NCBI GenBank assembly: GCA_900542275.1
Contig: UQMW01000002.1
Location: 20,210-84,209 of the forward strand
DNA length: 64,000 bases
Reading direction: 5' to 3'
Source: an uncultured Collinsella sp.
Lineage (GTDB): Bacteria; Actinomycetota; Coriobacteriia; Coriobacteriales; Coriobacteriaceae
A program made the position numbers and the translations under genes. The notes below the pieces were generated by a model. The model ran no database searches, was not told the DNA's origin, and was given only the letters and a program-made list of their open reading frames with translations. The first letter of the stretch is position 1. Every line of letters starts with the position of its first letter. Shown here piece by piece: positions 1 to 64,000 of this stretch.

Positions 1-163
1 TCAAGCATCTTGGGCTCCCATCCCGCAAATATCGGTGGAAATAATCCAATTGTGCGAGAAGGCGCCCCGTGGCGGTAGTGCCGTTCAAGGGTCAAAATGT
101 CCAAATTGATCGAGCGAAGCGTCGGGTTCCGGAACGCGTTCGATGCGCTTGGCAGCCCGGTCG

Positions 164-1168
164 CTAACGCAACATATGCGCGACCAGCTCGGCGCGTGTG
201 CCGATGCCAAGCTTTGCGTATACGCCGGATAGGCGGTTTTTGACGGTGCCCGGCGATACTCCCATATGGCGTGCGATTTCGGCGTTGGTCCACCCACGAC
301 AGGCGAGCATGGCCATGGTGAATTCCGTGGTCGTTAAATCGCCAGCAACGTCCTCGCCCGAATCGGGGTTGTGGATGCGCCGCCAGCCGTAGCTGAAGCG
401 GTACGTGATCTCGATGATGTGCGCGAAGTCGTCAGGGTATTGCGTTTTTAGGCACGCCTCGATAAGCCCCTGCAAAAGGCCGTGGTGCTCGCCGATGAGC
501 TCGATAAGGCCGTCGGGGCGCGCAATGTCCCAAGCGGCTCCAAAATGCGCTTTTGCGGCGTCGATGTCCTTGAGGCTCATGCATGCCATGGAAGCTGCCA
601 GGTGCAGGAACAGTTCCGAGATGGGATAGCTTCCCTGTTTCATAATTAGGGCGTTTTCCGCCATGCCCAGGCTGCGGCCGTATTCGCCGCGCAGATACAA
701 GGCGTGCGCCATCACGTAGCTGGCGAACAGTCGCAGGCCTTCGGGTAGGTGCGCCGCAAGTGGATAAAACTCTTCGGCAGAATACGGGGAAGGCAGGTGC
801 AGCAGGATGCTTGCGGCCGAGGCGAACAGGATATGCGTGGCGTGGACGGCGGACGATTCCTCGTCAGTTGGCGTATCGAGGATGCCCGCAAGACAACGGC
901 GGGCGTCGGCGATACGGTTGAGCGACAGACTGGCGTATCCGCAGATAAAGCATGCGGAATAGCGCAGTGCGGGGTCGGCGGCGTCAAGATAGGGGCGTGC
1001 TGTCTCGGCGGCAAGGGTGGCCTGTCCGCGAAAGTACAGCGCTTCTGCCGTGGCGATGGTGCGTGAATCGGGGTCGGAAATGCCTGCAACCGCAGCGTCA
1101 ATCTGCCCCGGCACAAAGGCAGTGCACATCAACGGCATGGGAACGCATGGGTAGCCATCGCAGTCCAT
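164..1168 (-). CDS. LuxR-family transcriptional regulator
   Basis: C-terminal GerE/LuxR HTH (TTTEFTMAMLACRGWTNAEIARHMGVSPGTVKNRLSGVYAKLGIGTRAELVAHML). Start trimmed to Met62 (MDCDGYPC, ATG at 1168) because the longer ORF 164..1351 overlaps the kinase gene. Confidence 0.7.
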   Translation of the reverse strand: MDCDGYPCVPMPLMCTAFVPGQIDAAVAGISDPDSRTIATAEALYFRGQATLAAETARPYLDAADPALRYSACFICGYASLSLNRIADARRCLAGILDTPTDEESSAVHATHILFASAASILLHLPSPYSAEEFYPLAAHLPEGLRLFASYVMAHALYLRGEYGRSLGMAENALIMKQGSYPISELFLHLAASMACMSLKDIDAAKAHFGAAWDIARPDGLIELIGEHHGLLQGLIEACLKTQYPDDFAHIIEITYRFSYGWRRIHNPDSGEDVAGDLTTTEFTMAMLACRGWTNAEIARHMGVSPGTVKNRLSGVYAKLGIGTRAELVAHMLR

Positions 1169-1236
1169 CTTCCATCTCCCAACAGCTGGCAACAATAGCA
1201 GCAATTGTACTCCTGTTGCTCGGGACCCCTTTTGTT

Positions 1237-2388
1237 TTACTGTTCGGGTAACGCTGCGGATCGTTTTGGAAGGCTTACGAGCATAGTGGTCCCGTTCTCG
1301 GAACTTGTTTCGACCTCTACCGTGCCACCGTGAAGCGCTGCAATCTCCCAAACGAGCGCTAGTCCGAGTCCTGCGCCGCCGTATGCCCTGCTGCGGGATT
1401 TGTCTAGGCGAAAGAACGGTTGGAAGATGCTCTCACGGTACTGCTTGGGTATTCCCGGGCCCTCATCTTTGACTCGCAGGAGCACGTGGTTGTCGCTGTC
1501 GCTGATGGAGACGTTGACAGACGAGCCGGAGCGGCTGTAACGGATGGCGTTTTCGACCAGATTAAACACCAGCCGATAGAGGAGCGTATCACTTCCGATT
1601 GTCAAAGCGTCTCCGGCGTAATCGAGGGTTACGTCCTTATTCTCGGCAAGTGGCGCAAGGTCGGTGAGGACCTCTTCGGACAAGGGACCAAGTTCCACAT
1701 CGTCCTCGCAAGGAACGCTGCGGAGCTCACTCATCTCGAGCAACACCTTGGTCATTCGAGACATGCGCTCGGTTTGTTCTTGTAGCAGGCCGAGCAGCTC
1801 GGCTGTTTCGGGTTGTAAGTTGGAGCGCTCGGAGACAAACAGCTCGATCTGTGCCTGCATAAGGGCGAGCGGGGTTCGCAGCTCGTGCGCGGCGTTGCCG
1901 GTAAATTGACGCTGCGCGGAGAAACCTTCGCCAAGACGGGCGATCATGTCGTTGAAAGAGGCGCTGCATCGTTGTAGCTCGGTGGGCACATCTTCACTGA
2001 GTCTGATTTCGCTTAGGTTGTCAGGCTGCACACGCTCAACCTGGGCTGCAAAAGCCCGTAGCGGTTTGAGCGCATGGCCGCTCACAAAGTATGCCAGCAC
2101 GCCGCCAAGGAGTGTTACTCCAGCCGTGATGTACCAGGCCGTCGTGCCGAAAGACTCCTGTGCGTCGTTTACGACGATCGTGACCTCGTCATCGAGGGCA
2201 GCTTTCGTTGGGTCGAACGCCTGGGGCGAATCTTCGCCGGTTGCGTTAAAGGCCGAGATGTCACTGCCGATGGCATCCATGTAGCGCATGCCCGTATAGC
2301 CGACCAGACAGTTCGTCAGCACGCATGCCGTACACGTGAGCAGTGCCGTCATAATCGTTATGCGCCATTGCAGCGAAAGCCTTTTCAT
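1237..2388 (-). CDS. sensor histidine kinase (TM-HAMP-HisKA-HATPase)
   Basis: H-box FTGNAAHELRTPLA; ATPase motifs NLVENAIRYS and GGAGLGLALVWEIAALHGG; N-terminal TM segments; ATGA overlap with the upstream response regulator stop. Confidence 0.85.
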   Translation of the reverse strand: MKRLSLQWRITIMTALLTCTACVLTNCLVGYTGMRYMDAIGSDISAFNATGEDSPQAFDPTKAALDDEVTIVVNDAQESFGTTAWYITAGVTLLGGVLAYFVSGHALKPLRAFAAQVERVQPDNLSEIRLSEDVPTELQRCSASFNDMIARLGEGFSAQRQFTGNAAHELRTPLALMQAQIELFVSERSNLQPETAELLGLLQEQTERMSRMTKVLLEMSELRSVPCEDDVELGPLSEEVLTDLAPLAENKDVTLDYAGDALTIGSDTLLYRLVFNLVENAIRYSRSGSSVNVSISDSDNHVLLRVKDEGPGIPKQYRESIFQPFFRLDKSRSRAYGGAGLGLALVWEIAALHGGTVEVETSSENGTTMLVSLPKRSAALPEQ

Positions 2389-3059
2389 TCGCTATCCTCC
2401 ATAACGTAGCCCTCTCCAATCCGATTGCGAATCGGGTCGTATCCCAAAGCGCTGCGCAACTTTTTTCGGAGCGACGAGATATGAACGCGGGTTGCGTTGC
2501 TAAAGCTGTTCACGCTGCTATCCCAAACGTGCTCGATAAGCTCCTCTTGGCTTACCGGTCGCCCCTGATTAAGCATCAGATATTCCAAGATTCCCGTTTC
2601 CTTGCGTGTAAGAGATAGAGCCTCGCTGTCCACGGAAGCGATGCGCGCCTTGGTGTCAAAGCGGAGCTTTCCGCAGGTTAATACTATGTCGCTTTGTGTA
2701 AAGCGCCTGAGGGTAAGGCTGCGAATTCTTGCCGCAAGCTCGTCCAGATGAAACGGCTTGGTGAGGTAATCGTTGGCGCCGGCATCGAGTCCGGCGACTT
2801 TATCGGATACTTCGCCACGTGCGGACAGAATCAGTACCTTGGTCTCGCAGTCAGTTTTCCTAAGTTCCCTGAGTACGGTCATGCCGTCGATACGGGGAAG
2901 GTTGAGGTCAAGTACCACGAGGTCGAAGGCCTCAACGTCCAGTAGGTCGAGCGCCTCCTGTCCGTCGTGACAGCAGTCGACGCTGTACGCCAAGTTTCGC
3001 AAGCTGCGCGCGATTGCATCGCACAGTGCTCGCTCGTCTTCGACGATCAAAATACGCAT
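2385..3059 (-). CDS. OmpR-family response regulator
   Basis: MRILIVEDE...DLVVLDLNLPRIDG receiver domain plus C-terminal winged-helix (LTRKETGILEYLMLNQGRPVS...RVHISSLRKKL). Start set at the MRILIV Met (3059). Confidence 0.9.
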   Translation of the reverse strand: MRILIVEDERALCDAIARSLRNLAYSVDCCHDGQEALDLLDVEAFDLVVLDLNLPRIDGMTVLRELRKTDCETKVLILSARGEVSDKVAGLDAGANDYLTKPFHLDELAARIRSLTLRRFTQSDIVLTCGKLRFDTKARIASVDSEALSLTRKETGILEYLMLNQGRPVSQEELIEHVWDSSVNSFSNATRVHISSLRKKLRSALGYDPIRNRIGEGYVMEDSE

Positions 3060-3170
3060 AACAGTCTCCTTGCACATTCCAAATCGCGCTTAACACGGAT
3101 TTTATAGTCGATATGGTCCAATGGTCGCGTAACGAAAGGAGTGGTCAGGTTGTTCAAAGCGGTAAAACCC

Positions 3171-3296
3171 ATGGTACAGGTCGCTTTGTTGATCGTCGGA
3201 ATTGCCATGGTGTGCTTTGGCGTTATGCGTGGCGAGGCGGATGCCGTGCTGGCCAAAGCGATTAGGCTGTGCTTGGAGTGTATCGGAATTGGATAA
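3171..3296 (+). CDS. small CXXC membrane peptide, CD1871A-like family (41 aa)
   Basis: Not in the ORF track (under 60 aa). ATG 3171 gives MVQVALLIVGIAMVCFGVMRGEADAVLAKAIRLCLECIGIG*. One TM helix and a C-terminal CLECIGIG, as I recall for the CD1871A CXXC family that precedes 4Fe-4S/thioredoxin genes. Confidence 0.65.
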   Translation: MVQVALLIVGIAMVCFGVMRGEADAVLAKAIRLCLECIGIG

Positions 3297-4191
3297 AAGA
3301 GAAAACACTGCGTCGCATGTTTTGGCTCGATTTCGCGGATTCATTCAGGCGGCGGCGACGCTCGTCACCAACATTCACCTGCCAAACTTTGCCAAAGGCG
3401 GCATCTATCAGGGCGCGGGAAAAACAGTCTGCGTACCTGGACTTAATTGCTATTCGTGCCCCGCGGCATCGGGTGCGTGCCCCATCGGGTCGTTCCAGTC
3501 GGTGGTAGGTTCATCCAAGTTCAACTTTTCTTATTACGTCACCGGTACGCTCATTTTGCTCGGCGTGCTGCTGGGACGCTTTGTATGCGGCTTTCTGTGC
3601 CCGTTTGGCTGGCTGCAGGAGCTGCTGCATAAGATCCCCGGCAAAAAGCTTTCGACAAAAAGGCTCAAGCCGCTCACGTACATCAAGTACGTCGTGCTGC
3701 TGTTTGCCGTGGTGCTGCTGCCCGTCTTGGTGGTTAACGACGTGGGCATGGGCGACCCGTTCTTTTGTAAGTACATCTGTCCGCAGGGTGTGCTCGAGGG
3801 CGCCATTCCGCTGGCCATTGCCAATGCCGGCATTCGATCTGCGTTGGGACATCTCTTTACTTGGAAACTTGCCGTTCTCATTGCCGTGGTAGTGCTGAGC
3901 GTTTTGTTCTACCGCCCCTTCTGCAAATGGATTTGCCCGCTCGGCGCATTCTATGCGCTCATGAATAGGGTGTCCCTACTGGGGATTCGGGTTGACGCAT
4001 GCAAATGTGTCTCGTGCGGCAAGTGCTCAAAGGTTTGTCAGATGGACGTTGATGTGGTCCGCTCGCCCAATCACGCCGAATGTATCCGGTGCGGAAAGTG
4101 CATCGGGGCCTGTCCCGTCGATGCCATCAGCTATCGCTATGGCCTGGATGTGTCGGCGGAAAAGCTTCCCTTGACCGCCGATAAAAAGTAA
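3289..4191 (+). CDS. membrane 4Fe-4S binding protein (NapH/MauN-like polyferredoxin)
   Basis: Repeated CPxG motifs (CPIGSFQ, CPFGWLQE, CPQGVLEG, CPLGAFY) in TM context plus CVSCGKCSKVCQ and CIRCGKCIGACP ferredoxin motifs. The track ORF starts at 3202 but overlaps the small CXXC gene. A TTG at 3289 overlapping its stop is proposed; the start is uncertain. Confidence 0.75.
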   Translation: MDKRENTASHVLARFRGFIQAAATLVTNIHLPNFAKGGIYQGAGKTVCVPGLNCYSCPAASGACPIGSFQSVVGSSKFNFSYYVTGTLILLGVLLGRFVCGFLCPFGWLQELLHKIPGKKLSTKRLKPLTYIKYVVLLFAVVLLPVLVVNDVGMGDPFFCKYICPQGVLEGAIPLAIANAGIRSALGHLFTWKLAVLIAVVVLSVLFYRPFCKWICPLGAFYALMNRVSLLGIRVDACKCVSCGKCSKVCQMDVDVVRSPNHAECIRCGKCIGACPVDAISYRYGLDVSAEKLPLTADKK

Positions 4192-4220
4192 ACAAGCTTC
4201 GACAAAACGGAGGAATGACC

Positions 4221-5192
4221 ATGAAGCTTTCTAAGATTGCGGCCCTGTTTATGGTGCCGGTATTGGCCTTGTGCCTTGTGGCATGTTCGGCGCCCGGTGG
4301 CAATGCGAGCGAATCTGCGAGCTCCGATCCTAAGATCGCAGAGCTCACTGCGCAGAAGCCGGCCAATGCCGACGAGGCCGCCGAGCTGTATGCGAAGCTC
4401 ATGCAGAAGGAGAACGAGATCTTTTCGAGTGATAACGCGCTGTGGGAAAAGGTATTCAATGCGGCAAATAAAGACTCGGCAATGATTGAGGATGGCAGCA
4501 ATTACGGCGATTTTCTGCTCAAGACCATCGACGGCGCCAAGGATGAGTTCACGGCGGATGAGCTTAAGACACTCAAGGCCGGTGCACAGCAGATCAAGGA
4601 GATCGAGGACAAGCTCGAGAGCCTGGAGAAGGAGTTCCCCGGCTGTGGAAGCACGCCGAGTGCAGGCGAGAGCGTCGACGCTTCGACCGCTGGCATGACG
4701 GCTGGTGCCAATGCTTCGAGCGAGACGACGAAGTTCCCCAGCTTTACGGGCAAAGACCTGGATGGCAACGACGTGAGCAGCGACGAGCTGTTCTCTAAGA
4801 ACAAAGTCACCGTCATGAACTTCTGGTTCACCACTTGCAAGCCATGCGTGGGCGAGCTGGGCGATCTTGAGAAACTGAATCAGGAGCTTGCCGAGAAGGG
4901 CGGCCAGGTCGTGGGCGTCAATTCCTTTACGCTCGATGGCAACAAGGGCGAGATTGCAGATGCCAAGGACGTGCTGAGCAAGAAGGGCGTGACGTATAAG
5001 AACATCTGGTTCAAGTCGGATAGCGATGCCGGTAAGTTTACGTCAAATTTGTTCTCGTTCCCGACAACGTATGTCATCGATCAGAATGGCAACATCGTAG
5101 GGGATCCAATCGTGGGAGCCATCAGCTCCGCTGAGCAGCGCGCAGCGCTCGACAAGCTTATTGACCAGGCGATTGCGAATAGCGAGCAGTAG
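4221..5192 (+). CDS. TlpA/ResA-like thiol-disulfide oxidoreductase lipoprotein
   Basis: Lipobox LALCLVAC; thioredoxin fold with FWFTTCKPCVGE (CxxC). GGAGGA RBS favours ATG 4221 over 4215. Confidence 0.85.
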   Translation: MKLSKIAALFMVPVLALCLVACSAPGGNASESASSDPKIAELTAQKPANADEAAELYAKLMQKENEIFSSDNALWEKVFNAANKDSAMIEDGSNYGDFLLKTIDGAKDEFTADELKTLKAGAQQIKEIEDKLESLEKEFPGCGSTPSAGESVDASTAGMTAGANASSETTKFPSFTGKDLDGNDVSSDELFSKNKVTVMNFWFTTCKPCVGELGDLEKLNQELAEKGGQVVGVNSFTLDGNKGEIADAKDVLSKKGVTYKNIWFKSDSDAGKFTSNLFSFPTTYVIDQNGNIVGDPIVGAISSAEQRAALDKLIDQAIANSEQ

Positions 5193-5446
5193 AAAACGCG
5201 TAAAGCATGGCGAAGACCGTGCGCCGCTGTGCGAAGTAGTCCGCTACCTTTCAAGACAAGCTCCACCATGTAGAGGTCCCGCTCGGGATCTCTTCTTTTG
5301 GGCGCCGTCCCGTTCGTTTTTTGATGCGGTTCCCTACATTCCTCACTGGCGCCGGCAAAAAATGGGGATAGAGTAGGACAAACGCGTCGAATACGAACGG
5401 CGGGGGAGAGTGGGCGAGTGCGCCCGCGTGGGAGAGGTTGCCGTCC

Positions 5447-8400
5447 ATGTTGGAGCTCAAAGGTATTTGCAAAAGATACGTTACGCAGTCGTTTACGCAG
5501 GTGGCGCTCGACAACGTGAGCCTGTCTTTTCGGGATAACGAGTTCGTGGCCATTCTGGGTCCCTCGGGTTCGGGTAAAACCACGATGCTCAACGTTATCG
5601 GCGGACTGGACCATTTCGATTCCGGCGACCTGCTCATCGACGGCATCTCGACCAAGGACTTTCGCGATCGCGATTGGGATGCCTATCGCAACAACCGCAT
5701 CGGCTTTGTGTTCCAGAGCTATAACCTCATTCCACATCAGACCATTTTGGAAAACGTGGAGCTGGCGCTCACGCTCACGGGCGTGGGGCATGCCGAGCGC
5801 CGCCAGCGTGCGCGCGAGGCGCTGGAGAAAGTCGGCCTGGGCGAGCACGTTAACAAGCGTCCGAGTCAGCTGTCGGGCGGGCAAATGCAGCGCGTGGCCA
5901 TTGCCCGCGCCCTGATTAACGATCCCGAGATTGTGCTGGCAGACGAGCCGACCGGTGCCTTGGATTCAACGACATCCGTACAGGTCATGGATCTGCTCAA
6001 GGATGTTGCGCGCGACCGTCTGGTCATCATGGTCACGCACAATCCCGAGCTGGCGTACCAGTACGCCACGCGTATCGTCAACCTGGCGGACGGTAAGATC
6101 ACCGACGATTCCGACCCCTTCGATGTTGCCAAGGCCGCACGTCGCGAGGCTAAGCCTACGCGCAAAACCTCGATGAGCTTTGCGACGGCGCTGGGACTTT
6201 CTGCCCGAAACCTCATGACCAAGAAGGGCCGCACGGCCATGACTGCCTTTGCGGGCTCGATTGGCATTATCGGTATCGCGGCGATTCTGGCGCTGTCCAA
6301 TGGCGTAAACGGCTACATCAAAAAGGTCGAGGAGGATACGCTCTCGAGCTACCCACTCACCATTTCCAAGCAGGATTACGACCTGTCATCCATGATGGGC
6401 GGGCAGGGTGCTGCGGATGATGACTCGCCTGAAAACGTGGATTCGTCCGACGACAGTGCCGGCGGCAAGGCTAAGGGAACCGATAAGATTCCTGTGGTCA
6501 CGGCCGTAAAGGATATGTTTGCGAGCGTTAAGTCCAACGACATGACGAGCTTCAAGGCATGGCTCGATGCCGGTGGCGACGGCATCGATAAAGAGGTCAA
6601 CGCCATTCAGTACGGCTACGGTGTATCGCCGGTTGTCTATCGTGCCGGCAAGGGCGATGAGAAGCCTGTCCGGCTGGTGCCCAACGCCATGACCGAGGCC
6701 ATGAGCGGAGGCGCGAGCTCGGCGGCAACGGTGAGCATGGAATCCATGGGAACCTCGGTCTTTAACGAGATGATTGACGATCAGAGCCTGCTCGACAGCC
6801 AGTACGATGTCGTCGCCGGTCATTGGCCCACGTCTGCCAACGAAGCCGTGATGGTGCTTTCGAGCCGCGGCACGGTGGGCGACTATACGCTCTATAGCAT
6901 CGGTGCGCTGGATATCGATGAGCTCAACGATCTGGTAAACAGCGCTATGACGGCTGACGGTGGGGTCGAAACGCCCGAGACCGGCACCGACTTTACCTAC
7001 GACGATGCGCTGTCTACCACGTTTAAGGTGCTGTCGCCGGCTGATGCGTATCGTAAAAACGAAGAGACCGGCATGTGGACTGACATGTCTGGCGATGCCG
7101 ACTTTATGGCGTCCAAGGTTGCTGACGGTATCGACGTGCGCATTGTGGGCGTGGTGCGACCCAACGAGACGGCTAACGCGAGTGCATTGTCCCCGGGCAT
7201 TGCCTACACGCATGCGCTGACTCGCCAGCTTATGGAGCGCGCTGCCGATTCGCAGATCGTGCAGGAGCAGCTTGCCCACCCCGAGACGGATGTCTTTACG
7301 GGTAAAACCTTTGATGAGCTGCAAGGCGAGGCCAAGCAAGGCGTTGATTTGGGCAGCATGTTCAGCGTGGACGAGGCGGCACTGAAGAGCGCGTTCTCGT
7401 TCGATACGTCTGCGCTTTCGGGCACGGCCAGCGGTATGGACCTTTCTGGTATCGACTTGTCCGGTTTGGACATTGACCTTTCGGGCGTTGGGAAGGACAT
7501 CGACTTCAGCGACATCATGGTCAAAGCGCCGGCTCCAGATTTCTCGGGCATCTTTGACGGTCTGGAGCTCACACCCGAGCAAATGCAGCAGGTGGGAACG
7601 CTTGCCAACCAGCTGTTTGAGGGCTTTATGCAGTCGGATCAGTTTAAGGCGCTGTCGCCCGAAGATCTTAAGGACGCGTCAAAGCTCGCTGCCGCATTCT
7701 CGACGTATCTTGAGAATGATGCCGCAGCCCAGCAATGCCTGGCTCAATTGAAGGCGCTCGGCGGCGATGCCCTGGCCGAGCGCCTGCAGCAGGCGATGAC
7801 CGACTATGTACAAAAGCAGCTGGCTCCGTATCTGCAGCGGGCTATGGATCAGGTGATGAAGTCGATCAGCGATCAGATTGCGGCGACGGTATCGTCCCAG
7901 CTCAAGGCGGGCGCAGCGGGGCTTATGGACCAGATGGCGACGCAGATGTCTTCGAGTTTTGCCAACCTGGCGAGCGCCATGCACGTGGACGCGAGCGCCT
8001 TTGCTCGTGCCATCCATTTCAACATGGACGCCGAGGACCTGAGTTCGCTCATGATGAGCTATGCCAAGGCTTCGAAGCTCACCTACGACAACAATCTGAC
8101 CACGTTGGGCTATGCGGATGAGGCAGACCCCATCTCGGTTAAGATTTTCCCGCGCGACTTTGAGGCCAAGGAGCGCGTACTCGATCACATCGATGCGTAC
8201 AACAAGCAGGTCAAAGCCGCCGGTCATGATGATCGGGTAATTTCGTACACCGACTACATGGGCATCATCATGGGTTCGGTGACCGACATCGTGAACACCA
8301 TCAGCTTGGTGCTCATTGCATTCGTGAGCATCAGCCTGGTCGTGAGCTCCATCATGATTGGCATCATCACCTACATCAGCGTGCTGGAGCGCAAAAAGGA

Positions 8401-8701
8401 GATTGGCATCCTGCGCGCGATCGGCGCGTCGAAGCGCAACGTGGCCAACGTATTCAATGCCGAGACATGTATCGAGGGCCTCGTTGCCGGCGTCTTTGCT
8501 ATTGTCGTCGTGGTGGCCGTGAGCTTCCCGGTTAATGCCTGGGCGCTTGCTGCCAAACAGGTCCCCAATCTGATGAGCCTGCCCGTGCAGGATGCGCTGG
8601 TGCTCATTGCAATTTCGGTGCTGCTGACGGTCGTTGCCGGTCTGCTGCCGGCTCGCAGCGCATCCAAAAAAGACCCCGTCGAAGCCCTGCGCTCCGAATA
8701 A
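5447..8701 (+). CDS. MacB-type ABC transporter, fused ATPase and FtsX-family permease with very large extracytoplasmic domain
   Basis: Walker A GPSGSGKTT, signature LSGGQMQRVAIARAL, Walker B VLADEPTGALD; C-terminal FtsX-like TM bundle (ERKKEIGILRAIGASKRNV). ATG 5447 is preferred over TTG 5438 by RBS spacing. Confidence 0.85.
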   Translation: MLELKGICKRYVTQSFTQVALDNVSLSFRDNEFVAILGPSGSGKTTMLNVIGGLDHFDSGDLLIDGISTKDFRDRDWDAYRNNRIGFVFQSYNLIPHQTILENVELALTLTGVGHAERRQRAREALEKVGLGEHVNKRPSQLSGGQMQRVAIARALINDPEIVLADEPTGALDSTTSVQVMDLLKDVARDRLVIMVTHNPELAYQYATRIVNLADGKITDDSDPFDVAKAARREAKPTRKTSMSFATALGLSARNLMTKKGRTAMTAFAGSIGIIGIAAILALSNGVNGYIKKVEEDTLSSYPLTISKQDYDLSSMMGGQGAADDDSPENVDSSDDSAGGKAKGTDKIPVVTAVKDMFASVKSNDMTSFKAWLDAGGDGIDKEVNAIQYGYGVSPVVYRAGKGDEKPVRLVPNAMTEAMSGGASSAATVSMESMGTSVFNEMIDDQSLLDSQYDVVAGHWPTSANEAVMVLSSRGTVGDYTLYSIGALDIDELNDLVNSAMTADGGVETPETGTDFTYDDALSTTFKVLSPADAYRKNEETGMWTDMSGDADFMASKVADGIDVRIVGVVRPNETANASALSPGIAYTHALTRQLMERAADSQIVQEQLAHPETDVFTGKTFDELQGEAKQGVDLGSMFSVDEAALKSAFSFDTSALSGTASGMDLSGIDLSGLDIDLSGVGKDIDFSDIMVKAPAPDFSGIFDGLELTPEQMQQVGTLANQLFEGFMQSDQFKALSPEDLKDASKLAAAFSTYLENDAAAQQCLAQLKALGGDALAERLQQAMTDYVQKQLAPYLQRAMDQVMKSISDQIAATVSSQLKAGAAGLMDQMATQMSSSFANLASAMHVDASAFARAIHFNMDAEDLSSLMMSYAKASKLTYDNNLTTLGYADEADPISVKIFPRDFEAKERVLDHIDAYNKQVKAAGHDDRVISYTDYMGIIMGSVTDIVNTISLVLIAFVSISLVVSSIMIGIITYISVLERKKEIGILRAIGASKRNVANVFNAETCIEGLVAGVFAIVVVVAVSFPVNAWALAAKQVPNLMSLPVQDALVLIAISVLLTVVAGLLPARSASKKDPVEALRSE

Positions 8702-8740
8702 TGTGACAAAGGTGGGACAAAGGGACTGTCCCTTTGTCCC
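8701..8740. repeat. variant copy of the GTGACAAAGGGAC palindrome family
   Basis: Half-site ATGTGACAAAGG followed by GGGACAAAGGGAC-T-GTCCCTTTGTCCC (13-bp perfect arms). It starts on the last base of the ABC gene stop codon. Confidence 0.8.
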
Positions 8741-8747
8741 TTTGCGC

Positions 8748-9881
8748 CTAGCTCGTTTTGCCCACCAACGTGATACGGATGCTTGGATGGGTGTACTCGT
8801 CAAACTCGTCCTCGGGCTCCGTGTCAAACGAATAGTACGTTTTGATGGGGTCGTCGCTCGTCCTGATGGAGATTCTCTCGTAGAGCGAACCGTTCAAAAA
8901 AGCCTGCCTAAACTCTTCGGGGAGCTTTTGCGGTGCTAGGAGCTCGGGACTCATGGTCTTGACGTCTACGGTTTGGACGACAGAGGAAAGCTCGTCCAAG
9001 TCGAGTTCGATGCGGGCGAGGTTGTCCTCAAGGCTCGCGTGGGGGTCGATCTCCGCTATGTAACTCACTTCCTTGAGCGTTCCCTTGTTGTCGAAATCCA
9101 GGTACGTATAGGTTTTCTGGGTATCGGAGTCGCCTTCGTGCAGATAGCCGCGGACGTGATAGCCGTAATCTTGATATCGCTCGAAGGGGTCATCGGCGGA
9201 CACGTACTCGCATGCGGGCTCTAGCGCTTTGCGGGCGATGGCGATCTGCTCGGCCGTGGCCGTGGCGTTCTCTTGCATCTCGATGTTTCCCTGTGCCAAC
9301 TGCGGGATATAGGTACCGCACACGATTGCGAGGGGCAGCGCCACAAGCGCGATGATCCACTTTTTTGCACGTGGGATAGGCACGCTATAGGCCTCCGCCA
9401 TGGCCTTTGCGTTAGCGAAGCTCTCGGTAAGCACGTCCGCTGCGGTGGCGACGGCGCCTACGGCAGCGGCGACTTCTGCCGCGCCGCCCAAGTTGCGCGC
9501 GGTCTCGTTGTCGCTGTTCTTGAGTAGGCGCGCGGCGGCCTGCGTGCCAATAACGCCTGCGATTTGTGCAGAGCGGTCTTTCTCGGACTGCTCGACGGCG
9601 AGTCGGTGCTGCATTTCTTTCCACTGCTTGCCGCGCATGCCAAAGCGCGGCGCGAGCGCGCAGTAGCAGAAGATGACGAGCTCGATGGCGGTGAGCACCA
9701 GGGCGGCCATCATGCCCGTCTCCTGGAAGCCTTCGTGATGGAAGACGATGTCGTCGATCATCTCGAAGGGAATGATCAAAAATGGCAGCACGAACGCCAT
9801 GGCAAGCGCCGCACCGGCAACCTTGGGACAGATGCAGTATCGCTGGATGCGCTTGCGTTCTTGTTCGGAAAGTGTAGCCAT
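8748..9881 (-). CDS. hypothetical membrane protein
   Basis: 377-aa ORF with 3 predicted TM segments and a C-terminal soluble domain. No recognisable motif. High-G+C coding-like composition and no competing ORF. Confidence 0.55.
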   Translation of the reverse strand: MATLSEQERKRIQRYCICPKVAGAALAMAFVLPFLIIPFEMIDDIVFHHEGFQETGMMAALVLTAIELVIFCYCALAPRFGMRGKQWKEMQHRLAVEQSEKDRSAQIAGVIGTQAAARLLKNSDNETARNLGGAAEVAAAVGAVATAADVLTESFANAKAMAEAYSVPIPRAKKWIIALVALPLAIVCGTYIPQLAQGNIEMQENATATAEQIAIARKALEPACEYVSADDPFERYQDYGYHVRGYLHEGDSDTQKTYTYLDFDNKGTLKEVSYIAEIDPHASLEDNLARIELDLDELSSVVQTVDVKTMSPELLAPQKLPEEFRQAFLNGSLYERISIRTSDDPIKTYYSFDTEPEDEFDEYTHPSIRITLVGKTS

Positions 9882-10032
9882 AGCTGGTCCTTGGTGTCGT
9901 AGCGGTCGTTGCGGCGCACGGGGCGTCAGTCTGGGCTAGCGCTGGATAAGAAATATGTGACTCAGTATAGAGAACCCCCGCCCTCAATGTGCGCTCGATC
10001 ATACAGCAAAGGTGCGATGGCAAGGGCGTATT

Positions 10033-10061
10033 ATGTGACAAAGACAGTCCCTTTGTCACAT
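10033..10061. repeat. GTGACAAAGGGAC palindrome family copy
   Basis: ATGTGACAAAGACAGTCCCTTTGTCACAT, 15 nt upstream of the dus-like start. Confidence 0.85.
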
Positions 10062-10075
10062 TGATTTGAGAATGG

Positions 10076-11035
10076 ATGTTGATGTATTTATCGCTGGCCC
10101 CTATGGAGGGCATTACCGGGCATGTGTTCCGCCGCGTGCATGCGGAGTGCTTCGGCGCGCTCGATTGTTATTACACGCCGTTTTTGCCGCCGCCGCGGGT
10201 GGGCAACCGCTTTGGCGGCAAGGCGTTTAAAGAGGTCGACCCTGCCAATAACCAGGGGCTTAACGTGGTGCCCCAGCTGATGTCCAAGAATGCGGACGAG
10301 TTTGTGTGGGCGGCGCAGGTGCTTGCCGATATGGGGTACCGCGAGGTCAACCTCAACCTTGGTTGCCCCTCGGGTACGGTTGTCGCGAAGGGTAAGGGTT
10401 CGGGCTTTCTGCGCAACCTGGATGAGCTCGAGGTGTTTTTGAGCGACGTGTGCGAACGCTCGCCCTTGCCGGTGTCGGTCAAGACCAGGCTGGGGCTCGA
10501 ATGCGACGACGAGTACGAACGCGTGCTCGACCTCTATTGCCGTATGCCGCTGACAGAGCTGATCGTGCATCCGCGCGTGCAAAAGGACCGCTATACGGGC
10601 TCGCCGCGCAAAGAGTTTTACGGCGAGACGCTGGAGCGGGCGCCGTTCCCCGTGGCCTATAACGGCGACATCTTTGATCTTGAGGACATGGATGCGCTGG
10701 TGGAAGCCTATCCCGGAACACGCCACGTAATGTTGGGGCGCGGCTTGCTTGCGAATCCCGCGCTGGCTCGCATGGTTAAGGGCGGCCCTGCCGCCACCGC
10801 CGCTGAGCTGCAACGCTTCCACGACATGTTGTTTGCGGCTTATGCGGACGAGATTGGGGGCAACGCGGTCTTTCGCATGAAAGAGTGGTGGTTCTACGCC
10901 AAATGCGCCTTCGCCGATCCCGCGACCGTTCACAAACTCGTACGCAAGACCAAAAAGGTCGATGAATACCGTGCCGCTGTCGACCGTGTCTTTCGCGAGC
11001 AGCCACTTGCGCCTATAGCCCGCTTCCACGGCTAG
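10076..11035 (+). CDS. tRNA-dihydrouridine synthase family protein
   Basis: LAPMEGITGHVFR, NLNLGCPS, VHPR...Y.G motifs of the Dus TIM-barrel flavoenzyme family. Confidence 0.8.
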   Translation: MLMYLSLAPMEGITGHVFRRVHAECFGALDCYYTPFLPPPRVGNRFGGKAFKEVDPANNQGLNVVPQLMSKNADEFVWAAQVLADMGYREVNLNLGCPSGTVVAKGKGSGFLRNLDELEVFLSDVCERSPLPVSVKTRLGLECDDEYERVLDLYCRMPLTELIVHPRVQKDRYTGSPRKEFYGETLERAPFPVAYNGDIFDLEDMDALVEAYPGTRHVMLGRGLLANPALARMVKGGPAATAAELQRFHDMLFAAYADEIGGNAVFRMKEWWFYAKCAFADPATVHKLVRKTKKVDEYRAAVDRVFREQPLAPIARFHG

Positions 11036-11044
11036 TTGATCGCT

Positions 11045-11180
11045 GGGGACGTTCTTTAAAGACTGGTCATTTAAGCGCGTCCCCAATGAGTATTCCCCCA
11101 ATGACCAGCTATAAAAAGCTGTACGTCAGCATCCAAAGATGTCGAAAAATGTCGATTTTGGATGCTGGCGTACACGTTTT
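11045..11180. repeat. composite intergenic repeat (GGGGACGTTC-box module plus CAGCATCCAAAG hairpin module)
   Basis: GGGGACGTTCTTTAAAGACTGGTCATTTAAGCGCGTCCCCAATGA... then AAAAAGCTGTACGTCAGCATCCAAAGATGTCGAAAAATGTCGATTTTGGATGCTGGCGTACACGTTTT. The same composite recurs at 15483..15607, and parts recur at 16599..16690, 26751..26848 and 40070..40137. Confidence 0.85.
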
Positions 11181-11209
11181 GCACGGCACTGCTCCTTGCG
11201 GATAACGGC

Positions 11210-12082
11210 TTAGGAGACGAGCGCTTCTATTACGCGCTCGGCACCGGAGTTGATCAGAATGCTGCGATCGGCGATTTCTGCCGGAGCGACTGCCTCGCTA
11301 AGGTTAACGCACGCGTATGTGGCGCGCTCATTTTTGGCTGTCATCTGCCAAAACGGGTACTTGATGATGGCAGGCGTGTTGCCGCCCACCCCAAGCTCAA
11401 AGAACAGAACGCGCATATTGCCGTGGCGGTGCAGAAAGTCCTGGTAGCGATCGGCGGCAGCATACCAGCCCTTATCCTGCACAAACGTATCATCGGCGCG
11501 CAGGTTCATCGTAAGCGGGGCGCCACAATGGGGGCAATGGGGCACAAGTGCAGACGGGATGCGCAGGTTCTGTTGGGCGGCGACCATATGGCGTACGAGC
11601 TCTTCGTTGTCCCAGGTTTCCTGACAGCAGGGTTTGCTGCACTGGAACAGGCCGTAGTCGCCCTGCGTGTAAAAGAGCCGTTGCTTATCAAAGCCAGCGC
11701 GCTGGAAGCAATGGTCTACGTTTGTGGTCAGCACAAAGTAGTCGTGATCGCGCAGCAGGCCCAAAAGCTGCTCATAGATCGGCTTGGGTACGGGGTCGTA
11801 TCGGTTGCACAGAATGTAGCGGCTCCAAAACGCCCAGTACTCCTCGAGCGAATCATAGGGATAGAAACCGCCGGAATACATATCGGTAAAGCCGTAGCGT
11901 GCGGCGAAGTCACCAAAGAGCTTCTTGAAACGCTCGCCCGAATAGGTGTAGCCCGCTGCGGTGGATAGTCCCGCGCCAGCGCCGATTACCACGGCGTCGG
12001 ATGCGTCGAGTGCGGCTCGGAGCTTATCGATTTGTTTGGAGAAGGTTGCAGTAGATTGCCTCGTCAGACGCGAGAAATACAT
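11210..12082 (-). CDS. SIR2-family protein, SirTM-like (macrodomain-linked sirtuin)
   Basis: VVIGAGAGLSTAAG NAD-binding motif, TTNVDH, QGDYG, Zn-ribbon cysteines CSKPCC...CPHCG. Overlaps the upstream macrodomain gene by 59 nt. Confidence 0.8.
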   Translation of the reverse strand: MYFSRLTRQSTATFSKQIDKLRAALDASDAVVIGAGAGLSTAAGYTYSGERFKKLFGDFAARYGFTDMYSGGFYPYDSLEEYWAFWSRYILCNRYDPVPKPIYEQLLGLLRDHDYFVLTTNVDHCFQRAGFDKQRLFYTQGDYGLFQCSKPCCQETWDNEELVRHMVAAQQNLRIPSALVPHCPHCGAPLTMNLRADDTFVQDKGWYAAADRYQDFLHRHGNMRVLFFELGVGGNTPAIIKYPFWQMTAKNERATYACVNLSEAVAPAEIADRSILINSGAERVIEALVS

Positions 12083-12809
12083 TGAAGATCACCTTAAGGT
12101 CGGGGTCGTTATGGTCCAGATGATGACGAACGGCATCGATGGCGACGCGCGCGGCAGCCTCTTGCGGATAGCCAAAGACGCCAGTAGAGATGCAGCAGAA
12201 CGCGAGAGTACCGAGTCCCTGGTGTGTCGCCTCTTTCAAGCAGCTGGTGTAGCAGCGGCGTAGGAGCAATTCTTCGCGAGGGCCAGGCTTATGGCCAGGC
12301 ACGATAGGGCCAACGGTGTGGAAAACGTAGTTGCTGGGCAGGTTGAACGCCGGCGTAACCTTGACGTGTGCCGTCGGCTCCTCATGTCCTTGCTTGCACA
12401 TGAGGCCGGCGCACGCTAGGCGCAGCTGCATTCCGGCGTAGGTGTGGATGGCGTTGTCAATGCAGCGATGCCCTGGCACAAAACAGCCGAGCATTTGGCT
12501 GTTGGCGGCATTGACGATGGCGTCGGCCTTAAGTAGCGTAATGTCGCCGCGCCAAATGGCAACGCGATTGCGATAGGGGAGTGTGCCGGCATCGGTCGCC
12601 CCGCCGCGCTCAAGAAGGCACTGCTGCAAGTAAGCGTCTTGAATGTTGAGCTTCTCGTCCGCAAGCGCCTCGGGTGGACGTACGTTCATAAGGGCTCTGA
12701 GCAAATCGCGTTGTTCGCTGGCTCCGGCAGGAACAGCAATGGTGCGCCCGTCTTGCCGCTCATCGAGCAATGCTCTGATAAGCCAAATGCGGCGCTCTGC
12801 CTGATTCAT
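12024..12809 (-). CDS. macrodomain protein-ADP-ribose hydrolase
   Basis: GDITLLKADAIVNAANSQMLGC and CCISTGVFGYP macro-domain motifs with an N-terminal helical extension. Confidence 0.8.
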   Translation of the reverse strand: MNQAERRIWLIRALLDERQDGRTIAVPAGASEQRDLLRALMNVRPPEALADEKLNIQDAYLQQCLLERGGATDAGTLPYRNRVAIWRGDITLLKADAIVNAANSQMLGCFVPGHRCIDNAIHTYAGMQLRLACAGLMCKQGHEEPTAHVKVTPAFNLPSNYVFHTVGPIVPGHKPGPREELLLRRCYTSCLKEATHQGLGTLAFCCISTGVFGYPQEAAARVAIDAVRHHLDHNDPDLKVIFNVFLASDEAIYCNLLQTNR

Positions 12810-12950
12810 AGCCGACCTCCTGTTCGATCGAGATGGTTTCGCTCGACAGTAGTGTGCGGCCTAGCTCGTTGCTTCAAAAGAGGGCACAAAAAGGTAAGCG
12901 CCGTGGAGCGGTATGCCCCGCGGCGCTCAATTTGCAGAAGCCCGCCGCTG

Positions 12951-13283
12951 CTAGGAGTTTCGTACGAGCTGCTGATAATCGGTGCCCCATTCCACCAGGG
13001 AATCGATGATGGGCATAAGGCTTTGACCGAGCTCGCTAAGCGCGTATTCGGTACGGATGGGCGTTTCGGGAATGACGGTGCGCGTGATAAGCCCCGCGGC
13101 ATCCATTTCCTTTAGGTTTGACGAGAGCACCTTTTGGCTGATGCCGGGAATAGCGCGGTGTAGCGCATTGAAGCCCAACGGCTGCTCAACGAGCTGCTGG
13201 ATGATATAGATCTTCCATTTGTTGCCAAAGAGCTGAAAGCACGTGGCGACGGGGCAGAGAGGCAGTTCTTCTTTGGTGAGCAT
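12951..13283 (-). CDS. HxlR-family transcriptional regulator
   Basis: CPVATCFQLFGNKWKIYIIQQL...LSSNLKEMDAAGLITR winged-helix typical of HxlR/MarR-like regulators. Divergent from the Cys-rich peptide gene. Confidence 0.85.
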   Translation of the reverse strand: MLTKEELPLCPVATCFQLFGNKWKIYIIQQLVEQPLGFNALHRAIPGISQKVLSSNLKEMDAAGLITRTVIPETPIRTEYALSELGQSLMPIIDSLVEWGTDYQQLVRNS

Positions 13284-13482
13284 AGCAACCTCGCAATCAG
13301 GTAAGTTGCTTACATTATTGCAGCCGCTGTTACTCGCGACTACTACTTACCTTTTGGTAACTGGCTAATAGATTAGTGCCTTCTTTTGGGTGGTCCGCTT
13401 TCCTCGCATGATGCATATAGACGCAAAGAGCGTCAAAAACCGGATGGCTTCGACTGGCCGTCCTCGATTGAAAGGAAATGCC

Positions 13483-13728
13483 ATGTCCGAGAATCTTGAG
13501 AACGTCGCCGCTTTCGCCTCCTGCGGTACTGCCGACCCTGCGCCCGCTTGCGGCTCCACCGATCCCAAGGCGGCCCTTGCTTGCGGTGCTGCCTGCGGCT
13601 CTGCCGACCCGGCTGTCGCTCCCGCCTGCGGCTCCGCTGATCCCGCGGCCGCTCCTGCCTGCGGCTCTGCCGACCCAAAGGCTGCTCCGGTCTGTGGCTC
13701 CGCTTGCGGCGCTGCTGACGCTCAGTAA
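13483..13728 (+). CDS. Cys-rich ACGX/CX3D-repeat peptide (candidate RiPP precursor, 81 aa)
   Basis: ATG 13483 behind AAAGGA gives MSENLENVAAFASCGTADPAPACGSTDPKAALACGAACGSADPAVAPACGSADPAAAPACGSADPKAAPVCGSACGAADAQ. It has 8 Cys-Gly, six of them C-G-x-x-D, with 11-aa periodicity. The track ORF 13390..13728 has a longer, unlikely N-terminus. Confidence 0.7.
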   Translation: MSENLENVAAFASCGTADPAPACGSTDPKAALACGAACGSADPAVAPACGSADPAAAPACGSADPKAAPVCGSACGAADAQ

Positions 13729-13752
13729 GTAATTGCTAGGAAGGGACTCGTA

Positions 13753-14373
13753 ATGGATGCTCAGACTTGCCTCAAAAAGATGCAGCTTGCCGGGACGCTC
13801 CCGCTGGCAACTGTGGACGAAAGTGGCGCGCCGCAAATTCGCTGCGTGAGCGCTGTTCATTACGAGCCCCGTGCTATCTACTTTCTTACGGCGCGTGGCA
13901 AAGAGATGGCCCGTCAGCTTATGGCAGACGGGCGTGTCCAAACGCTTGTCCACACGCGGTTTAACGAGATGATCCGCATGTCCGGCGTTGCCACTCCCGT
14001 CTCGGAGTCCGGGCAAGTTCACTGGCGCGACGTGATTTACGCCGAGCAGCCGTATCTTGCCAACGTGTATCCCGGTGATACGCGCGAGATCAACATCATT
14101 TTTAAGGTTGAGAACATAGTGCTCGACTACTTTAACTTGGGAGTTCATCCTATCGAGCGCGCGGTTTTTACCCTAGACGAAGGCACGGCGCCTGCGCCTG
14201 TTAAGGGCTTCCGCATCGATACCGATGCGTGTATCGGTTGCGGTACCTGCCTCGAACGCTGTCCACAGAAGTGCATCGAGCCGGGGGACTCGTATCGCAT
14301 TGAGCCTGAGCACTGCCTGCATTGTGGTGCCTGTGCGGAAAATTGCCCCGTCTGCGCCGTTGAACGTCTGTAG
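13753..14373 (+). CDS. pyridoxamine 5'-phosphate oxidase-like FMN-binding domain fused to 2x[4Fe-4S] ferredoxin
   Basis: N-terminal split-barrel-like region (LATVDESGAPQIRCVSAVHYEPRAIYFLTARGKEMARQL). C-terminal CIGCGTCLERCP and CLHCGACAENCP. Confidence 0.75.
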   Translation: MDAQTCLKKMQLAGTLPLATVDESGAPQIRCVSAVHYEPRAIYFLTARGKEMARQLMADGRVQTLVHTRFNEMIRMSGVATPVSESGQVHWRDVIYAEQPYLANVYPGDTREINIIFKVENIVLDYFNLGVHPIERAVFTLDEGTAPAPVKGFRIDTDACIGCGTCLERCPQKCIEPGDSYRIEPEHCLHCGACAENCPVCAVERL

Positions 14374-14420
14374 CCCAAATGTCGTCATCAGTTTTAACAT
14401 CGACCAAGGGGAGTCCCACG

Positions 14421-15467
14421 ATGCAAAAATCTGCGTTTGCCTTCCAATGGCATATTACGGATGAATGCGACCAGCGCTGCAAACATTGTTATATCTTCGC
14501 CAACGGTGCCTGTGCTGGTTTTAAGCGCATGCCGTGGGAGCAGATGGTCGAGATCGTCGATCAAGCCCAGGCGCTCTGCGACCTCATCGGTCGCCAACCG
14601 TACTTTTACGTTACGGGCGGTGACCCCATTCTCCATCCCGATTTTTGGCGCCTTGCCGAGCTCTTGCACGAGCGGGGTTTTATGTGGTGCGTGATGGGCA
14701 ATCCGTTCCATCTAACCGATGAGGCCTGTGTCCGCATGAAAGAGTTGGGGTGCCGCAAATACCAGCTCTCGCTCGATGGGCTCGAGAAGACGCACGATTA
14801 CTTCCGCAAGCCCGGCTCGTTTGACGAGACGTTGCGTGCGATTGGATGCCTTAAGCGTGCAAGTATTTGGGTCGCCATTATGAATACGGTTTCGAGCATG
14901 AATGCCGCCGAGCTGCCGCAGCTTATTGACCTGGTGGCAAGCCTCGAGGTTGATGTATTCGCCTTTGGGCGATACTGCCCCACCTCGGGCCAAAAGCGCG
15001 TTGAGTTCCATCTGGAGCCGCTGGAATATCGCGACGTGCTGCTGGCCGCGCAAGAGCGCATGGAGTTTCACCAGGCTGCGGGCTGCAAAACGTTCTTCCA
15101 GCTCAAAGATCACCTGTGGACGCTTCTTTTGTGGGAGCAGGGTAAGTTCACCATCCCTGCGAACGCCAAGCCCGGCATGATCTACGACGGCTGCCACTGC
15201 GGTACGGGCCATATGACGGTGCTGCCTACGGGCGATGTCTACGCGTGTCGCCGCATGGAGAGCAAGGTGGGCAACGTCGCTGAGAACTCGCTCGAGGATC
15301 TTTTCTTTTCACCGCAGATGGAAGCAAAGCGTGACTTTAGGAAGTTCAAGAAGTGCTCCAAATGCGAGCTTTTTGGCTGGTGCCGTGGCTGCCCCGCTGT
15401 GACGTATGGCTACACGGGTGATATGTACGACGCCGATCCACAGTGCTGGAAAGAGATTGAGGAATAG
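14421..15467 (+). CDS. radical SAM/SPASM domain peptide maturase
   Basis: HITDECDQRCKHCY (CX3CX2C); C-terminal SPASM cysteines CHCGTGHMTVLPTGDVYAC and CSKCELFGWCRGCP. ATG 14421 behind AAGGGGAG is preferred over 14379. Confidence 0.85.
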   Translation: MQKSAFAFQWHITDECDQRCKHCYIFANGACAGFKRMPWEQMVEIVDQAQALCDLIGRQPYFYVTGGDPILHPDFWRLAELLHERGFMWCVMGNPFHLTDEACVRMKELGCRKYQLSLDGLEKTHDYFRKPGSFDETLRAIGCLKRASIWVAIMNTVSSMNAAELPQLIDLVASLEVDVFAFGRYCPTSGQKRVEFHLEPLEYRDVLLAAQERMEFHQAAGCKTFFQLKDHLWTLLLWEQGKFTIPANAKPGMIYDGCHCGTGHMTVLPTGDVYACRRMESKVGNVAENSLEDLFFSPQMEAKRDFRKFKKCSKCELFGWCRGCPAVTYGYTGDMYDADPQCWKEIEE

Positions 15468-15482
15468 GGCCACCGTGTCATC

Positions 15483-15607
15483 GGGGACGTTCTTTAACGA
15501 CTAGTCATGTAAGGACGTCCCCGATGACTACCTGCAAAAAAGCTGTACGCCAGCATCCAAAGATGTCGAAAATGGTCGACTTTGGATGCTGGCGTACATG
15601 TTTGGGT
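15483..15607. repeat. composite intergenic repeat (same family as 11045..11180)
   Basis: GGGGACGTTCTTTAACGACTAGTCATGTAAGGACGTCCCCGATGACTA then AAAAAAGCTGTACGCCAGCATCCAAAGATGTCGAAAATGGTCGACTTTGGATGCTGGCGTACATGTTTGGGT. Confidence 0.85.
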
Positions 15608-15625
15608 TCGGCGGGGGAGCGGTGC

Positions 15626-15892
15626 CTAGGCAATCATTGCATCAAGTGTTATGAGTTCCCTGAGCCGTTCCGTGCGCGTTTGCCCATGGCGTTTGGCTTT
15701 TTCGTCAAACGCCTCAAGAACCGATTCGCCCACACGTGCCGATAAAACAACGCTTGGCTCATCAGAGATCGGTGGCCTTCCCAGCTTAACGGTGCGGCCT
15801 TTCGGCCATTCATCTTTTTCGTAAGCTTCCGCGGCTTTCTCTAACTCTCCAGGGGCAAATCCCATCATTTTTTCAAGCTGCTCAGCATTCAT
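15626..15892 (-). CDS. ribbon-helix-helix (CopG/BrnA-like) antitoxin-type protein
   Basis: ATG 15892 behind AGGAGG gives MNAEQLEKMMGFAPGELEK...GRPPISDEPSVVLSARVGESVLEAFDEKAKRHGQTRTERLRELI. The pattern of a GRPP linker followed by an RHH strand-helix is typical of type II antitoxins. No intact partner toxin was seen. Confidence 0.5.
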   Translation of the reverse strand: MNAEQLEKMMGFAPGELEKAAEAYEKDEWPKGRTVKLGRPPISDEPSVVLSARVGESVLEAFDEKAKRHGQTRTERLRELITLDAMIA

Positions 15893-16297
15893 AGCGCCTC
15901 CTGTCGATCGACATAATGTCGAGCGCTGGTTCTCGGATTCCCTTTTTTGTATACAGTTTTGTAGACAAAAACACAAGCAGCTTATCAGGCTAATTAGCTT
16001 ATTTTGAACCGCCTGCTCGATAGGAAATGAGCATTGACGGCTTCGATACTCCTTTGCTTTTCAGCTTGGAATTTGGATGCTCGTTGAACTTCCGGAGGGG
16101 AGCGTTTTATTAAACTATCGAGATTCTGGGCAGGAGCTCTCACCGGTCTTCGATAGTGGGACCAGCTTAATTTGCGACACAGTGTGTCACGAATTGGAGT
16201 AGTCGTTGGGTGTCCTTCAATGGCTAGTCATACAAGAACGTCCAAGTGCCGGATTTTGTCATTTAGAGTCGTCCCTAACGACTATTCTGGAGGGTCG

Positions 16298-16525
16298 TGG
16301 TCAAAAAAGGGCAAATATGAGTACTGTTGCCATTATGGTTGCATTAATTTTGCTATAAAAAGTAGCTCCTGATGAGATTTGTTCCCATTAGGAGCAACTT
16401 TTATTGAACATATGAGGAGAAATAGCGTCATCTGCGGGCGCATGGGACGTTGAATAGTTCCTGAAATGATCAAAATTGCTGCTACTAAACAGGTAGCAGT
16501 ACTCATATTTGCCCTTTTTTGACCA
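16298..16525. repeat. 29-bp perfect inverted repeat pair flanking a 170-bp AT-rich core
   Basis: TGGTCAAAAAAGGGCAAATATGAGTACTG at 16298..16326 and its exact reverse complement at 16497..16525. Arm similarity continues imperfectly inward for about 27 nt. Confidence 0.9.
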
Positions 16526-16598
16526 TAGCTCCCTCGGAAACTCTTTCCCGAGGCATCAAACAGCCATAATCCAAAGGTCGCCTCAAACAATTAGCCGG

Positions 16599-16690
16599 TT
16601 AAGAGCGTCCATGGCTACCCAAAAGCTGTACGTCAGCATCCAAAGATGTCGAAAAATGTCGACTTTGGATGCTGGCGTACATGTTTGGGT
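16599..16690. repeat. partial composite intergenic repeat (hairpin module complete)
   Basis: TTAAGAGCGTCCATGGCTACCC then AAAAGCTGTACGTCAGCATCCAAAGATGTCGAAAAATGTCGACTTTGGATGCTGGCGTACATGTTTGGGT. Confidence 0.8.
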
Positions 16691-16725
16691 CGTATGGATT
16701 AGGGCGGGCCGACCGCAATAACACG

Positions 16726-16971
16726 CTAGAGCAGGTTCTTCTGTATCCATGCGATGATGTCACTCGATTCGTAGAGTGGCTTGCCGTCGATGAACAGGCA
16801 GGGAACCTGGCGTTTTCCGCCGACGGCGATGAGCGTCTGCTCGGCCTCGGTATCGGTCGAGATATTGCGCTCGGGGATGGTCACACCGTTATCGGCAAGG
16901 AATCGCTTGACTTTTATGCAATACGGGCAGCCGGTCATAACGTACAGCGTGAGCTCATGATTAGTAGCCAT
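16726..16971 (-). CDS. glutaredoxin-like protein
   Basis: LTLYVMTGCPYCIKVKRFL...GKRQVPCLFIDGKPL (CPYC active site, glutaredoxin fold). Start at the MATNHE Met. Confidence 0.8.
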   Translation of the reverse strand: MATNHELTLYVMTGCPYCIKVKRFLADNGVTIPERNISTDTEAEQTLIAVGGKRQVPCLFIDGKPLYESSDIIAWIQKNLL

Positions 16972-17022
16972 GGGTCTCCAATCGGTTGAGGTTTCGATTG
17001 AAATACCCAAAGCCGCCGCGGT

Positions 17023-17850
17023 CTATGCGCGAGCCGACGACAACTCGATTGCCTGAACCAGAAACGTCGTGGCTCCGGTGCCGCAGGGCTTGTCGTAGTA
17101 GTCAACAAAGCGCTGATCGGCAAGATAGCCGTGGGCGAGGCCCAGGTATGCTTCGTCTTGGGGCTCGTGTCCCCAGTTAAGGGCAATCCATCGACGGTGC
17201 ATTGCGACAAGTTTGTGGGCCTCGTTGCTCTCTGGGTCGCCAATGCCCATGGCAATCGAGAGTTGACCCAGAATAGCGCGTTCAAGTTCCTTCATGTCGT
17301 TCCATGTCTCGGGGTCCATATCCAGCAGTGCTTCATTTGCTGCATCGATAGCCTCATCGCCATAGCGCGCCCGCGCTTCGGCGCCGTAGCGCTCCTCGTT
17401 TTCCTGCACGGTGCGCCAGCGCTCCAGTTGCGGCAGGACGGCGCCCATGAGCGAGACGGCTTCGTCGAGCGACATGCCGGTGTTTTGCGCCAGCCGCGGG
17501 GCGCAATCCTCGATCATCGCCTCCATGGTGGTGTCGTAGGTGTACTTGCCGTGGTCGTAGCACCACTTGCAGTAATGGTCGGTCGTGGCGCCCGTGGCAT
17601 CGGTGCCGCAGTCGTCGGGCGTGAGCACCATGCCGCAGCTCTGACAATAGTGCTCGGGCATTTCGAGCAGGTGGGACAGAGGCTCGCCGGTCACGGCGGC
17701 GATGAGCTTCATCATGTCGATACCCGGGGTGACTTCGCCGCGCTCCCAACGGCTGACGGCTTGGCGTGTGACGAAGAGCTTGGCGGCGAGCTGCTCCTGA
17801 GTAAGGTGATGGGCACGACGGACAGCAATGAGCTTTTCTGCGAAGGCCAT
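17023..17850 (-). CDS. XRE-family HTH regulator with zinc ribbon and TipAS-like effector domain
   Basis: N-terminal LTQEQLAAKLFVTRQAVSRWERGE; CQSCG...CKWC zinc ribbon; C-terminal TipAS-like region (HRRWIALNWG...YLADQRFVDYYD). Confidence 0.75.
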   Translation of the reverse strand: MAFAEKLIAVRRAHHLTQEQLAAKLFVTRQAVSRWERGEVTPGIDMMKLIAAVTGEPLSHLLEMPEHYCQSCGMVLTPDDCGTDATGATTDHYCKWCYDHGKYTYDTTMEAMIEDCAPRLAQNTGMSLDEAVSLMGAVLPQLERWRTVQENEERYGAEARARYGDEAIDAANEALLDMDPETWNDMKELERAILGQLSIAMGIGDPESNEAHKLVAMHRRWIALNWGHEPQDEAYLGLAHGYLADQRFVDYYDKPCGTGATTFLVQAIELSSARA

Positions 17851-17981
17851 AACGGCTCCTTTCTGCTGATTGATGGCTTAAGCATACGCGGCAGCCGGCA
17901 CCCTTCCAAGCAACCGTTGGTTGCATGCAGATGGCGATGAGAGAGAATCGCAGCCTGCGCCCCACGCCTCCATGCCGTACA

Positions 17982-18728
17982 ATGACCGGCATGGAACCTA
18001 TTGCACGCATACATACCGACCTGCCGCAGAAGTTCGGCATTCCGCGCAACAGCTTTTTGGCGCCCCATCTGCAGGGGCGCATCGTCTTTGAGCCGGAATT
18101 TGCCTCCAACGCAGCAGTTGAGGGTCTGGATTCCTTCTCTCACCTATGGCTGCTGTGGCGTTTTGAAAACGGCACGCCCGGCGGCACGGCTAAGGACATA
18201 GCTGCCGATGCCAAGTCGCAGGACAGGTCCGGCACCAACGCAAAATGGTCGAAAACCGTGCGCCCGCCGCGTCTGGGCGGAGCCGAGCGCGTGGGCGTAT
18301 TTGCCACACGCAGCCCGTTTCGCCCCAATCCCATCGGTCTTACCTGCGTTGAGCTCGACCGCGTGGAGCTTACCGACGACGGCCCCATCATCCATGTGCT
18401 GGGAGCCGATCTGCGTGACGGCACGCCCATCTACGACATTAAGCCCTACATTCCGTTTGCGGATTGCCATCCAGATGCGACCGGCGGCTGGATTGAGGAT
18501 GCTCCGTGGCAAGAGCTCGATATCGAGTTCCCGCAAGCGCTGCAGGATATGATTCCGCCCGCAAAGCTCCCCGGCTTGATAGAGGTCCTTCGTCAAGATC
18601 CTCGCCGCGCGGGTAGCAAACACGAGCCAAACCGCGTCTACCATCTGGCTTACGCTGGGCTCGACATATCCTTTACGGTTGATGGAACCAGGTTGACGGT
18701 AATCGCCGTCAACGACGCGCGGGACTAG
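17982..18728 (+). CDS. trmO: tRNA (t6A37-N6)-methyltransferase TrmO/TsaA family
   Basis: PIARIHTDLPQKFGIPRNS, FATRSPFRPNPIGL, DGTPIYDIKPY motifs of the TsaA/TrmO beta-barrel. The start among Met20/Met23 of the track ORF is uncertain. Confidence 0.75.
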   Translation: MTGMEPIARIHTDLPQKFGIPRNSFLAPHLQGRIVFEPEFASNAAVEGLDSFSHLWLLWRFENGTPGGTAKDIAADAKSQDRSGTNAKWSKTVRPPRLGGAERVGVFATRSPFRPNPIGLTCVELDRVELTDDGPIIHVLGADLRDGTPIYDIKPYIPFADCHPDATGGWIEDAPWQELDIEFPQALQDMIPPAKLPGLIEVLRQDPRRAGSKHEPNRVYHLAYAGLDISFTVDGTRLTVIAVNDARD

Positions 18729-18841
18729 CCGGCCATTCGCCGGCGCCCGCCAAATTCAACGCCAAACCCTCATGACAAAATCGCCCACGCTGGTGGACAA
18801 TAACGCCTACCAAAACAATCCGCTTTGCACGGGAGCTCAGC

Positions 18842-20056
18842 ATGAAATACGACTTTACTTCGCTTATCGACCGCCACGGCATGGACGCCATCGCCGTTGA
18901 CTCCTGGGGTGAAATCCCCGGCATGGCTCCGAACGCGCCCGACGAGGGCTTCGACCGCATCCCCATGTGGGTGGCGGACATGAACTTTGCCACGGTGCCC
19001 ACGGTCCAGGAGCACATCATTCAGCGCGCCCAGCATCCCATGTTTGGCTATTTCGATCCTCGCCCCGAGTACTTCGACCGCATCATCGAATGGCAGAGCC
19101 GCCGTAATGGCGTCGAGGGCCTGCTCCCGGAGCATATCGGCTACGAGAACGGCGTGCTGGGCGGCGTCGTGTCGACCCTGCGCGCGTATGTCCAGCCGGG
19201 CGATGCGGTGCTGGTCCACAGCCCGACCTACATCGGCTTTACCAAGTCCATCGAAGCCGCGGGCTATCGCATTGTCCACAGCCCGCTTAAGCTCGACGAC
19301 CAGGGCGTGTGGCGTATGGACTTTGAGGACATGGAGCGCAAGCTCGCCCAAAACCACATCCATGCTGCGGTGTTCTGCTCGCCGCACAATCCCTGCGGTC
19401 GCGTATGGGAGCGCGACGAGATCGAACGTGCCATGGACATCTATCGCCAGCACGATTGTGTGGTGATCTCGGATGAGATTTGGTCCGATATCATCCTGCC
19501 GGGCCACAAGCATATCCCGACGCAGTCGGTGAGCGAGGATGCCCGCATGCGCACGGTCGCCCTCTATGCGCCGAGCAAGACGTTTAACCTGGCGGGCCTG
19601 GTCGGCAGCTACCACATCATCTATAACGAGACGCTGCGCGACCGCGTGTGCGCCGTGTCCAATAAGACCCACTACAACGAGATGAATGTCCTTTCGATGC
19701 ACGCGCTTATCGGTGCCTACCAGCCGCAGGGCTACGAGTGGCTCGATGAGCTCAACGAGGTTATCGAGGGCAACATTGACTACTTCTGCGATTACGTTGA
19801 CGAGCATTTTGCGGGCGTGTCCTATTCGCGTCCGCAAGGCACCTATATGGTGTTCTTGGACTGCACCGAGTGGTGTCGCGAGCATGGCCGCGATATTCAG
19901 TGGTTGCTCGACGAGGGGGCGCGCGTGGGCGTGGGGTATCATGACGGCCGTCCGTTCCACGGACCCTGCCACATTCGCGTGAATCTGGCGCTGCCGCTTT
20001 CGCATGTAAGGGAGGCGTGCGACCGCCTGGACCGCTACGTTTTTAATGCACAGTAA
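18842..20056 (+). CDS. PatB/MalY-family PLP-dependent C-S lyase (aminotransferase class I/II)
   Basis: MKYDFTSLIDRHGMDAIAVD N-terminus and PLP-lysine motif YAPSKTFNLAGL. Confidence 0.85.
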   Translation: MKYDFTSLIDRHGMDAIAVDSWGEIPGMAPNAPDEGFDRIPMWVADMNFATVPTVQEHIIQRAQHPMFGYFDPRPEYFDRIIEWQSRRNGVEGLLPEHIGYENGVLGGVVSTLRAYVQPGDAVLVHSPTYIGFTKSIEAAGYRIVHSPLKLDDQGVWRMDFEDMERKLAQNHIHAAVFCSPHNPCGRVWERDEIERAMDIYRQHDCVVISDEIWSDIILPGHKHIPTQSVSEDARMRTVALYAPSKTFNLAGLVGSYHIIYNETLRDRVCAVSNKTHYNEMNVLSMHALIGAYQPQGYEWLDELNEVIEGNIDYFCDYVDEHFAGVSYSRPQGTYMVFLDCTEWCREHGRDIQWLLDEGARVGVGYHDGRPFHGPCHIRVNLALPLSHVREACDRLDRYVFNAQ

Positions 20057-20198
20057 GTGAGCGCTGCATGCGGGGCCGTCTGCCAGATTGGCTGGAAGGC
20101 CCCGCATGGTAAAGCATCTGTAACCATTGAGCGCAAGCGCGGTTTTGTCTGCTAATATCTTTGCTCTTGAGTCTGTAAACAGGATCGTCTGGAGCTCG

Positions 20199-21068
20199 AT
20201 GAAAAGACCTCGTCGCTCGGTCGCCATATCGTTGTTTGTTGCGCTTGCAGTGGTGAGTGCCTTTGTCGTGGCGATAACTGGCTGTTCCGGGTCGAATGAC
20301 GGGGCCGCGGCGTCTGCATCAGAAGGCGCGGCCGCCTCGCAGGTCAAAGACGACAATCTTAAGACGCTCAACGTCGGCAGCGACCTCTATCCGCCGTTTG
20401 TGTATAGCGACGAGTACGGCAATATTGTTGGCCTGGATGTCGAGATTTTGACCGAGGCTTTGGCCCGCATTGGTTACAAGCCAAAATACCAGCTGATCGA
20501 CTGGGAAAAGAAGAAAGAACTGCTGGCGAGCGGCGAGCTCGATTGTGTCATGGGCAGCTTTAGTATGACGGGCCGCGAAAACGAATATCGCTGGGCCGGC
20601 CCGTACCTTGCGAGCCGCCAGGTGGTCGCGGTCGATCCCGAGAGCGATATCTACACGCTTGCCGATCTTGAGGGTAAGGTCGTGGCGGTCCAGTCCACCA
20701 CCAAGCCCGAGTCGATTCTGCTCAATCGTGCCAGTGAAAACGTTCCGCAGATCAAGGAGCTCTACAGCTTTTCGGACCGCTCGTACCTGAACCCGGCGCT
20801 CGTCGAGGGCCTGGTCGATGCCATCGCCGCGCATGAGTCCTCGCTGCTTACTTACGAAAAAGACTATGGTGTGACGTATCGCATTCTGTCTGAGCCGCTG
20901 CTTGAGGTTGGGTTGGGCACCGCTTTCGATCTCAACGACACACGCGGCATTGACGTTAAGCTCACCCATGCCTATCAAGAAATGCTTGCCGATGGCACCA
21001 TGGAACGCCTGGTGTCAAAGTACTATGATGACCCTTCGCCGTTTTTGAATGTGGAGGGCCTGTCATGA
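20199..21068 (+). CDS. amino-acid ABC-type substrate-binding lipoprotein (SBP family 3)
   Basis: Signal peptide with lipobox ITGCSGS; SBP_bac_3-like body (LNVGSDLYPPFVY...GFDVEI...DCVMGSFSMT). ATGA overlap with the downstream hybrid kinase. Confidence 0.8.
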   Translation: MKRPRRSVAISLFVALAVVSAFVVAITGCSGSNDGAAASASEGAAASQVKDDNLKTLNVGSDLYPPFVYSDEYGNIVGLDVEILTEALARIGYKPKYQLIDWEKKKELLASGELDCVMGSFSMTGRENEYRWAGPYLASRQVVAVDPESDIYTLADLEGKVVAVQSTTKPESILLNRASENVPQIKELYSFSDRSYLNPALVEGLVDAIAAHESSLLTYEKDYGVTYRILSEPLLEVGLGTAFDLNDTRGIDVKLTHAYQEMLADGTMERLVSKYYDDPSPFLNVEGLS

Positions 21069-23257
21069 TTGATGCGTCCGACCACACCGCTCAGGAGCGG
21101 GGCGATCGTTCGGCACGGGAATGGCTCATCGTCGTCCTGTTGGGGATAGCGCTCTCGATTGTTGCCGGCATGACGAGCTACGCCTACACGACAGCTCAGG
21201 CCGAGCAGCGCTTTGCCGACGTTGTCGATTACGTGGCGACACAGAGCCTTTCCTACGATGCGTTCAACAGCGCCTATGCGACCAAAAACCTGATTCGCGT
21301 TATGGAGATCGCCGGAGAGGCGGCGCGCGATATGGAGCGCGACGGCTCGGTGGATAACGCTACGTTGGAGCAATATGCTGACCAGTTTAATGTGACAGCG
21401 CTGATCGTAACGGATACATCGGGCAACTTGGTGTCCGAGTCCTCGAAGGATGACGTGGGCTACGAGTCGCTCGCTGCGAATCTCAAAGAGGCGCCTGCGC
21501 TGGAGGTGGCAGCCCATCCGCTTAAGTCCTATACCGCTCGCATTACGCTTGCGGACGATTCGGTCGCAGACATTGGCTGCGTGGCCCGGCGGGACGGTGA
21601 GGGCATCGTTGTCGCGGTGAGGCACCAGAGCGCCAAGGCGGTCGCGAGCAATACGCTCAAGTTGCAGAGCTTGCTCGATGGTTATGAGACCATCGATAGC
21701 GGTAACATCGTGATTGAAAACGACGGTAAGGTCGTTGCGACCAACGCTGTTGAGCCCGCCGTGTCAGGCGTGTTCGATTTGCCTGCGACGGATGCCATCG
21801 TTGTCAACGGCATTAAGGAGCGTTGCCTGGCTGGTAAGGTCAGATTGGTTAACGACAGCGGTGAGTGGTATCTGGGCACATTTGGTAAAGCGCGCGATTT
21901 TTACGTGTACACCTATGCTCCCGCGCAGCGTTACTTTGAGGTTGTTGCCGCTGTTGCTGCCAGTGTGTTGGCACTCTACGGCGGTGTTATAGCCACTGTT
22001 GTGTTGGTGCGCCGCCGCGCCGAGAGCCAACGCTTTACCGACCTGTTGCTGCAGGAGCGCGACTATGGCGACAAGCTAGCAAAGGCAGCGCGTGAGGCCT
22101 CGTCTGCCAACTCGGCAAAGACGGAGTTTTTGCGTCGCATGAGCCACGATCTGCGCACGCCCATCAACGGCATTCGCGGCATGGTCGAGGTCGGCGATGC
22201 TAATGCGGACGATCTGCAAAAGCAGACCGAGTGCCGCTCAAAGATCTGGACGGCATCGGGACTGCTGCTCGACCTTGCCAACGAGGCCCTGGATATGAGT
22301 CGCCTGGAGAGTGGGCAGATCGATCTGAACCTCGTACCCATAAATTTGGTGGCCCTCAACTGTGAAGTGCGCGATATTTTGGAGCGCCAGGCCGAGGAGC
22401 GTCTGGTGACAATTATCTGCGACCAGCAGACGCTTGATCATCCCTATGTGCGGGTGAGCGTGACGCACCTCAAGCGCTTGTTGCTCAATATTGCCGGCAA
22501 TGCCGTCAAGTACAACCGCCAGGGCGGCTATGTTCGCCTGGTGTGCCGCGAGGTGGAGCCAGCGGATGGCGTCCCCGTCTATGAATACACGATCGCCGAC
22601 AACGGTATTGGCATGAGCGAGGAGTTCCAACAGCACCTCTACGAGCCGTTTTGCCGCGAGGAGCAACAGGTGGAAGGTGCCTCATCGGGAACTGGCCTGG
22701 GTGCGCCTATCGCAAAACAGTTGGTCGAGCTTATGGGCGGAACCATGAGTTTTACGAGCGTCTTGGGGCAGGGGACGACGTTTACCATCCGCCTGCCGTT
22801 CGAGAAATGCAAACGCTCTGAGATTCCTCAGGCAGTTCGCGTGGATGGGGGCGATGGCGATGCGCTCCAGGGCTTGCGTGTTTTGCTCGTAGAGGATAAC
22901 GATCTGAATGCCGAGATCGCGCAGTTTACACTCAGCCGTGCCGGTGCCGTCGTGACGCATGCTAAGGATGGCGAGTCTGCCGTTGAGGCGTTTGCCGCGA
23001 GCGCGCCGCTCGAGTACGACGTGGTGTTGATGGACATCATGATGCCGGGCATCGATGGCCTTGAGGCCACGCGTCGGATTCGAGCACTCGATCGTGAGGA
23101 TGCCGCGACCACGCCGATTATCGCCGTGAGCGCCAACGCCTTTGCCGACGATCGCAGGCTTTCGCGCGAGGCGGGCATGAACGCGCACCTGAGTAAACCC
23201 GTGAGTTCGCAGGAGCTCGTTGAGGCGCTTGCGCACATAGCCGCCGACGCTTTATAG
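21065..23257 (+). CDS. hybrid sensor histidine kinase/response regulator
   Basis: H-box FLRRMSHDLRTPINGI; G-box GTGLGAPIAKQLVELMGG; C-terminal receiver VLLVEDNDLNAEIA...VLMDIMMPGIDG. Confidence 0.85.
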   Translation: MIDASDHTAQERGDRSAREWLIVVLLGIALSIVAGMTSYAYTTAQAEQRFADVVDYVATQSLSYDAFNSAYATKNLIRVMEIAGEAARDMERDGSVDNATLEQYADQFNVTALIVTDTSGNLVSESSKDDVGYESLAANLKEAPALEVAAHPLKSYTARITLADDSVADIGCVARRDGEGIVVAVRHQSAKAVASNTLKLQSLLDGYETIDSGNIVIENDGKVVATNAVEPAVSGVFDLPATDAIVVNGIKERCLAGKVRLVNDSGEWYLGTFGKARDFYVYTYAPAQRYFEVVAAVAASVLALYGGVIATVVLVRRRAESQRFTDLLLQERDYGDKLAKAAREASSANSAKTEFLRRMSHDLRTPINGIRGMVEVGDANADDLQKQTECRSKIWTASGLLLDLANEALDMSRLESGQIDLNLVPINLVALNCEVRDILERQAEERLVTIICDQQTLDHPYVRVSVTHLKRLLLNIAGNAVKYNRQGGYVRLVCREVEPADGVPVYEYTIADNGIGMSEEFQQHLYEPFCREEQQVEGASSGTGLGAPIAKQLVELMGGTMSFTSVLGQGTTFTIRLPFEKCKRSEIPQAVRVDGGDGDALQGLRVLLVEDNDLNAEIAQFTLSRAGAVVTHAKDGESAVEAFAASAPLEYDVVLMDIMMPGIDGLEATRRIRALDREDAATTPIIAVSANAFADDRRLSREAGMNAHLSKPVSSQELVEALAHIAADAL

Positions 23258-23259
23258 GC

Positions 23260-23299
23260 ATGTGGCCCGGTTCCAATGTTGGTTGGAATCGGGCCACAT
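23260..23299. terminator. hairpin between convergent genes (candidate bidirectional terminator)
   Basis: ATGTGGCCCGGTTCCAA-loop-TTGGAATCGGGCCACAT, 17-bp arms with one mismatch, directly after the kinase stop. Only a weak T-tract. Confidence 0.45.
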
Positions 23300-23325
23300 T
23301 GCTATTGATGAGGCCTGCTGAGGGC

Positions 23326-23805
23326 TTACTTTTCCTGAATCTGCTTGCCGCAGAGATGCTCAATCGAAATCTCGTAGAGCTGGACGCCCTTAATGTCCTT
23401 GGCGATTTCCTCTTCGACTTCCTCGGCGGAAGGGTAGTACTTAAGGGCGAGCTGGCGGACTTTGTCTTCGATAAACGCGGGAGTGTCGTTCGCCAGTCGA
23501 CAGCGGCCAAAGACCACGGTGCTCATAACGTAGGGAGCCCAGTCACCGTCCTTGTGCCACTCGTTGCCGTAAACGGTAAAGCAGACCTTGTCATCGCGCT
23601 TGAGTGCGTCGACCTTGTGGCCGGCTTTGGCGCCATGGAAATAGATCTTGTCGTGCTCGGTGTCAAAGAAGTAGTTGACGGGAATGGCGTACGGGTAGCC
23701 ATCGTCGCCGTTGACGGCAAAGACGCCGCGCTTGCAGGTAGCGAGCAGTTCGCGCGCTTCCTCGTCAGTGATGGCGCGTTTCTTTCGACGTAAGGGCCTA
23801 AACAT
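23326..23805 (-). CDS. pyridoxamine 5'-phosphate oxidase family FMN-binding protein
   Basis: GVFAVNGDDGYPYAIPVNYFF...IYFHGAKAGHK split-barrel motifs. Start at the MFRPLRRKK Met. Confidence 0.8.
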   Translation of the reverse strand: MFRPLRRKKRAITDEEARELLATCKRGVFAVNGDDGYPYAIPVNYFFDTEHDKIYFHGAKAGHKVDALKRDDKVCFTVYGNEWHKDGDWAPYVMSTVVFGRCRLANDTPAFIEDKVRQLALKYYPSAEEVEEEIAKDIKGVQLYEISIEHLCGKQIQEK

Positions 23806-23847
23806 CGTTGGCTTCCTTTCTGGTCGTGCGTGGTGGTTGAGCACAAA

Positions 23848-26658
23848 CTATAGCGAAACGGGTCCGTTTTTCTTGATGCGGGCGAGTATGATTTTGAGCT
23901 TGTTAAAGTCGAGCGGTTTGGACAGATGGGCGTTCATGCCGGCGTCGTGTGTCGCCTTGGCGTCCTCGGCAAAGGCATTGGCGGTGAGCGCGATGATGGG
24001 GATATCGGCTGCATCGGCCTTCTTGCTCAGGCGAATCGCGCGGGTTGCCTCATAGCCGTCCATGCCCGGCATCATGATGTCCATCAGGATCGCATCGAAG
24101 CTGCCGGCGGGATGAGACAGGTACAGATCGACGACTTCGTTGCCGTTGACGGCGCGGGTGACCACGACGCCCTCGGATTCTAGCAGCGTCTGGGCAATCT
24201 CGGCATTCAATTCGTTGTCTTCGGCGAGCAGCACGTTCATGTCGGCGAGCGAGCAGTCGAGCGCCCTCTCGACCGTATTCGCCCGCGCCCGGGGGTTCTT
24301 GTCGATATCGAGCGGAATTTCCACGTAGAACGTGGTGCCCACATGGAGTTCGCTGGTGACTTCGATGGTGCCGCCCATCAGTTCAATAAGTGACTTGACG
24401 ATTGGCATGCCCATGCCGGTTCCCTGGAACTTGCTGCGCGCATCGTTACCTTCCTGGGCAAACGGCTCATAGATATGCTTTAAAAACTCGGGAGCCATGC
24501 CAATGCCGGTGTCCGAAACGCTAAAGCAAAAGAGTGCGCGCCCGTTATCGAGTGGCTTGGTCTGTGAGCTAAAGGTGACGGAGCCGCCGTGCTTGTTGTA
24601 CTTAATGCTGTTGTCTAGCAGGTTGATTATGATCCGTCGGATATGGGTGGGACTGCCGATCATATATGGCCCCGTGGCGTACGGCAGGCTATTGTTCTGC
24701 ATTGTGATGCCGTTACCGGACGCGCGGAGCTTGCACAGCACCAGCGCATCGTCACAGAGCTCTTTGAGGTTAAAAGGCGCATGTTCCAGCGTTAGCTTGC
24801 GGTCTTCGATTTTGCCCATCTCGAGGATATCGTTGATCAGCGAGAGCAGGTGATTGGCGGCAACACGCGCCTTGGCGCGGCTTTCGCGGGCGACTTGCAT
24901 ATCGCCTTCCTTCAATTCCTCAATTTCGATAAGGCCCAGGATGCCGTTGAGCGGCGTGCGGATGTCGTGACTCATGCGCGTGAGGAATGCTGTCTTAGCG
25001 GCGTTGGCGGCATCGGCTTTTTTGCGCTCGGTTCGAGCGCGCACGAGCGCCCAGATGAGCAGGACGATGCCGACCGACAACATACCGATGAGGGTAGCTG
25101 CAATGGCGGCGCGGTTGCGATAAAGGAATTGAAGTGTGTCGGATTCCTGGGCCGTGTACGACGTGGAGGAGTAATTGCTTGCGGAGAGCGATTCTCCGGC
25201 ATTGATGATGCCCTTGTTGATGATACCCAGCAGCTCGGGCTTTCCGCGCGAAATCCAGCACGAGAGCTCACAGGTGTCAGGGAGCTCGACCGTCTCGCAG
25301 TCCTCGAGGTCATAACGGTCGCCGATGGTTTTTACGCGTGAACTGGGAGCGACGATGCAGTGTGCCGCTCTCTTCCTGAGGGCGTCGAACGCTTCATCGT
25401 CGGATTGGTATTCGGTCACGGTCGCTGTGGGGAATAGACTTCCAAGTGCATTTTTGTTGACAAACGATGATTTGGTACAGGCGATGTTCTGAAGGTCTTT
25501 GTTCAGGTTGCTGCCGGTGTGGATGGCGGTGAGGGACATGGTCCCCAACGATACCGACTGCACAACGCCTGTTTGCTCGGCAAACCAGTAATCTCGGTAT
25601 ACCGGCAGCGCAACGTCTATGCTTCCCTTTGACAGGGCCTTTGACATCATCTTGTAGCTATCAAAGGCGACGGTTTTGACCGTAATGCCAAATTTATCGT
25701 GCAGCGTCGTCGCAAGCGATGCGAGCGAACCTTCCATTTCGCCGTCTTCGTCTTCGTTACAGTAGGGGAGTTTGCCCGTAATGTAGCCGAGCGTGATGGT
25801 GTTGTTGTTTGCTTTGAGCCAGGAACGTTCGGGGCCGTTGAGCGATGATGAACCGCTGTTTTGGGCCGAGTAGTTAGATTTGACTTCGTCGATATAGCGT
25901 GGGTTGACGCGGGCGATTGCCGTCATGGCGGCATTGATGTCGTCCATCAGGTCGGAGCGGCTTTTGGGGACGGCAAAGTAGTAGTCGCTCGAACCAATGT
26001 AGAACATGGGGGAGGCGCTGGGCGACGAGGTCGTGTCGTTCATGATGATGGCATCGACCTCGTTGTTTGCGAGCGCGTCAAAGAGAACGGAGTTTCCGTC
26101 ATACTCCCTGTATGTACAGGCGATTCCTTCGTTGGTGAGCCACTGCTGGCCAACGAAGGTTTGCATAACGCCGGGGTTGCAGCCGATGGTAAGGCCTTGG
26201 AGCGCTTGGGGGTCACCCTTGGCCAGATCGTCGCGCTCGGGCTTGGCGTAGATGTAGTAGCGCTCAGTGCCCTCGGGGTTCGAGGAAAAGAGCAGCTTTT
26301 GGGCGCGTTCCTCGGAGTAGGAGATGTTGGACATGAGGTCGATCTCGCCCGTCTCGAGCATGTCCATAAGCTCGGTGAAGGTGCCGGAGACGTATTCGTA
26401 CCGCCAGCCGGGCGTGTAGTACGACAGGGTCTGGAGGTACTCGTAACCCCATCCCGAGAGACGCTCGCCGGGGGTGCCATCCTGGAAGCCCTCGTTGTTG
26501 ACGAGCCAACCAACGCGGACCGTTTTGACCTGCTGATCGGTATTGGCGGCATAGGCGGGGGCGGGCATGATGGTGCTCAGTACGGCGAGCACGGCAAGCG
26601 CGACGGCCAAGGTGCGATATATAACTGAACGAAGGACAGCGGAAGCTCTCACATGCAA
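23848..26658 (-). CDS. hybrid sensor histidine kinase/response regulator with two periplasmic SBP-3 type domains
   Basis: Signal/TM, two solute-binding-like repeats (VRVGW..., ITLGYI...), FLTRMSHDIRTPLNGILG, GTGMGMPIVKSLIELMGG, receiver VLLAEDNELNAEIA...ILMDIMMPGMDG. Confidence 0.85.
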   Translation of the reverse strand: MHVRASAVLRSVIYRTLAVALAVLAVLSTIMPAPAYAANTDQQVKTVRVGWLVNNEGFQDGTPGERLSGWGYEYLQTLSYYTPGWRYEYVSGTFTELMDMLETGEIDLMSNISYSEERAQKLLFSSNPEGTERYYIYAKPERDDLAKGDPQALQGLTIGCNPGVMQTFVGQQWLTNEGIACTYREYDGNSVLFDALANNEVDAIIMNDTTSSPSASPMFYIGSSDYYFAVPKSRSDLMDDINAAMTAIARVNPRYIDEVKSNYSAQNSGSSSLNGPERSWLKANNNTITLGYITGKLPYCNEDEDGEMEGSLASLATTLHDKFGITVKTVAFDSYKMMSKALSKGSIDVALPVYRDYWFAEQTGVVQSVSLGTMSLTAIHTGSNLNKDLQNIACTKSSFVNKNALGSLFPTATVTEYQSDDEAFDALRKRAAHCIVAPSSRVKTIGDRYDLEDCETVELPDTCELSCWISRGKPELLGIINKGIINAGESLSASNYSSTSYTAQESDTLQFLYRNRAAIAATLIGMLSVGIVLLIWALVRARTERKKADAANAAKTAFLTRMSHDIRTPLNGILGLIEIEELKEGDMQVARESRAKARVAANHLLSLINDILEMGKIEDRKLTLEHAPFNLKELCDDALVLCKLRASGNGITMQNNSLPYATGPYMIGSPTHIRRIIINLLDNSIKYNKHGGSVTFSSQTKPLDNGRALFCFSVSDTGIGMAPEFLKHIYEPFAQEGNDARSKFQGTGMGMPIVKSLIELMGGTIEVTSELHVGTTFYVEIPLDIDKNPRARANTVERALDCSLADMNVLLAEDNELNAEIAQTLLESEGVVVTRAVNGNEVVDLYLSHPAGSFDAILMDIMMPGMDGYEATRAIRLSKKADAADIPIIALTANAFAEDAKATHDAGMNAHLSKPLDFNKLKIILARIKKNGPVSL

Positions 26659-26750
26659 TCCTAACGAATCGAGACATTACCGCATAAGGATACCAGCTCA
26701 GCCTGCCCAGTCGGCAGCTGCACCGCTAAACGGTCCCGCCCGGCACTGGC

Positions 26751-26848
26751 GACTAGTCATTGGGGACGTTCTTGTTTGACTAGTCATTTAAGAACGTCCC
26801 CAATGACTACTTTCTGCCGGCACAAAAGGAACGTCCCCAAGTGCCGGA
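26751..26848. repeat. GGGGACGTTC-box repeat (nested palindromes)
   Basis: GACTAGTCATTGGGGACGTTCTTGTTTGACTAGTCATTTAAGAACGTCCCCAATGACTAC then CCGGCACAAAAGGAACGTCCCCAAGTGCCGG. Confidence 0.85.
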
Positions 26849-26900
26849 TGTGGGACAATACCGAGCGAATGTGATTGGGCGTCTGGGAAAAGGGGTCGCG

Positions 26901-27326
26901 ATGAACAAGTTGAGGACGCTTGCCGACGTGTTGCGCCAGGCTGGCTTTGCACGTATCACGGGCCTGTTTCTCGTCTTCTATCTGCTGTGCTCGACGGCCG
27001 TCTGGCTGTCCGAGCCCACGACCCTCACGTTTGGCGACGGCCTCTGGTTTAGCTTTGAGACCGTATCGACGATCGGCTTCGGTGATATCCCGGCCGAGAC
27101 GCCGGTTGCCCGCGCTATCACCGTCGTTTTGAGCGTCATCAGCATCTTCTACATCGCCATGCTCACGGGCGTGGCGGTGAACTACTGCAACACGCTTATC
27201 AAGATGCGTCAAAAGGACACCATGGCGCGCTTTATGGACGATCTTGAGCATTTGGAAGAGCTCGATCGTGACGAGCTCGCCGACCTGTCGCGCCGTGTGC
27301 GCGAATATCGCCGACGCCAACGCTAG
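26901..27326 (+). CDS. two-TM potassium channel family protein
   Basis: Selectivity-filter-like TVSTIGFGD between two TM helices. Start at the MNKLRT Met. Confidence 0.75.
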   Translation: MNKLRTLADVLRQAGFARITGLFLVFYLLCSTAVWLSEPTTLTFGDGLWFSFETVSTIGFGDIPAETPVARAITVVLSVISIFYIAMLTGVAVNYCNTLIKMRQKDTMARFMDDLEHLEELDRDELADLSRRVREYRRRQR

Positions 27327-27361
27327 AACGGGCGACGCGCGTCACGACGAGGGGGACTGAA

Positions 27362-27895
27362 ATGAATATCACCGTGTATCTGGGTGCCAGCGTCGGTAAT
27401 GACCCGGCGTTTCTACCTGCGGTACAGGAGCTGGGCAACTGGATTGGCACCAACGGCCACGCGCTGGTATACGGCGGGTCCAAATCGGGCCTGATGGGCG
27501 CGCTCGCCGATAGCGTGCTCGATGCTGGCGGACATGTGACGGGCGTGGAGCCGAGCTTTTTTATCGAGGCCGAGTTTCAGCACGACGGAATCGACGACCT
27601 CATCGTGACGAGCGATATGGCCGAGCGTAAAGCCAAGATGATCGAGCTTGGTGATGCCTTCATTGCCTTTCCCGGCGGGACGGGTACGCTCGAGGAGATT
27701 GCCGAGGTCATGTCCGCGGTGTCGTTGGGGCACCTGAGCGCGCCGTGTATTCTGTACAACTTGGACGGTTACTACAACGATCTCAAGGCGCTGCTCGGAC
27801 ACATGATTGATAAGGGCTTATCGAGCCCGAGGCGCCAGCTCGGCATCTACTTCGCCGACGATTTGCGTGAGATTGCCTCGATTATCAACGGATAA
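27362..27895 (+). CDS. LOG-family (TIGR00730-type) nucleotide phosphoribohydrolase
   Basis: LVYGGSKSGLMG and AFPGGTGTLEE motifs. Confidence 0.85.
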   Translation: MNITVYLGASVGNDPAFLPAVQELGNWIGTNGHALVYGGSKSGLMGALADSVLDAGGHVTGVEPSFFIEAEFQHDGIDDLIVTSDMAERKAKMIELGDAFIAFPGGTGTLEEIAEVMSAVSLGHLSAPCILYNLDGYYNDLKALLGHMIDKGLSSPRRQLGIYFADDLREIASIING

Positions 27896-28020
27896 GTCTT
27901 GAGCCTGCCCCACTATGACTCCCAATGGTGCCGTTTGCGGCGCAGGTGGTTGGCTCGTTCGGGCAACGCGCGCTCTACAATAAAATGTATCTATGTCGAC
28001 TTTGACCGCGGGAGGACCCG

Positions 28021-29322
28021 GTGGATAACCTTGCCAAACCCACAAACCGCGCGCTGTTTTTGGTCAGCGTTGCCGTGACCGGTGCACTCGCGGGTGCTGC
28101 AGTCTGGCTATTCTTCTTTGCGATGGAGCGCGGCATTGATTATTTGTGGACCGAGGTCCCGCATATGCTGGGTGTCTCTTCGCCCGAACTCGCCAGCGGT
28201 CCGTTCGGCTTTTTGCCGTACCCGTTTTTTGTCTGCCTGCTGGGCGGCCTGCTGATCGGTCTGTACGAAAAGATGACGGGCGCCAAGACCGACGACCTCA
28301 ACCAGGTCATGACCAAGGTCAAGCAAGACGGTCGCTACCCGTACGACAATCTGGGCAAGCTTTCGCTCGCGGCGCTGCTGCCGTTGCTGTTTGGCGGAAG
28401 TATTGGACCGGAGGCCGGCCTGACCGGCGTTATCGCGGGACTGTGCAGCTGGGTCGGCGATCGCATGCGTCGCTTTGGAGCTGAGTTTAGGGAGCTCACG
28501 CTGCTGGGCACCCAGGCTGCCCTGACGGCGCTCTTTACCGCGCCCGTGTTTGGCTTTGTGGCGCCGCTCGCCGGAAGTGCTGACGGTCAGGGTGCCAATG
28601 ACGATGAGTCCGCGTCTGACGAGATCACCATCAAGCTTCCCAAGGCGCAAAAGACCGTGGTCTACGGTATCGCGATCGCTGGCGGTCTGGGCACCTACCT
28701 GCTGCTTGGCCAGCTTGTGGGCGGCGGCATGGGTATGCCGAGGTTCGAGGCCGCGCAGGTGGGCAACCTCGAGCTTGCTTGGCTTATTCCCCTGGCGCTC
28801 GTCGGCACGGCCTGTGGCTGGCTGTACTTTGTCTCGGAGCACGCGAGCGAGGCGTTGGCCCACGCCATAGGGGAGCGCCCTGTCGTCAAGGCCATGCTGG
28901 CCGGTTTGGCGCTCGCTATCTGCGGCACGGTCCTGCCCTACACCATGTTTGCCGGTGAGACCCAGGCCGACGTACTTATGGAGACCTACCTCACCATTCC
29001 CGCCGGCATGCTTATCGCGACCGGCCTTGTTAAGGCCATGCTGACGCCCGCCCTCATCAACCTGGGCTGGCGCGGCGGTCACTTCTTCCCCGTTATCTTC
29101 TCGGGCGTGAGCCTGGGCTACGGCCTTGCCGTCCTTACGGGCGCCGATCCGGTCTTTTGCGTCGCCGTCTGTACCGCCTCGACGATGGGTGCCGTCATGC
29201 GTCAGCCCGTCATGGTCGTGGGCCTGCTGCTCATGTGCTTCCCGCTCAAGGGCATCGTCTGCATGATCATCGCCGCCGTCATCGCGGCAGGCATTCCGCT
29301 GCCCAAGCCGCTGCGCAAGTAG
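28021..29322 (+). CDS. ClC-family voltage-gated chloride channel/antiporter
   Basis: GGSIGPEAG and GWRGGHFFP selectivity motifs, multiple TM helices. The GTG start at 28021 is tentative. Confidence 0.8.
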   Translation: MDNLAKPTNRALFLVSVAVTGALAGAAVWLFFFAMERGIDYLWTEVPHMLGVSSPELASGPFGFLPYPFFVCLLGGLLIGLYEKMTGAKTDDLNQVMTKVKQDGRYPYDNLGKLSLAALLPLLFGGSIGPEAGLTGVIAGLCSWVGDRMRRFGAEFRELTLLGTQAALTALFTAPVFGFVAPLAGSADGQGANDDESASDEITIKLPKAQKTVVYGIAIAGGLGTYLLLGQLVGGGMGMPRFEAAQVGNLELAWLIPLALVGTACGWLYFVSEHASEALAHAIGERPVVKAMLAGLALAICGTVLPYTMFAGETQADVLMETYLTIPAGMLIATGLVKAMLTPALINLGWRGGHFFPVIFSGVSLGYGLAVLTGADPVFCVAVCTASTMGAVMRQPVMVVGLLLMCFPLKGIVCMIIAAVIAAGIPLPKPLRK

Positions 29323-29362
29323 CGTATTGCGCTTTGCGTTTGTTTAGAACTCGTTTTAAAGA

Positions 29363-29399
29363 AGCCGCGCGAGGCCGTTTGTTTACGGCTCGCGCGGCT
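29363..29399. terminator. bidirectional intrinsic terminator hairpin
   Basis: AGCCGCGCGAGGCCG-TTTGTTTA-CGGCTCGCGCGGCT (about 14 bp stem with one bulge) between convergent ClC and methyltransferase genes, with T-rich flanks on both strands. Confidence 0.6.
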
Positions 29400-29404
29400 A
29401 TTGT

Positions 29405-30142
29405 TTAGAGCTTCCTCAGCATGATGGCGATGGTGTTGAGGTATTCGAGCGCGCCGGCTTCAACGGCGGCGCGGTCGCCTGCTGCATATTCGTTGTCGCA
29501 GGCGAGCCAGTCTTCCCATGCTTCGTCTGTGCAGAGCATGGGCTGCATCGAGACAATCTCGACGCCGGGGGTCGGCTCGATCATGGCGCGCCACCAGGCT
29601 ATGTCATGCATATAGTCGAGCTGCTCGGGTGTCCAGGATTTGAGCAGGCAAACGGGCAGGTTGTCGTGGCAGTCGCGAACCATGCCCGGGATGCTTAAGT
29701 AGAGCATCCCGCCTTGCTTTACGTAGGGGAGTAAGCGCTCGCCCAGGTAATGTGGATCGCGACCGTAGTAGTTGTACGAGTCGATGCTCACGACCGCATC
29801 AAAAAAGTCGTGCTCAAACGGTAGACCCTGTGAGGCGTCCGCCTTGACAGGGTGAATAACGTTGCGGGGAATGCCGAGCGAATCAAAGAACGTGCGGTTT
29901 TCGACGGGGTCGCTCCACAGGTCGACGGCGTAGGTGTCAAACCCGTATTCGCGGGCAAGCAGGGCGCTGGTGATACCGGTGCCCGACCCAAGGTCGCAGA
30001 CGCGGGCGCCGCGTGGGATATTCGCACCGCAAAGGAGCTCTTCGCAGAGCTTGAGGGGGTTCGGCCCCATAATCTTAGAGCGTACGAGTGCCGCGTCGAA
30101 GCTGGTGGCTTTTGGGAAGGATTGAGATTTCGCAGAGTTCAT
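29405..30142 (-). CDS. class I SAM-dependent methyltransferase
   Basis: Motif I VCDLGSGTGITSALLA; DAVVSIDS post-I/II region. Confidence 0.75.
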   Translation of the reverse strand: MNSAKSQSFPKATSFDAALVRSKIMGPNPLKLCEELLCGANIPRGARVCDLGSGTGITSALLAREYGFDTYAVDLWSDPVENRTFFDSLGIPRNVIHPVKADASQGLPFEHDFFDAVVSIDSYNYYGRDPHYLGERLLPYVKQGGMLYLSIPGMVRDCHDNLPVCLLKSWTPEQLDYMHDIAWWRAMIEPTPGVEIVSMQPMLCTDEAWEDWLACDNEYAAGDRAAVEAGALEYLNTIAIMLRKL

Positions 30143-30420
30143 TGTTCTTTCCTATCAGGTGCATATGTGGCAGATGACGGAGGCGGAACGGCGCAACAAA
30201 CCACGGCCGCAAGACGGCCGTTTTCAATTTGTATGCGATTGACCGTTCCCTAAAGAACAATGACCAAAAAGACATCCCCTTGGATGATCGAAATTGGGCC
30301 GAGGCCCGTGACGTTTTGATTATAGAACGTTGCGCACGGGCCGGGGATATGCCATTTGTCACGGATTTGAGGGGCGCGATTGTGGCCGATTGCGACCTGC
30401 GTGGGTCGAGATTCGCCCGC

Positions 30421-31119
30421 CTACAGGTCGCGTGCCCGGTAGACCTTGGTGCTGACGATGCAGCTAAGTGCACATAGCACGAGGGCCAATACCGCGATGC
30501 CCGCACACAGGCAGCCGAGGACGGCAGGATCGGGATTCGCTCCGGCAATCGACATGAGCCAGTTGCTGATGGGGTTGGAGGAGCTCAGCGTGGCCATGGC
30601 AAGGCATCCGAGCAGGGCGAACAGGCCGACGGAAAAGCGCAGCGCCTCCATGTGTCCAAATCGAAAGAACAGCGGCTGTGCCAGAAACACCATCATGAGG
30701 GAGATGAGCATCGATGCGGCGGAGGCTATTGTGGTCTCAAAGACGGTTTGTCCCGTCGAGGGCATGCCCGCGCTGTTGAAGAGCGGGATAGAGACGATGC
30801 CCAGAAGCGCGGCGGCGCACGCCATGACGGCCGAGAAGACAATGATGCTCAGGTAGCGTGCACAGATGATGTCTATGCGCGAGATGGGCAGCGTTGCCCG
30901 ATAGCGCTCCCATCCGTTTTGATTGTCGTAGCCGGCCAGCGAGTTCATGACCACGATGGGCGACATGGCACTGACCGCGCAGGCGCCGGCGCTCATACCA
31001 GAATCGCCATCCGATGCGTTGGCGAGGGTCAGCACGACGAAGATGAACAGGCCGACTCCCGCAATGCTCGGGACAAGCGTGCGGACGATGGCGAGCTCAG
31101 ACATAAAGGCGCGTTTCAT
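30421..31119 (-). CDS. ABC-2 type transporter permease
   Basis: Six hydrophobic segments. ATGA overlap with the upstream ABC ATPase. Operon context: GntR, ATPase, permease. Confidence 0.7.
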   Translation of the reverse strand: MKRAFMSELAIVRTLVPSIAGVGLFIFVVLTLANASDGDSGMSAGACAVSAMSPIVVMNSLAGYDNQNGWERYRATLPISRIDIICARYLSIIVFSAVMACAAALLGIVSIPLFNSAGMPSTGQTVFETTIASAASMLISLMMVFLAQPLFFRFGHMEALRFSVGLFALLGCLAMATLSSSNPISNWLMSIAGANPDPAVLGCLCAGIAVLALVLCALSCIVSTKVYRARDL

Positions 31120-31997
31120 TTCGAAGCTCCTTTCAGCATGAGGCGAAGATAGTCATCAATGGTTGCCCGGTCGCAGGGAATCTCGGGGAAGGCCTCGAGC
31201 GCATCGCGACGGTTGGGCACGAGCACGTCCACGCTATAGGCGTGGTGGGCGGCACGGGCGCCTTCGACGCAAGCCATGAGCTCGGACGCCTGTGCTTGGG
31301 TGCAGTGGGCGATGCCGGCTCGGTCGGTAATGTCCTCGCGCGGCAGGTCAAACATAATCGAGCCGTTATCGATGCAGATGACGCGGTCGGCAGTGCGATC
31401 GAGGTCGGATGTAATGTGGCTCGAGAGCAGCACGCTGTGCTGGCCGTTGGCGACAAAGGCAAGCAACTCGTCGAGCAGTTCCTCGCGCGCCATGGGATCA
31501 AGGCCTGCGGTGGCTTCGTCCAAAACGAGCAGCTTGGCATTGTGGCTGAGCGCACAGGCGAGCTGCAGCTTCATGCCCATGCCGCGGGAGAGGTCCTTGA
31601 CCTTTGTCTTGGGATCGAGGCCAAATCGGTCGATGAATCCGGCGAACGTTTCGCAGCTCCACGTGGGATATGCCGGGCCTACGAGCCTCTCGATCTGGCC
31701 CACCTTGAGCGTGGAGGGGAAGGGGCATGTGTCCAGGACAAGACCGACGCGGGAGCGCAGATGGCTTTGCGATTCATCGGGCGTGTCGGCGCCATGGCGC
31801 TGCCCAAACAGGTGTACCTCGCCGGCATCGAGCTTTATAAGCCCGAGTGCGGCTCGAATCGTCGTTGTCTTGCCGGCACCGTTTGCTCCCACAAAGCCGA
31901 CAATTTGGCCGGGCTCCACAGCAAGCGTGACGTCGCGCAACGAAAAACGGTCGCTCACGCGGCGCGATACACCTTTGAGTTCTAGCAAATTTTGCAT
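31116..31997 (-). CDS. ABC transporter ATP-binding protein
   Basis: Walker A GANGAGKTT, signature LSRGMGMKLQLA, Walker B LLVLDEATAGLD. Start trimmed to MQNLLELKG (31997) because the track ORF runs through the GntR gene. Confidence 0.85.
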   Translation of the reverse strand: MQNLLELKGVSRRVSDRFSLRDVTLAVEPGQIVGFVGANGAGKTTTIRAALGLIKLDAGEVHLFGQRHGADTPDESQSHLRSRVGLVLDTCPFPSTLKVGQIERLVGPAYPTWSCETFAGFIDRFGLDPKTKVKDLSRGMGMKLQLACALSHNAKLLVLDEATAGLDPMAREELLDELLAFVANGQHSVLLSSHITSDLDRTADRVICIDNGSIMFDLPREDITDRAGIAHCTQAQASELMACVEGARAAHHAYSVDVLVPNRRDALEAFPEIPCDRATIDDYLRLMLKGASK

Positions 31998-32020
31998 GGT
32001 ATAGCCTTTCTTGCAGATGG

Positions 32021-32401
32021 CTACTGCATGGTTTCGGGGGCTATGAGGTCGAGCATCTCGTGCAGTTTGTCGCGCGTGACGCCCAAGGCTTCGGCTTGGT
32101 TCGCCGCTTTCGCAAGCAGCTCTTCGATATGGCAGAGCTGGTTTTCGCGCAAGAGCTCCTGGTTGCCCTCGGCGACAAAACAGCCCTTGCCCTGCACGGT
32201 GCAGATAAACCCGAGCTGCTCCAGGTCGGCGTAGGCGCGCTTGGTGGTGATGACACTCACGCCAAGATCGCTCGCGAGTGCACGGATGCTGGGGAGTTTG
32301 GCTCCCGCAGCGAGCGTGCCCGAAAGGATCTGAGCTTTGACCTGCGAGGATATCTGTTCGTAGATGGGCTTGTCGCTCGAATTGGATAGGATGATGTCCA
32401 C
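32021..32401 (-). CDS. GntR-family (YtrA-like) transcriptional regulator
   Basis: KPIYEQISSQVKAQILSGTLAAGAKLPSIRALASDLGVSVITTKRAYADLE. Confidence 0.85.
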   Translation of the reverse strand: MDIILSNSSDKPIYEQISSQVKAQILSGTLAAGAKLPSIRALASDLGVSVITTKRAYADLEQLGFICTVQGKGCFVAEGNQELLRENQLCHIEELLAKAANQAEALGVTRDKLHEMLDLIAPETMQ

Positions 32402-32616
32402 AGCGGCTCCTTAGCTGTTGGGCTACACGTGTATATAACCGGTAAGCACAGTATATATACACTATGCACAGTTACGCAAGAGACAAATTCGGATTGGGCC
32501 GGCTGCCCGGGCCCTGACTGATGAATTTGTCCTGATAGGCGCCCTAGATCGGGATTTCGCGGCTACAATAATGCGGTTACATCGACGTAATGCACTCAAT
32601 GCAAGAAAGGATCCGC

Positions 32617-34230
<1,614 letters not shown>

Positions 34231-34386
34231 CGCATCGGCGCGGTGGCCCTGTGGGGCTGCCGCGCCATTTACTTGCCTGATGCCGTGTGAGCGGCTATCA
34301 TACCCACCGTCGTCTCAAGACCGGGGCGTCCGAGCAGTTCGGGTCCGATATCCTGCTCGTTAAACCTAAAACCAAAGGAGTACATA

Positions 34387-35109
34387 ATGATCAAGAAGGT
34401 CATGGAGGACTACAAGGTCCTGTTGCGGAGCATTCCCGCGGCAACGGTTTCGCTGTTTTTCGTGAGCGTCATCATGATGAACCTGCTGGCCAACAAAGAG
34501 CTCATCAGCCTGCCGTATCTGGCACTCGATTGCGGCTTTGTGGTGAGCTGGGTTTCGTTTTTGTGCCAGGACATGATCTGCAAGCGCTTTGGCGCCAAGG
34601 CATCCATCAAAATCTCTATCCTCGCGCTGCTGGTCAACCTGGCCGTGAGCCTGTGCTTTTGGGCATGCTCGCTCACGCCCGGCATGTGGGGCGCCTACTA
34701 CGACACGGGTATGATCGAGGTCAACAGCGCCCTTAACGCCACCATTGGCGGCACCTGGTACGTGGTGCTGGGCTCTTCGCTGGCAATGCTCGTTTCTGCC
34801 GTGGTTAATTCCACGCTCAACCAGTCGCTCGGCCGTATGCTCAAAAAGAATAACTTTGCGAGCTTCGCCTTCCGTTCCTATGTGTCCACGGGTGTTGGCC
34901 AGTTTATCGACAACCTGGTCTTTGCCATTGTGGTGAGCCATACGTTCTTTGGTTGGACCTGGGTGCAGGTCCTTATGTGCTCGCTGACCGGCGCTGTTGC
35001 CGAGCTGCTGTGCGAGGTCTTCCTGAGCCCCGTGGGCTACAAGGTCGTGCGTGGCTGGGAGCGCGAGAACGTGGGCGCCGAGTACCTCGAGCGTCACGCA
35101 ACCGCCTAA
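34387..35109 (+). CDS. VUT-family (YhhQ/DUF165) queuosine-precursor transporter
   Basis: Polytopic membrane protein of about 240 aa with a YhhQ-like layout (ISLPYLALDCGFVVSWVSFLCQDMI...GQFIDNLVF). AAAGGAG RBS. Confidence 0.7.
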   Translation: MIKKVMEDYKVLLRSIPAATVSLFFVSVIMMNLLANKELISLPYLALDCGFVVSWVSFLCQDMICKRFGAKASIKISILALLVNLAVSLCFWACSLTPGMWGAYYDTGMIEVNSALNATIGGTWYVVLGSSLAMLVSAVVNSTLNQSLGRMLKKNNFASFAFRSYVSTGVGQFIDNLVFAIVVSHTFFGWTWVQVLMCSLTGAVAELLCEVFLSPVGYKVVRGWERENVGAEYLERHATA

Positions 35110-35118
35110 GGAGCAAGT

Positions 35119-35799
35119 ATGCGGGTTTTGATCACGGGCGCTTCGGGCGGTATCGGAGCCGCATGCGTGCAACGCTTTTTGGACGAGGGCCACGAGGTCG
35201 TGGGCTTTGATCTGCTGCCAGCGGCAATCGAACACGAGTGCTACCGCCATCTGATCGTTGATGTACGCGAGCCTAACTCGTTTCCAGGCGACCTTGAGCC
35301 TCAGGTAATCGTGAACGTTGCCGGTGTACAGGATTCGGCCGATGACATTGCCGCCAACCTGCGTGGCACCATCAGCGTGACCGAGCGCTACGCCTTTGTG
35401 GGAGAGGGGCTTGCCGCCAAGCCGGCGCCGACTATCAAATCCGTGGTCAATGTGGGGTCGGCGAGCGGGCATACGGGATCGGAGTTTCCCGCCTATGCCG
35501 CCAGCAAGGGCGGCGTTATCGCCTACACCAAGAACCTTGCAAACCGCCTGGCACCGCAGGCCATCGCCAACAGTGTGGACCCGGGCGGCGTTATCACGCC
35601 GCTCAACCGTTGCGTGATGGAAGACGAGCGCCTGTGGAACCAGATTATGGAGCTCACGCCGCTTAAGCGCTGGGCCACCGCCCAAGAGATCGCCGAGTGG
35701 ATCTACTTTGTGGGCGTGACCAACCGGTTTATGACCGGGCAGAGCCTGCTGATCGATGGCGGCGAGGCCGGCCGCACACAATTTATTTGGCCCGAATAG
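35119..35799 (+). CDS. SDR-family oxidoreductase
   Basis: ITGASGGIGAA cofactor motif and catalytic YAASKGG (YxxxK). Confidence 0.8.
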   Translation: MRVLITGASGGIGAACVQRFLDEGHEVVGFDLLPAAIEHECYRHLIVDVREPNSFPGDLEPQVIVNVAGVQDSADDIAANLRGTISVTERYAFVGEGLAAKPAPTIKSVVNVGSASGHTGSEFPAYAASKGGVIAYTKNLANRLAPQAIANSVDPGGVITPLNRCVMEDERLWNQIMELTPLKRWATAQEIAEWIYFVGVTNRFMTGQSLLIDGGEAGRTQFIWPE

Positions 35800-35800
35800 G

Positions 35801-35837
35801 AAACGCGCCCGATGGAAAGCTGTCGGGCGCGTTTTTG
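35801..35837. terminator. intrinsic terminator (bidirectional)
   Basis: AAACGCGCCCGA-TGGAAAGCTG-TCGGGCGCGTTTTT between convergent SDR and ung genes. Confidence 0.7.
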
Positions 35838-35849
35838 ATGTATCGATTT

Positions 35850-36575
35850 TTAGCCGAGGCAAGTCCAGTTGACGGGGGTCGAGCCGTGCTGTTCGAGTAG
35901 CCGATTGGCAGCGGAGAAGGGGCGCGACCCCATAAAAGCGGGGAGTTCTGCCGTGGCACGGTTGGCCGAAAGCGGCGAGGGGTGCGTGGAGGCCAGGCAG
36001 AACTTGCCGGTTGCCTTGCCCGCACCAGTTGCGACGAGCTTGCCTTCGACCATCTGCTGGGCAAAGCGACCCCATGCCAAAAAGACTACCGGTTGGGGCA
36101 GCTGGCAGCAGCGTTCGATAACGTAGTCGGTGAGCGTGCTCCAGCCCAGTTTGGCGTGCGAGTTCGCGGCATGCTCGCGCACGGTGAGCGTAGTGTTGAG
36201 GAGCAGGACGCCCTGTTGTGCCCATGGGGTTAGGTCTCCCGTGGCGGGAATGGGGCAACCCAGATCGGCTTTGAGTTCCTTATAGATGTTGCGCAGGCTC
36301 GGCGGCAACTTGGTTTGCGTCGCGGGGACCGAGAACGACAGCCCCATTGCCTGGTTGGGTCCGTGATAGGGGTCCTGACCCAAGATGACAACCTTGACCT
36401 GGTCGGCCGGCGTGTAGGCGAGAGCATTGAGGATGTCGTCTTGTGCCGGGTAGATAGTCTGCTCGGCACGCAAAAGGGCGATGCGCTCGAGCAGCTGGTT
36501 CGTAGTGTCACGTACCGGCTGCGGTGCATCGCCCAACCAAGTTGCTATGTTGCGGTCGCGGGTTGCGGCGTCCAT
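35850..36575 (-). CDS. ung: uracil-DNA glycosylase (family 1)
   Basis: GQDPYHGPNQAMGLSFSV water-activating loop and HPSPLSA Leu-intercalation loop motifs. Confidence 0.9.
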   Translation of the reverse strand: MDAATRDRNIATWLGDAPQPVRDTTNQLLERIALLRAEQTIYPAQDDILNALAYTPADQVKVVILGQDPYHGPNQAMGLSFSVPATQTKLPPSLRNIYKELKADLGCPIPATGDLTPWAQQGVLLLNTTLTVREHAANSHAKLGWSTLTDYVIERCCQLPQPVVFLAWGRFAQQMVEGKLVATGAGKATGKFCLASTHPSPLSANRATAELPAFMGSRPFSAANRLLEQHGSTPVNWTCLG

Positions 36576-36663
36576 GGGGCTCCTTTACGTCAGATGCTCT
36601 GTTTGCATCTATTGTAAAGGCGCACCGGTTGCCTTTATGCCACGGCTGTATGAAGAGCGGGGT

Positions 36664-37566
36664 CTACGAGACGTGCTCGGGCGCTCCTGCCATGCGAGCC
36701 TGTCCATGTGCGCGGAGGCGCGGAAGCTCGACGGTTGCCACCATGACGCCGGTGAGGATGAGAGCTGCACCCAGGAAGGCGATGAGGCTCAGGACCTCGC
36801 CGACCAGGAAGAACGAGAAGACAGCGGAGCAGACCGGCTCGAGCGAGAAGGCAAAGCCGGTGGTCTCGGCGGGCACGTGGGGCTGCACGAGCGTTTGGGT
36901 GATAAAGCCGTAGGCAGAGCAGATGAGCGCGAGGGCAACGACGACCACGATCTCGCTGGGCGTACTGGGAAGTGTGAAACCGCCAAAGACGCATGCGGCA
37001 ATGCCCGAGAACAGGCCGCCAAAGCCCAGCTGCCAAACGCCCAGGGACAGCGGATCGACTTCTTCGACAAACCGCTTGGCGACAATGATGTGTCCGGCGT
37101 AGACAAAGGCGGAGAGCAGCATGATGAGCGCGCCCGGGTTCAGGCTAGTGAAGTCGGCGCCCGAGAGCAGCAACATACCGCAGGTGACGATGGCGGTGCC
37201 GACGAGCACTTTGCGCTCGGGGGCGCGGCGCAGCAGGGCGGCGTTGGCAAACGGCACGATTACGACCGTCAGGCTCTGCAAAAAGCCGGCAGTGGAGGCA
37301 GAGGTGAGGCTGGAGCCCAGGCACATGCAGGTGAGCTCGGTTGCCATGATGGCGCCGATGATAGCGGCGCGAACCATAAGGTCGCGGTTGATGCGGAACG
37401 CGCGTTTGTGGAAGAGCAGCAGGCAGGCCACAAAGGCGATGATGCAGCGTAGCGCGACGATGCTCGTGGCGTTCATGCTGTCCATGCCAATCTTCATGAG
37501 GGGATACGAAAAGCCCCATGCGACGGGAACGGAAAATGAGAGCGCGATTGCTTTTTTGCGATCCAT
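36664..37566 (-). CDS. DMT-superfamily (EamA) transporter
   Basis: Ten hydrophobic segments in two EamA-like halves, 300 aa. Confidence 0.75.
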   Translation of the reverse strand: MDRKKAIALSFSVPVAWGFSYPLMKIGMDSMNATSIVALRCIIAFVACLLLFHKRAFRINRDLMVRAAIIGAIMATELTCMCLGSSLTSASTAGFLQSLTVVIVPFANAALLRRAPERKVLVGTAIVTCGMLLLSGADFTSLNPGALIMLLSAFVYAGHIIVAKRFVEEVDPLSLGVWQLGFGGLFSGIAACVFGGFTLPSTPSEIVVVVALALICSAYGFITQTLVQPHVPAETTGFAFSLEPVCSAVFSFFLVGEVLSLIAFLGAALILTGVMVATVELPRLRAHGQARMAGAPEHVS

Positions 37567-37724
37567 GGGGCTCCTTTTGTTACAGAACGATTTCGTAAAA
37601 GGGATTCTGCTCCCAGATTTGGATGTAGTAAAGCGAATGTATCTTCAGTATGATTAAGAAATACTAATGTTGGCAGAAAAAGCCCTGGCAAAACGTTTTA
37701 CGGCTACATCGATGTGGAGGCACG

Positions 37725-38591
37725 ATGGCATCGCGGTATCAGATTGTTTGTATGGTGGTCGATTGCGGCAGTCTTAAGGGCGCGGCGGACGAACTGGGCT
37801 ATACACAAAGTGCGGTGAGCCAGGCCGTCAAGGCACTCGAGCGCGAGCTGGGTACCACGCTTATCGAGCGCGGTAAGCAGGGCGTTTCGCTTACGCGCGA
37901 CGGTAAACAATATCTGCCGTTCCTGCGCCAGATTGTGACCGCTGAGGCCGAGCTCGAGGGTAAGCGCCAGGAGCTGCTGGGGCTCTCCTCGACTGATATT
38001 CGCATTGCGACATTTACCAACGTGAGTCGTACCGTGTTGCCACGCGTGATCCGCGACTTTGGTGCGCTGCACCCGGGCGTACGCTTTACTCTCAAGCAGG
38101 GCGATTACACGCGCAACGCTCAATGGGTACACGATGGCGTGGTTGATTTTTGTTTTACGGCGCGCGGATTTACAGCTGGGCTCGAGAAGCGCGTGGTCTA
38201 TCACGACGAGTTGGTAGCATTGTTGCCGGCCGAGCATCCGCTGACGGCAAAGGAAAAGGTGACACTCGTCGACCTGGCGTCCGAGCCGTTTGTGCTGCTG
38301 GATGAGGGCGAACAGAGCCTGGTGCTCGATGCATTCGCGGCGCATGGGCTGTCGCCGCACGTGACGAGTGAGGTGACCGACGACTACACCATCATGGCGA
38401 TGGTGGAGGAGGGCCTGGGCGTGAGCATGCTCTACCGTCGTACTGTAGAGGGCATGCAAGCCGATATTCATGTGCGTCCCATCGTGCACGCTCCCTCGCG
38501 TGACGTAGTGGCAGCCTGGCGCAGCTGGGACACCATGCCTATCGCCACGAGGCACTTTATCGACTATATGAGCTCGCATATTGTCAATTAA
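37725..38591 (+). CDS. LysR-family transcriptional regulator
   Basis: N-terminal HTH CGSLKGAADELGYTQSAVSQAVKALE plus a LysR substrate-binding-length C-terminus. Confidence 0.85.
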   Translation: MASRYQIVCMVVDCGSLKGAADELGYTQSAVSQAVKALERELGTTLIERGKQGVSLTRDGKQYLPFLRQIVTAEAELEGKRQELLGLSSTDIRIATFTNVSRTVLPRVIRDFGALHPGVRFTLKQGDYTRNAQWVHDGVVDFCFTARGFTAGLEKRVVYHDELVALLPAEHPLTAKEKVTLVDLASEPFVLLDEGEQSLVLDAFAAHGLSPHVTSEVTDDYTIMAMVEEGLGVSMLYRRTVEGMQADIHVRPIVHAPSRDVVAAWRSWDTMPIATRHFIDYMSSHIVN

Positions 38592-38618
38592 TGACTGGCA
38601 TGGCGTTGAGTGCGGTGT

Positions 38619-40001
38619 TTAGCGGGCTGTCGCTTTGGCTTGGGCGGCGCGATAGGTGCGTGCCGGGTGGCAGAGTAGTACCGCCACGACCATAAAGAAC
38701 GCCGTGGTGCCCAGGCTGATGGGGTAGACCATCATGATGTTCGCAAAGGTGCGGAAATGCGGGAACACGCAGAATACCCAATAGAAGCGAATACCGCAGA
38801 CGCAGATCATGGTGATGAGGGCGGGCATGAGCGAGATGCCAAAGCCGCGCAGGTAGCCGGACATGTTTTCGTAGAACATGCTAAAGGCGTAGGCAGGGAA
38901 GATCGAACACACGCGGATGTAGCCGATCGAGACGATGTTGGGGTCGCTGTTAAAGAGCGATAGGATCTCGCGCCCCAGACCGACGATAACGATAATCGTG
39001 GTGAGTGCAACGATACCGCCTTCGATCAGGCAGACCTTGAGCGTCTTGGTGCAGCGGTCGATTTGGCGGGCACCGTGGTTTTGTCCCACAAAGGTGGTGC
39101 AAGCCTGGCTAAAGCTGTTGAGCAGGTTGTAGCACACGTACTCCAAGCTCATGGCGGCGCTTGATGCCGCCATGACCTCGGTGCCCAAGCTGTTGATGGC
39201 GGACTGGATGATGATGTTGGCGACGGCAAAGACAGCGCTTTGGATGCCGGCGGGCAGGCCGATCTTGACGATGCGCTTGAGGGCGACGGGGTCTAAGCCT
39301 AAGTCGCGTGGGGTGACGCGGACGACGGAGTCGGTCTTGAGCAGGTGGACAAAGAGTGTGGCGGCGCTGACGGTGTAGGCGATGGCGGTGGCGATGGCGA
39401 CGCCCGCGACGCCCCAGTGGAGCACGGGGACAAAGATGAGGTCCAGGCCAATGTTGAGGACGGTGGACACGGCGAGCGCCTGCAGCGGCATGCGGGTGAT
39501 GCCGACGGAGCGGAAGATCGCGGCCTCAAAGTTGTAGAGCAAGATCGAGGGCATGCTGAGCAAAAAGACGCGCAGGTAGAGCGAAGCGAGCGGCATGGTC
39601 TCGGCAGGCACGTTGAGCGCAGCGAGCATGGGCTCGGCAAAGATCTCGCCCAGTGCGATGACGACAAAGCCCACGAGCGCCATTAAAATCGAGGTATGGA
39701 CGGCGCGTTTGACCATGTTCTGATCATTGCGGCCGATAGCGTTGGCGATGACCACGTTGGAGCCAAGCGACATGCCAATAAAAAGGTTGAGCATAAGACT
39801 GGTAAGCGGAACATTGGAGCCGACCGCCGCCATGGCGAGGGTTCCCTGGTCGCCCGAGAAGTTACCGATGATGACCGTGGCGATGAGGTTCGACAGCTGC
39901 TCCAAGATGCTCGTGGCGGCTACGGGGAAGGCGAACAGGGGAATATTGCGCCACAGCGAGCCGGTAGTCATGTCAATGTGCTTAGATGCGGTGTCTGCCA
40001 T
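38619..40001 (-). CDS. MATE-family efflux transporter
   Basis: 460 aa, 12 TM, N-terminal GSLWRNIPLFAFPVAATSILEQLSNL typical of MATE/NorM proteins. Confidence 0.85.
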   Translation of the reverse strand: MADTASKHIDMTTGSLWRNIPLFAFPVAATSILEQLSNLIATVIIGNFSGDQGTLAMAAVGSNVPLTSLMLNLFIGMSLGSNVVIANAIGRNDQNMVKRAVHTSILMALVGFVVIALGEIFAEPMLAALNVPAETMPLASLYLRVFLLSMPSILLYNFEAAIFRSVGITRMPLQALAVSTVLNIGLDLIFVPVLHWGVAGVAIATAIAYTVSAATLFVHLLKTDSVVRVTPRDLGLDPVALKRIVKIGLPAGIQSAVFAVANIIIQSAINSLGTEVMAASSAAMSLEYVCYNLLNSFSQACTTFVGQNHGARQIDRCTKTLKVCLIEGGIVALTTIIVIVGLGREILSLFNSDPNIVSIGYIRVCSIFPAYAFSMFYENMSGYLRGFGISLMPALITMICVCGIRFYWVFCVFPHFRTFANIMMVYPISLGTTAFFMVVAVLLCHPARTYRAAQAKATAR

Positions 40002-40069
40002 ACGCTCTCAATCTCTAATATGCTCTTTCGTGCTTATTTGCGCAGACGATGATACTCCTAATGCAGCCA

Positions 40070-40137
40070 GCCGGCACTTAGGGACGTTCCTTTTCTGCCG
40101 GCAGCTGGGGACACTCCTTGTCTCTTCTATGACTAGG
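40070..40137. repeat. GGGGACGTTC-box repeat, inverted and degenerate copy
   Basis: CCGGCACTTAGGGACGTTCCTTTTCTGCCGG is the reverse complement of the 26812-region module. It is followed by GGGGACACTCC...ATGACTAG. Confidence 0.7.
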
Positions 40138-40192
40138 TGGGGAAGGCGTGCGACAATGGTGGGCGTTGTGTTGTTCGCGCTAAGGAGTTGCC

Positions 40193-41005
40193 ATGTTGTT
40201 GTGTCCCGTTTGCCATGAACCGTTGGTGGACGACGAGCGCGGTGCTGCATGCGCGGGCGGACACCGGTTTGACCGTGCGCGCGAGGGCTATCTATATCTG
40301 CTGCGCTCGTCCAAGAGCGGCGACTCCATGGGCGATCCCAAGTCGCAAGCGCGCAGCCGTCGTGACTTTCTGAACCGTGGATACTACGCGCCGTTGCGCG
40401 ACGCAATGGTCGAGCTGGTGCGCGAGCGGGCGACTGGGCGTGCTGCGTCTGCGAACGGTCCTATGACCTTGCTCGACATTTGCTGTGGCGAGGGCTACTA
40501 CACCAGCGCCATGGGCGCGGTATCGGGCGTAGATGCTTACGGGTTCGACTTGGGCAAGGAGATGGTGCGCCTGGCTGCCAAGCGCGGCGATGCGACCTAC
40601 TTCGTGGCCAACATGAAGGACATCCCCGTGGCGGACGGCGCCTTCGATATGGTGACCGAGCTCTTCGCTCCCTTTAACGAGCGTGAGTTTGCCCGCGTGC
40701 TGGCGCCCGAGGGTTCGCTCTACGCCGTGGTGCCGGGTGCTCGGCATCTGTTTGGCCTCAAGGAGGTGCTCTACGACACGCCATATCTCAACGACGAAAA
40801 GCTGCCACAGACCACCGAGCTTAAACTGGTCGGAACGCAGCGGGTGACAGCTTCCATCACCCTCCAGACCCAGGCTGACATCGAGGCGGTGTTCCAGATG
40901 ACGCCCTACTACTACCGCACGCGCCCCGCCGACAAAGAGCGCCTGGCAAACCTCGATACCCTTCAGACCGATATCGACTTTATCATCGCCGAGTACCGCC
41001 ACTAA
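40193..41005 (+). CDS. RlmA-like 23S rRNA (guanine-N1)-methyltransferase
   Basis: N-terminal Zn finger CPVCHEPL...CAGGHRFDRAREGYLYLL, then motif I LDICCGEGYY. Confidence 0.7.
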   Translation: MLLCPVCHEPLVDDERGAACAGGHRFDRAREGYLYLLRSSKSGDSMGDPKSQARSRRDFLNRGYYAPLRDAMVELVRERATGRAASANGPMTLLDICCGEGYYTSAMGAVSGVDAYGFDLGKEMVRLAAKRGDATYFVANMKDIPVADGAFDMVTELFAPFNEREFARVLAPEGSLYAVVPGARHLFGLKEVLYDTPYLNDEKLPQTTELKLVGTQRVTASITLQTQADIEAVFQMTPYYYRTRPADKERLANLDTLQTDIDFIIAEYRH

Positions 41006-41056
41006 CCTACCAAAAAGGGACAGGTTTATTTTGGCAGGTTTTATCTGGGCAAACGT

Positions 41057-41095
41057 AAAGGGCCGACCGCGGAGATGCGCGATCGGCCCTTTTTA
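41057..41095. terminator. intrinsic terminator (bidirectional)
   Basis: AAAGGGCCGA-loop-TCGGCCCTTTTT between convergent genes. Confidence 0.65.
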
Positions 41096-41130
41096 GTTGC
41101 TTGGCTGCAGGGAGCTGTGGGGGCAGGTGC

Positions 41131-41532
41131 CTACAGACGATCCTTGTTCTCGGCCTTAACGTCGTGTGCCTGCTGAACAAAGAACAGGTCGTACACCACG
41201 ATGACAAAGGCGCCATAGTTTATGGCGTCGCCGCCAAACGCGGGAAGCGTGAGCACCGCCTGGGCAAGCGTGGCGACTGCAGCAACGATACCGAGCTTAA
41301 ACGCGCCGTCAACCTGCGAAGGCTTGTTGGCACCCTTGATGCCCGCAACGCCTGCGGCGAGATCGATGAGGCCCTTGGCGATAATCACGGCCGCGGCGAG
41401 CATGGCGTTCGATCCGTAGGTGGACTCGAGCTTGCCGGTCGCGATGCCGGCGATTCCAATGACGAGACTGGCGATGCCCAGAACAAAATAAATCAGGGCA
41501 AGGATTTTGAGAGTCTTGCGAGTGAAGCTCAT
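41131..41532 (-). CDS. small integral membrane protein, unknown function
   Basis: 133 aa from MSFTRKTLKILALIYFVLGIAS, four hydrophobic segments. Confidence 0.5.
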   Translation of the reverse strand: MSFTRKTLKILALIYFVLGIASLVIGIAGIATGKLESTYGSNAMLAAAVIIAKGLIDLAAGVAGIKGANKPSQVDGAFKLGIVAAVATLAQAVLTLPAFGGDAINYGAFVIVVYDLFFVQQAHDVKAENKDRL

Positions 41533-41966
41533 GGCTGGTCCTTTCGATACGAGTACGCCAACCTGGCGCACCCTTTGTGCTGCACATATGGTGAAGCACA
41601 TTGTAGTTCAACGCGGCGATGCATGCGCCTGAAAGCGACTCTTGCCTGTGCGGCCCAACCTTTCAAAAAGGAAAGCTGGGCGTAAGCAAAATCGATGGCA
41701 GCGTATGCGCGGCGCTGCGATGATGGGGCCATGGCAAGAGCTGGACCGAAGGAGGGGCCATGATGTACGGGGCCAAGCAAGTGCGCGAGCCGCGTTCGTT
41801 AGGAAGGCGTATGGGCGATTCCGTGATCGCTGCCGTGTGCACGGGATTGATGGCGGTGCTTTGCATTGGGATGCTGTGGACCATGTCGCATGTGGGACAA
41901 TAACGGACGGTTGGGTGCTGGCATAAACGGCGCTCACGTATTCGTTTTGCTTGTTAAGGAGTGTCC

Positions 41967-42671
41967 ATGGGCGTCGTCGATCCCTTTTCTGTTGCTCGGG
42001 CCGCGGGGCTTGAGCTGACCGGGAAGTCCGAGGGCCTCACGCTCACCGACGGCACGATGGAGCTGCGTGCCGATTTTGGCCGCATGCTTCCGCGGCTCAA
42101 GCAGGGTCGTCTGCAGCAGGAGCTGCTGGTGAAGGCTGCGCGCACAAAAGGCATCGAGCAACCATGGGCGATTGATGCCACGGCAGGCTTTGGCGAGGAC
42201 TCGCTGCTGCTGGCGGCCGCGGGCTTTACCGTCAATCTGTATGAACAGGATTGCGTGATCGCGGCGCTTCTCAAGGATGCCTTGGATCGCGCGGCAGATG
42301 ATTCGGCGCTTGCGGCTATCGTGTCGCGCATGCGCTTGCATGCGGGCGAGGACAGCATCGCCGGCCTTCGCCATGTAGCTGAGCTGATCGGGCAGGGCGA
42401 GCTCGCGACTCCCGACGTGGTGTATCTGGACCCCATGTTTCCCGAGCGCACCAAGAGCGCGGCGGTGAAAAAGAAGTTCCAACTCTTGCACCATCTGGAA
42501 CAGCCGTGCGCCGATGAAGGGGCACTGATCGAAGCCGCGCTTGCGGTGCGGCCGCGCAAGGTCGTTATCAAGCGTCCGGTGAAGGGGCCGCTGCTTGCCG
42601 GCGTTAAGCCGAGCTATCAGCTGGCGGGCAAGGCCGTTCGCTACGATGTTTTAGTGCCGCCGCGCCCGTAG
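41967..42671 (+). CDS. RsmJ-like 16S rRNA (guanine-N2)-methyltransferase (DUF548-type class I MTase)
   Basis: DATAGFGEDSLLLA and VVYLDPMFPERTKSAAVKKKFQLL resemble E. coli RsmJ motifs. ATG 41967 behind AAGGAG. Confidence 0.7.
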   Translation: MGVVDPFSVARAAGLELTGKSEGLTLTDGTMELRADFGRMLPRLKQGRLQQELLVKAARTKGIEQPWAIDATAGFGEDSLLLAAAGFTVNLYEQDCVIAALLKDALDRAADDSALAAIVSRMRLHAGEDSIAGLRHVAELIGQGELATPDVVYLDPMFPERTKSAAVKKKFQLLHHLEQPCADEGALIEAALAVRPRKVVIKRPVKGPLLAGVKPSYQLAGKAVRYDVLVPPRP

Positions 42672-42718
42672 CCTGCGTGCGATGCCGGCGCTCCGCCAGC
42701 GCCCCGCCGTTGCGGGAC

Positions 42719-43015
42719 CTATTTCCAGGGGTGCGACGTCAGATGCCATCCGCCGCAGTATTCGCATTTGTAGCAGGCAAGGCCGCGCCGCCCGCGGTTT
42801 TCGCAGTCGGCCATAACGGCCTCGGCCTCGGCGCGTGTGTCGTAACGGTTTTTGCGCTCGCACGACTTGTAGCGCCAGGCTTCATCGCGCTCGGCGTCCA
42901 GGGCATCGCGGCGCTCGTCCTCGCGCGCAAACAGGTCGCTCATATCGCCGCCGGTGGCAGCGCCCAAAAACTCGCTTTTGGCCTTTGACCAGGCGGCTCG
43001 CTTTTTGCTTCCCAT
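42719..43015 (-). CDS. small hypothetical protein with C-terminal CxxCxxC-WH motif
   Basis: 98-aa ORF, charged N-terminal half, CYKCEYCGGWH near the C-terminus. The start (Met1 or Met25) is uncertain. Confidence 0.4.
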   Translation of the reverse strand: MGSKKRAAWSKAKSEFLGAATGGDMSDLFAREDERRDALDAERDEAWRYKSCERKNRYDTRAEAEAVMADCENRGRRGLACYKCEYCGGWHLTSHPWK

Positions 43016-43088
43016 CCGCTCCGTGCCCTTTCCAAACGCTGGTATGATTGCTCAATCAAAGTGATACCAATAAACGTGAGGTCGCCGC

Positions 43089-43580
43089 GTGATGATAAGA
43101 AAAACCCTCGATACCGACATTCCCGCCGTCATGGCTATCTATGACGCCGCCCGCGCCTTTATGCGCGCGCATGGCAACGCCACACAGTGGCCCGAGGGCA
43201 CGCCTTCTGCCGAGCAGCTGGCTGCCGATATCGCCGCCGGTGGCAGCTATGTGTTCGAAGTCGACGGTCGCGTGGTCGCGACGTTTGCCTTTTTACCGGG
43301 CCCGGACGAGTGCTATGACGTCATCGAGGACGGTCAGTGGCGTAGCGACACTCCGTACGCCGTACTGCACCGCGTGGCGTCCGACGGCACCGTGCACGGT
43401 ATCGCGGCCGCGATGTTTGCCTTTGCCAAGGAGCGTGCCGACCACCTGCGCATCGATACGCACCAGGACAACTTGCCCATGCAGGGTGCGAGTATTAAGG
43501 CGGGGTTTGAGCGCGCCGGCGTCGTGTATGTGTCAGACGGCACGCCGCGTGTTGCGTTTGACTGGCTGCGCGAGGCATAA
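43089..43580 (+). CDS. GNAT-family N-acetyltransferase
   Basis: About 160 aa; HRVASDGTVHGIAAAMFAFAKE...QGASIKAGFERAG fits the acetyl-CoA binding core. Confidence 0.75.
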   Translation: MMIRKTLDTDIPAVMAIYDAARAFMRAHGNATQWPEGTPSAEQLAADIAAGGSYVFEVDGRVVATFAFLPGPDECYDVIEDGQWRSDTPYAVLHRVASDGTVHGIAAAMFAFAKERADHLRIDTHQDNLPMQGASIKAGFERAGVVYVSDGTPRVAFDWLREA

Positions 43581-43698
43581 GAGCGGGGACGCGTATCAAC
43601 AATCCATGCGCATGAAGATGGCCCCGGGTGGGGCCATGTTTGATTGCCACGTTGGTTTGCGAGGCGGTAGATGTGGCGCGCTGTTGGCTCTAAGGCGC

Positions 43699-44124
43699 CT
43701 ACGCCCGGGGCAGCTCGCTTCCGCAGTGGCAACACTTGGTCGCGCCCTCGTGCACCTCTTCCAGGCAATAGGGGCAGACGGGCTTGGGCGCGGCTTGCTC
43801 GGCGGCGGTGCCGGCGAGCTTGTCGCCAATTTCCTGCGCCTTGTTGAATGCCTTGACGATGGCAAAGACGATCGCCGCCACGATCAGAAAGTTGATGCAC
43901 GCGCCAATGAAGGCGCCAAAATCGATATTGGTACCCGGCACCACCAGCCCCGAGATCTCGGTGGCGCTACCACCGGCAATTACGGCGATGAGCGGGTTGA
44001 TGATGTTATCGGTCAGCGAGGACACGATGGCGGTGAATGCGCCGCCGATAATCACGCCGACGGCCATGTCCATAACGTTGCCGCGATTGATGAATTCCTT
44101 GAACTCGTTGAGCAATGCCTTCAT
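43699..44124 (-). CDS. mscL: large-conductance mechanosensitive channel MscL with C-terminal zinc-ribbon tail
   Basis: MKALLNEFKEFINRGNVMDMAVGVIIGGAFTAIVSSL...INPLI is canonical MscL. Extra C-terminal CPYCLEEVHEGATKCCHCG. Confidence 0.85.
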   Translation of the reverse strand: MKALLNEFKEFINRGNVMDMAVGVIIGGAFTAIVSSLTDNIINPLIAVIAGGSATEISGLVVPGTNIDFGAFIGACINFLIVAAIVFAIVKAFNKAQEIGDKLAGTAAEQAAPKPVCPYCLEEVHEGATKCCHCGSELPRA

Positions 44125-44368
44125 GGTGGCTCCTCGCTGTTGTGGGGTTCGCGTTGTTATCGCCCTAGATGAGTCCGGGCAGACAAAAGGGGAGGTGCCG
44201 GCTTTCGCAAGGCGCGAACCTACGAAAATCGCCGCGCGGCAACGCAGGGCGATGAGCTTGGTCGGGGGATAGGGCCCGCTTCGCCCGCCGGCCCGTAAAT
44301 TGTATCATCCAGTGTGGAACGAGGATGCCCGTTGCCGAGTGCGACGGGCTTGCAATAAGAGGAGAGCC

Positions 44369-46372
44369 ATGTCGAAGCAAGCGGTCGTTGGAATCTTGGC
44401 GCATGTCGACGCCGGCAAGACCACGTTGGCCGAGGCCATGCTATTCAACGCGGGTCGCATTCGCAAGCGCGGCCGCGTGGACGATGGCGATTCGCATCTG
44501 GACACTAACGCGATCGAGCGCGAGCGCGGCATCACGATTTTCTCGTCGCAGGCCGTGCTCGACCATGGCGATACCCACGTCATGCTCGTGGATGCACCGG
44601 GGCATGTCGATTTTTCTGCCGAGGCGGAGCGCACGCTGCGCGCGCTCGACTACGCGATTTTAGTTGTGGGCGCCAACGATGGCGTACAGGGGCACACCGA
44701 AACCCTGTGGCGCCTGCTCGCGCGCTATGACATTCCGACGTTCATCTTTATCAACAAAATCGATTTGGAGAATCCCGGCCGCGATGTTTTGCTGGTACAG
44801 CTTGGGCAACGTCTTTCCGAGGGCTGCCTGGATGCCAGCGAACTGCTGGCGGGCGGCGCCGTTCAGGAGGACGCTGCCGCGTTAGACGAAGAAGCACTCG
44901 AGGAGTTTCTCGAGGCGGGTGAGCTTTCCGTCGCGACGCTGTCACGCATGGTCGCCGAGCGCAAGCTTTTTCCTTGCTTTGCCGGCTCGGCGCTCAAGGA
45001 CCAAGGCGTGGAAGAGCTGCTGGATGGCATATGCGCGCTGATGCGTGAACAGGCGTGGCTCCCGGAGTTTGCCGCGCGCGTCTACCGCGTGAGCCGCGGG
45101 GATCGCGGCGAGCGCTTGGCTTGGGTTAAAGTGACCGGCGGCACGCTGCATGCCAAGCAGATGATTGACGGACGTTTCGGTGCCGAGGCATGGGAGCAAA
45201 AGGTCGATCAGGTACGCATCTATAACGGCGAGAAGTATGAGCTTGCCCAAGAAGTTGCTGCTGGCGGTATTTGTGCCGTGACGGGTCTTGCGCACGTTCG
45301 TCCGGGGGACGCCCTGGGCGCGGAGCCTGCGGGCGATGCGCCCGTCATTGCGCCGGTCCTCACCTATACGGTGCTTCCGGGCGAACACGACGTCCATACG
45401 GTGTTCAAAGCGTTGACTGAGCTGGCGGATGAAGATCCCATGCTCGGCGTAAGCTGGAATACGCATCTTGAGCAGATTCATTTGCAGTTGATGGGCGCCG
45501 TGCAACTCGAGGTCGTGCAGCGGGTGTTGGCCGACCGCTTTGGCCTTTCGGTTGCGTTTGAGTCTGGCGGCATTCTCTATAAGGAGACTATTTCGCAGCC
45601 GGTCGAGGGTGTGGGCCACTTTGAGCCACTGTGCCACTATGCCGAGGTGCACCTGCGCCTTGAGCCGTTGCCAGCGGGCTCGGGCGTGCAGTTTGGCACC
45701 GTGGCCTCGACCGACGAGCTCGATCTTAACTGGCAACGTCTGGCGCTCACCAACGCCATGGAGCGCGATCACCTGGGTGTGCTGACCGGCTCGCCCATCA
45801 CCGATGTGCGCATTACGTTCACGGGCGGTCGTGCGCATGCCAAGCACACCGAGGGCGGCGATTTTCGCCAGGCCACGTACCGCGCGATTCGCCAGGGTTT
45901 GATGCAGGCGCGCGAGGCCGGCGCGGCGGTACTGTTGGAGCCGTGGTATCGCTTTGAGCTCGAGGTGCCGGGGGAGTGCGTGGGCCGGGCACTCTCGGAT
46001 GCCACGCGCATGGGTGCCGAGTACGAGCCGCCGACGATGGCGGGAGACCGGGCAAAGCTTGTGGGTCGCGTGCCGGCATCCGAGGTACAGGATTACGCGC
46101 TGGAGGTGGCTGCCTACACGAGTGGTCGCGGGCATCTGTACCTGGAGTTCGCCGGTTATGCGGCCTGTCATGATGCCGAGCGCGTAATCGAGACTGCCGC
46201 CTATGAGCCCGAGGCCGATCTGCCCAACACGCCCGACTCGGTCTTTTGCTCTCACGGCGCCGGCTACACGGTCAAATGGTATGACGTGCCCGCCGCAGCG
46301 CACGTAAAGATCGATCCCGCCACCTTCCGCCCCTATCGCCCCGCCGACGCGGAATTTTTCGGTCACATGTGA
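44369..46372 (+). CDS. translation-factor GTPase, Tet(M)/Tet(O)-like ribosomal-protection-type protein
   Basis: G1 ILAHVDAGKTT, G3 DAPGHVDF, G4 NKID; N-terminal region collinear with Tet(M) as I recall it; about 667 aa. ATG 44369 behind AAGAGGAG. Confidence 0.75.
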   Translation: MSKQAVVGILAHVDAGKTTLAEAMLFNAGRIRKRGRVDDGDSHLDTNAIERERGITIFSSQAVLDHGDTHVMLVDAPGHVDFSAEAERTLRALDYAILVVGANDGVQGHTETLWRLLARYDIPTFIFINKIDLENPGRDVLLVQLGQRLSEGCLDASELLAGGAVQEDAAALDEEALEEFLEAGELSVATLSRMVAERKLFPCFAGSALKDQGVEELLDGICALMREQAWLPEFAARVYRVSRGDRGERLAWVKVTGGTLHAKQMIDGRFGAEAWEQKVDQVRIYNGEKYELAQEVAAGGICAVTGLAHVRPGDALGAEPAGDAPVIAPVLTYTVLPGEHDVHTVFKALTELADEDPMLGVSWNTHLEQIHLQLMGAVQLEVVQRVLADRFGLSVAFESGGILYKETISQPVEGVGHFEPLCHYAEVHLRLEPLPAGSGVQFGTVASTDELDLNWQRLALTNAMERDHLGVLTGSPITDVRITFTGGRAHAKHTEGGDFRQATYRAIRQGLMQAREAGAAVLLEPWYRFELEVPGECVGRALSDATRMGAEYEPPTMAGDRAKLVGRVPASEVQDYALEVAAYTSGRGHLYLEFAGYAACHDAERVIETAAYEPEADLPNTPDSVFCSHGAGYTVKWYDVPAAAHVKIDPATFRPYRPADAEFFGHM

Positions 46373-46395
46373 CAAAGGGACAATCCCTTTGTCAC
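46367..46395. repeat. GTGACAAAGGGAC palindrome family copy
   Basis: ATGTGACAAAGGGACAATCCCTTTGTCAC. Contains the TGA stop of the GTPase gene. Confidence 0.85.
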
Positions 46396-46465
46396 CTGCT
46401 GTTGGTATAACTCGGTATAAGTTGGTATAACTATTGCCAGCCTTTGCCAATCCGAGGAGGCCGAC

Positions 46466-47584
46466 ATGAATCCAAATCCCTTTAAGCCCACGGCTGGCAA
46501 GCGGCCTCCGATACTCATCGGCCGCGAGTCGGTCATCGAAGATTTCGAGGAAGGACTCGATAACGGCGCCGGAGCGCCGGGTAGGCTCATGCTCATTACG
46601 GGAAACCGCGGCTGTGGCAAGACGGTTCTCCTGCGGGAACTGCAACGTCTCGCCAATGAGCGCGGATGGGCGGTTGTCTCCGATTCCGCTTCGCTTGGCC
46701 TGTGCGATCGCCTGGCCGACGCGCTTCGCTCGAATAAACCCGTTGTGACGTCAATGGAGTTCGGTCCATCGTTTGGACGGATGTCGGTTGAGGCGGCGCG
46801 GGCAAAAGGCGAGACGTTGCGAGGGCTGGTCAACGAGCGCCTCAAGAAACTCGGTCCAGGCAAGGGCATCCTGTTGGCGATTGACGAGGCGCAATCTGCA
46901 TCTATCGAGGAGCTGGCGGCTCTTGCCGTTCTCTATCAGCAGGTGCTGGGAGATCAGGATGCCACGGGCTTGCCCGATAGCGACCAGCGGGGTCTTGCGC
47001 TGGTCTTTGCCGGCTTGCCCAGCATGGTTGACGATCTGCTCGAAGAGCCGAGCGTGACGTTTTTGCGACGTGCCCAGCAGCGTACGTTGGGGGCGATTTC
47101 TTTGCCCCAGGTGCGCGATTCATATATCCAGACGGTCGAGTGTGCTGGTCTTTGCGTTGATGCGGGGACGGCGGACCTTGCAGCGCGCAAGAGCATGGGA
47201 CATCCCTATATGGTTCAGCTGGTGGGATATTACATGTGGCGGTCTGCTGTCCGGCGCAACTCGCAGGTCATTGAAAGGTACGATGTCGAGGCTGGCCATG
47301 CGGATGCCATCTCTGAGTTCTACGAAGCGGTCGACGCGTCCCTGTATTATGGATTGCGCAGTCCGCAGCGCCTCTTTATCGAGGCCATGGCGGTTGACGA
47401 GGGCAAGCCGACGCGCATGGCGGATGTCATTGAGCGCTGCGATCGTACCCAGAGCTGGGCGAGTAAATATCGCGCAAGCCTGATTCGCGAGCGCGTCATC
47501 GAGGCCGCTGGATACGGTCTCGTCCGGTTTAGCGTGCCCATGCTGGGCGAGTACATTCGCGACCGTATTTTATGGCACGAGTGA
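46466..47584 (+). CDS. AAA-type ATP-binding protein with C-terminal winged-helix (Orc1/Cdc6-like or archaeal-ATPase-like)
   Basis: Walker A GNRGCGKT, Walker B LLAIDEAQ, conserved FLRRAQQ and QLVGYYMW blocks shared with the paralogue at 50172..51272. Confidence 0.7.
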   Translation: MNPNPFKPTAGKRPPILIGRESVIEDFEEGLDNGAGAPGRLMLITGNRGCGKTVLLRELQRLANERGWAVVSDSASLGLCDRLADALRSNKPVVTSMEFGPSFGRMSVEAARAKGETLRGLVNERLKKLGPGKGILLAIDEAQSASIEELAALAVLYQQVLGDQDATGLPDSDQRGLALVFAGLPSMVDDLLEEPSVTFLRRAQQRTLGAISLPQVRDSYIQTVECAGLCVDAGTADLAARKSMGHPYMVQLVGYYMWRSAVRRNSQVIERYDVEAGHADAISEFYEAVDASLYYGLRSPQRLFIEAMAVDEGKPTRMADVIERCDRTQSWASKYRASLIRERVIEAAGYGLVRFSVPMLGEYIRDRILWHE

Positions 47585-47614
47585 TGTGACAAAGGAACTG
47601 TCCCTTTGTCACAT
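47584..47614. repeat. GTGACAAAGGGAC palindrome family copy
   Basis: ATGTGACAAAGGAAC-T-GTCCCTTTGTCACAT (one arm mismatch). Begins on the last base of the AAA gene stop codon. Confidence 0.9.
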
Positions 47615-47636
47615 TCGATCAACAGGAAAGGGAGCG

Positions 47637-50129
47637 ATGACGGTGTCGCAACAGCCAAGTGCTATCGAGGTGCGCGGTGCGCGCGTCCATAACCTCAAGG
47701 ACATCGATATCGATATTCCGCTGGGAAGGCTCGTGGGTATTGCCGGCGTGTCGGGTTCGGGCAAGAGCTCGCTGGCGCTGGGGGTGCTCTATGCCGAGGG
47801 CTCGCGCCGTTACCTGGAGGCGCTCAGCACCTATACCCGCCGTCGTCTGACGCAGGCCGAGCACGCCCAGGTGGACGAGGTGCTGCACGTGCCGGCGGCG
47901 CTCGCATTGCATCAGCGCCCCAGCGTGCCGGGCGTGCGTTCCACTTTTGGCACCATGACCGAGCTCAACAATAGCCTGCGTCTGCTCTTTAGCCGCTGCG
48001 CCCATCACGTGTGTCCGCATTGCGGGACGCGTGTGGAGCCGAGCCTTAACGTGGCCGCGGGCCTGTCGCTCACGTGCCCCGCATGCGGCCACGAGTTCTA
48101 TGCGCCGGGTGCCGAGGACCTTGCTTTTAACAGCGGCGGCGCGTGTCCTACCTGTGGAGGCACCGGCGTCATGCGCGAGGTGGACGAGGCGAGTCTGGTA
48201 CCCGATGAGTCAAAGACCATCAACGAGGGTGCGGTGCTTCCCTGGGGCACGCTCATGTGGGATCTGATGAAGCAGGTGGCCGGCGAGATGGGCGTGCGCA
48301 CCGACGTGCCGTTTAACCAGCTCACGCCCGCCGAGCGCGATATTGTGTTCCATGGCCCGGCGGTCAAGAAGCACATTCTCTACGTTCCCAAGAATGGCGA
48401 GGGCGCCACGCCGCTCGACTTTACCTATTACAACGCCGTCTATACCGTCGAGAATGCGCTCGCCAAGGTTAAGGACGACAAGGGACTTAAGCGCGTGGCA
48501 CGCTTTTTGTGCGAGGGGCCGTGCCGCGATTGCGGCGGCACGCGTCTTTCTGAGGCCGCGCGCCAGCCTCAGGTGCGCGGTATCAATCTGGCGCAGGCGG
48601 CCGCCATGACACTGGGCGAGGCGATTGAGTGGGTGCGCGGGGTGCCCGCATCCTTGCCGATCGAGATGCGGCCCATGGCGACGGACATCTGCGATTCGTT
48701 TTTGAGTACGGCCCGCCGTCTGGTTGACCTGGGTCTCGATTACCTTTCGCTCGACCGCGCCGGTGCCACGCTGTCTACGGGTGAGCGCCAGCGCGTGCAG
48801 CTCGCTCGCGTGGTACGCAACCGATCGACGGGCGTGCTGTATGTGCTGGACGAGCCTTCGATCGGCTTGCATCCTGCCAATGTCGATGGCCTGGTGGGCG
48901 TGATGCGCGACCTGGTGGACGACGGCAACACCGTGGTTGTTGTCGACCACGACACGCGCGTGCTGGCAGAAGCCGACTATCTGGTCGAGATGGGCCCCGT
49001 TGCCGGAGCGGGCGGCGGTCATGTAATCGCCGCCGGTTCGGTGGACGAGGTCGAACAATCGCAGGGCAGCCGTATCGCCCCGTTTTTGCGCACAGAGTCC
49101 AAGCGCATGCGTCCGCAGGTGACTGACGAGGAAATGTTCGACCAGGGTCACATCCGCATGGCAACCGATGCCATCCATACCGTCAAGCCGCTCGAAGTCG
49201 ATATTCCGCGCGGCCGCCTTGTCGCGGTGACGGGTGTTTCGGGTTCGGGCAAGACGACACTGGTGCTCGAGACGCTCATCCCGGCGCTCAAGGCGCAAGC
49301 GGCCGGCGAGCGCCTGCCGAGGCACGTGCGCTGGGTCGATGCCGAGGGCATCGCGCGCGCCAACCTGATTGACGCCACGCCCATTGGCGCCAACGTGCGC
49401 TCGACGGTAGCGACCTATGCCGACATCCATGATGAGCTGCGCCGTGCCTTCGCCCGTACGCCCGAGGCCAAGGCGGCGGGGTATAAGGCGGGTGCCTTTA
49501 GCTACAACACCGGTGCCTTGCGATGCCCCACGTGCGATGGCACGGGCTCGATATCGCTTGACGTGCAGTTTTTGCCCGATGTCGAGATTGTCTGTCCTGC
49601 ATGTCGTGGCTCGCGTTATGCGGATGCCGCCTCGCATATCCATCGCGAGGGCAAGGACGGCAGCCTGCTCACGTTGCCGCAGCTCATGGATATGAGCGTG
49701 GACGAGGCCCTCGACGCCACGGTGGGGCTCAAGAAAGTTCAGGCGCGCCTGCAGACCTTGCACGACCTGGGATTGGGTTATCTCACGCTCGGTGAGCCCA
49801 CGCCGGCGCTCTCGGGCGGCGAGGCGCAGAGACTTAAACTTGCGAGCGAGATGGGCCGCGTGCAGGACGATGCCGTATTCGTGTTCGACGAACCCACGAT
49901 CGGCCTGCATCCGCTCGATGTTCAGGTACTGCTGAGTGTGTTTGATGGCCTCGTCGCCAAGGGCGCCACGGTTATCGTGATCGAGCATGACCTCGACCTC
50001 ATCCATAACGCCGATTACGTGATCGACATGGGTCCGGGCGGTGGCGACGCCGGCGGGCAGGTCGTCTGCGCCGGTACGCCGGGCGACATCGCGGCCTGCT
50101 CCAAGAGCATTACCGGTCGCTACCTCTAA
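47637..50129 (+). CDS. UvrA-like excinuclease ABC subunit A paralogue
   Basis: Two ABC modules (GVSGSGKSSLA / LSTGERQRVQLA; GVSGSGKTTLV / LSGGEAQRLKLA) and Zn modules CPHCG...CPACG, CPTCGGTG, CRDCGGTR, CPTCDGTG...CPACRGSR. About 830 aa, shorter than canonical UvrA. Start trimmed to MTVSQQ (RBS AGGAAAGGGAG) because the track ORF begins inside the palindrome. Confidence 0.85.
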   Translation: MTVSQQPSAIEVRGARVHNLKDIDIDIPLGRLVGIAGVSGSGKSSLALGVLYAEGSRRYLEALSTYTRRRLTQAEHAQVDEVLHVPAALALHQRPSVPGVRSTFGTMTELNNSLRLLFSRCAHHVCPHCGTRVEPSLNVAAGLSLTCPACGHEFYAPGAEDLAFNSGGACPTCGGTGVMREVDEASLVPDESKTINEGAVLPWGTLMWDLMKQVAGEMGVRTDVPFNQLTPAERDIVFHGPAVKKHILYVPKNGEGATPLDFTYYNAVYTVENALAKVKDDKGLKRVARFLCEGPCRDCGGTRLSEAARQPQVRGINLAQAAAMTLGEAIEWVRGVPASLPIEMRPMATDICDSFLSTARRLVDLGLDYLSLDRAGATLSTGERQRVQLARVVRNRSTGVLYVLDEPSIGLHPANVDGLVGVMRDLVDDGNTVVVVDHDTRVLAEADYLVEMGPVAGAGGGHVIAAGSVDEVEQSQGSRIAPFLRTESKRMRPQVTDEEMFDQGHIRMATDAIHTVKPLEVDIPRGRLVAVTGVSGSGKTTLVLETLIPALKAQAAGERLPRHVRWVDAEGIARANLIDATPIGANVRSTVATYADIHDELRRAFARTPEAKAAGYKAGAFSYNTGALRCPTCDGTGSISLDVQFLPDVEIVCPACRGSRYADAASHIHREGKDGSLLTLPQLMDMSVDEALDATVGLKKVQARLQTLHDLGLGYLTLGEPTPALSGGEAQRLKLASEMGRVQDDAVFVFDEPTIGLHPLDVQVLLSVFDGLVAKGATVIVIEHDLDLIHNADYVIDMGPGGGDAGGQVVCAGTPGDIAACSKSITGRYL

Positions 50130-50133
50130 CCGA

Positions 50134-50164
50134 ATGTGACAAAGGGACTGTTCCTTTGTCACAT
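50134..50164. repeat. GTGACAAAGGGAC palindrome family copy
   Basis: ATGTGACAAAGGGAC-T-GTTCCTTTGTCACAT. The arm mismatch is the mirror image of the 47584 copy. Confidence 0.9.
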
Positions 50165-50171
50165 CCGATGC

Positions 50172-51272
50172 CTATTTCACGCATTGAGCGGCGAGATAGT
50201 CGCGGAAGAACGGTAATTCAAAAGCGACGATTCCGCGCCCGCGTTCTCCAATGATGCCGGCGTCTATCATGCGGCGTCGGTAGCGGGAGACTTGTTGCGG
50301 CGAACGCTTAAGGCGCTCGACAAGGTCAGCGGTGGTGGACTCTTCCTCGTCATCGAGCATGGCGATGAGGAATCGCTTGTCCTCTGCAGTGAGTTCCCGG
50401 TAAGTCGCTGCGAGGATCCGGTCGTCCATTTCATCGCGTGCGATTTTGATTCCCTGGTCAAAGTCGCGAGATGATATTTCCCTCGAGTTGCTCGTGAGAT
50501 CCCAGGCGCGGTAACCCACAAGCTGCAAAAGGAAAGGAAAGCCCGAAATCGAGCGAACGGCCTTATCGATTCCCTCGGCATCCGCCAGACGGTCGTTTTC
50601 CTGGATCGTTCGGATCAAGGCCTCGCGTACATCGTAGTCGGCGATGCGCCCCAGATGATATTGCTGGGCGCGACGAAGGAACGAGACCGTCTTGTGGTTT
50701 AGCAACGTCGAGACGTTGTTGGGAAGTCCCGCCATGAGTAGGGCGACGCGTTTCCCATCGGTCACAAAGTGCTGATACGTGGCTGCGAGCTGGATCATCT
50801 CGTCGAGCGTCGGGTCGACCTCATCAACCGTGACGAGCAGACCGGTACCCGTTTCGTTGAGCTGGTCGATGATGTCGCTCATGCGATAACGCCAAGTCAA
50901 GGCATCGTGAACGCGATTGACCTCGATACTGCCGAGCGGCGCGATTCCGAGACCGGTGACTTCGAAGTTGTTAGACGGGTCGATGAGATGGCCTGCAGCA
51001 CGTTTTGCCCCGAGCTCGATTTCCTCAAGCATTCCCGAGAGCGCGGTCGTCTTTACCGCTATCCAGCCGTGGGATTCCGCCCTTGTCGCGAGCGACGACA
51101 TGAGAGCGGTTTTACCGGTTCCACGCGCGCCTGAGAAGATCGAGGTCAATTCCGGGCGTCTACGCTGACTCAAGAAGGCACGGTCCAAATCCCGAATAAT
51201 CTGTTGTCTGCCGGCGAGATGGGCAGGAACCTCGCCAAAACTGGGAGTAAACGGGTTCTCGAGATATTCCAC
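50172..51272 (-). CDS. AAA-type ATP-binding protein with C-terminal winged-helix (paralogue of 46466..47584)
   Basis: Walker A GARGTGKT, Walker B LLVTVDEVD, FLRRAQQ, QLVGYRAW. GTG start behind AAGGAGGG. Confidence 0.7.
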   Translation of the reverse strand: MEYLENPFTPSFGEVPAHLAGRQQIIRDLDRAFLSQRRRPELTSIFSGARGTGKTALMSSLATRAESHGWIAVKTTALSGMLEEIELGAKRAAGHLIDPSNNFEVTGLGIAPLGSIEVNRVHDALTWRYRMSDIIDQLNETGTGLLVTVDEVDPTLDEMIQLAATYQHFVTDGKRVALLMAGLPNNVSTLLNHKTVSFLRRAQQYHLGRIADYDVREALIRTIQENDRLADAEGIDKAVRSISGFPFLLQLVGYRAWDLTSNSREISSRDFDQGIKIARDEMDDRILAATYRELTAEDKRFLIAMLDDEEESTTADLVERLKRSPQQVSRYRRRMIDAGIIGERGRGIVAFELPFFRDYLAAQCVK

Positions 51273-51310
51273 AATGCCCTCCTTTAGCGTCTCAGGTTAA
51301 TTTCATTTTA

Positions 51311-51348
51311 TTCTAGTTAATCTCAATTAAAAACGATTAATTTCATTT
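51311..51348 (+). repeat. left copy of 38-bp direct repeat bounding the recombinase segment
   Basis: TTCTAGTTAA-TCTCAATTAAAAA-CGATTAATTTCATTT. An extra GGTTAATTTCATTT lies at 51295..51308. Confidence 0.8.
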
Positions 51349-51509
51349 CAAAGTATAAGGTTGGCGTCGTGCGTTATCGAAGCGGTGCTTGAATAGCTTA
51401 CGTTGGAGCCCGAAAATGGGTTCAACCCATTCGCGAAATATGCACGCCCTATTGTGAGTGGGCTCTCAGATGAGCTGAGGCTGCCATCGTGCGGCTGATA
51501 GGGGCAATC

Positions 51510-52112
51510 ATGAAAAACAGAATCTATGGGTATGCTCGAGTTTCGTCAGCAGATCAGAACCTGGATCGCCAACTGGATGCGCTGGAGCGGTTTCCGGTCC
51601 AAACGAATTTGATCTATGCTGACAAAGCGAGTGGAAAGGACTTCAGGCGTCCTCAGTACCAGCGTCTTCTTCGTCGTCTGCGCGAAGGGGACGTTCTGGT
51701 GATTAAGAGTATCGATCGATTGGGTCGCGACTACCGTGAAGTTCTCGATGAATGGCGTCGCCTAACGACGGACAAACGCGTTGCCATCGTGGTGCTCGAT
51801 ATGCCATTGCTTGATACACGCGAACAACCCAATGGAATTACGGGGACTTTTATTGCCGACCTAGTGCTTCAGGTTTTGAGCTACGTGGCTCAGGTGGAGC
51901 GCGAAAACATAAAGCAGCGCCAGGCGGAGGGTATCGCGTCGGCGCGTCTGCGGGGTGTGAGATTTGGGAGACCGACGCTCGAACGTCCGGATAGCTACCG
52001 CGATGTCATCAAATCATTCGAAGGAGGTGAGGTTACGAGGCAAGAGGCCGCAATGCTTTTGAACGTTAGTGCATCGACGTTTGATCGTTGGAGACGGGCG
52101 GACACGAACTGA
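51510..52112 (+). CDS. small serine recombinase (resolvase/invertase family)
   Basis: IYGYARVSSADQNLDRQ catalytic-serine motif, VIKSIDRLGRD, C-terminal HTH (EAAMLLNVSASTFDRW). Confidence 0.85.
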   Translation: MKNRIYGYARVSSADQNLDRQLDALERFPVQTNLIYADKASGKDFRRPQYQRLLRRLREGDVLVIKSIDRLGRDYREVLDEWRRLTTDKRVAIVVLDMPLLDTREQPNGITGTFIADLVLQVLSYVAQVERENIKQRQAEGIASARLRGVRFGRPTLERPDSYRDVIKSFEGGEVTRQEAAMLLNVSASTFDRWRRADTN

Positions 52113-52306
52113 TATGACCGTTTGCCGTCTGTCCGTCCTCTTTAACTAGACATTTTGAAGAGGGGAGTTTATCGCACAGAGCCCACTCCTTCCCTCGATG
52201 TTTATCCAGTTCACGCCCTGGAACCAAATAGTGTCACCGCGTTGCCAATTCGTCTGCTTTTTGACGAGGGGTTATGAGCTGTAACGTCAATCGAAGGGAA
52301 ATAGTC

Positions 52307-53122
52307 ATGAAACGAAATAATACTAAAAAGATGCCCATGATGGGCTTGCTTGTTCTGCTCATCTGTTCTCTGGGGTTCATTTCGGCCTGTTCACAGAATG
52401 ATGCAAACGCTGCAAAGTCGAAATATGTCGACGATAAGGCGATGAATGTTATCGCCGCCGGGTTTGAGAGAAGGTCCGACGTCATTGAATCTAATGCAAA
52501 CGATGATGATCCTCATTCAACCGAGAATATCCAGGAAGCTATTGAGGCCGAAATCAAGAACGACAAGGAACTCAAGAACGCTAGGTTTAAGGATTCCAAG
52601 ATGCAACAGGACGTAATCACGTATCTGAATCTGCTTGATGACCAGCTTAAGGTGACCGAGGACTACTCGCAATCGTCTGCGGATTATTACGAAGAGTGGA
52701 ATAAAGTCTACGATAAGCGGTCTGCGCAACTCAAGAAGCTTGTTGATAATTACGGGCTGGAAGTAGGGGAAAAATATAAGGATGATTTCAACGACTTAAT
52801 TAAGAATGGAAAGTCCGTAGCAGAGAAGACCCGCTATGAGGATGCCATCAACAGTTTGATTCAGGGAGCAAATTTCGAAAAATCGGATGACGGTTACGGT
52901 CTGTATACGTATACGGCGGTAGTTGAGAACACCTCTGGTATATCGTTCTCTAACGTCAGCCTGACACTTGCTCTCTATGATGCAGATGACATCAAAGCGG
53001 AGGAGACCTATGCGGACACCTCTTCGTGGGCGCCGGGTGAGAAAGTCAAGTTCGAGGCAATGTCCGATGTTGACGCTGCGCGCGTTGTCGCATCTGTTTC
53101 CAGCTACGATGTAAATAAATAA
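52307..53122 (+). CDS. lipoprotein with C-terminal FxLYD-like domain
   Basis: Lipobox LGFISAC; C-terminal VSLTLALYDADD...SWAPGEKVKFEA resembles the FxLYD domain. AT-rich codon usage. Confidence 0.55.
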   Translation: MKRNNTKKMPMMGLLVLLICSLGFISACSQNDANAAKSKYVDDKAMNVIAAGFERRSDVIESNANDDDPHSTENIQEAIEAEIKNDKELKNARFKDSKMQQDVITYLNLLDDQLKVTEDYSQSSADYYEEWNKVYDKRSAQLKKLVDNYGLEVGEKYKDDFNDLIKNGKSVAEKTRYEDAINSLIQGANFEKSDDGYGLYTYTAVVENTSGISFSNVSLTLALYDADDIKAEETYADTSSWAPGEKVKFEAMSDVDAARVVASVSSYDVNK

Positions 53123-53335
53123 GTTCTGCACGGAAGGGGCGGGTTAATCGGCAATGAATGGTTGACCTGCCCGTTTTATGCCAATTATTGAACAACAAGT
53201 GCTGCGAACGAATGTGTGTATTTCGGATTGCAAACAACTGCCCTCGTCTAAAGACATGCTGAAAACGACAATTTAGGCATGAGGTATAACCCACGGCAGT
53301 TTCTTAAATAGCAGGGATTTTGAAAGAAATAGGGG

Positions 53336-54007
53336 ATGGATGAGTTGGAGGAAGGCATGGGGGCGCTGAAAGCGAAGCTCGGGAGAATCCTGACAAAGCC
53401 CAAGGTATTCTTCGCGGGCCTGGCGCTTGGTGGAGTGATTGTGGCTGTACTTTTTATTAGCATTTTTAATAACGGCAAAGCTGCGGGTGCAAAAGAGACG
53501 ACCCCCAATACGCTCTCCCCGTCGGTCGTGTTTGAACGTATTGCTTCCCAGAATGAGATGGTTTCTGCATCGCAGAACTACGCGATTGTCGATAAGGTGA
53601 CAGATACCAAGAGGTTCTTCGATTGGTTTGATATCCCGTTTACAGAAAACAGTTTTTGGTATCGCTATGTTGGAACCATTAAGGCGGGCGTGAATCTCGA
53701 GACGGCAGAGATACATACCAACAAGAAGAAGCTGACCATTACGATGGATGAGCCTTATGTAATCTCGAACACGCCGGATATGAAGAAATCGGGCGCTCTC
53801 GAGGAGCGCAACAACATCCTCAATCCCATTGAGGTCAAAGACGTCACGGCGTTTGAAGCGCAGTGCAAGGAGCGGAGTGAAAGCGAGGCCATCAAGGATG
53901 GCGACCTGCTCGAAGAGGCACGGGTGAACGCCGAAGCAAATATCCGCGCGATGTTCAACTCGGCATTTGGCGATGAATATACGGTTGATTTCGACTATCG
54001 GAAATAG
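53336..54007 (+). CDS. membrane-anchored hypothetical protein (DUF4230-like)
   Basis: N-terminal TM anchor, then a region with YRYVGTIKAGVNLE reminiscent of DUF4230. This assignment is from memory only. Confidence 0.45.
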   Translation: MDELEEGMGALKAKLGRILTKPKVFFAGLALGGVIVAVLFISIFNNGKAAGAKETTPNTLSPSVVFERIASQNEMVSASQNYAIVDKVTDTKRFFDWFDIPFTENSFWYRYVGTIKAGVNLETAEIHTNKKKLTITMDEPYVISNTPDMKKSGALEERNNILNPIEVKDVTAFEAQCKERSESEAIKDGDLLEEARVNAEANIRAMFNSAFGDEYTVDFDYRK

Positions 54008-54016
54008 GAGGTCACA

Positions 54017-54685
54017 ATGGAGGATAAAGACGATCTGGCTGTTGTCGAAAGGGAGGAGCCGCCGCGACATAAGCAGAGTTTTGATATCCGTAAGGCCGCT
54101 GCCGGGTTGGTTGATGGCGCCGGAAGCGCGATGGCGGGCGCGGTTGCAACCGTACAGAAAGTTGCCGATGGTGCAATGCGTGCTGCAACTCCGCTGGTCG
54201 ATGACGCCTTGGCAGCTATTGCTGATGCGGCCGATGGTGCGGCAGGTACTGCTGCGGATATCGGTGACGCGGTCAACGATTGGGCATACCAACAGCAGCT
54301 TAATAGATACAGGCCGGTAACCAAGGAGACCTATCAGAGTCCTTCATTCCATTTGCCGAACATGATTCGAATTGTTGACGGAAATGAGCGTCGGGGCATC
54401 GACGCCTGTAGAGATGCTATTGGTTGGCTGGATACTGTTAAGGGCACGCAGATTTTCAATCTGTACCGCGAGGCAATCGGGGATAGCGAATTGTCTTTCT
54501 ATCCTAAACCATCTCTTTACTCCACATATTACATAGATGCTTTTGATCGGTCTCGCTTTGTTGACCTTGACTCTTATTTCGCAACCATGCAACAAGACAA
54601 GATGGCCGAGTTGAGACGGATTGCGTTCATGCTTGGTGCGAAGCGCTGCAAGCTGGAGGTGACGGAGTACGAGGAAACTCGGTGA
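54017..54685 (+). CDS. hypothetical protein, N-terminal part of an ORF interrupted by an in-frame TGA
   Basis: GGAGG RBS and ATG 54017. TGA at 54683..54685 is followed by 393 nt of open frame in the same phase. Confidence 0.55.
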   Translation: MEDKDDLAVVEREEPPRHKQSFDIRKAAAGLVDGAGSAMAGAVATVQKVADGAMRAATPLVDDALAAIADAADGAAGTAADIGDAVNDWAYQQQLNRYRPVTKETYQSPSFHLPNMIRIVDGNERRGIDACRDAIGWLDTVKGTQIFNLYREAIGDSELSFYPKPSLYSTYYIDAFDRSRFVDLDSYFATMQQDKMAELRRIAFMLGAKRCKLEVTEYEETR

Positions 54686-55078
54686 GGCCGCCAGGTTAAG
54701 GGAAATGCCAAGGCGGGAAAGAGGGGCTCGGTTCGAATCGACGGTTCCTTGAGCGATTCAACGAGAAGTGAGAAGAAAATTCTGTTTACACAGGAATTTG
54801 AGGGCGACATGGTTCCACAGCGCCCTGAACTCCATTGGTATGCCCATGACTCTGACATTCTCTTGTTAATCGAAACGAGATGCGGTGGAGAGGATAAAAA
54901 CAAGGCGAAGAGCTATCGGGTTGAATTGAAAAGCGAGACGACCATGACCATGTCCGTATCGCTTGCTATGGCTATCGATGAGGCATGCAGCAAGCTGAAC
55001 ATAAGGGCGAATTCGAGCCTGACAAGCCAAGCTAAGCGAGAACTTCGGCAATCGTTTGTATTTGAAGTTGAATTCTGA
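54686..55078 (+). pseudogene. in-frame continuation of 54017..54685 beyond a TGA codon (possible nonsense-split gene)
   Basis: Same reading phase as 54017. No stop from 54686 to TGA at 55076..55078. The track shows only a TTG-initiated piece, 54749..55078. Confidence 0.4.
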
Positions 55079-55181
55079 TGTGTGGGGACCATTTGCTGCG
55101 GGGTTCCTGTCCTTTACGGGGTGGAAGCGTATAAACCCATACGGTGCAACTCAGTAAAAACTAGTAATATACTGGCAATTT

Positions 55182-55219
55182 TTCTAGTTAAAAGCGTTTA
55201 AAACCGGTTAATTCCATTT
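55182..55219 (+). repeat. right copy of 38-bp direct repeat bounding the recombinase segment
   Basis: TTCTAGTTAA-AAGCGTTTAAAAC-CGGTTAATTCCATTT. Outer arms match the left copy 10/10 and 13/15. Confidence 0.8.
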
Positions 55220-55236
55220 AAATTAGTAGTTGCGAT

Positions 55237-55267
55237 ATGTGACAAAGGGGCTGTCCCTTTGTCACAT
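55237..55267. repeat. GTGACAAAGGGAC palindrome family copy
   Basis: ATGTGACAAAGGGGC-T-GTCCCTTTGTCACAT. Overlaps the last codons and stop of trmL. Confidence 0.9.
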
Positions 55268-55861
55268 TCCCGGAAAGCCTGTCTGGCGCAGGGCTTCGTA
55301 GAGGACGATGGCGGCGCTGTTGGAGAGGTTGAGTGCACTGATGCGGTAGTCGTTCGGGTTGACGAAGTTGCCGCAGATGTCCTGTTGAAGGATGGCCTCG
55401 TGGCTGTCCTCGGTATGCCCCAGCGATTCCTCGTGGGCTTCCCATGTCTCGGCGTTGTCAAGCGAATCGCAATCGCGCAGCATCGGGATGCGCTCGCAGC
55501 GCTCGGACTCCGCGGCAAGCAGTGGCTCGGGGATGCCTGAGCTCTCGCTGCCAAAGACCAGATAGTCGCCGTCGCGGTAGGTGCTTTGCGCATAGGTGCG
55601 GCGTGCCTTTTTGGTCAGCAGATGCAGGCGCTCGTCGGCAGGGGAGAGGCCGTTGCGCGCAAGGAAATCCTCCCAGCCGGCATAGGTCGTCACGTCCAAG
55701 TTTTGCCAGTAGCCCAGGCCGGCGCGACGCACTGTCTTGTCGTCGAGCGAAAACCCCAGCGGCTCCACCAGATGCAGGCGGGTACCGGTAACCACGCAAG
55801 TGCGGCCGATATTGCCCGTATTGGCCGGAATCTCGGGCGCATACAGCACAATGTTGAACAT
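55262..55861 (-). CDS. trmL: tRNA (cytidine/uridine34-2'-O)-methyltransferase TrmL (SPOUT) with internal insertion
   Basis: MFNIVLYAPEIPANTGNIGRTC...LHLVEPLGFSLDDK...GDYLVFGSESSGIP...ALNLSNSAAIVLYEALRQ parallels E. coli TrmL. Start at 55861. Confidence 0.8.
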   Translation of the reverse strand: MFNIVLYAPEIPANTGNIGRTCVVTGTRLHLVEPLGFSLDDKTVRRAGLGYWQNLDVTTYAGWEDFLARNGLSPADERLHLLTKKARRTYAQSTYRDGDYLVFGSESSGIPEPLLAAESERCERIPMLRDCDSLDNAETWEAHEESLGHTEDSHEAILQQDICGNFVNPNDYRISALNLSNSAAIVLYEALRQTGFPGM

Positions 55862-55955
55862 GAATCTCCTTGGCTCAGAACGAAAAACCACCACGAAGGG
55901 CACCTTCGTGGTGGTTTGGCGGTTACGTAGGCGGAAAACGCCCGCTTGGATAAAC

Positions 55956-57086
55956 CTAGGCGCGGTGCCAGTCGGTCAGGCAGGCATCGAGGGAGGCGAT
56001 GAGCGCATCCTTGTCCATGTGACGGCCGATGATGCACAGGCTCGTCATGCGGTCGCCCGTCTCGTCGTCCCAAATTTGCATGATCTCGGGGTTCTCGTCG
56101 ATGATCTTCTGCTTCTCGCCCTCGGGCGCCGAGTCGACAAACAGGCCGTTCTCCATCAGGCGCATCTGGTGGCCGGCCTGCTCAAACATGTAGCACATGT
56201 CCGGATCGCCGGTCTGCCACAACGGACCCTTGACGCGAATGACCTCGTCGGGCCACTCCTGCTCAACAAAATCGGTGAACTTCTGCAGGTCAAACGGCTT
56301 ACGGCGCGAGTACACAAAGGTCTCGATGTCGTACTCGAGCACCTCGGGGTCGTCGTGCTCCTCGGGATGCTCCATGGCCTCGATCCAGGCGGCGGAGTTG
56401 TAGGCGCGCATAAAGTCGAAACGATCGGTATCGAGCAGCTCCTCCATGGGGACCTCGCCGTTTTGGGCCTCGACAATCACGGCGTCCTTCTGCAGGCTGC
56501 GCACGATAGCCTTGAGCTCAGCGATCTGCTCAGGCGTGACGGTATCGGTCTTGTTGAGGATCAGCGTGGAGCAAAACTCGATCTGCTGGATGAGCAGGCT
56601 TTCGATGTCGTCCTCGTCGATATCCTCGGCCAGCAGGTCGCGACCGCCGTTGAACTCGTCGTACATGCGGGCACAGTCGACCACGGCCACGATGTTGTCG
56701 AGCGCGAGCTTGGGCTCGCCGCCCACCTTGGCCTCGTCGCAGAAGCTCGAGATGGTGTAGGCGATGGGGATAGGCTCGCAAATACCCGAGGCCTCGATGA
56801 TGATGTAGTCGAACTTGCCCGAATCGGCGATGCCCTGCAGCTGGTTGGCCAGGTCGTCCGAAAGCGTGCAGCAGATGCAACCGTTGGTGAGCGGGATGAG
56901 GTCGTCGGTCTCGGAAAGGCCGCCGTCGGCGATAAGGCTGGCGTCGACGTTGATCTCGCCGATATCGTTGACGATCACGGCGGCGCGGATGCCGCCGTCG
57001 TTAGCGAGGATGTGGTTGAGCAGCGTGGTCTTGCCGGCACCGAGGTATCCGGTAAGCATGATGATCTTCACGGGTTTGTTGGGCAT
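55956..57086 (-). CDS. COG0523-family GTPase metallochaperone (CobW/ZigA-like)
   Basis: GYLGAGKTTLLNHIL P-loop and GCICC metal motif; C-terminal CobW_C-like domain. ATG 57086 behind AAAGGAGGG. Confidence 0.85.
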   Translation of the reverse strand: MPNKPVKIIMLTGYLGAGKTTLLNHILANDGGIRAAVIVNDIGEINVDASLIADGGLSETDDLIPLTNGCICCTLSDDLANQLQGIADSGKFDYIIIEASGICEPIPIAYTISSFCDEAKVGGEPKLALDNIVAVVDCARMYDEFNGGRDLLAEDIDEDDIESLLIQQIEFCSTLILNKTDTVTPEQIAELKAIVRSLQKDAVIVEAQNGEVPMEELLDTDRFDFMRAYNSAAWIEAMEHPEEHDDPEVLEYDIETFVYSRRKPFDLQKFTDFVEQEWPDEVIRVKGPLWQTGDPDMCYMFEQAGHQMRLMENGLFVDSAPEGEKQKIIDENPEIMQIWDDETGDRMTSLCIIGRHMDKDALIASLDACLTDWHRA

Positions 57087-57172
57087 GTGCCCTCCTTTGT
57101 TAGACATGGCTTACAGTTGAATCTTATGCCAAACGCCAGCTCTTATACCCACGCGCCGACAAATAACACAGG

Positions 57173-57514
57173 CTACTCCCAGGCTCCCCACACATCGGGA
57201 CAATAGCCGACGGTGGCCTTCTTGCCGTTGCGTACGATGGGCTCGGCCAGAACCTGCTGGTTCTCGAGCAGCTTATCGAAACGCTGGCTGGGGGTGAGGT
57301 GCTGGATGAGTGCGAGCGTCTCCTCGTCCTTGGCTTTGGGGTTGAGCAGCTTGTCGATGCCGCCAACCGCCTGCATCACGCTCGTGAGCTCGCCCTTGCT
57401 CATCTCCTTTTCCTTAAGGTCAATAAACTGCACCTTAATGCGGCGCTCCTTAAAATAGCGCTGGGCCTTCTTGGTATCGAAGGACTTTTTAGTCCCGAAA
57501 ATTTGCACGTTCAT
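57173..57514 (-). CDS. ArsC/Spx/YffB-family protein lacking the N-terminal catalytic Cys
   Basis: MNVQIFGTKKSFDTKKAQRYFKERRIKVQFIDL...IVRNGKKATVG has an ArsC-family fold pattern. Ser-Phe occupies the position where Cys is usual. Confidence 0.7.
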   Translation of the reverse strand: MNVQIFGTKKSFDTKKAQRYFKERRIKVQFIDLKEKEMSKGELTSVMQAVGGIDKLLNPKAKDEETLALIQHLTPSQRFDKLLENQQVLAEPIVRNGKKATVGYCPDVWGAWE

Positions 57515-57531
57515 ATTTATGTTCCGCCGTT

Positions 57532-58155
57532 CTACCGAATAAAGTTGGTTCGCTCGCGATCGGCCTGGGGAGCTTCGATGCCGGCGGCCTTTCCCGCCTC
57601 GATGCAACGCAGTAGCCAGGCCATGTTTTTGCCGATGTTTCGCATGGTGGCAAGGCCTTCGGCGTCTTGGGCGGCCTCGCCCGGCATGGCACCGAAGACG
57701 TTGTTCCAGTAGGTGGATGCTACCACGGGCATCTGGTTGATGGTGAAGTACTTGTTGAGCACGTCGAAGGTGGTCGACGTGCCGCCGCGACGGGCAACGG
57801 CGACAGCGGCGCCCGGCTTGTGCGCAAAGGCCTTGCTGCCTGCATAGAATGCGCGGTCGAGTGCCGAGAGGATGCGTCCGCTGGGGTGCGCATAGTAGAC
57901 GGGCGAGCCAAAGACAAAGCCGTCTGCCTGCTCGGCAGCGGCAATCAGCTCGTTGACCATATCGTCGTCAAAGGTGCAGCGGCAATCGAGCTTGCCGCAC
58001 TGGCCGCACCCGATGCAGTCGCGAATAGGCTTGGCGCCCAGCTGAAACACCTGCGTCTCAATGCCCTCTGCGTTGAGCTGCTCGGCAATCTCGGCGAGTG
58101 CGCGGTCGGTGTTGCCGTTTGCCTTGGGACTGCCATTGACCAAAAGAACCTTCAT
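57532..58155 (-). CDS. flavodoxin-like NAD(P)H-dependent FMN reductase / iron-sulfur flavoprotein family
   Basis: MKVLLVNGSPKANGNT N-terminus, CIGCGQCGKLDC cysteine cluster, FGSPVYY. Confidence 0.8.
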   Translation of the reverse strand: MKVLLVNGSPKANGNTDRALAEIAEQLNAEGIETQVFQLGAKPIRDCIGCGQCGKLDCRCTFDDDMVNELIAAAEQADGFVFGSPVYYAHPSGRILSALDRAFYAGSKAFAHKPGAAVAVARRGGTSTTFDVLNKYFTINQMPVVASTYWNNVFGAMPGEAAQDAEGLATMRNIGKNMAWLLRCIEAGKAAGIEAPQADRERTNFIR

Positions 58156-58325
58156 CACAAACTCCCTCTGCTGTCGGTGACTTCTGCGGAGGATTATCGC
58201 ACGAGCGGGCAGATGGCGTGGGGCGCGATTCCAGCGACCGCCCATCATGCGCCCCGTCTCGATCGGTAGCTTCATCCGAGTGTTTCTCGGGGCCGGGAAG
58301 CCGGCCCCGAGGGCCAACGGCGGGC

Positions 58326-58439
58326 TCGCTCACCAGGTACGAGAGGGACACGGTCCAGAGTATGTTGGAGCTCGGGGCCTCATGCAAGCCGATTGTGAGG
58401 AGTCTGGGCAGGTCGCCTTCGATGGCGAACTCTGAGGTC
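58326..58439 (+). pseudogene. IS30-family transposase N-terminal HTH remnant
   Basis: SLTRYERDTVQSMLELGASCKPIVRSLGRSPSMANSEV matches the LTxxER...GxSxxxIAxxLGRSPSTISREV pattern of IS30 transposases. No DDE domain follows, and the downstream frame looks non-coding. Confidence 0.4.
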
Positions 58440-59157
58440 TTAGAAGGCGGGCTGCTGTGCGGCTTGAGGAATGACCTCGGCGGGCAGGAAGTGGCGGCGT
58501 GGCAGAACTGGCAGTTCGACAAATACGGAGATCGAGAACTCCGCAGAGGTTTCCCCGGAGGCCAATTGCTTTTCACGCTGCCGTCGCTTGCGGGTGTTTT
58601 CAAGCGGGTGAAGCTAACGGGTCGTCGACTCCTTCATGTCCCGCACGATGTAGTTCATAGTGCGGTAAATCTGCATGCACAGTTTTATCGCGCAGATGAA
58701 TTCATGATAGGTGAATCTGATCTGTGCCCCCGTCCTGCGGTATGTGACGTATTCCGGCTTCGCCCCGTTTATATTTCGATCTTAAGGCGAGTGCCGCATG
58801 TTTAAAACGTATTGGGAAAACGTTTGTAAAAGAGCAAGCCAAAGGGTACAAATTCTCCGATTTCTTTCATATCGTCCTTTTCCTTTAAACAGACAAAGAT
58901 GAGGCGAAAGATTGTCCTATAATAAAAAACAACAAATTGAGTTTTAGAGTGGGCTTATATAACGGTTTCCATGATTGGGGAATCTGTCATCTACTTTAGG
59001 TCCGAGGAAGCCGTCAATGTCTTTAATATGTAGGGCTCAAACTTACAGCTTTTGAATCCATTACATATTCATTACAAATAATTAGAAATAAACGAGAATT
59101 GCTAGGTCCATAATTGCAATTAAGTATTTTGTAAGCACGAAAGAGGGCGGATTCTAT

Positions 59158-60165
59158 ATGAATTATCTTAGCTCGGCCTCAGTTGATGTGACCTATCGAT
59201 GCAATTTGCGATGTCGGCATTGTTTTGATTTCGGCGGGGAATGTGCCTATGAGGAAATGAATGATGACGAACTAATCAGCGTTTTTCGACAGCTTGCCTT
59301 GATTGATCTTTCGTCGATTTGCATTTGTGGCGGAGAGCCCATTCTTAGGTTTGATTTGATTCGTCGCGCGGTGAGGTTAGTTAAGGAGCTTAACCGAGGC
59401 ACTCTCGTGTCAATGGTCAGCAATGGCATTCTTTGGACAGAAGAAATTGCTGACGCCCTAAAAAGAGACGGACTGGATTTAGTGCAGTTTAGCCTCGATG
59501 GGCTTTCAGATGCGTCTTATGACCATGTGAGGTTGAGTAACGGTAAGCTTCATCGAGTACTGGATGCGATTAAGATCGCACGAAGACACGGAATAAGGGT
59601 CGCAGTTGCTTCCCTTCCCCATGCTAGGAATATAAGGGAATACCCTTCAATAATTAGTTTTTGTGAAAAAGAAGGTGTAAGTGATTTTAGAGCACAGCCT
59701 TTGATGCCGCTCGGGCGAGGTGAGCTGAATTATAAGGATCTGTGCCTAACGCCCGAGCAAAATGATGCGCTTGCTGCATATTTGAGCGCGCGCAATGCTG
59801 TTTCTCAAATGCAGATTACCTGGGGTGACCCCGTAGACCATTTGTATATGTATAGGGAGACAGGGAGAATTCCGCAAATATGCGTCAATGCGTATGGGGA
59901 GCTCTCGGTGTCTCCTTACCTGCCGATTACCATTTGGAATCTAAATCGAAATACTCTGCGGGACTATATTGATCTCGAAATAGATAGATATGCGTTACGG
60001 CACCCAATTGTCGAGAAGTGCCTAGCTCGTATAGAGGAGCTTTCGGACTTCACAAGTATCCAACAGGGGCTTCCTGTTCTTTTCAAAGAAAGGAACATAG
60101 ATATATCTCAAGAATTGGAGGATGCTGCACGTGTGCACGGGGGTAAGTTGCGTAAAAGCAGTTAG
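59158..60165 (+). CDS. radical SAM protein (peptide-modifying type, no complete SPASM cysteine set)
   Basis: VDVTYRCNLRCRHCF (CX3CX2C), GGEPILRF, and a PqqE/AlbA-like core. The C-terminal region has QICVNAYGELSVSPY but lacks the CX2CX5CX3C block. AT-rich codons; RBS AAAGAGGG. Confidence 0.8.
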   Translation: MNYLSSASVDVTYRCNLRCRHCFDFGGECAYEEMNDDELISVFRQLALIDLSSICICGGEPILRFDLIRRAVRLVKELNRGTLVSMVSNGILWTEEIADALKRDGLDLVQFSLDGLSDASYDHVRLSNGKLHRVLDAIKIARRHGIRVAVASLPHARNIREYPSIISFCEKEGVSDFRAQPLMPLGRGELNYKDLCLTPEQNDALAAYLSARNAVSQMQITWGDPVDHLYMYRETGRIPQICVNAYGELSVSPYLPITIWNLNRNTLRDYIDLEIDRYALRHPIVEKCLARIEELSDFTSIQQGLPVLFKERNIDISQELEDAARVHGGKLRKSS

Positions 60166-60604
60166 GGCTAAAGAGAGCGACTGCAAAGAGGTTTTGTCTT
60201 TTGTTTATAGAGCCAATGAAAGCATGGATCAATATGTCGTGCTTGACCCATTCTCAACTATACAAAACGGAAAGATGAGAGGACGTCTAATTAGGCAGAC
60301 TCTATTTGATGGACGTTATCAGGTTTGCCTGATCAGGGCTGATTCCATCGAACCTTGCGGAATGCTGATTACGGCTAAGGGCGCTGCACTAAGAGGCAGG
60401 TCTAGCAGTTTGGTTTTATTTATATTGGAAAGGGGGATTCAAATTACGGAGTTGCGCTGGGAAGGTTCGGAAACGCCATGTCGAGTAGCCGCTATCACTG
60501 AGGATGGCTGCGAATCTGGGCTCGAGCAGTTTGGGTTTAAACGGTCGGTGTCGGTAGAACTTGCGAACGGAATCATGAATTACTATTTCCTAGAGGTAGG
60601 GTAA
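60122..60604 (+). CDS. hypothetical protein (possible degenerate GNAT-like fold)
   Basis: 160-aa ORF overlapping the rSAM 3' end by 44 nt. A GTG at 60131 has better spacing to GGAGG. C-terminal ESGLEQFGFKRS is weakly GNAT-like. No firm motif. Confidence 0.4.
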   Translation: MLHVCTGVSCVKAVRAKESDCKEVLSFVYRANESMDQYVVLDPFSTIQNGKMRGRLIRQTLFDGRYQVCLIRADSIEPCGMLITAKGAALRGRSSSLVLFILERGIQITELRWEGSETPCRVAAITEDGCESGLEQFGFKRSVSVELANGIMNYYFLEVG

Positions 60605-60610
60605 GGAAAT

Positions 60611-61411
60611 ATGGAGAAAAGAGAGATGCTGGGTGCTGTTCCGAGAATGCGGTATGCCGTACGCGTAAGGCACACTCAGACCGGTAGCGTTTTGACCGCG
60701 AACAGCTACTATATTCGTCTCAATGAAGATGCGCTCGCTATCGTTAATTTGATAGATGGAGGACGGTGCATTAAAGATATCGCTAACGAAATTTGCGCCA
60801 ATAAGAAGTTGTCCGGCAGCGATAGGTCAATCGTTGCCGATAAAGTTCTAAATACAATTTTGAAAATATGGAAAACAGGCTTATTTCTCGAGGGCGATTT
60901 AGACGATCTTGCACCTAGATTTCTGTATCAGCGTAACAATATCATGTATATTCCCTACTACGCGAAAGCCGCTTCACTGAGATGTTCGTATCTGTCTCCG
61001 ATTGTTGATGGGTCTATAGTTCAAACGGTCAATGACATCTCGGATAACTTCGGCTCATCATCAGTCGTATTGGAGCTTCAGGACAACCAGCAAGAGTGTA
61101 TGACGCAAATTGCTTTTGTAAGAACGATTGTTGAAGATGCCTACTTCCTATATTCAATATTTGGCGTAATTCCAAACTTGCAGCAATGGCAGGGAATTCG
61201 AGACTACATGTCGGTCTTTGAGCTTGTTTTTAAGAGCGAAACGACTCAAGAGGGTTTGAAAAGTGATGGAATGCGAGATCTGAATTACCTGATCTATTCG
61301 GTGAGCGAAACAGATCGGTGTCTTTTGCCGCCCACTCTCTTGAAGGGAGTGATACCTAATGAGTTAATGGAAGGTGATATGGAGATTAGAGAATTGCAGA
61401 TTGATCTGTAG
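60611..61411 (+). CDS. PqqD-like (RRE-type) peptide-binding domain protein with unknown C-terminal domain
   Basis: N-terminal YYIRLNEDALAIVNLIDGGRCIKDIANEI...VADKVLNTILKIWKTGLF fits the PqqD/RRE pattern. About 170 further residues have no motif I recognise. Confidence 0.55.
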   Translation: MEKREMLGAVPRMRYAVRVRHTQTGSVLTANSYYIRLNEDALAIVNLIDGGRCIKDIANEICANKKLSGSDRSIVADKVLNTILKIWKTGLFLEGDLDDLAPRFLYQRNNIMYIPYYAKAASLRCSYLSPIVDGSIVQTVNDISDNFGSSSVVLELQDNQQECMTQIAFVRTIVEDAYFLYSIFGVIPNLQQWQGIRDYMSVFELVFKSETTQEGLKSDGMRDLNYLIYSVSETDRCLLPPTLLKGVIPNELMEGDMEIRELQIDL

Positions 61412-61450
61412 TTTTGGAGACTATTGCCAAGTTAGAAAGAAGGTAAAAAA

Positions 61451-61651
61451 ATGGATTTTGATCCGCGGGTTGGTCCAGTTAACTTAAATGGTGGCAGTCA
61501 AGATCCGGAGCCAGCGGTGGGAGTTGCTATATTCCCGGCTGCAGTTTGGGCAGTTGCAGTTTATGACATCGTAGTTGGTGTTAACTACGGCGCAGTCGTT
61601 AATGCTGCTGCAGCGGCTATGGTTTATACGAAGGCGGTTGCTATCGAGTAA
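61451..61651 (+). CDS. candidate precursor peptide (66 aa, Ala/Val/Gly/Asn-rich core)
   Basis: MDFDPRVGPVNLNGGSQDPEPAVGVAIFPAAVWAVAVYDIVVGVNYGAVVNAAAAAMVYTKAVAIE. Polar N-terminal third, then a 42-residue segment dominated by A, V, G, N and Y. Located between the RRE-like gene and the membrane/MTase/ABC genes. Confidence 0.5.
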   Translation: MDFDPRVGPVNLNGGSQDPEPAVGVAIFPAAVWAVAVYDIVVGVNYGAVVNAAAAAMVYTKAVAIE

Positions 61652-61712
61652 TTCACACCTGGTTTGATTCGATTGTGAATGCGTAACAAGGACGGAAAGC
61701 AAAGGAAGTTCT

Positions 61713-62033
61713 ATGGAAACAGGGGATGCTGTCTGCTTGATGACTTCGATTGCCCTGATTATCCTTTCAATCCAATACAGAAGAGGAAGATGGCTCTGCT
61801 CAATTGCTGGATATGATGTCACAAAAAGGGAGAGCGGGATTGATATACGCCCTTACGCAAAGTTGATTTCTTCTGTGACGTTATGGATGGGGCTGCTGTT
61901 TTTTTTGTTGGCGGTAGAGGACTGGGTACGTGATTGGAATACCAGTGTTTTTGAAGTTTTGGTTCTACTTCTGTTCAGCTTGGCCTCTTTGTCGTTCGTG
62001 CGGCTAGTTAGGTTTGTGTTTATGAGGCGATAG
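61713..62033 (+). CDS. small membrane protein (DUF3784-like; possible immunity or accessory)
   Basis: Three hydrophobic segments with a central CSIAGYDVTKRESGIDIRPYAKL loop resembling the AGYN...EE...YD motif of DUF3784. RBS AAGGAAG. Confidence 0.5.
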   Translation: METGDAVCLMTSIALIILSIQYRRGRWLCSIAGYDVTKRESGIDIRPYAKLISSVTLWMGLLFFLLAVEDWVRDWNTSVFEVLVLLLFSLASLSFVRLVRFVFMRR

Positions 62034-62047
62034 CCAGCGGAAGCGGG

Positions 62048-63157
62048 ATGGACGACAAAATGGACCAATACAGTCAATTGTCAAAAGAATTTGATAGGGT
62101 TGGCTTAACAGATTTACTCGAGGGCATATCCGTGGCGGGGGATAGGTTTTATGTTGTTGAGCACTTATTTGCATCGGGTAAAGTAAACCAAGAATATCGA
62201 GGACTAGTGAGGCTTCTGTATCTTGGAGAGTCTGTAGCGCAAGCTGAAATGAAGCCATTTATTGAGCTGATTAAACTATTAGTGGACGCTGGCATCGTTG
62301 TTTTAGAGGACGGGATTGTCCACTCAACGGGTCTGGTTTTAAATCGATATAGAGGTGTCTGGATTGTCGCGGATGCTCCGCGGCCAAACCCTAAAAGATA
62401 TTTCGGCCCAGATTCATTAGGACTTGCCAGGCGGCTGTCTCCTCAGCTCGGGAAGAAGGGGCTTGATTTGTGTGCGGGCTCTGGGATTCAGTCGCTGATC
62501 ATGGCAGCGGGTGGCATGACGGTTACATCGGTGGAGATAAACGCCGAAACTTGTGCAACTAACATGCTTAATTCCAAGTTGAATGGGCTGGACGGTGCGA
62601 TAAAAACGGTTCAAGGTAATTTGTATGAGAAGCTCGAGCCTGATAGTAAATACGACTATATTGTTGCAAATCCTCCGCTGGTCCCCATTCCCAATGGACT
62701 TGAATATCCTTTTGTCGGAGATGGGGGATTTGATGGGTGCCGAGTTAGCAACGAGATTATCGAAAAGCTCCCAGATTATTTAAGCGATGATGGTACCGCG
62801 TTGATGGTGGGAATGATGGCTTGTGCTGATAAGGACAGTCTGGATGCAGTCTCAATAGTGCAAGAAATAATGAGCAGCGAGTTGTCGGGAACAATGTCTT
62901 TGCTGGGATATGACGAGGTCTATCCATGCTCTTCGTTTGTTGAGGGTGTTGCATGGAGTGCGTATTTGGCTAATCCAACAAGGTGGACATCAGTAGATGA
63001 GGCAATTGATGATGTTTACGAACTCTATCGAAATGACCACACTGCAGGCGTTTATTACTATGTGTTACGGCTGCGAAAGGACAGTTCTTTGGATAGAGGG
63101 CTGAATATAATTGACAACTCAAATAAAAGGCCCTGTTCAGAGGCGTGGTTGATATGA
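62048..63157 (+). CDS. class I SAM-dependent methyltransferase, HemK/MTS-like with NPPL motif and about 140-aa N-terminal extension
   Basis: Motif I GLDLCAGSGIQS; motif IV YIVANPPLVPIP (D/N-PP-Y/F/L type, characteristic of N-methylating enzymes). ATGA overlap with the downstream ABC gene. Confidence 0.75.
   Translation: MDDKMDQYSQLSKEFDRVGLTDLLEGISVAGDRFYVVEHLFASGKVNQEYRGLVRLLYLGESVAQAEMKPFIELIKLLVDAGIVVLEDGIVHSTGLVLNRYRGVWIVADAPRPNPKRYFGPDSLGLARRLSPQLGKKGLDLCAGSGIQSLIMAAGGMTVTSVEINAETCATNMLNSKLNGLDGAIKTVQGNLYEKLEPDSKYDYIVANPPLVPIPNGLEYPFVGDGGFDGCRVSNEIIEKLPDYLSDDGTALMVGMMACADKDSLDAVSIVQEIMSSELSGTMSLLGYDEVYPCSSFVEGVAWSAYLANPTRWTSVDEAIDDVYELYRNDHTAGVYYYVLRLRKDSSLDRGLNIIDNSNKRPCSEAWLI

Positions 63158-64000: not shown

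Follow-up and report, generated by a model that had tools for sequence, protein, structure and literature searches.

On sequence grounds, the Cys-repeat peptide and the radical SAM/SPASM enzyme encoded in this DNA from an uncultured Collinsella sp. are a member of the ACGX system (acgA/acgM), which is catalogued in NCBIfam/TIGRFAMs and uncharacterized; a literature search for the ACGX system returned no paper on acgA/acgM. Here, the pair is proposed to lie within a larger intracellular stress cassette, in which an AcgM-modified redox peptide would be switched by ADP-ribosylation, a reading that we hold tentatively, at slightly less than an even chance. An internal stress system is favored over an antibiotic because the cassette retains flavin enzymes, a redox-type regulator and a pair of enzymes that add and remove ADP-ribose. 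The first-pass annotation had likewise leaned toward a redox role inside the cell and away from an antibiotic, and the cassette context strongly supports that preference. Its remark that no protease or exporter is encoded in cis also stands, none being conserved across 80 loci. The window, i.e. the whole stretch of DNA analyzed (64,000 nt; GCA_900542275.1, contig UQMW01000002.1, positions 20,210–84,209 of the forward strand), contains the features listed in Table 1. A minus-strand ORF at 13330–14148 (272 aa), which runs across the peptide gene and into part of that for the fusion in a high-GC region, was taken to be a shadow ORF.

Table 1. Features of the ACGX locus, numbered from the first nucleotide of the window.
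Feature	Position	Strand	Basis
Class M sirtuin (SirTM) ADP-ribosyltransferase	11210..12082	-	PDB 5a3a match
Zn-dependent macrodomain (protein-ADP-ribose hydrolase), downstream of hxlR	12024..12809	-	NF003163, PDB matches
HxlR/DUF24-family regulator, divergent from peptide operon	12951..13283	-	Pfam HxlR PF01638, 93.8 bits
Conserved 41-nt cis element	13345..13385	.	Locus comparison
AcgA-like precursor peptide	13483..13728	+	81 aa; translation, position next to acgM in orthologous loci
33-nt tandem repeat, 3.4 copies, inside peptide gene	13589..13700	+	TRF
PNPOx-like FMN split-barrel + 2x[4Fe-4S] ferredoxin, 206 aa	13753..14373	+	Pfam, AlphaFold, Foldseek
AcgM, radical SAM/SPASM	ORF 14379..15467, likely start 14421	+	TIGR04340, Pfam

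AcgM scored 528.8 bits against TIGR04340 (cutoff 400; E = 5.8e-159), with a match that runs from position 2 to position 341 of the 341-position model, in agreement with the ACGX family named in the first-pass annotation. The CX3CX2C radical SAM motif (CDQRCKHC) and the full set of SPASM Cys residues described there were recovered by Pfam (Radical_SAM and SPASM). The motif is conserved, as are the SPASM Cys residues in 18 homologues (C258/C260, C276, C312, C315, C321, C324 and C342). Six of the seven SPASM Cys residues are invariant, the remaining one being either the invariant C258 or the nearly invariant C260. Translation probably begins at ATG 14421 rather than at 14379, because homologues, which cover 95–96% of the longer ORF, begin ∼15 residues into it and the purine-rich AAGGGGAG lies 6 nt upstream. 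AcgM has no N-terminal RiPP recognition element (RRE), the part that binds the leader in PapB-type systems: its radical SAM motif begins as early as residue 16, Pfam detects only Radical_SAM and SPASM, and the AlphaFold model (pLDDT 88.2) has no additional N-terminal domain. The gene for the AcgA-like peptide lies 692 nt upstream of acgM, codirectional with it and separated from it by a single gene.

Conservation was assessed in the 80 closest (species-level) of at least 577 confirmed acgM loci. The census of cassette genes was drawn from 24 non-Collinsella loci with ≥4.5 kb of flank on both sides (full-flank loci); Collinsella loci were counted separately, and nitroreductases were told apart from the PNPOx-ferredoxin fusion by sequence inspection and Pfam. 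The cassette is common in the abundant Collinsella of the human gut, other Coriobacteriia, Lachnospiraceae, Oscillospiraceae and Ruminococcus, and is also found in methanogens. RefSeq names the pair acgA/acgM in Roseburia, where genes for a nitroreductase, a 4Fe-4S protein, a protein-ADP-ribose hydrolase, a Sir2 protein and a DUF1848 protein follow. The present locus shares with the ACGX system (TIGR04340/TIGR04341) the enzyme family over its full length, the leader type, the A-C-G-x repeats and the arrangement in one operon. By contrast, peptides of the Coriobacteriia type are built mainly from single ACGxxDP units in place of ACGSACGAGDK doublets, with scores under the cutoff of the peptide model, the PNPOx-ferredoxin gene here sits between the peptide and enzyme genes, and the SirTM and Macro genes are transcribed divergently together with hxlR.

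The peptide, MSENLENVAAFASCGTADPAPACGSTDPKAALACGAACGSADPAVAPACGSADPAAAPACGSADPKAAPVCGSACGAADAQ, has the short leader followed by tandem A-C-G-x repeats that the acgA family requires; its 12-residue leader, MSENLENVAAFA, is conserved and common to orthologues. Translation agrees with the eight Cys residues reported earlier, every one followed by Gly and six of them in a C-G-x-x-D context (CGTAD, CGSTD, CGSAD three times and CGAAD). The remaining two open the CGAAC and CGSAC doublets, and the residue before the eight C-G pairs is Ala in six cases, Ser in one and Val in one. The 11-residue periodicity that had also been claimed is real but only partial, and is seen in the DNA as the 33-nt tandem repeat. 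This repeat is the source of repeat-number polymorphism in the peptide, the core Cys number of Collinsella orthologues ranging from 4 to 12.

Against the TIGR04341 (acgA) HMM, the peptide scored 8.8 bits (E = 2.5), below the cutoff of 28; other peptides of the Coriobacteriia type scored 0–19 bits and Lachnospiraceae-type orthologues 41–103 bits. Despite this sub-cutoff score, its locus marks the peptide as a positional orthologue of acgA. In ∼75 of the 80 loci, which span three phyla and include methanogens, acgM adjoins a gene for a peptide that shares this leader and has A-C-G-x repeats. Thus, the association of the small ORF with the enzyme, on which the first-pass interpretation depended, does not arise by chance. 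Across the family (n = 472 Cys), position −1 is Ala in 88% of cases, position +1 is Gly in 96% and position +4 is Asp in 61% or Cys in 29%. The doublet-first Cys residues (139/472) have no acidic residue of their own, the nearest being a shared one at +8; among Cys residues that no second Cys follows at +4, most are accompanied by an acidic residue between +3 and +8.

The gene between those of the peptide and AcgM encodes the fusion of a PNPOx-like domain with a ferredoxin that had been described earlier, and Pfam confirmed both parts (PNPOx_N, 38.8 bits, and two Fer4 motifs). Its AlphaFold model (pLDDT 91.8) has an FMN split-barrel fold, and Foldseek matched it to PNPOx-like proteins, GSP26, NimA/C and PhzG, with TMt values of 0.75–0.78 for the closest compact split-barrel proteins. 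The first-pass annotation regarded this gene as an insertion in the cassette, a view that did not survive comparison: the fusion recurs in 17 of the 24 full-flank non-Collinsella loci, in all Collinsella loci with adequate flank, and in most cassettes across Coriobacteriia, Clostridia and Bacteroidota. The check that it had proposed, tabulation of the neighborhoods of radical SAM homologues, showed co-occurrence in most loci, and reverse look-ups agreed, with fusion homologues at ∼60% identity leading back to ACGX cassettes. By its recurrence, the fusion is a conserved accessory oxidoreductase of the cassette. An oxidoreductase (the fusion, a nitroreductase or a quinone oxidoreductase) is encoded in every one of the 24 full-flank non-Collinsella loci, with a nitroreductase in 15. 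In one protein (P0216), a Nitroreductase Pfam domain occurs on a single polypeptide with PNPOx and Fer4 domains.

The single most likely chemistry for AcgM, for which we would claim appreciable but less than even probability, is formation of a thioether between Cys sulfur and an Asp or Glu carbon at C-G-x-x-D sites, as made by PapB. The substrate motif that the first-pass annotation ascribed to PapB was borne out by the literature, in which this enzyme acts on repeated CXXXD motifs and forms thioethers there (PMC12373016). PapA, the freyrasin precursor, likewise has repeated C-x-x-x-D motifs with small intervening residues, PapB is likewise a radical SAM/SPASM enzyme with two auxiliary clusters, and its product contains a Cys-S to Asp C-beta thioether (−2 Da per link). 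Cys-X3-Asp accounts for 6 of the 8 Cys residues of the present peptide and for 61% of the 472 Cys residues family-wide. The thioether reading is weakened because AcgM scored 54.4 bits against the PapB family (NF047865, cutoff 340) but 182.6 against SbtM (TIGR04082, cutoff 350), because it lacks an RRE, and because 29% of the ACGX Cys residues are doublet-first and without an acceptor of their own. In addition, the ACGX leader is very short and both Ala at −1 and Gly at +1 are invariant-like; PapB, by comparison, is agnostic to what lies between Cys and acceptor.

By HMM, SbtM is the characterized family closest to AcgM. Chemistry of the SbtM/anSME type may therefore be considered, albeit with limited confidence: hydrogen abstraction from the Cys C-beta would lead to oxidation of each Cys in A-C-G, with the FMN enzymes serving to finish or recycle this oxidation. 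One example would be a 5-thiooxazole (−4 Da per Cys) for which the preceding Ala supplies the carbonyl; the resulting aromatic thiols would act as antioxidants or metal ligands. SbtM works at a small-residue-Cys motif (Gly-Cys/Sec) and is described as anSME-like, giving a product at −4 Da that absorbs near 304 nm (PMC9204691), and the thiooxazoles of bufferins bind copper (PMC11626156). SbtM and AcgM share SPASM clusters and a Cys flanked by a small residue, and the score extends over the whole of AcgM. Ala at −1 and Gly at +1 are better conserved than Asp and form a context common to all Cys residues, including the doublet-first ones; no full-flank cassette lacks an oxidoreductase, whether of the FMN or another type. 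By contrast, the score is far under the SbtM cutoff, with only positions 193–515 of the 516-position model matched, such that an N-terminal region of ∼190 residues in SbtM is missing from AcgM. Moreover, the SbtM motif is Gly-Cys or Gly-Sec rather than repeated A-C-G-x-x-D, no selenocysteine was seen here, and the acidic residue within +3 to +8 of most non-doublet Cys residues is left unexplained. The relation to anSME is similarly divided. It is of the same size as AcgM, lacks an RRE, is the best full-length fold match (TM 0.77/0.73) and targets the Cys C-beta in unfolded substrates; however, AcgM reaches only 53.8 bits by sequence, neither a sulfatase gene nor a C/S-x-P/A-x-R motif occurs here, and the ACGX substrate is a dedicated adjacent peptide.

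The divergent HxlR regulator noted in the first pass was recovered as listed in Table 1, and hxlR is present in 21 of the 24 full-flank non-Collinsella loci. Its best NCBIfam matches were the redox regulators RrpB and RrpA, both below cutoff. An N-terminal Cys lies in the motif ELPLCPVAT here and ELPxCPVAT in orthologues (consensus ELPxC[PD]VAT) and occurs in every orthologue with an alignable N terminus. The protein looks like a redox-type HxlR regulator and is predicted to be a thiol sensor. The 41-nt element, found by comparing loci, consists of ACTTACCTTTTGGTAACT (a GTTAC-N6-GTAAC-type palindrome), then TAATAGATT and then AGTGCCTTCTT. Of 78 loci, 45 have the strict pattern at a fixed distance, and in nearly all loci a GTGC(G/C)T(A/T)CTT box precedes the peptide ATG by ∼76–107 nt, in Coriobacteriia as well as Clostridia (two phyla). 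The element is probably an HxlR operator that overlaps the promoter of the peptide operon. Rfam gave nothing credible for the whole window at gathering thresholds or for 13250–13800 at E values up to 1, so that no known riboswitch or leader RNA accounts for the box. An inverted-repeat search of the intergenic region reported none; the palindrome escaped it because its arms are only 5–6 nt. A scan for sigma-70 promoters and terminators gave no matches above shuffled expectation.

Adjoining the cassette at 11210–12809 is an ADP-ribosylation pair that was absent from the first-pass annotation. The macrodomain, of the MacroD type, scored 316.9 bits against NF003163 (cutoff 272) and matched PDB entries 8rsi, 5kiv, 8rsl and 8rsm at E values of 1e-60 to 1e-67; residues 1–257, including the N-terminal extension, align to 8rsi, and the protein has both a NAAN motif and, as GCFVPGHRC, the Cx4HxC Zn-loop. 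The SirTM gene overlaps that of the macrodomain by 59 nt, and its product matched Streptococcus pyogenes SirTM (PDB 5a3a) at 237 bits (E = 1.9e-69). Class M sirtuins have QG in place of the catalytic HG (His to Gln; PMC11490716), and the QG of the two proteins is aligned. The relatives recovered by protein search with SirTM as the query were all ≥75% identical to it. SirTM is linked to acgM in 16 of the 24 full-flank non-Collinsella loci and in 24 of 25 Collinsella loci, and Macro in 13 of the former 24; the pair is present in about two thirds of cassettes or species and absent from about one third. It lies upstream and divergent in Collinsella and downstream elsewhere, sometimes with swapped gene order. 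Because gene order varies between loci, the linkage is not simple synteny. A phage-defense role for the Sir2/macro genes was considered and rejected, PADLOC having returned only generic radical SAM (pVip) matches and a weak Csa3 match to the HxlR protein.

SirTM systems respond to oxidative stress and are linked to FMN oxidoreductases, and SirTM ADP-ribosylates an Asp of a sulfur-cofactor carrier only once the carrier is modified (PMC4518038; PMC11490716). The extended SirTM operon of Staphylococcus and Streptococcus (GcvH-L, LplA2, OYE and LLM; Rack et al. 2015, PMC4518038; PMC11490716) likewise has overlapping SirTM and Zn-Macro genes with diagnostic motifs. It has in common with the present cassette FMN oxidoreductases, a small sulfur-bearing carrier with an acidic residue, a carrier-modifying enzyme and a context that points to stress. 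By contrast, neither GcvH-L nor LplA2 is among the genes flanking the pair here, which are hxlR and a gene for a Dus-like FMN protein. The candidate carrier is instead a low-complexity Cys-repeat peptide with a radical SAM modifying enzyme, an HxlR-type protein is the regulator, and the PNPOx-ferredoxin fusion, a nitroreductase or a quinone oxidoreductase replaces OYE and LLM. Reviews of bacterial ADP-ribosylation name GcvH-L as the sole known SirTM substrate and give no targets for SirTM/Zn-Macro pairs outside the extended operon (PMC11490716).

The proposed cassette would operate as follows. Oxidant or electrophile stress would release HxlR control, leading to expression of both divergent operons. 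AcgM would modify Cys residues of AcgA, which would stay cytoplasmic as a multi-site, sulfur-based redox or scavenging peptide, and the PNPOx-ferredoxin fusion may pass electrons to the AcgM clusters or serve to recycle the peptide. SirTM and Zn-Macro would switch AcgA off and on by reversible ADP-ribosylation, in parallel with the lipoyl-GcvH-L/SirTM/Macro/OYE/LLM system of staphylococci and streptococci. A broader form of this proposal, which we regard as possible but doubtful, is that the AcgM-modified ACGX peptide is the physiological substrate of the “lone” SirTM/Zn-Macro pairs of gut anaerobes. The peptide would then be the radical-SAM-matured ribosomal counterpart of lipoyl-GcvH-L, reversibly ADP-ribosylated on repeat Asp or Cys residues within an HxlR-controlled oxidant/electrophile defense that is recharged by flavin/Fe-S reductases.

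The SirTM/Zn-Macro pair may also be a mere neighbor in the same stress regulon, with AcgM, the flavoprotein or an unlinked protein as its target, an explanation to which we assign a modest probability. One third of cassettes are without the pair, and Asp conservation is independent of it: the frequency of Asp at +4 of Cys is 0.51 in SirTM-bearing loci and 0.56 in those without SirTM, and Asp is therefore not there only as an ADP-ribose acceptor. Furthermore, GcvH-L, the one substrate proven for SirTM, is a folded protein (PMC11490716). Against a mere neighbor, however, the linkage of SirTM/Macro survives rearrangements across phyla, and neither GcvH-L nor LplA2 is encoded beside the pair here.

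It is improbable that the peptide is mainly metal-handling, i.e. a phytochelatin- or metallothionein-like buffer or a cytoplasmic metallophore with its (modified) Cys and Asp residues as ligands. The density of Cys and Asp at i, i+4 (and i+8), the richness in small residues and the variable repeat number are consistent with such a function, for which Cys-derived RiPP metallophores provide precedent (PMC11626156). However, the cassette has no conserved metal transporter, metallochaperone or metal sensor of the ArsR/CsoR/MerR type; its conserved regulator belongs to the HxlR type, flavoproteins and ADP-ribosylation enzymes are the partners, and the peptide is without a signal peptide. A conventional secreted antimicrobial ranthipeptide or sactipeptide, exported and freed of its leader in trans, is very improbable: although the radical SAM/SPASM enzyme with a Cys-rich precursor, the freyrasin-like CX3D motif and a MacB-like ABC/FtsX protein ∼5 kb upstream (5438–8701) would suit it, no protease, exporter or immunity gene belongs to the clusters conserved across the 80 loci (nor does the ABC gene), the leader of only ∼12 residues shows no double-Gly site, AcgM has no RRE, and the partners conserved with it are redox and ADP-ribosylation enzymes of the cytoplasm.

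If the peptide is indeed the target of the pair, it would be the first RiPP-like peptide gated by reversible ADP-ribosylation. The conserved linkage names a small, easily synthesized candidate substrate of SirTM together with a candidate prerequisite modifying enzyme, and the question of the SirTM target becomes testable with few recombinant proteins. The chemistry of AcgM would be of interest in either case, as that of a new RRE-less thioether synthase or as a second radical SAM route to Cys oxidation/heterocyclization. The cassette itself may be a widespread oxidant/electrophile defense of strict anaerobes.

Each gene assignment in the first-pass annotation, namely a Cys-repeat peptide, a flavin/iron-sulfur fusion protein, a radical SAM enzyme and a divergent HxlR regulator, was confirmed by translation and domain searches and, for the fusion and the enzyme, by AlphaFold models. 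Placement of the enzyme (AcgM) in the "ACGX system" was likewise sound: a score of 528.8 bits was obtained against TIGR04340 ("radical SAM/SPASM domain protein, ACGX system"), for which the cutoff is 400.

Features of the acg cassette and its surroundings (window positions)
Feature	Position	Strand	Remarks
Dus-family FMN protein gene	10076-11035	+	convergent with SirTM gene; kept at this position in Collinsella only
Sir2-like (SirTM) gene	11210-12082	-	59-nt overlap with macrodomain gene
Zn-macrodomain gene	12024-12809	-	downstream of hxlR; NF003163 match
HxlR regulator	12951-13283	-	divergent from peptide operon
41-nt element	13345-13385		upstream of peptide gene; palindrome ACTTACC-N4-GGTAACT, then TAATAGATT, then AGTGCCTTCTT
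AcgA-like peptide	13483-13728	+	ORF translation MSENLENVAAFASCGTADPAPACGSTDPKAALACGAACGSADPAVAPACGSADPAAAPACGSADPKAAPVCGSACGAADAQ
33-nt tandem repeat	13589-13700		3.4 copies, inside peptide gene
PNPOx_N plus two 4Fe-4S ferredoxin motifs (fusion)	13753-14373		206 aa; 24 nt downstream of peptide ORF
AcgM, radical SAM/SPASM	14379-15467		likely start ATG 14421; CDQRCKHC and conserved SPASM cysteine set
RHH (CopG-like) gene	15626-15976		
Low-GC stretch	15800-16600		GC down to 0.43-0.46, about 0.58 in flanks; only small ORFs
CPYC glutaredoxin gene	16726-17010	-	1.3 kb downstream of acgM
Regulator	17023-17850	-	XRE-type HTH, Zn_ribbon_2 and TipAS antibiotic-recognition domain in one protein; unusual architecture

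Related loci were sought in one genome per GTDB species. At least 577 were confirmed and the best 80 were fetched; gene calls within these loci are crude, and the counts rest on the closest 80 of the at least 577. A full-flank subset comprised the 24 loci from outside Collinsella in which each side extends for at least 4.5 kb. By its relatives the window is assigned to Collinsella, at 95% identity. The sampled relatives belong to Coriobacteriia, many Clostridia, some Bacteroidota-labelled MAGs and Methanobrevibacter, and Methanosphaera plasmid records (NZ_CP118754) also match the ACGX system.

Translation of acgA gives eight Cys residues, each followed by Gly. Six are found as C-G-x-x-D, and each of the remaining two opens a doublet (CGAAC, CGSAC). 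The 11-residue periodicity of the peptide is explained by the 33-nt tandem repeat that underlies it. Core Cys number varies from 3 to 12 over the loci and from 4 to 12 within Collinsella strains alone; this latter range (loci L001-L029 and L055) fits slippage or recombination in the repeat. Designation of the peptide as an ACGX-repeat held in part: in ~75 of the best 80 of at least 577 loci the enzyme gene is preceded by a peptide with a leader and repeats, but the HMM score of the window AcgA against TIGR04341 was 8.8 bits, below the cutoff of 28. Orthologous peptides score 41-103 bits (Lachnospiraceae types), 16-28 bits (two Ruminococcus/Oscillospiraceae-group peptides) and 0-19 bits (Coriobacteriia types). 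Given that these scores are graded, the window peptide is, as judged from its sequence, a divergent AcgA form that the curated model misses.

The residues flanking 472 Cys were tabulated for peptides from the best 80 of at least 577 loci. Ala occupies position -1 in 88%, Gly +1 in 96%, Ser/Ala/Thr +2 in 97% and Ala +3 in 74%, and position +4 is Asp in 61% and Cys (doublet CGSACG) in 29%; these percentages are approximate because the sample holds at least one wrongly chosen non-peptide ORF (locus L030, 13 Cys). Where position +4 is not a second Cys, most Cys are followed at +3 to +8 by an acidic residue, in the usual case Asp at +4; the 139 doublet-first Cys of the 472 have no acidic residue of their own. 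Variants were also observed. One, at L054 5682-5885, has ACGCACG doublets with an extra Cys in place of Ser +2; another, in methanogenic archaea (a Methanobrevibacter MAG, L075 5641-5940, and Methanosphaera, NZ_CP118754), consists of repeated T-A-C-G-S-D-I/V with Asp at +3. No signal peptide was seen in the ACGX peptides of the sampled loci.

Homologues of AcgM begin ~15 residues into the ORF that opens at 14379, the first ~14 residues of which have no counterpart, and a purine-rich AAGGGGAG lies 6 nt upstream of ATG 14421. Given these two observations, translation probably starts at 14421 and not at 14379. Scores against other families were 182.6 bits for the SbtM thio(seleno)oxazole maturase, 130 for AhbD, 129 for TIGR04053, 105 for NirJ, 54.4 for PapB and 53.8 for anSME, and anSME was the best full-length fold match (TM 0.77/0.73). 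The structure model of AcgM contains no extra N-terminal (RRE-like) domain. The gene symbols acgA and acgM are in use at RefSeq, and no paper on the ACGX system was found in the literature searched. By its family scores, AcgM is a true and typical member of a family that is catalogued but uncharacterised.

The fusion had been taken for an insertion, a view that the related loci contradict: it is present in 24 of 25 Collinsella loci and 35 of 55 others (best 80 of at least 577), and in 17 of the 24 full-flank non-Collinsella loci, and is a normal component of the cassette. Its AlphaFold model (pLDDT 91.8) resembles PNPOx-like FMN split-barrel proteins (GSP26-like, NimA/C, PhzG and PNPOx). In Coriobacteriia the fusion lies between the peptide and enzyme genes; in Clostridia it follows the enzyme, usually behind a nitroreductase-family FMN protein (PF00881, 82 bits). 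Some cassettes include a PIG3-type quinone oxidoreductase or DUF1848, and in a Clostridium estertheticum record acgA is directly preceded by a flavin reductase gene. The DUF1848 protein (~310 aa; L033 8286-9221 and L085 9007-9948, both clostridial loci) lies within or ends some clostridial cassettes and gave a strong Pfam DUF1848 match and no NCBIfam match. At least one of fusion, nitroreductase and quinone oxidoreductase was found in all 24 full-flank non-Collinsella cassettes. Tabulation of the neighborhoods of radical SAM homologues, a check suggested at first pass, showed that the fusion co-occurs, and reverse look-ups returned to peptide-enzyme cassettes: the starting points were two fusion homologues of ~60% identity, the first common across metagenomes and the second belonging to a Muribaculaceae MAG, and each lies in such a cassette. 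The database protein P0216 carries a Nitroreductase Pfam domain with PNPOx and Fer4 domains in one polypeptide, and in some contigs a 59-aa nitroreductase remnant (L083 5803-5982) separates acgM from the fusion. Judged by these architectures, P0216 and the remnant link the two flavoproteins functionally.

HxlR was found in 21 of the 24 full-flank non-Collinsella loci. Its best NCBIfam matches, which fall below cutoff, were the redox regulators RrpB and RrpA, and the N-terminal motif ELPxC[PD]VAT was present in every orthologue with an alignable N terminus. The conserved Cys occupies the sensing-Cys position of the redox regulators YodB, HypR and QorR. The 41-nt element follows a common pattern (a GTTAC-N6-GTAAC-type palindrome, TAATA and GTGC(G/C)T(A/T)CTT) at a fixed distance across Coriobacteriia and Clostridia, and had no Rfam match. 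It is probably an HxlR operator overlapping a promoter; in Collinsella, both divergent operons would be controlled from one 199-nt intergenic region.

Passed over at first pass were the two minus-strand genes downstream of hxlR. The macrodomain protein scored 316.9 bits against NF003163 (protein-ADP-ribose hydrolase, cutoff 272), aligns end to end with the Zn-macrodomains 8rsi, 5kiv, 8rsl and 8rsm (E 1e-60 to 1e-67) and contains NAAN and a Cx4HxC zinc loop (GCFVPGHRC). The Sir2-like protein matched Streptococcus pyogenes SirTM (5a3a) with E 1.9e-69 and has Gln-Gly in place of the catalytic His-Gly of deacylating sirtuins. Linkage of SirTM to acgM is seen in 24 of the 25 Collinsella loci; among the 24 full-flank loci elsewhere, SirTM is linked in 16 and the macrodomain gene in 13. 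Across phyla the pair stays near acgM while the arrangement changes: it is upstream and divergent in Collinsella, and downstream and co-directional in other Coriobacteriia and in Clostridia; the order is sometimes SirTM then macrodomain. RefSeq annotation of a Roseburia replicon gives the same gene string. In methanogens the cassettes contain quinone oxidoreductase, fusion and HxlR genes and no SirTM.

Outside the cassette, a cluster of ~94-aa ORFs, perhaps the glutaredoxin, is found repeatedly downstream of acgM, in Collinsella loci only; its proximity may reflect simple synteny or an extra thiol-redox partner. The low-GC stretch that directly follows the cassette may be left over from a DNA insertion.

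PapB-like Cys-to-Asp/Glu thioethers are a plausible product of AcgM, if somewhat short of a probable one. The CXXXD motif of AcgA is exactly that of PapA (PMC12373016), and the acidic residue is conserved with or without SirTM; PapB tolerates acceptors from i+1 to i+7 (PMC12373016). However, AcgM stands far from PapB and has no RRE, the Ala at -1 and Gly at +1 are conserved beyond the need of PapB-type chemistry, and for 29% of Cys there is no separate acceptor. SbtM/anSME-like oxidation of the Cys C-beta, or heterocycle formation, is rather unlikely; consistent with it are SbtM being the characterised family closest to AcgM, the fold match to anSME, the uniform A-C-G context common to all Cys and the constant presence of an FMN or other oxidoreductase (24/24 full-flank non-Collinsella loci). 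The thiooxazole that SbtM makes from Cys retains a reactive thiol (PMC9204691). Some other chemistry is likewise unlikely.

In staphylococci and streptococci, GcvH-L must be lipoylated before SirTM can ADP-ribosylate it at Asp27, and Zn-Macro reverses the ADP-ribosylation; the operon includes the FMN oxidoreductases OYE and LLM and responds to oxidative stress. No SirTM substrate besides GcvH-L is known, and for other SirTM/Zn-Macro pairs the literature gives the targets as unknown (PMC4518038, PMC11490716). The ACGX cassette follows this logic with other parts: a small sulfur-rich carrier (AcgA) with a conserved Asp, a carrier-modifying enzyme (AcgM in the place of LplA2), FMN/Fe-S reductases and the same ADP-ribose writer/eraser pair, together with a thiol-type regulator (HxlR). 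The favored reading of the AcgA product is a Cys-derived peptide that would stay inside the cell, be induced by stress and serve in redox reactions or scavenging; the flavoproteins would recharge it, and ADP-ribosylation would gate it where the SirTM/Zn-Macro pair is present. The first-pass annotation had remarked that no protease or exporter is encoded in cis, and indeed no protease, exporter or immunity gene is conserved in the cassette across the best 80 of at least 577 loci. Given this result, together with the lack of an RRE-like domain and of a signal peptide, an intracellular peptide is favored. No paper joining SirTM and radical SAM was found in the literature searched. What this analysis adds is the conserved coupling of ACGX with HxlR, with flavoproteins and, most importantly, with SirTM/Zn-Macro, which makes the explicitly open SirTM-target question directly testable.
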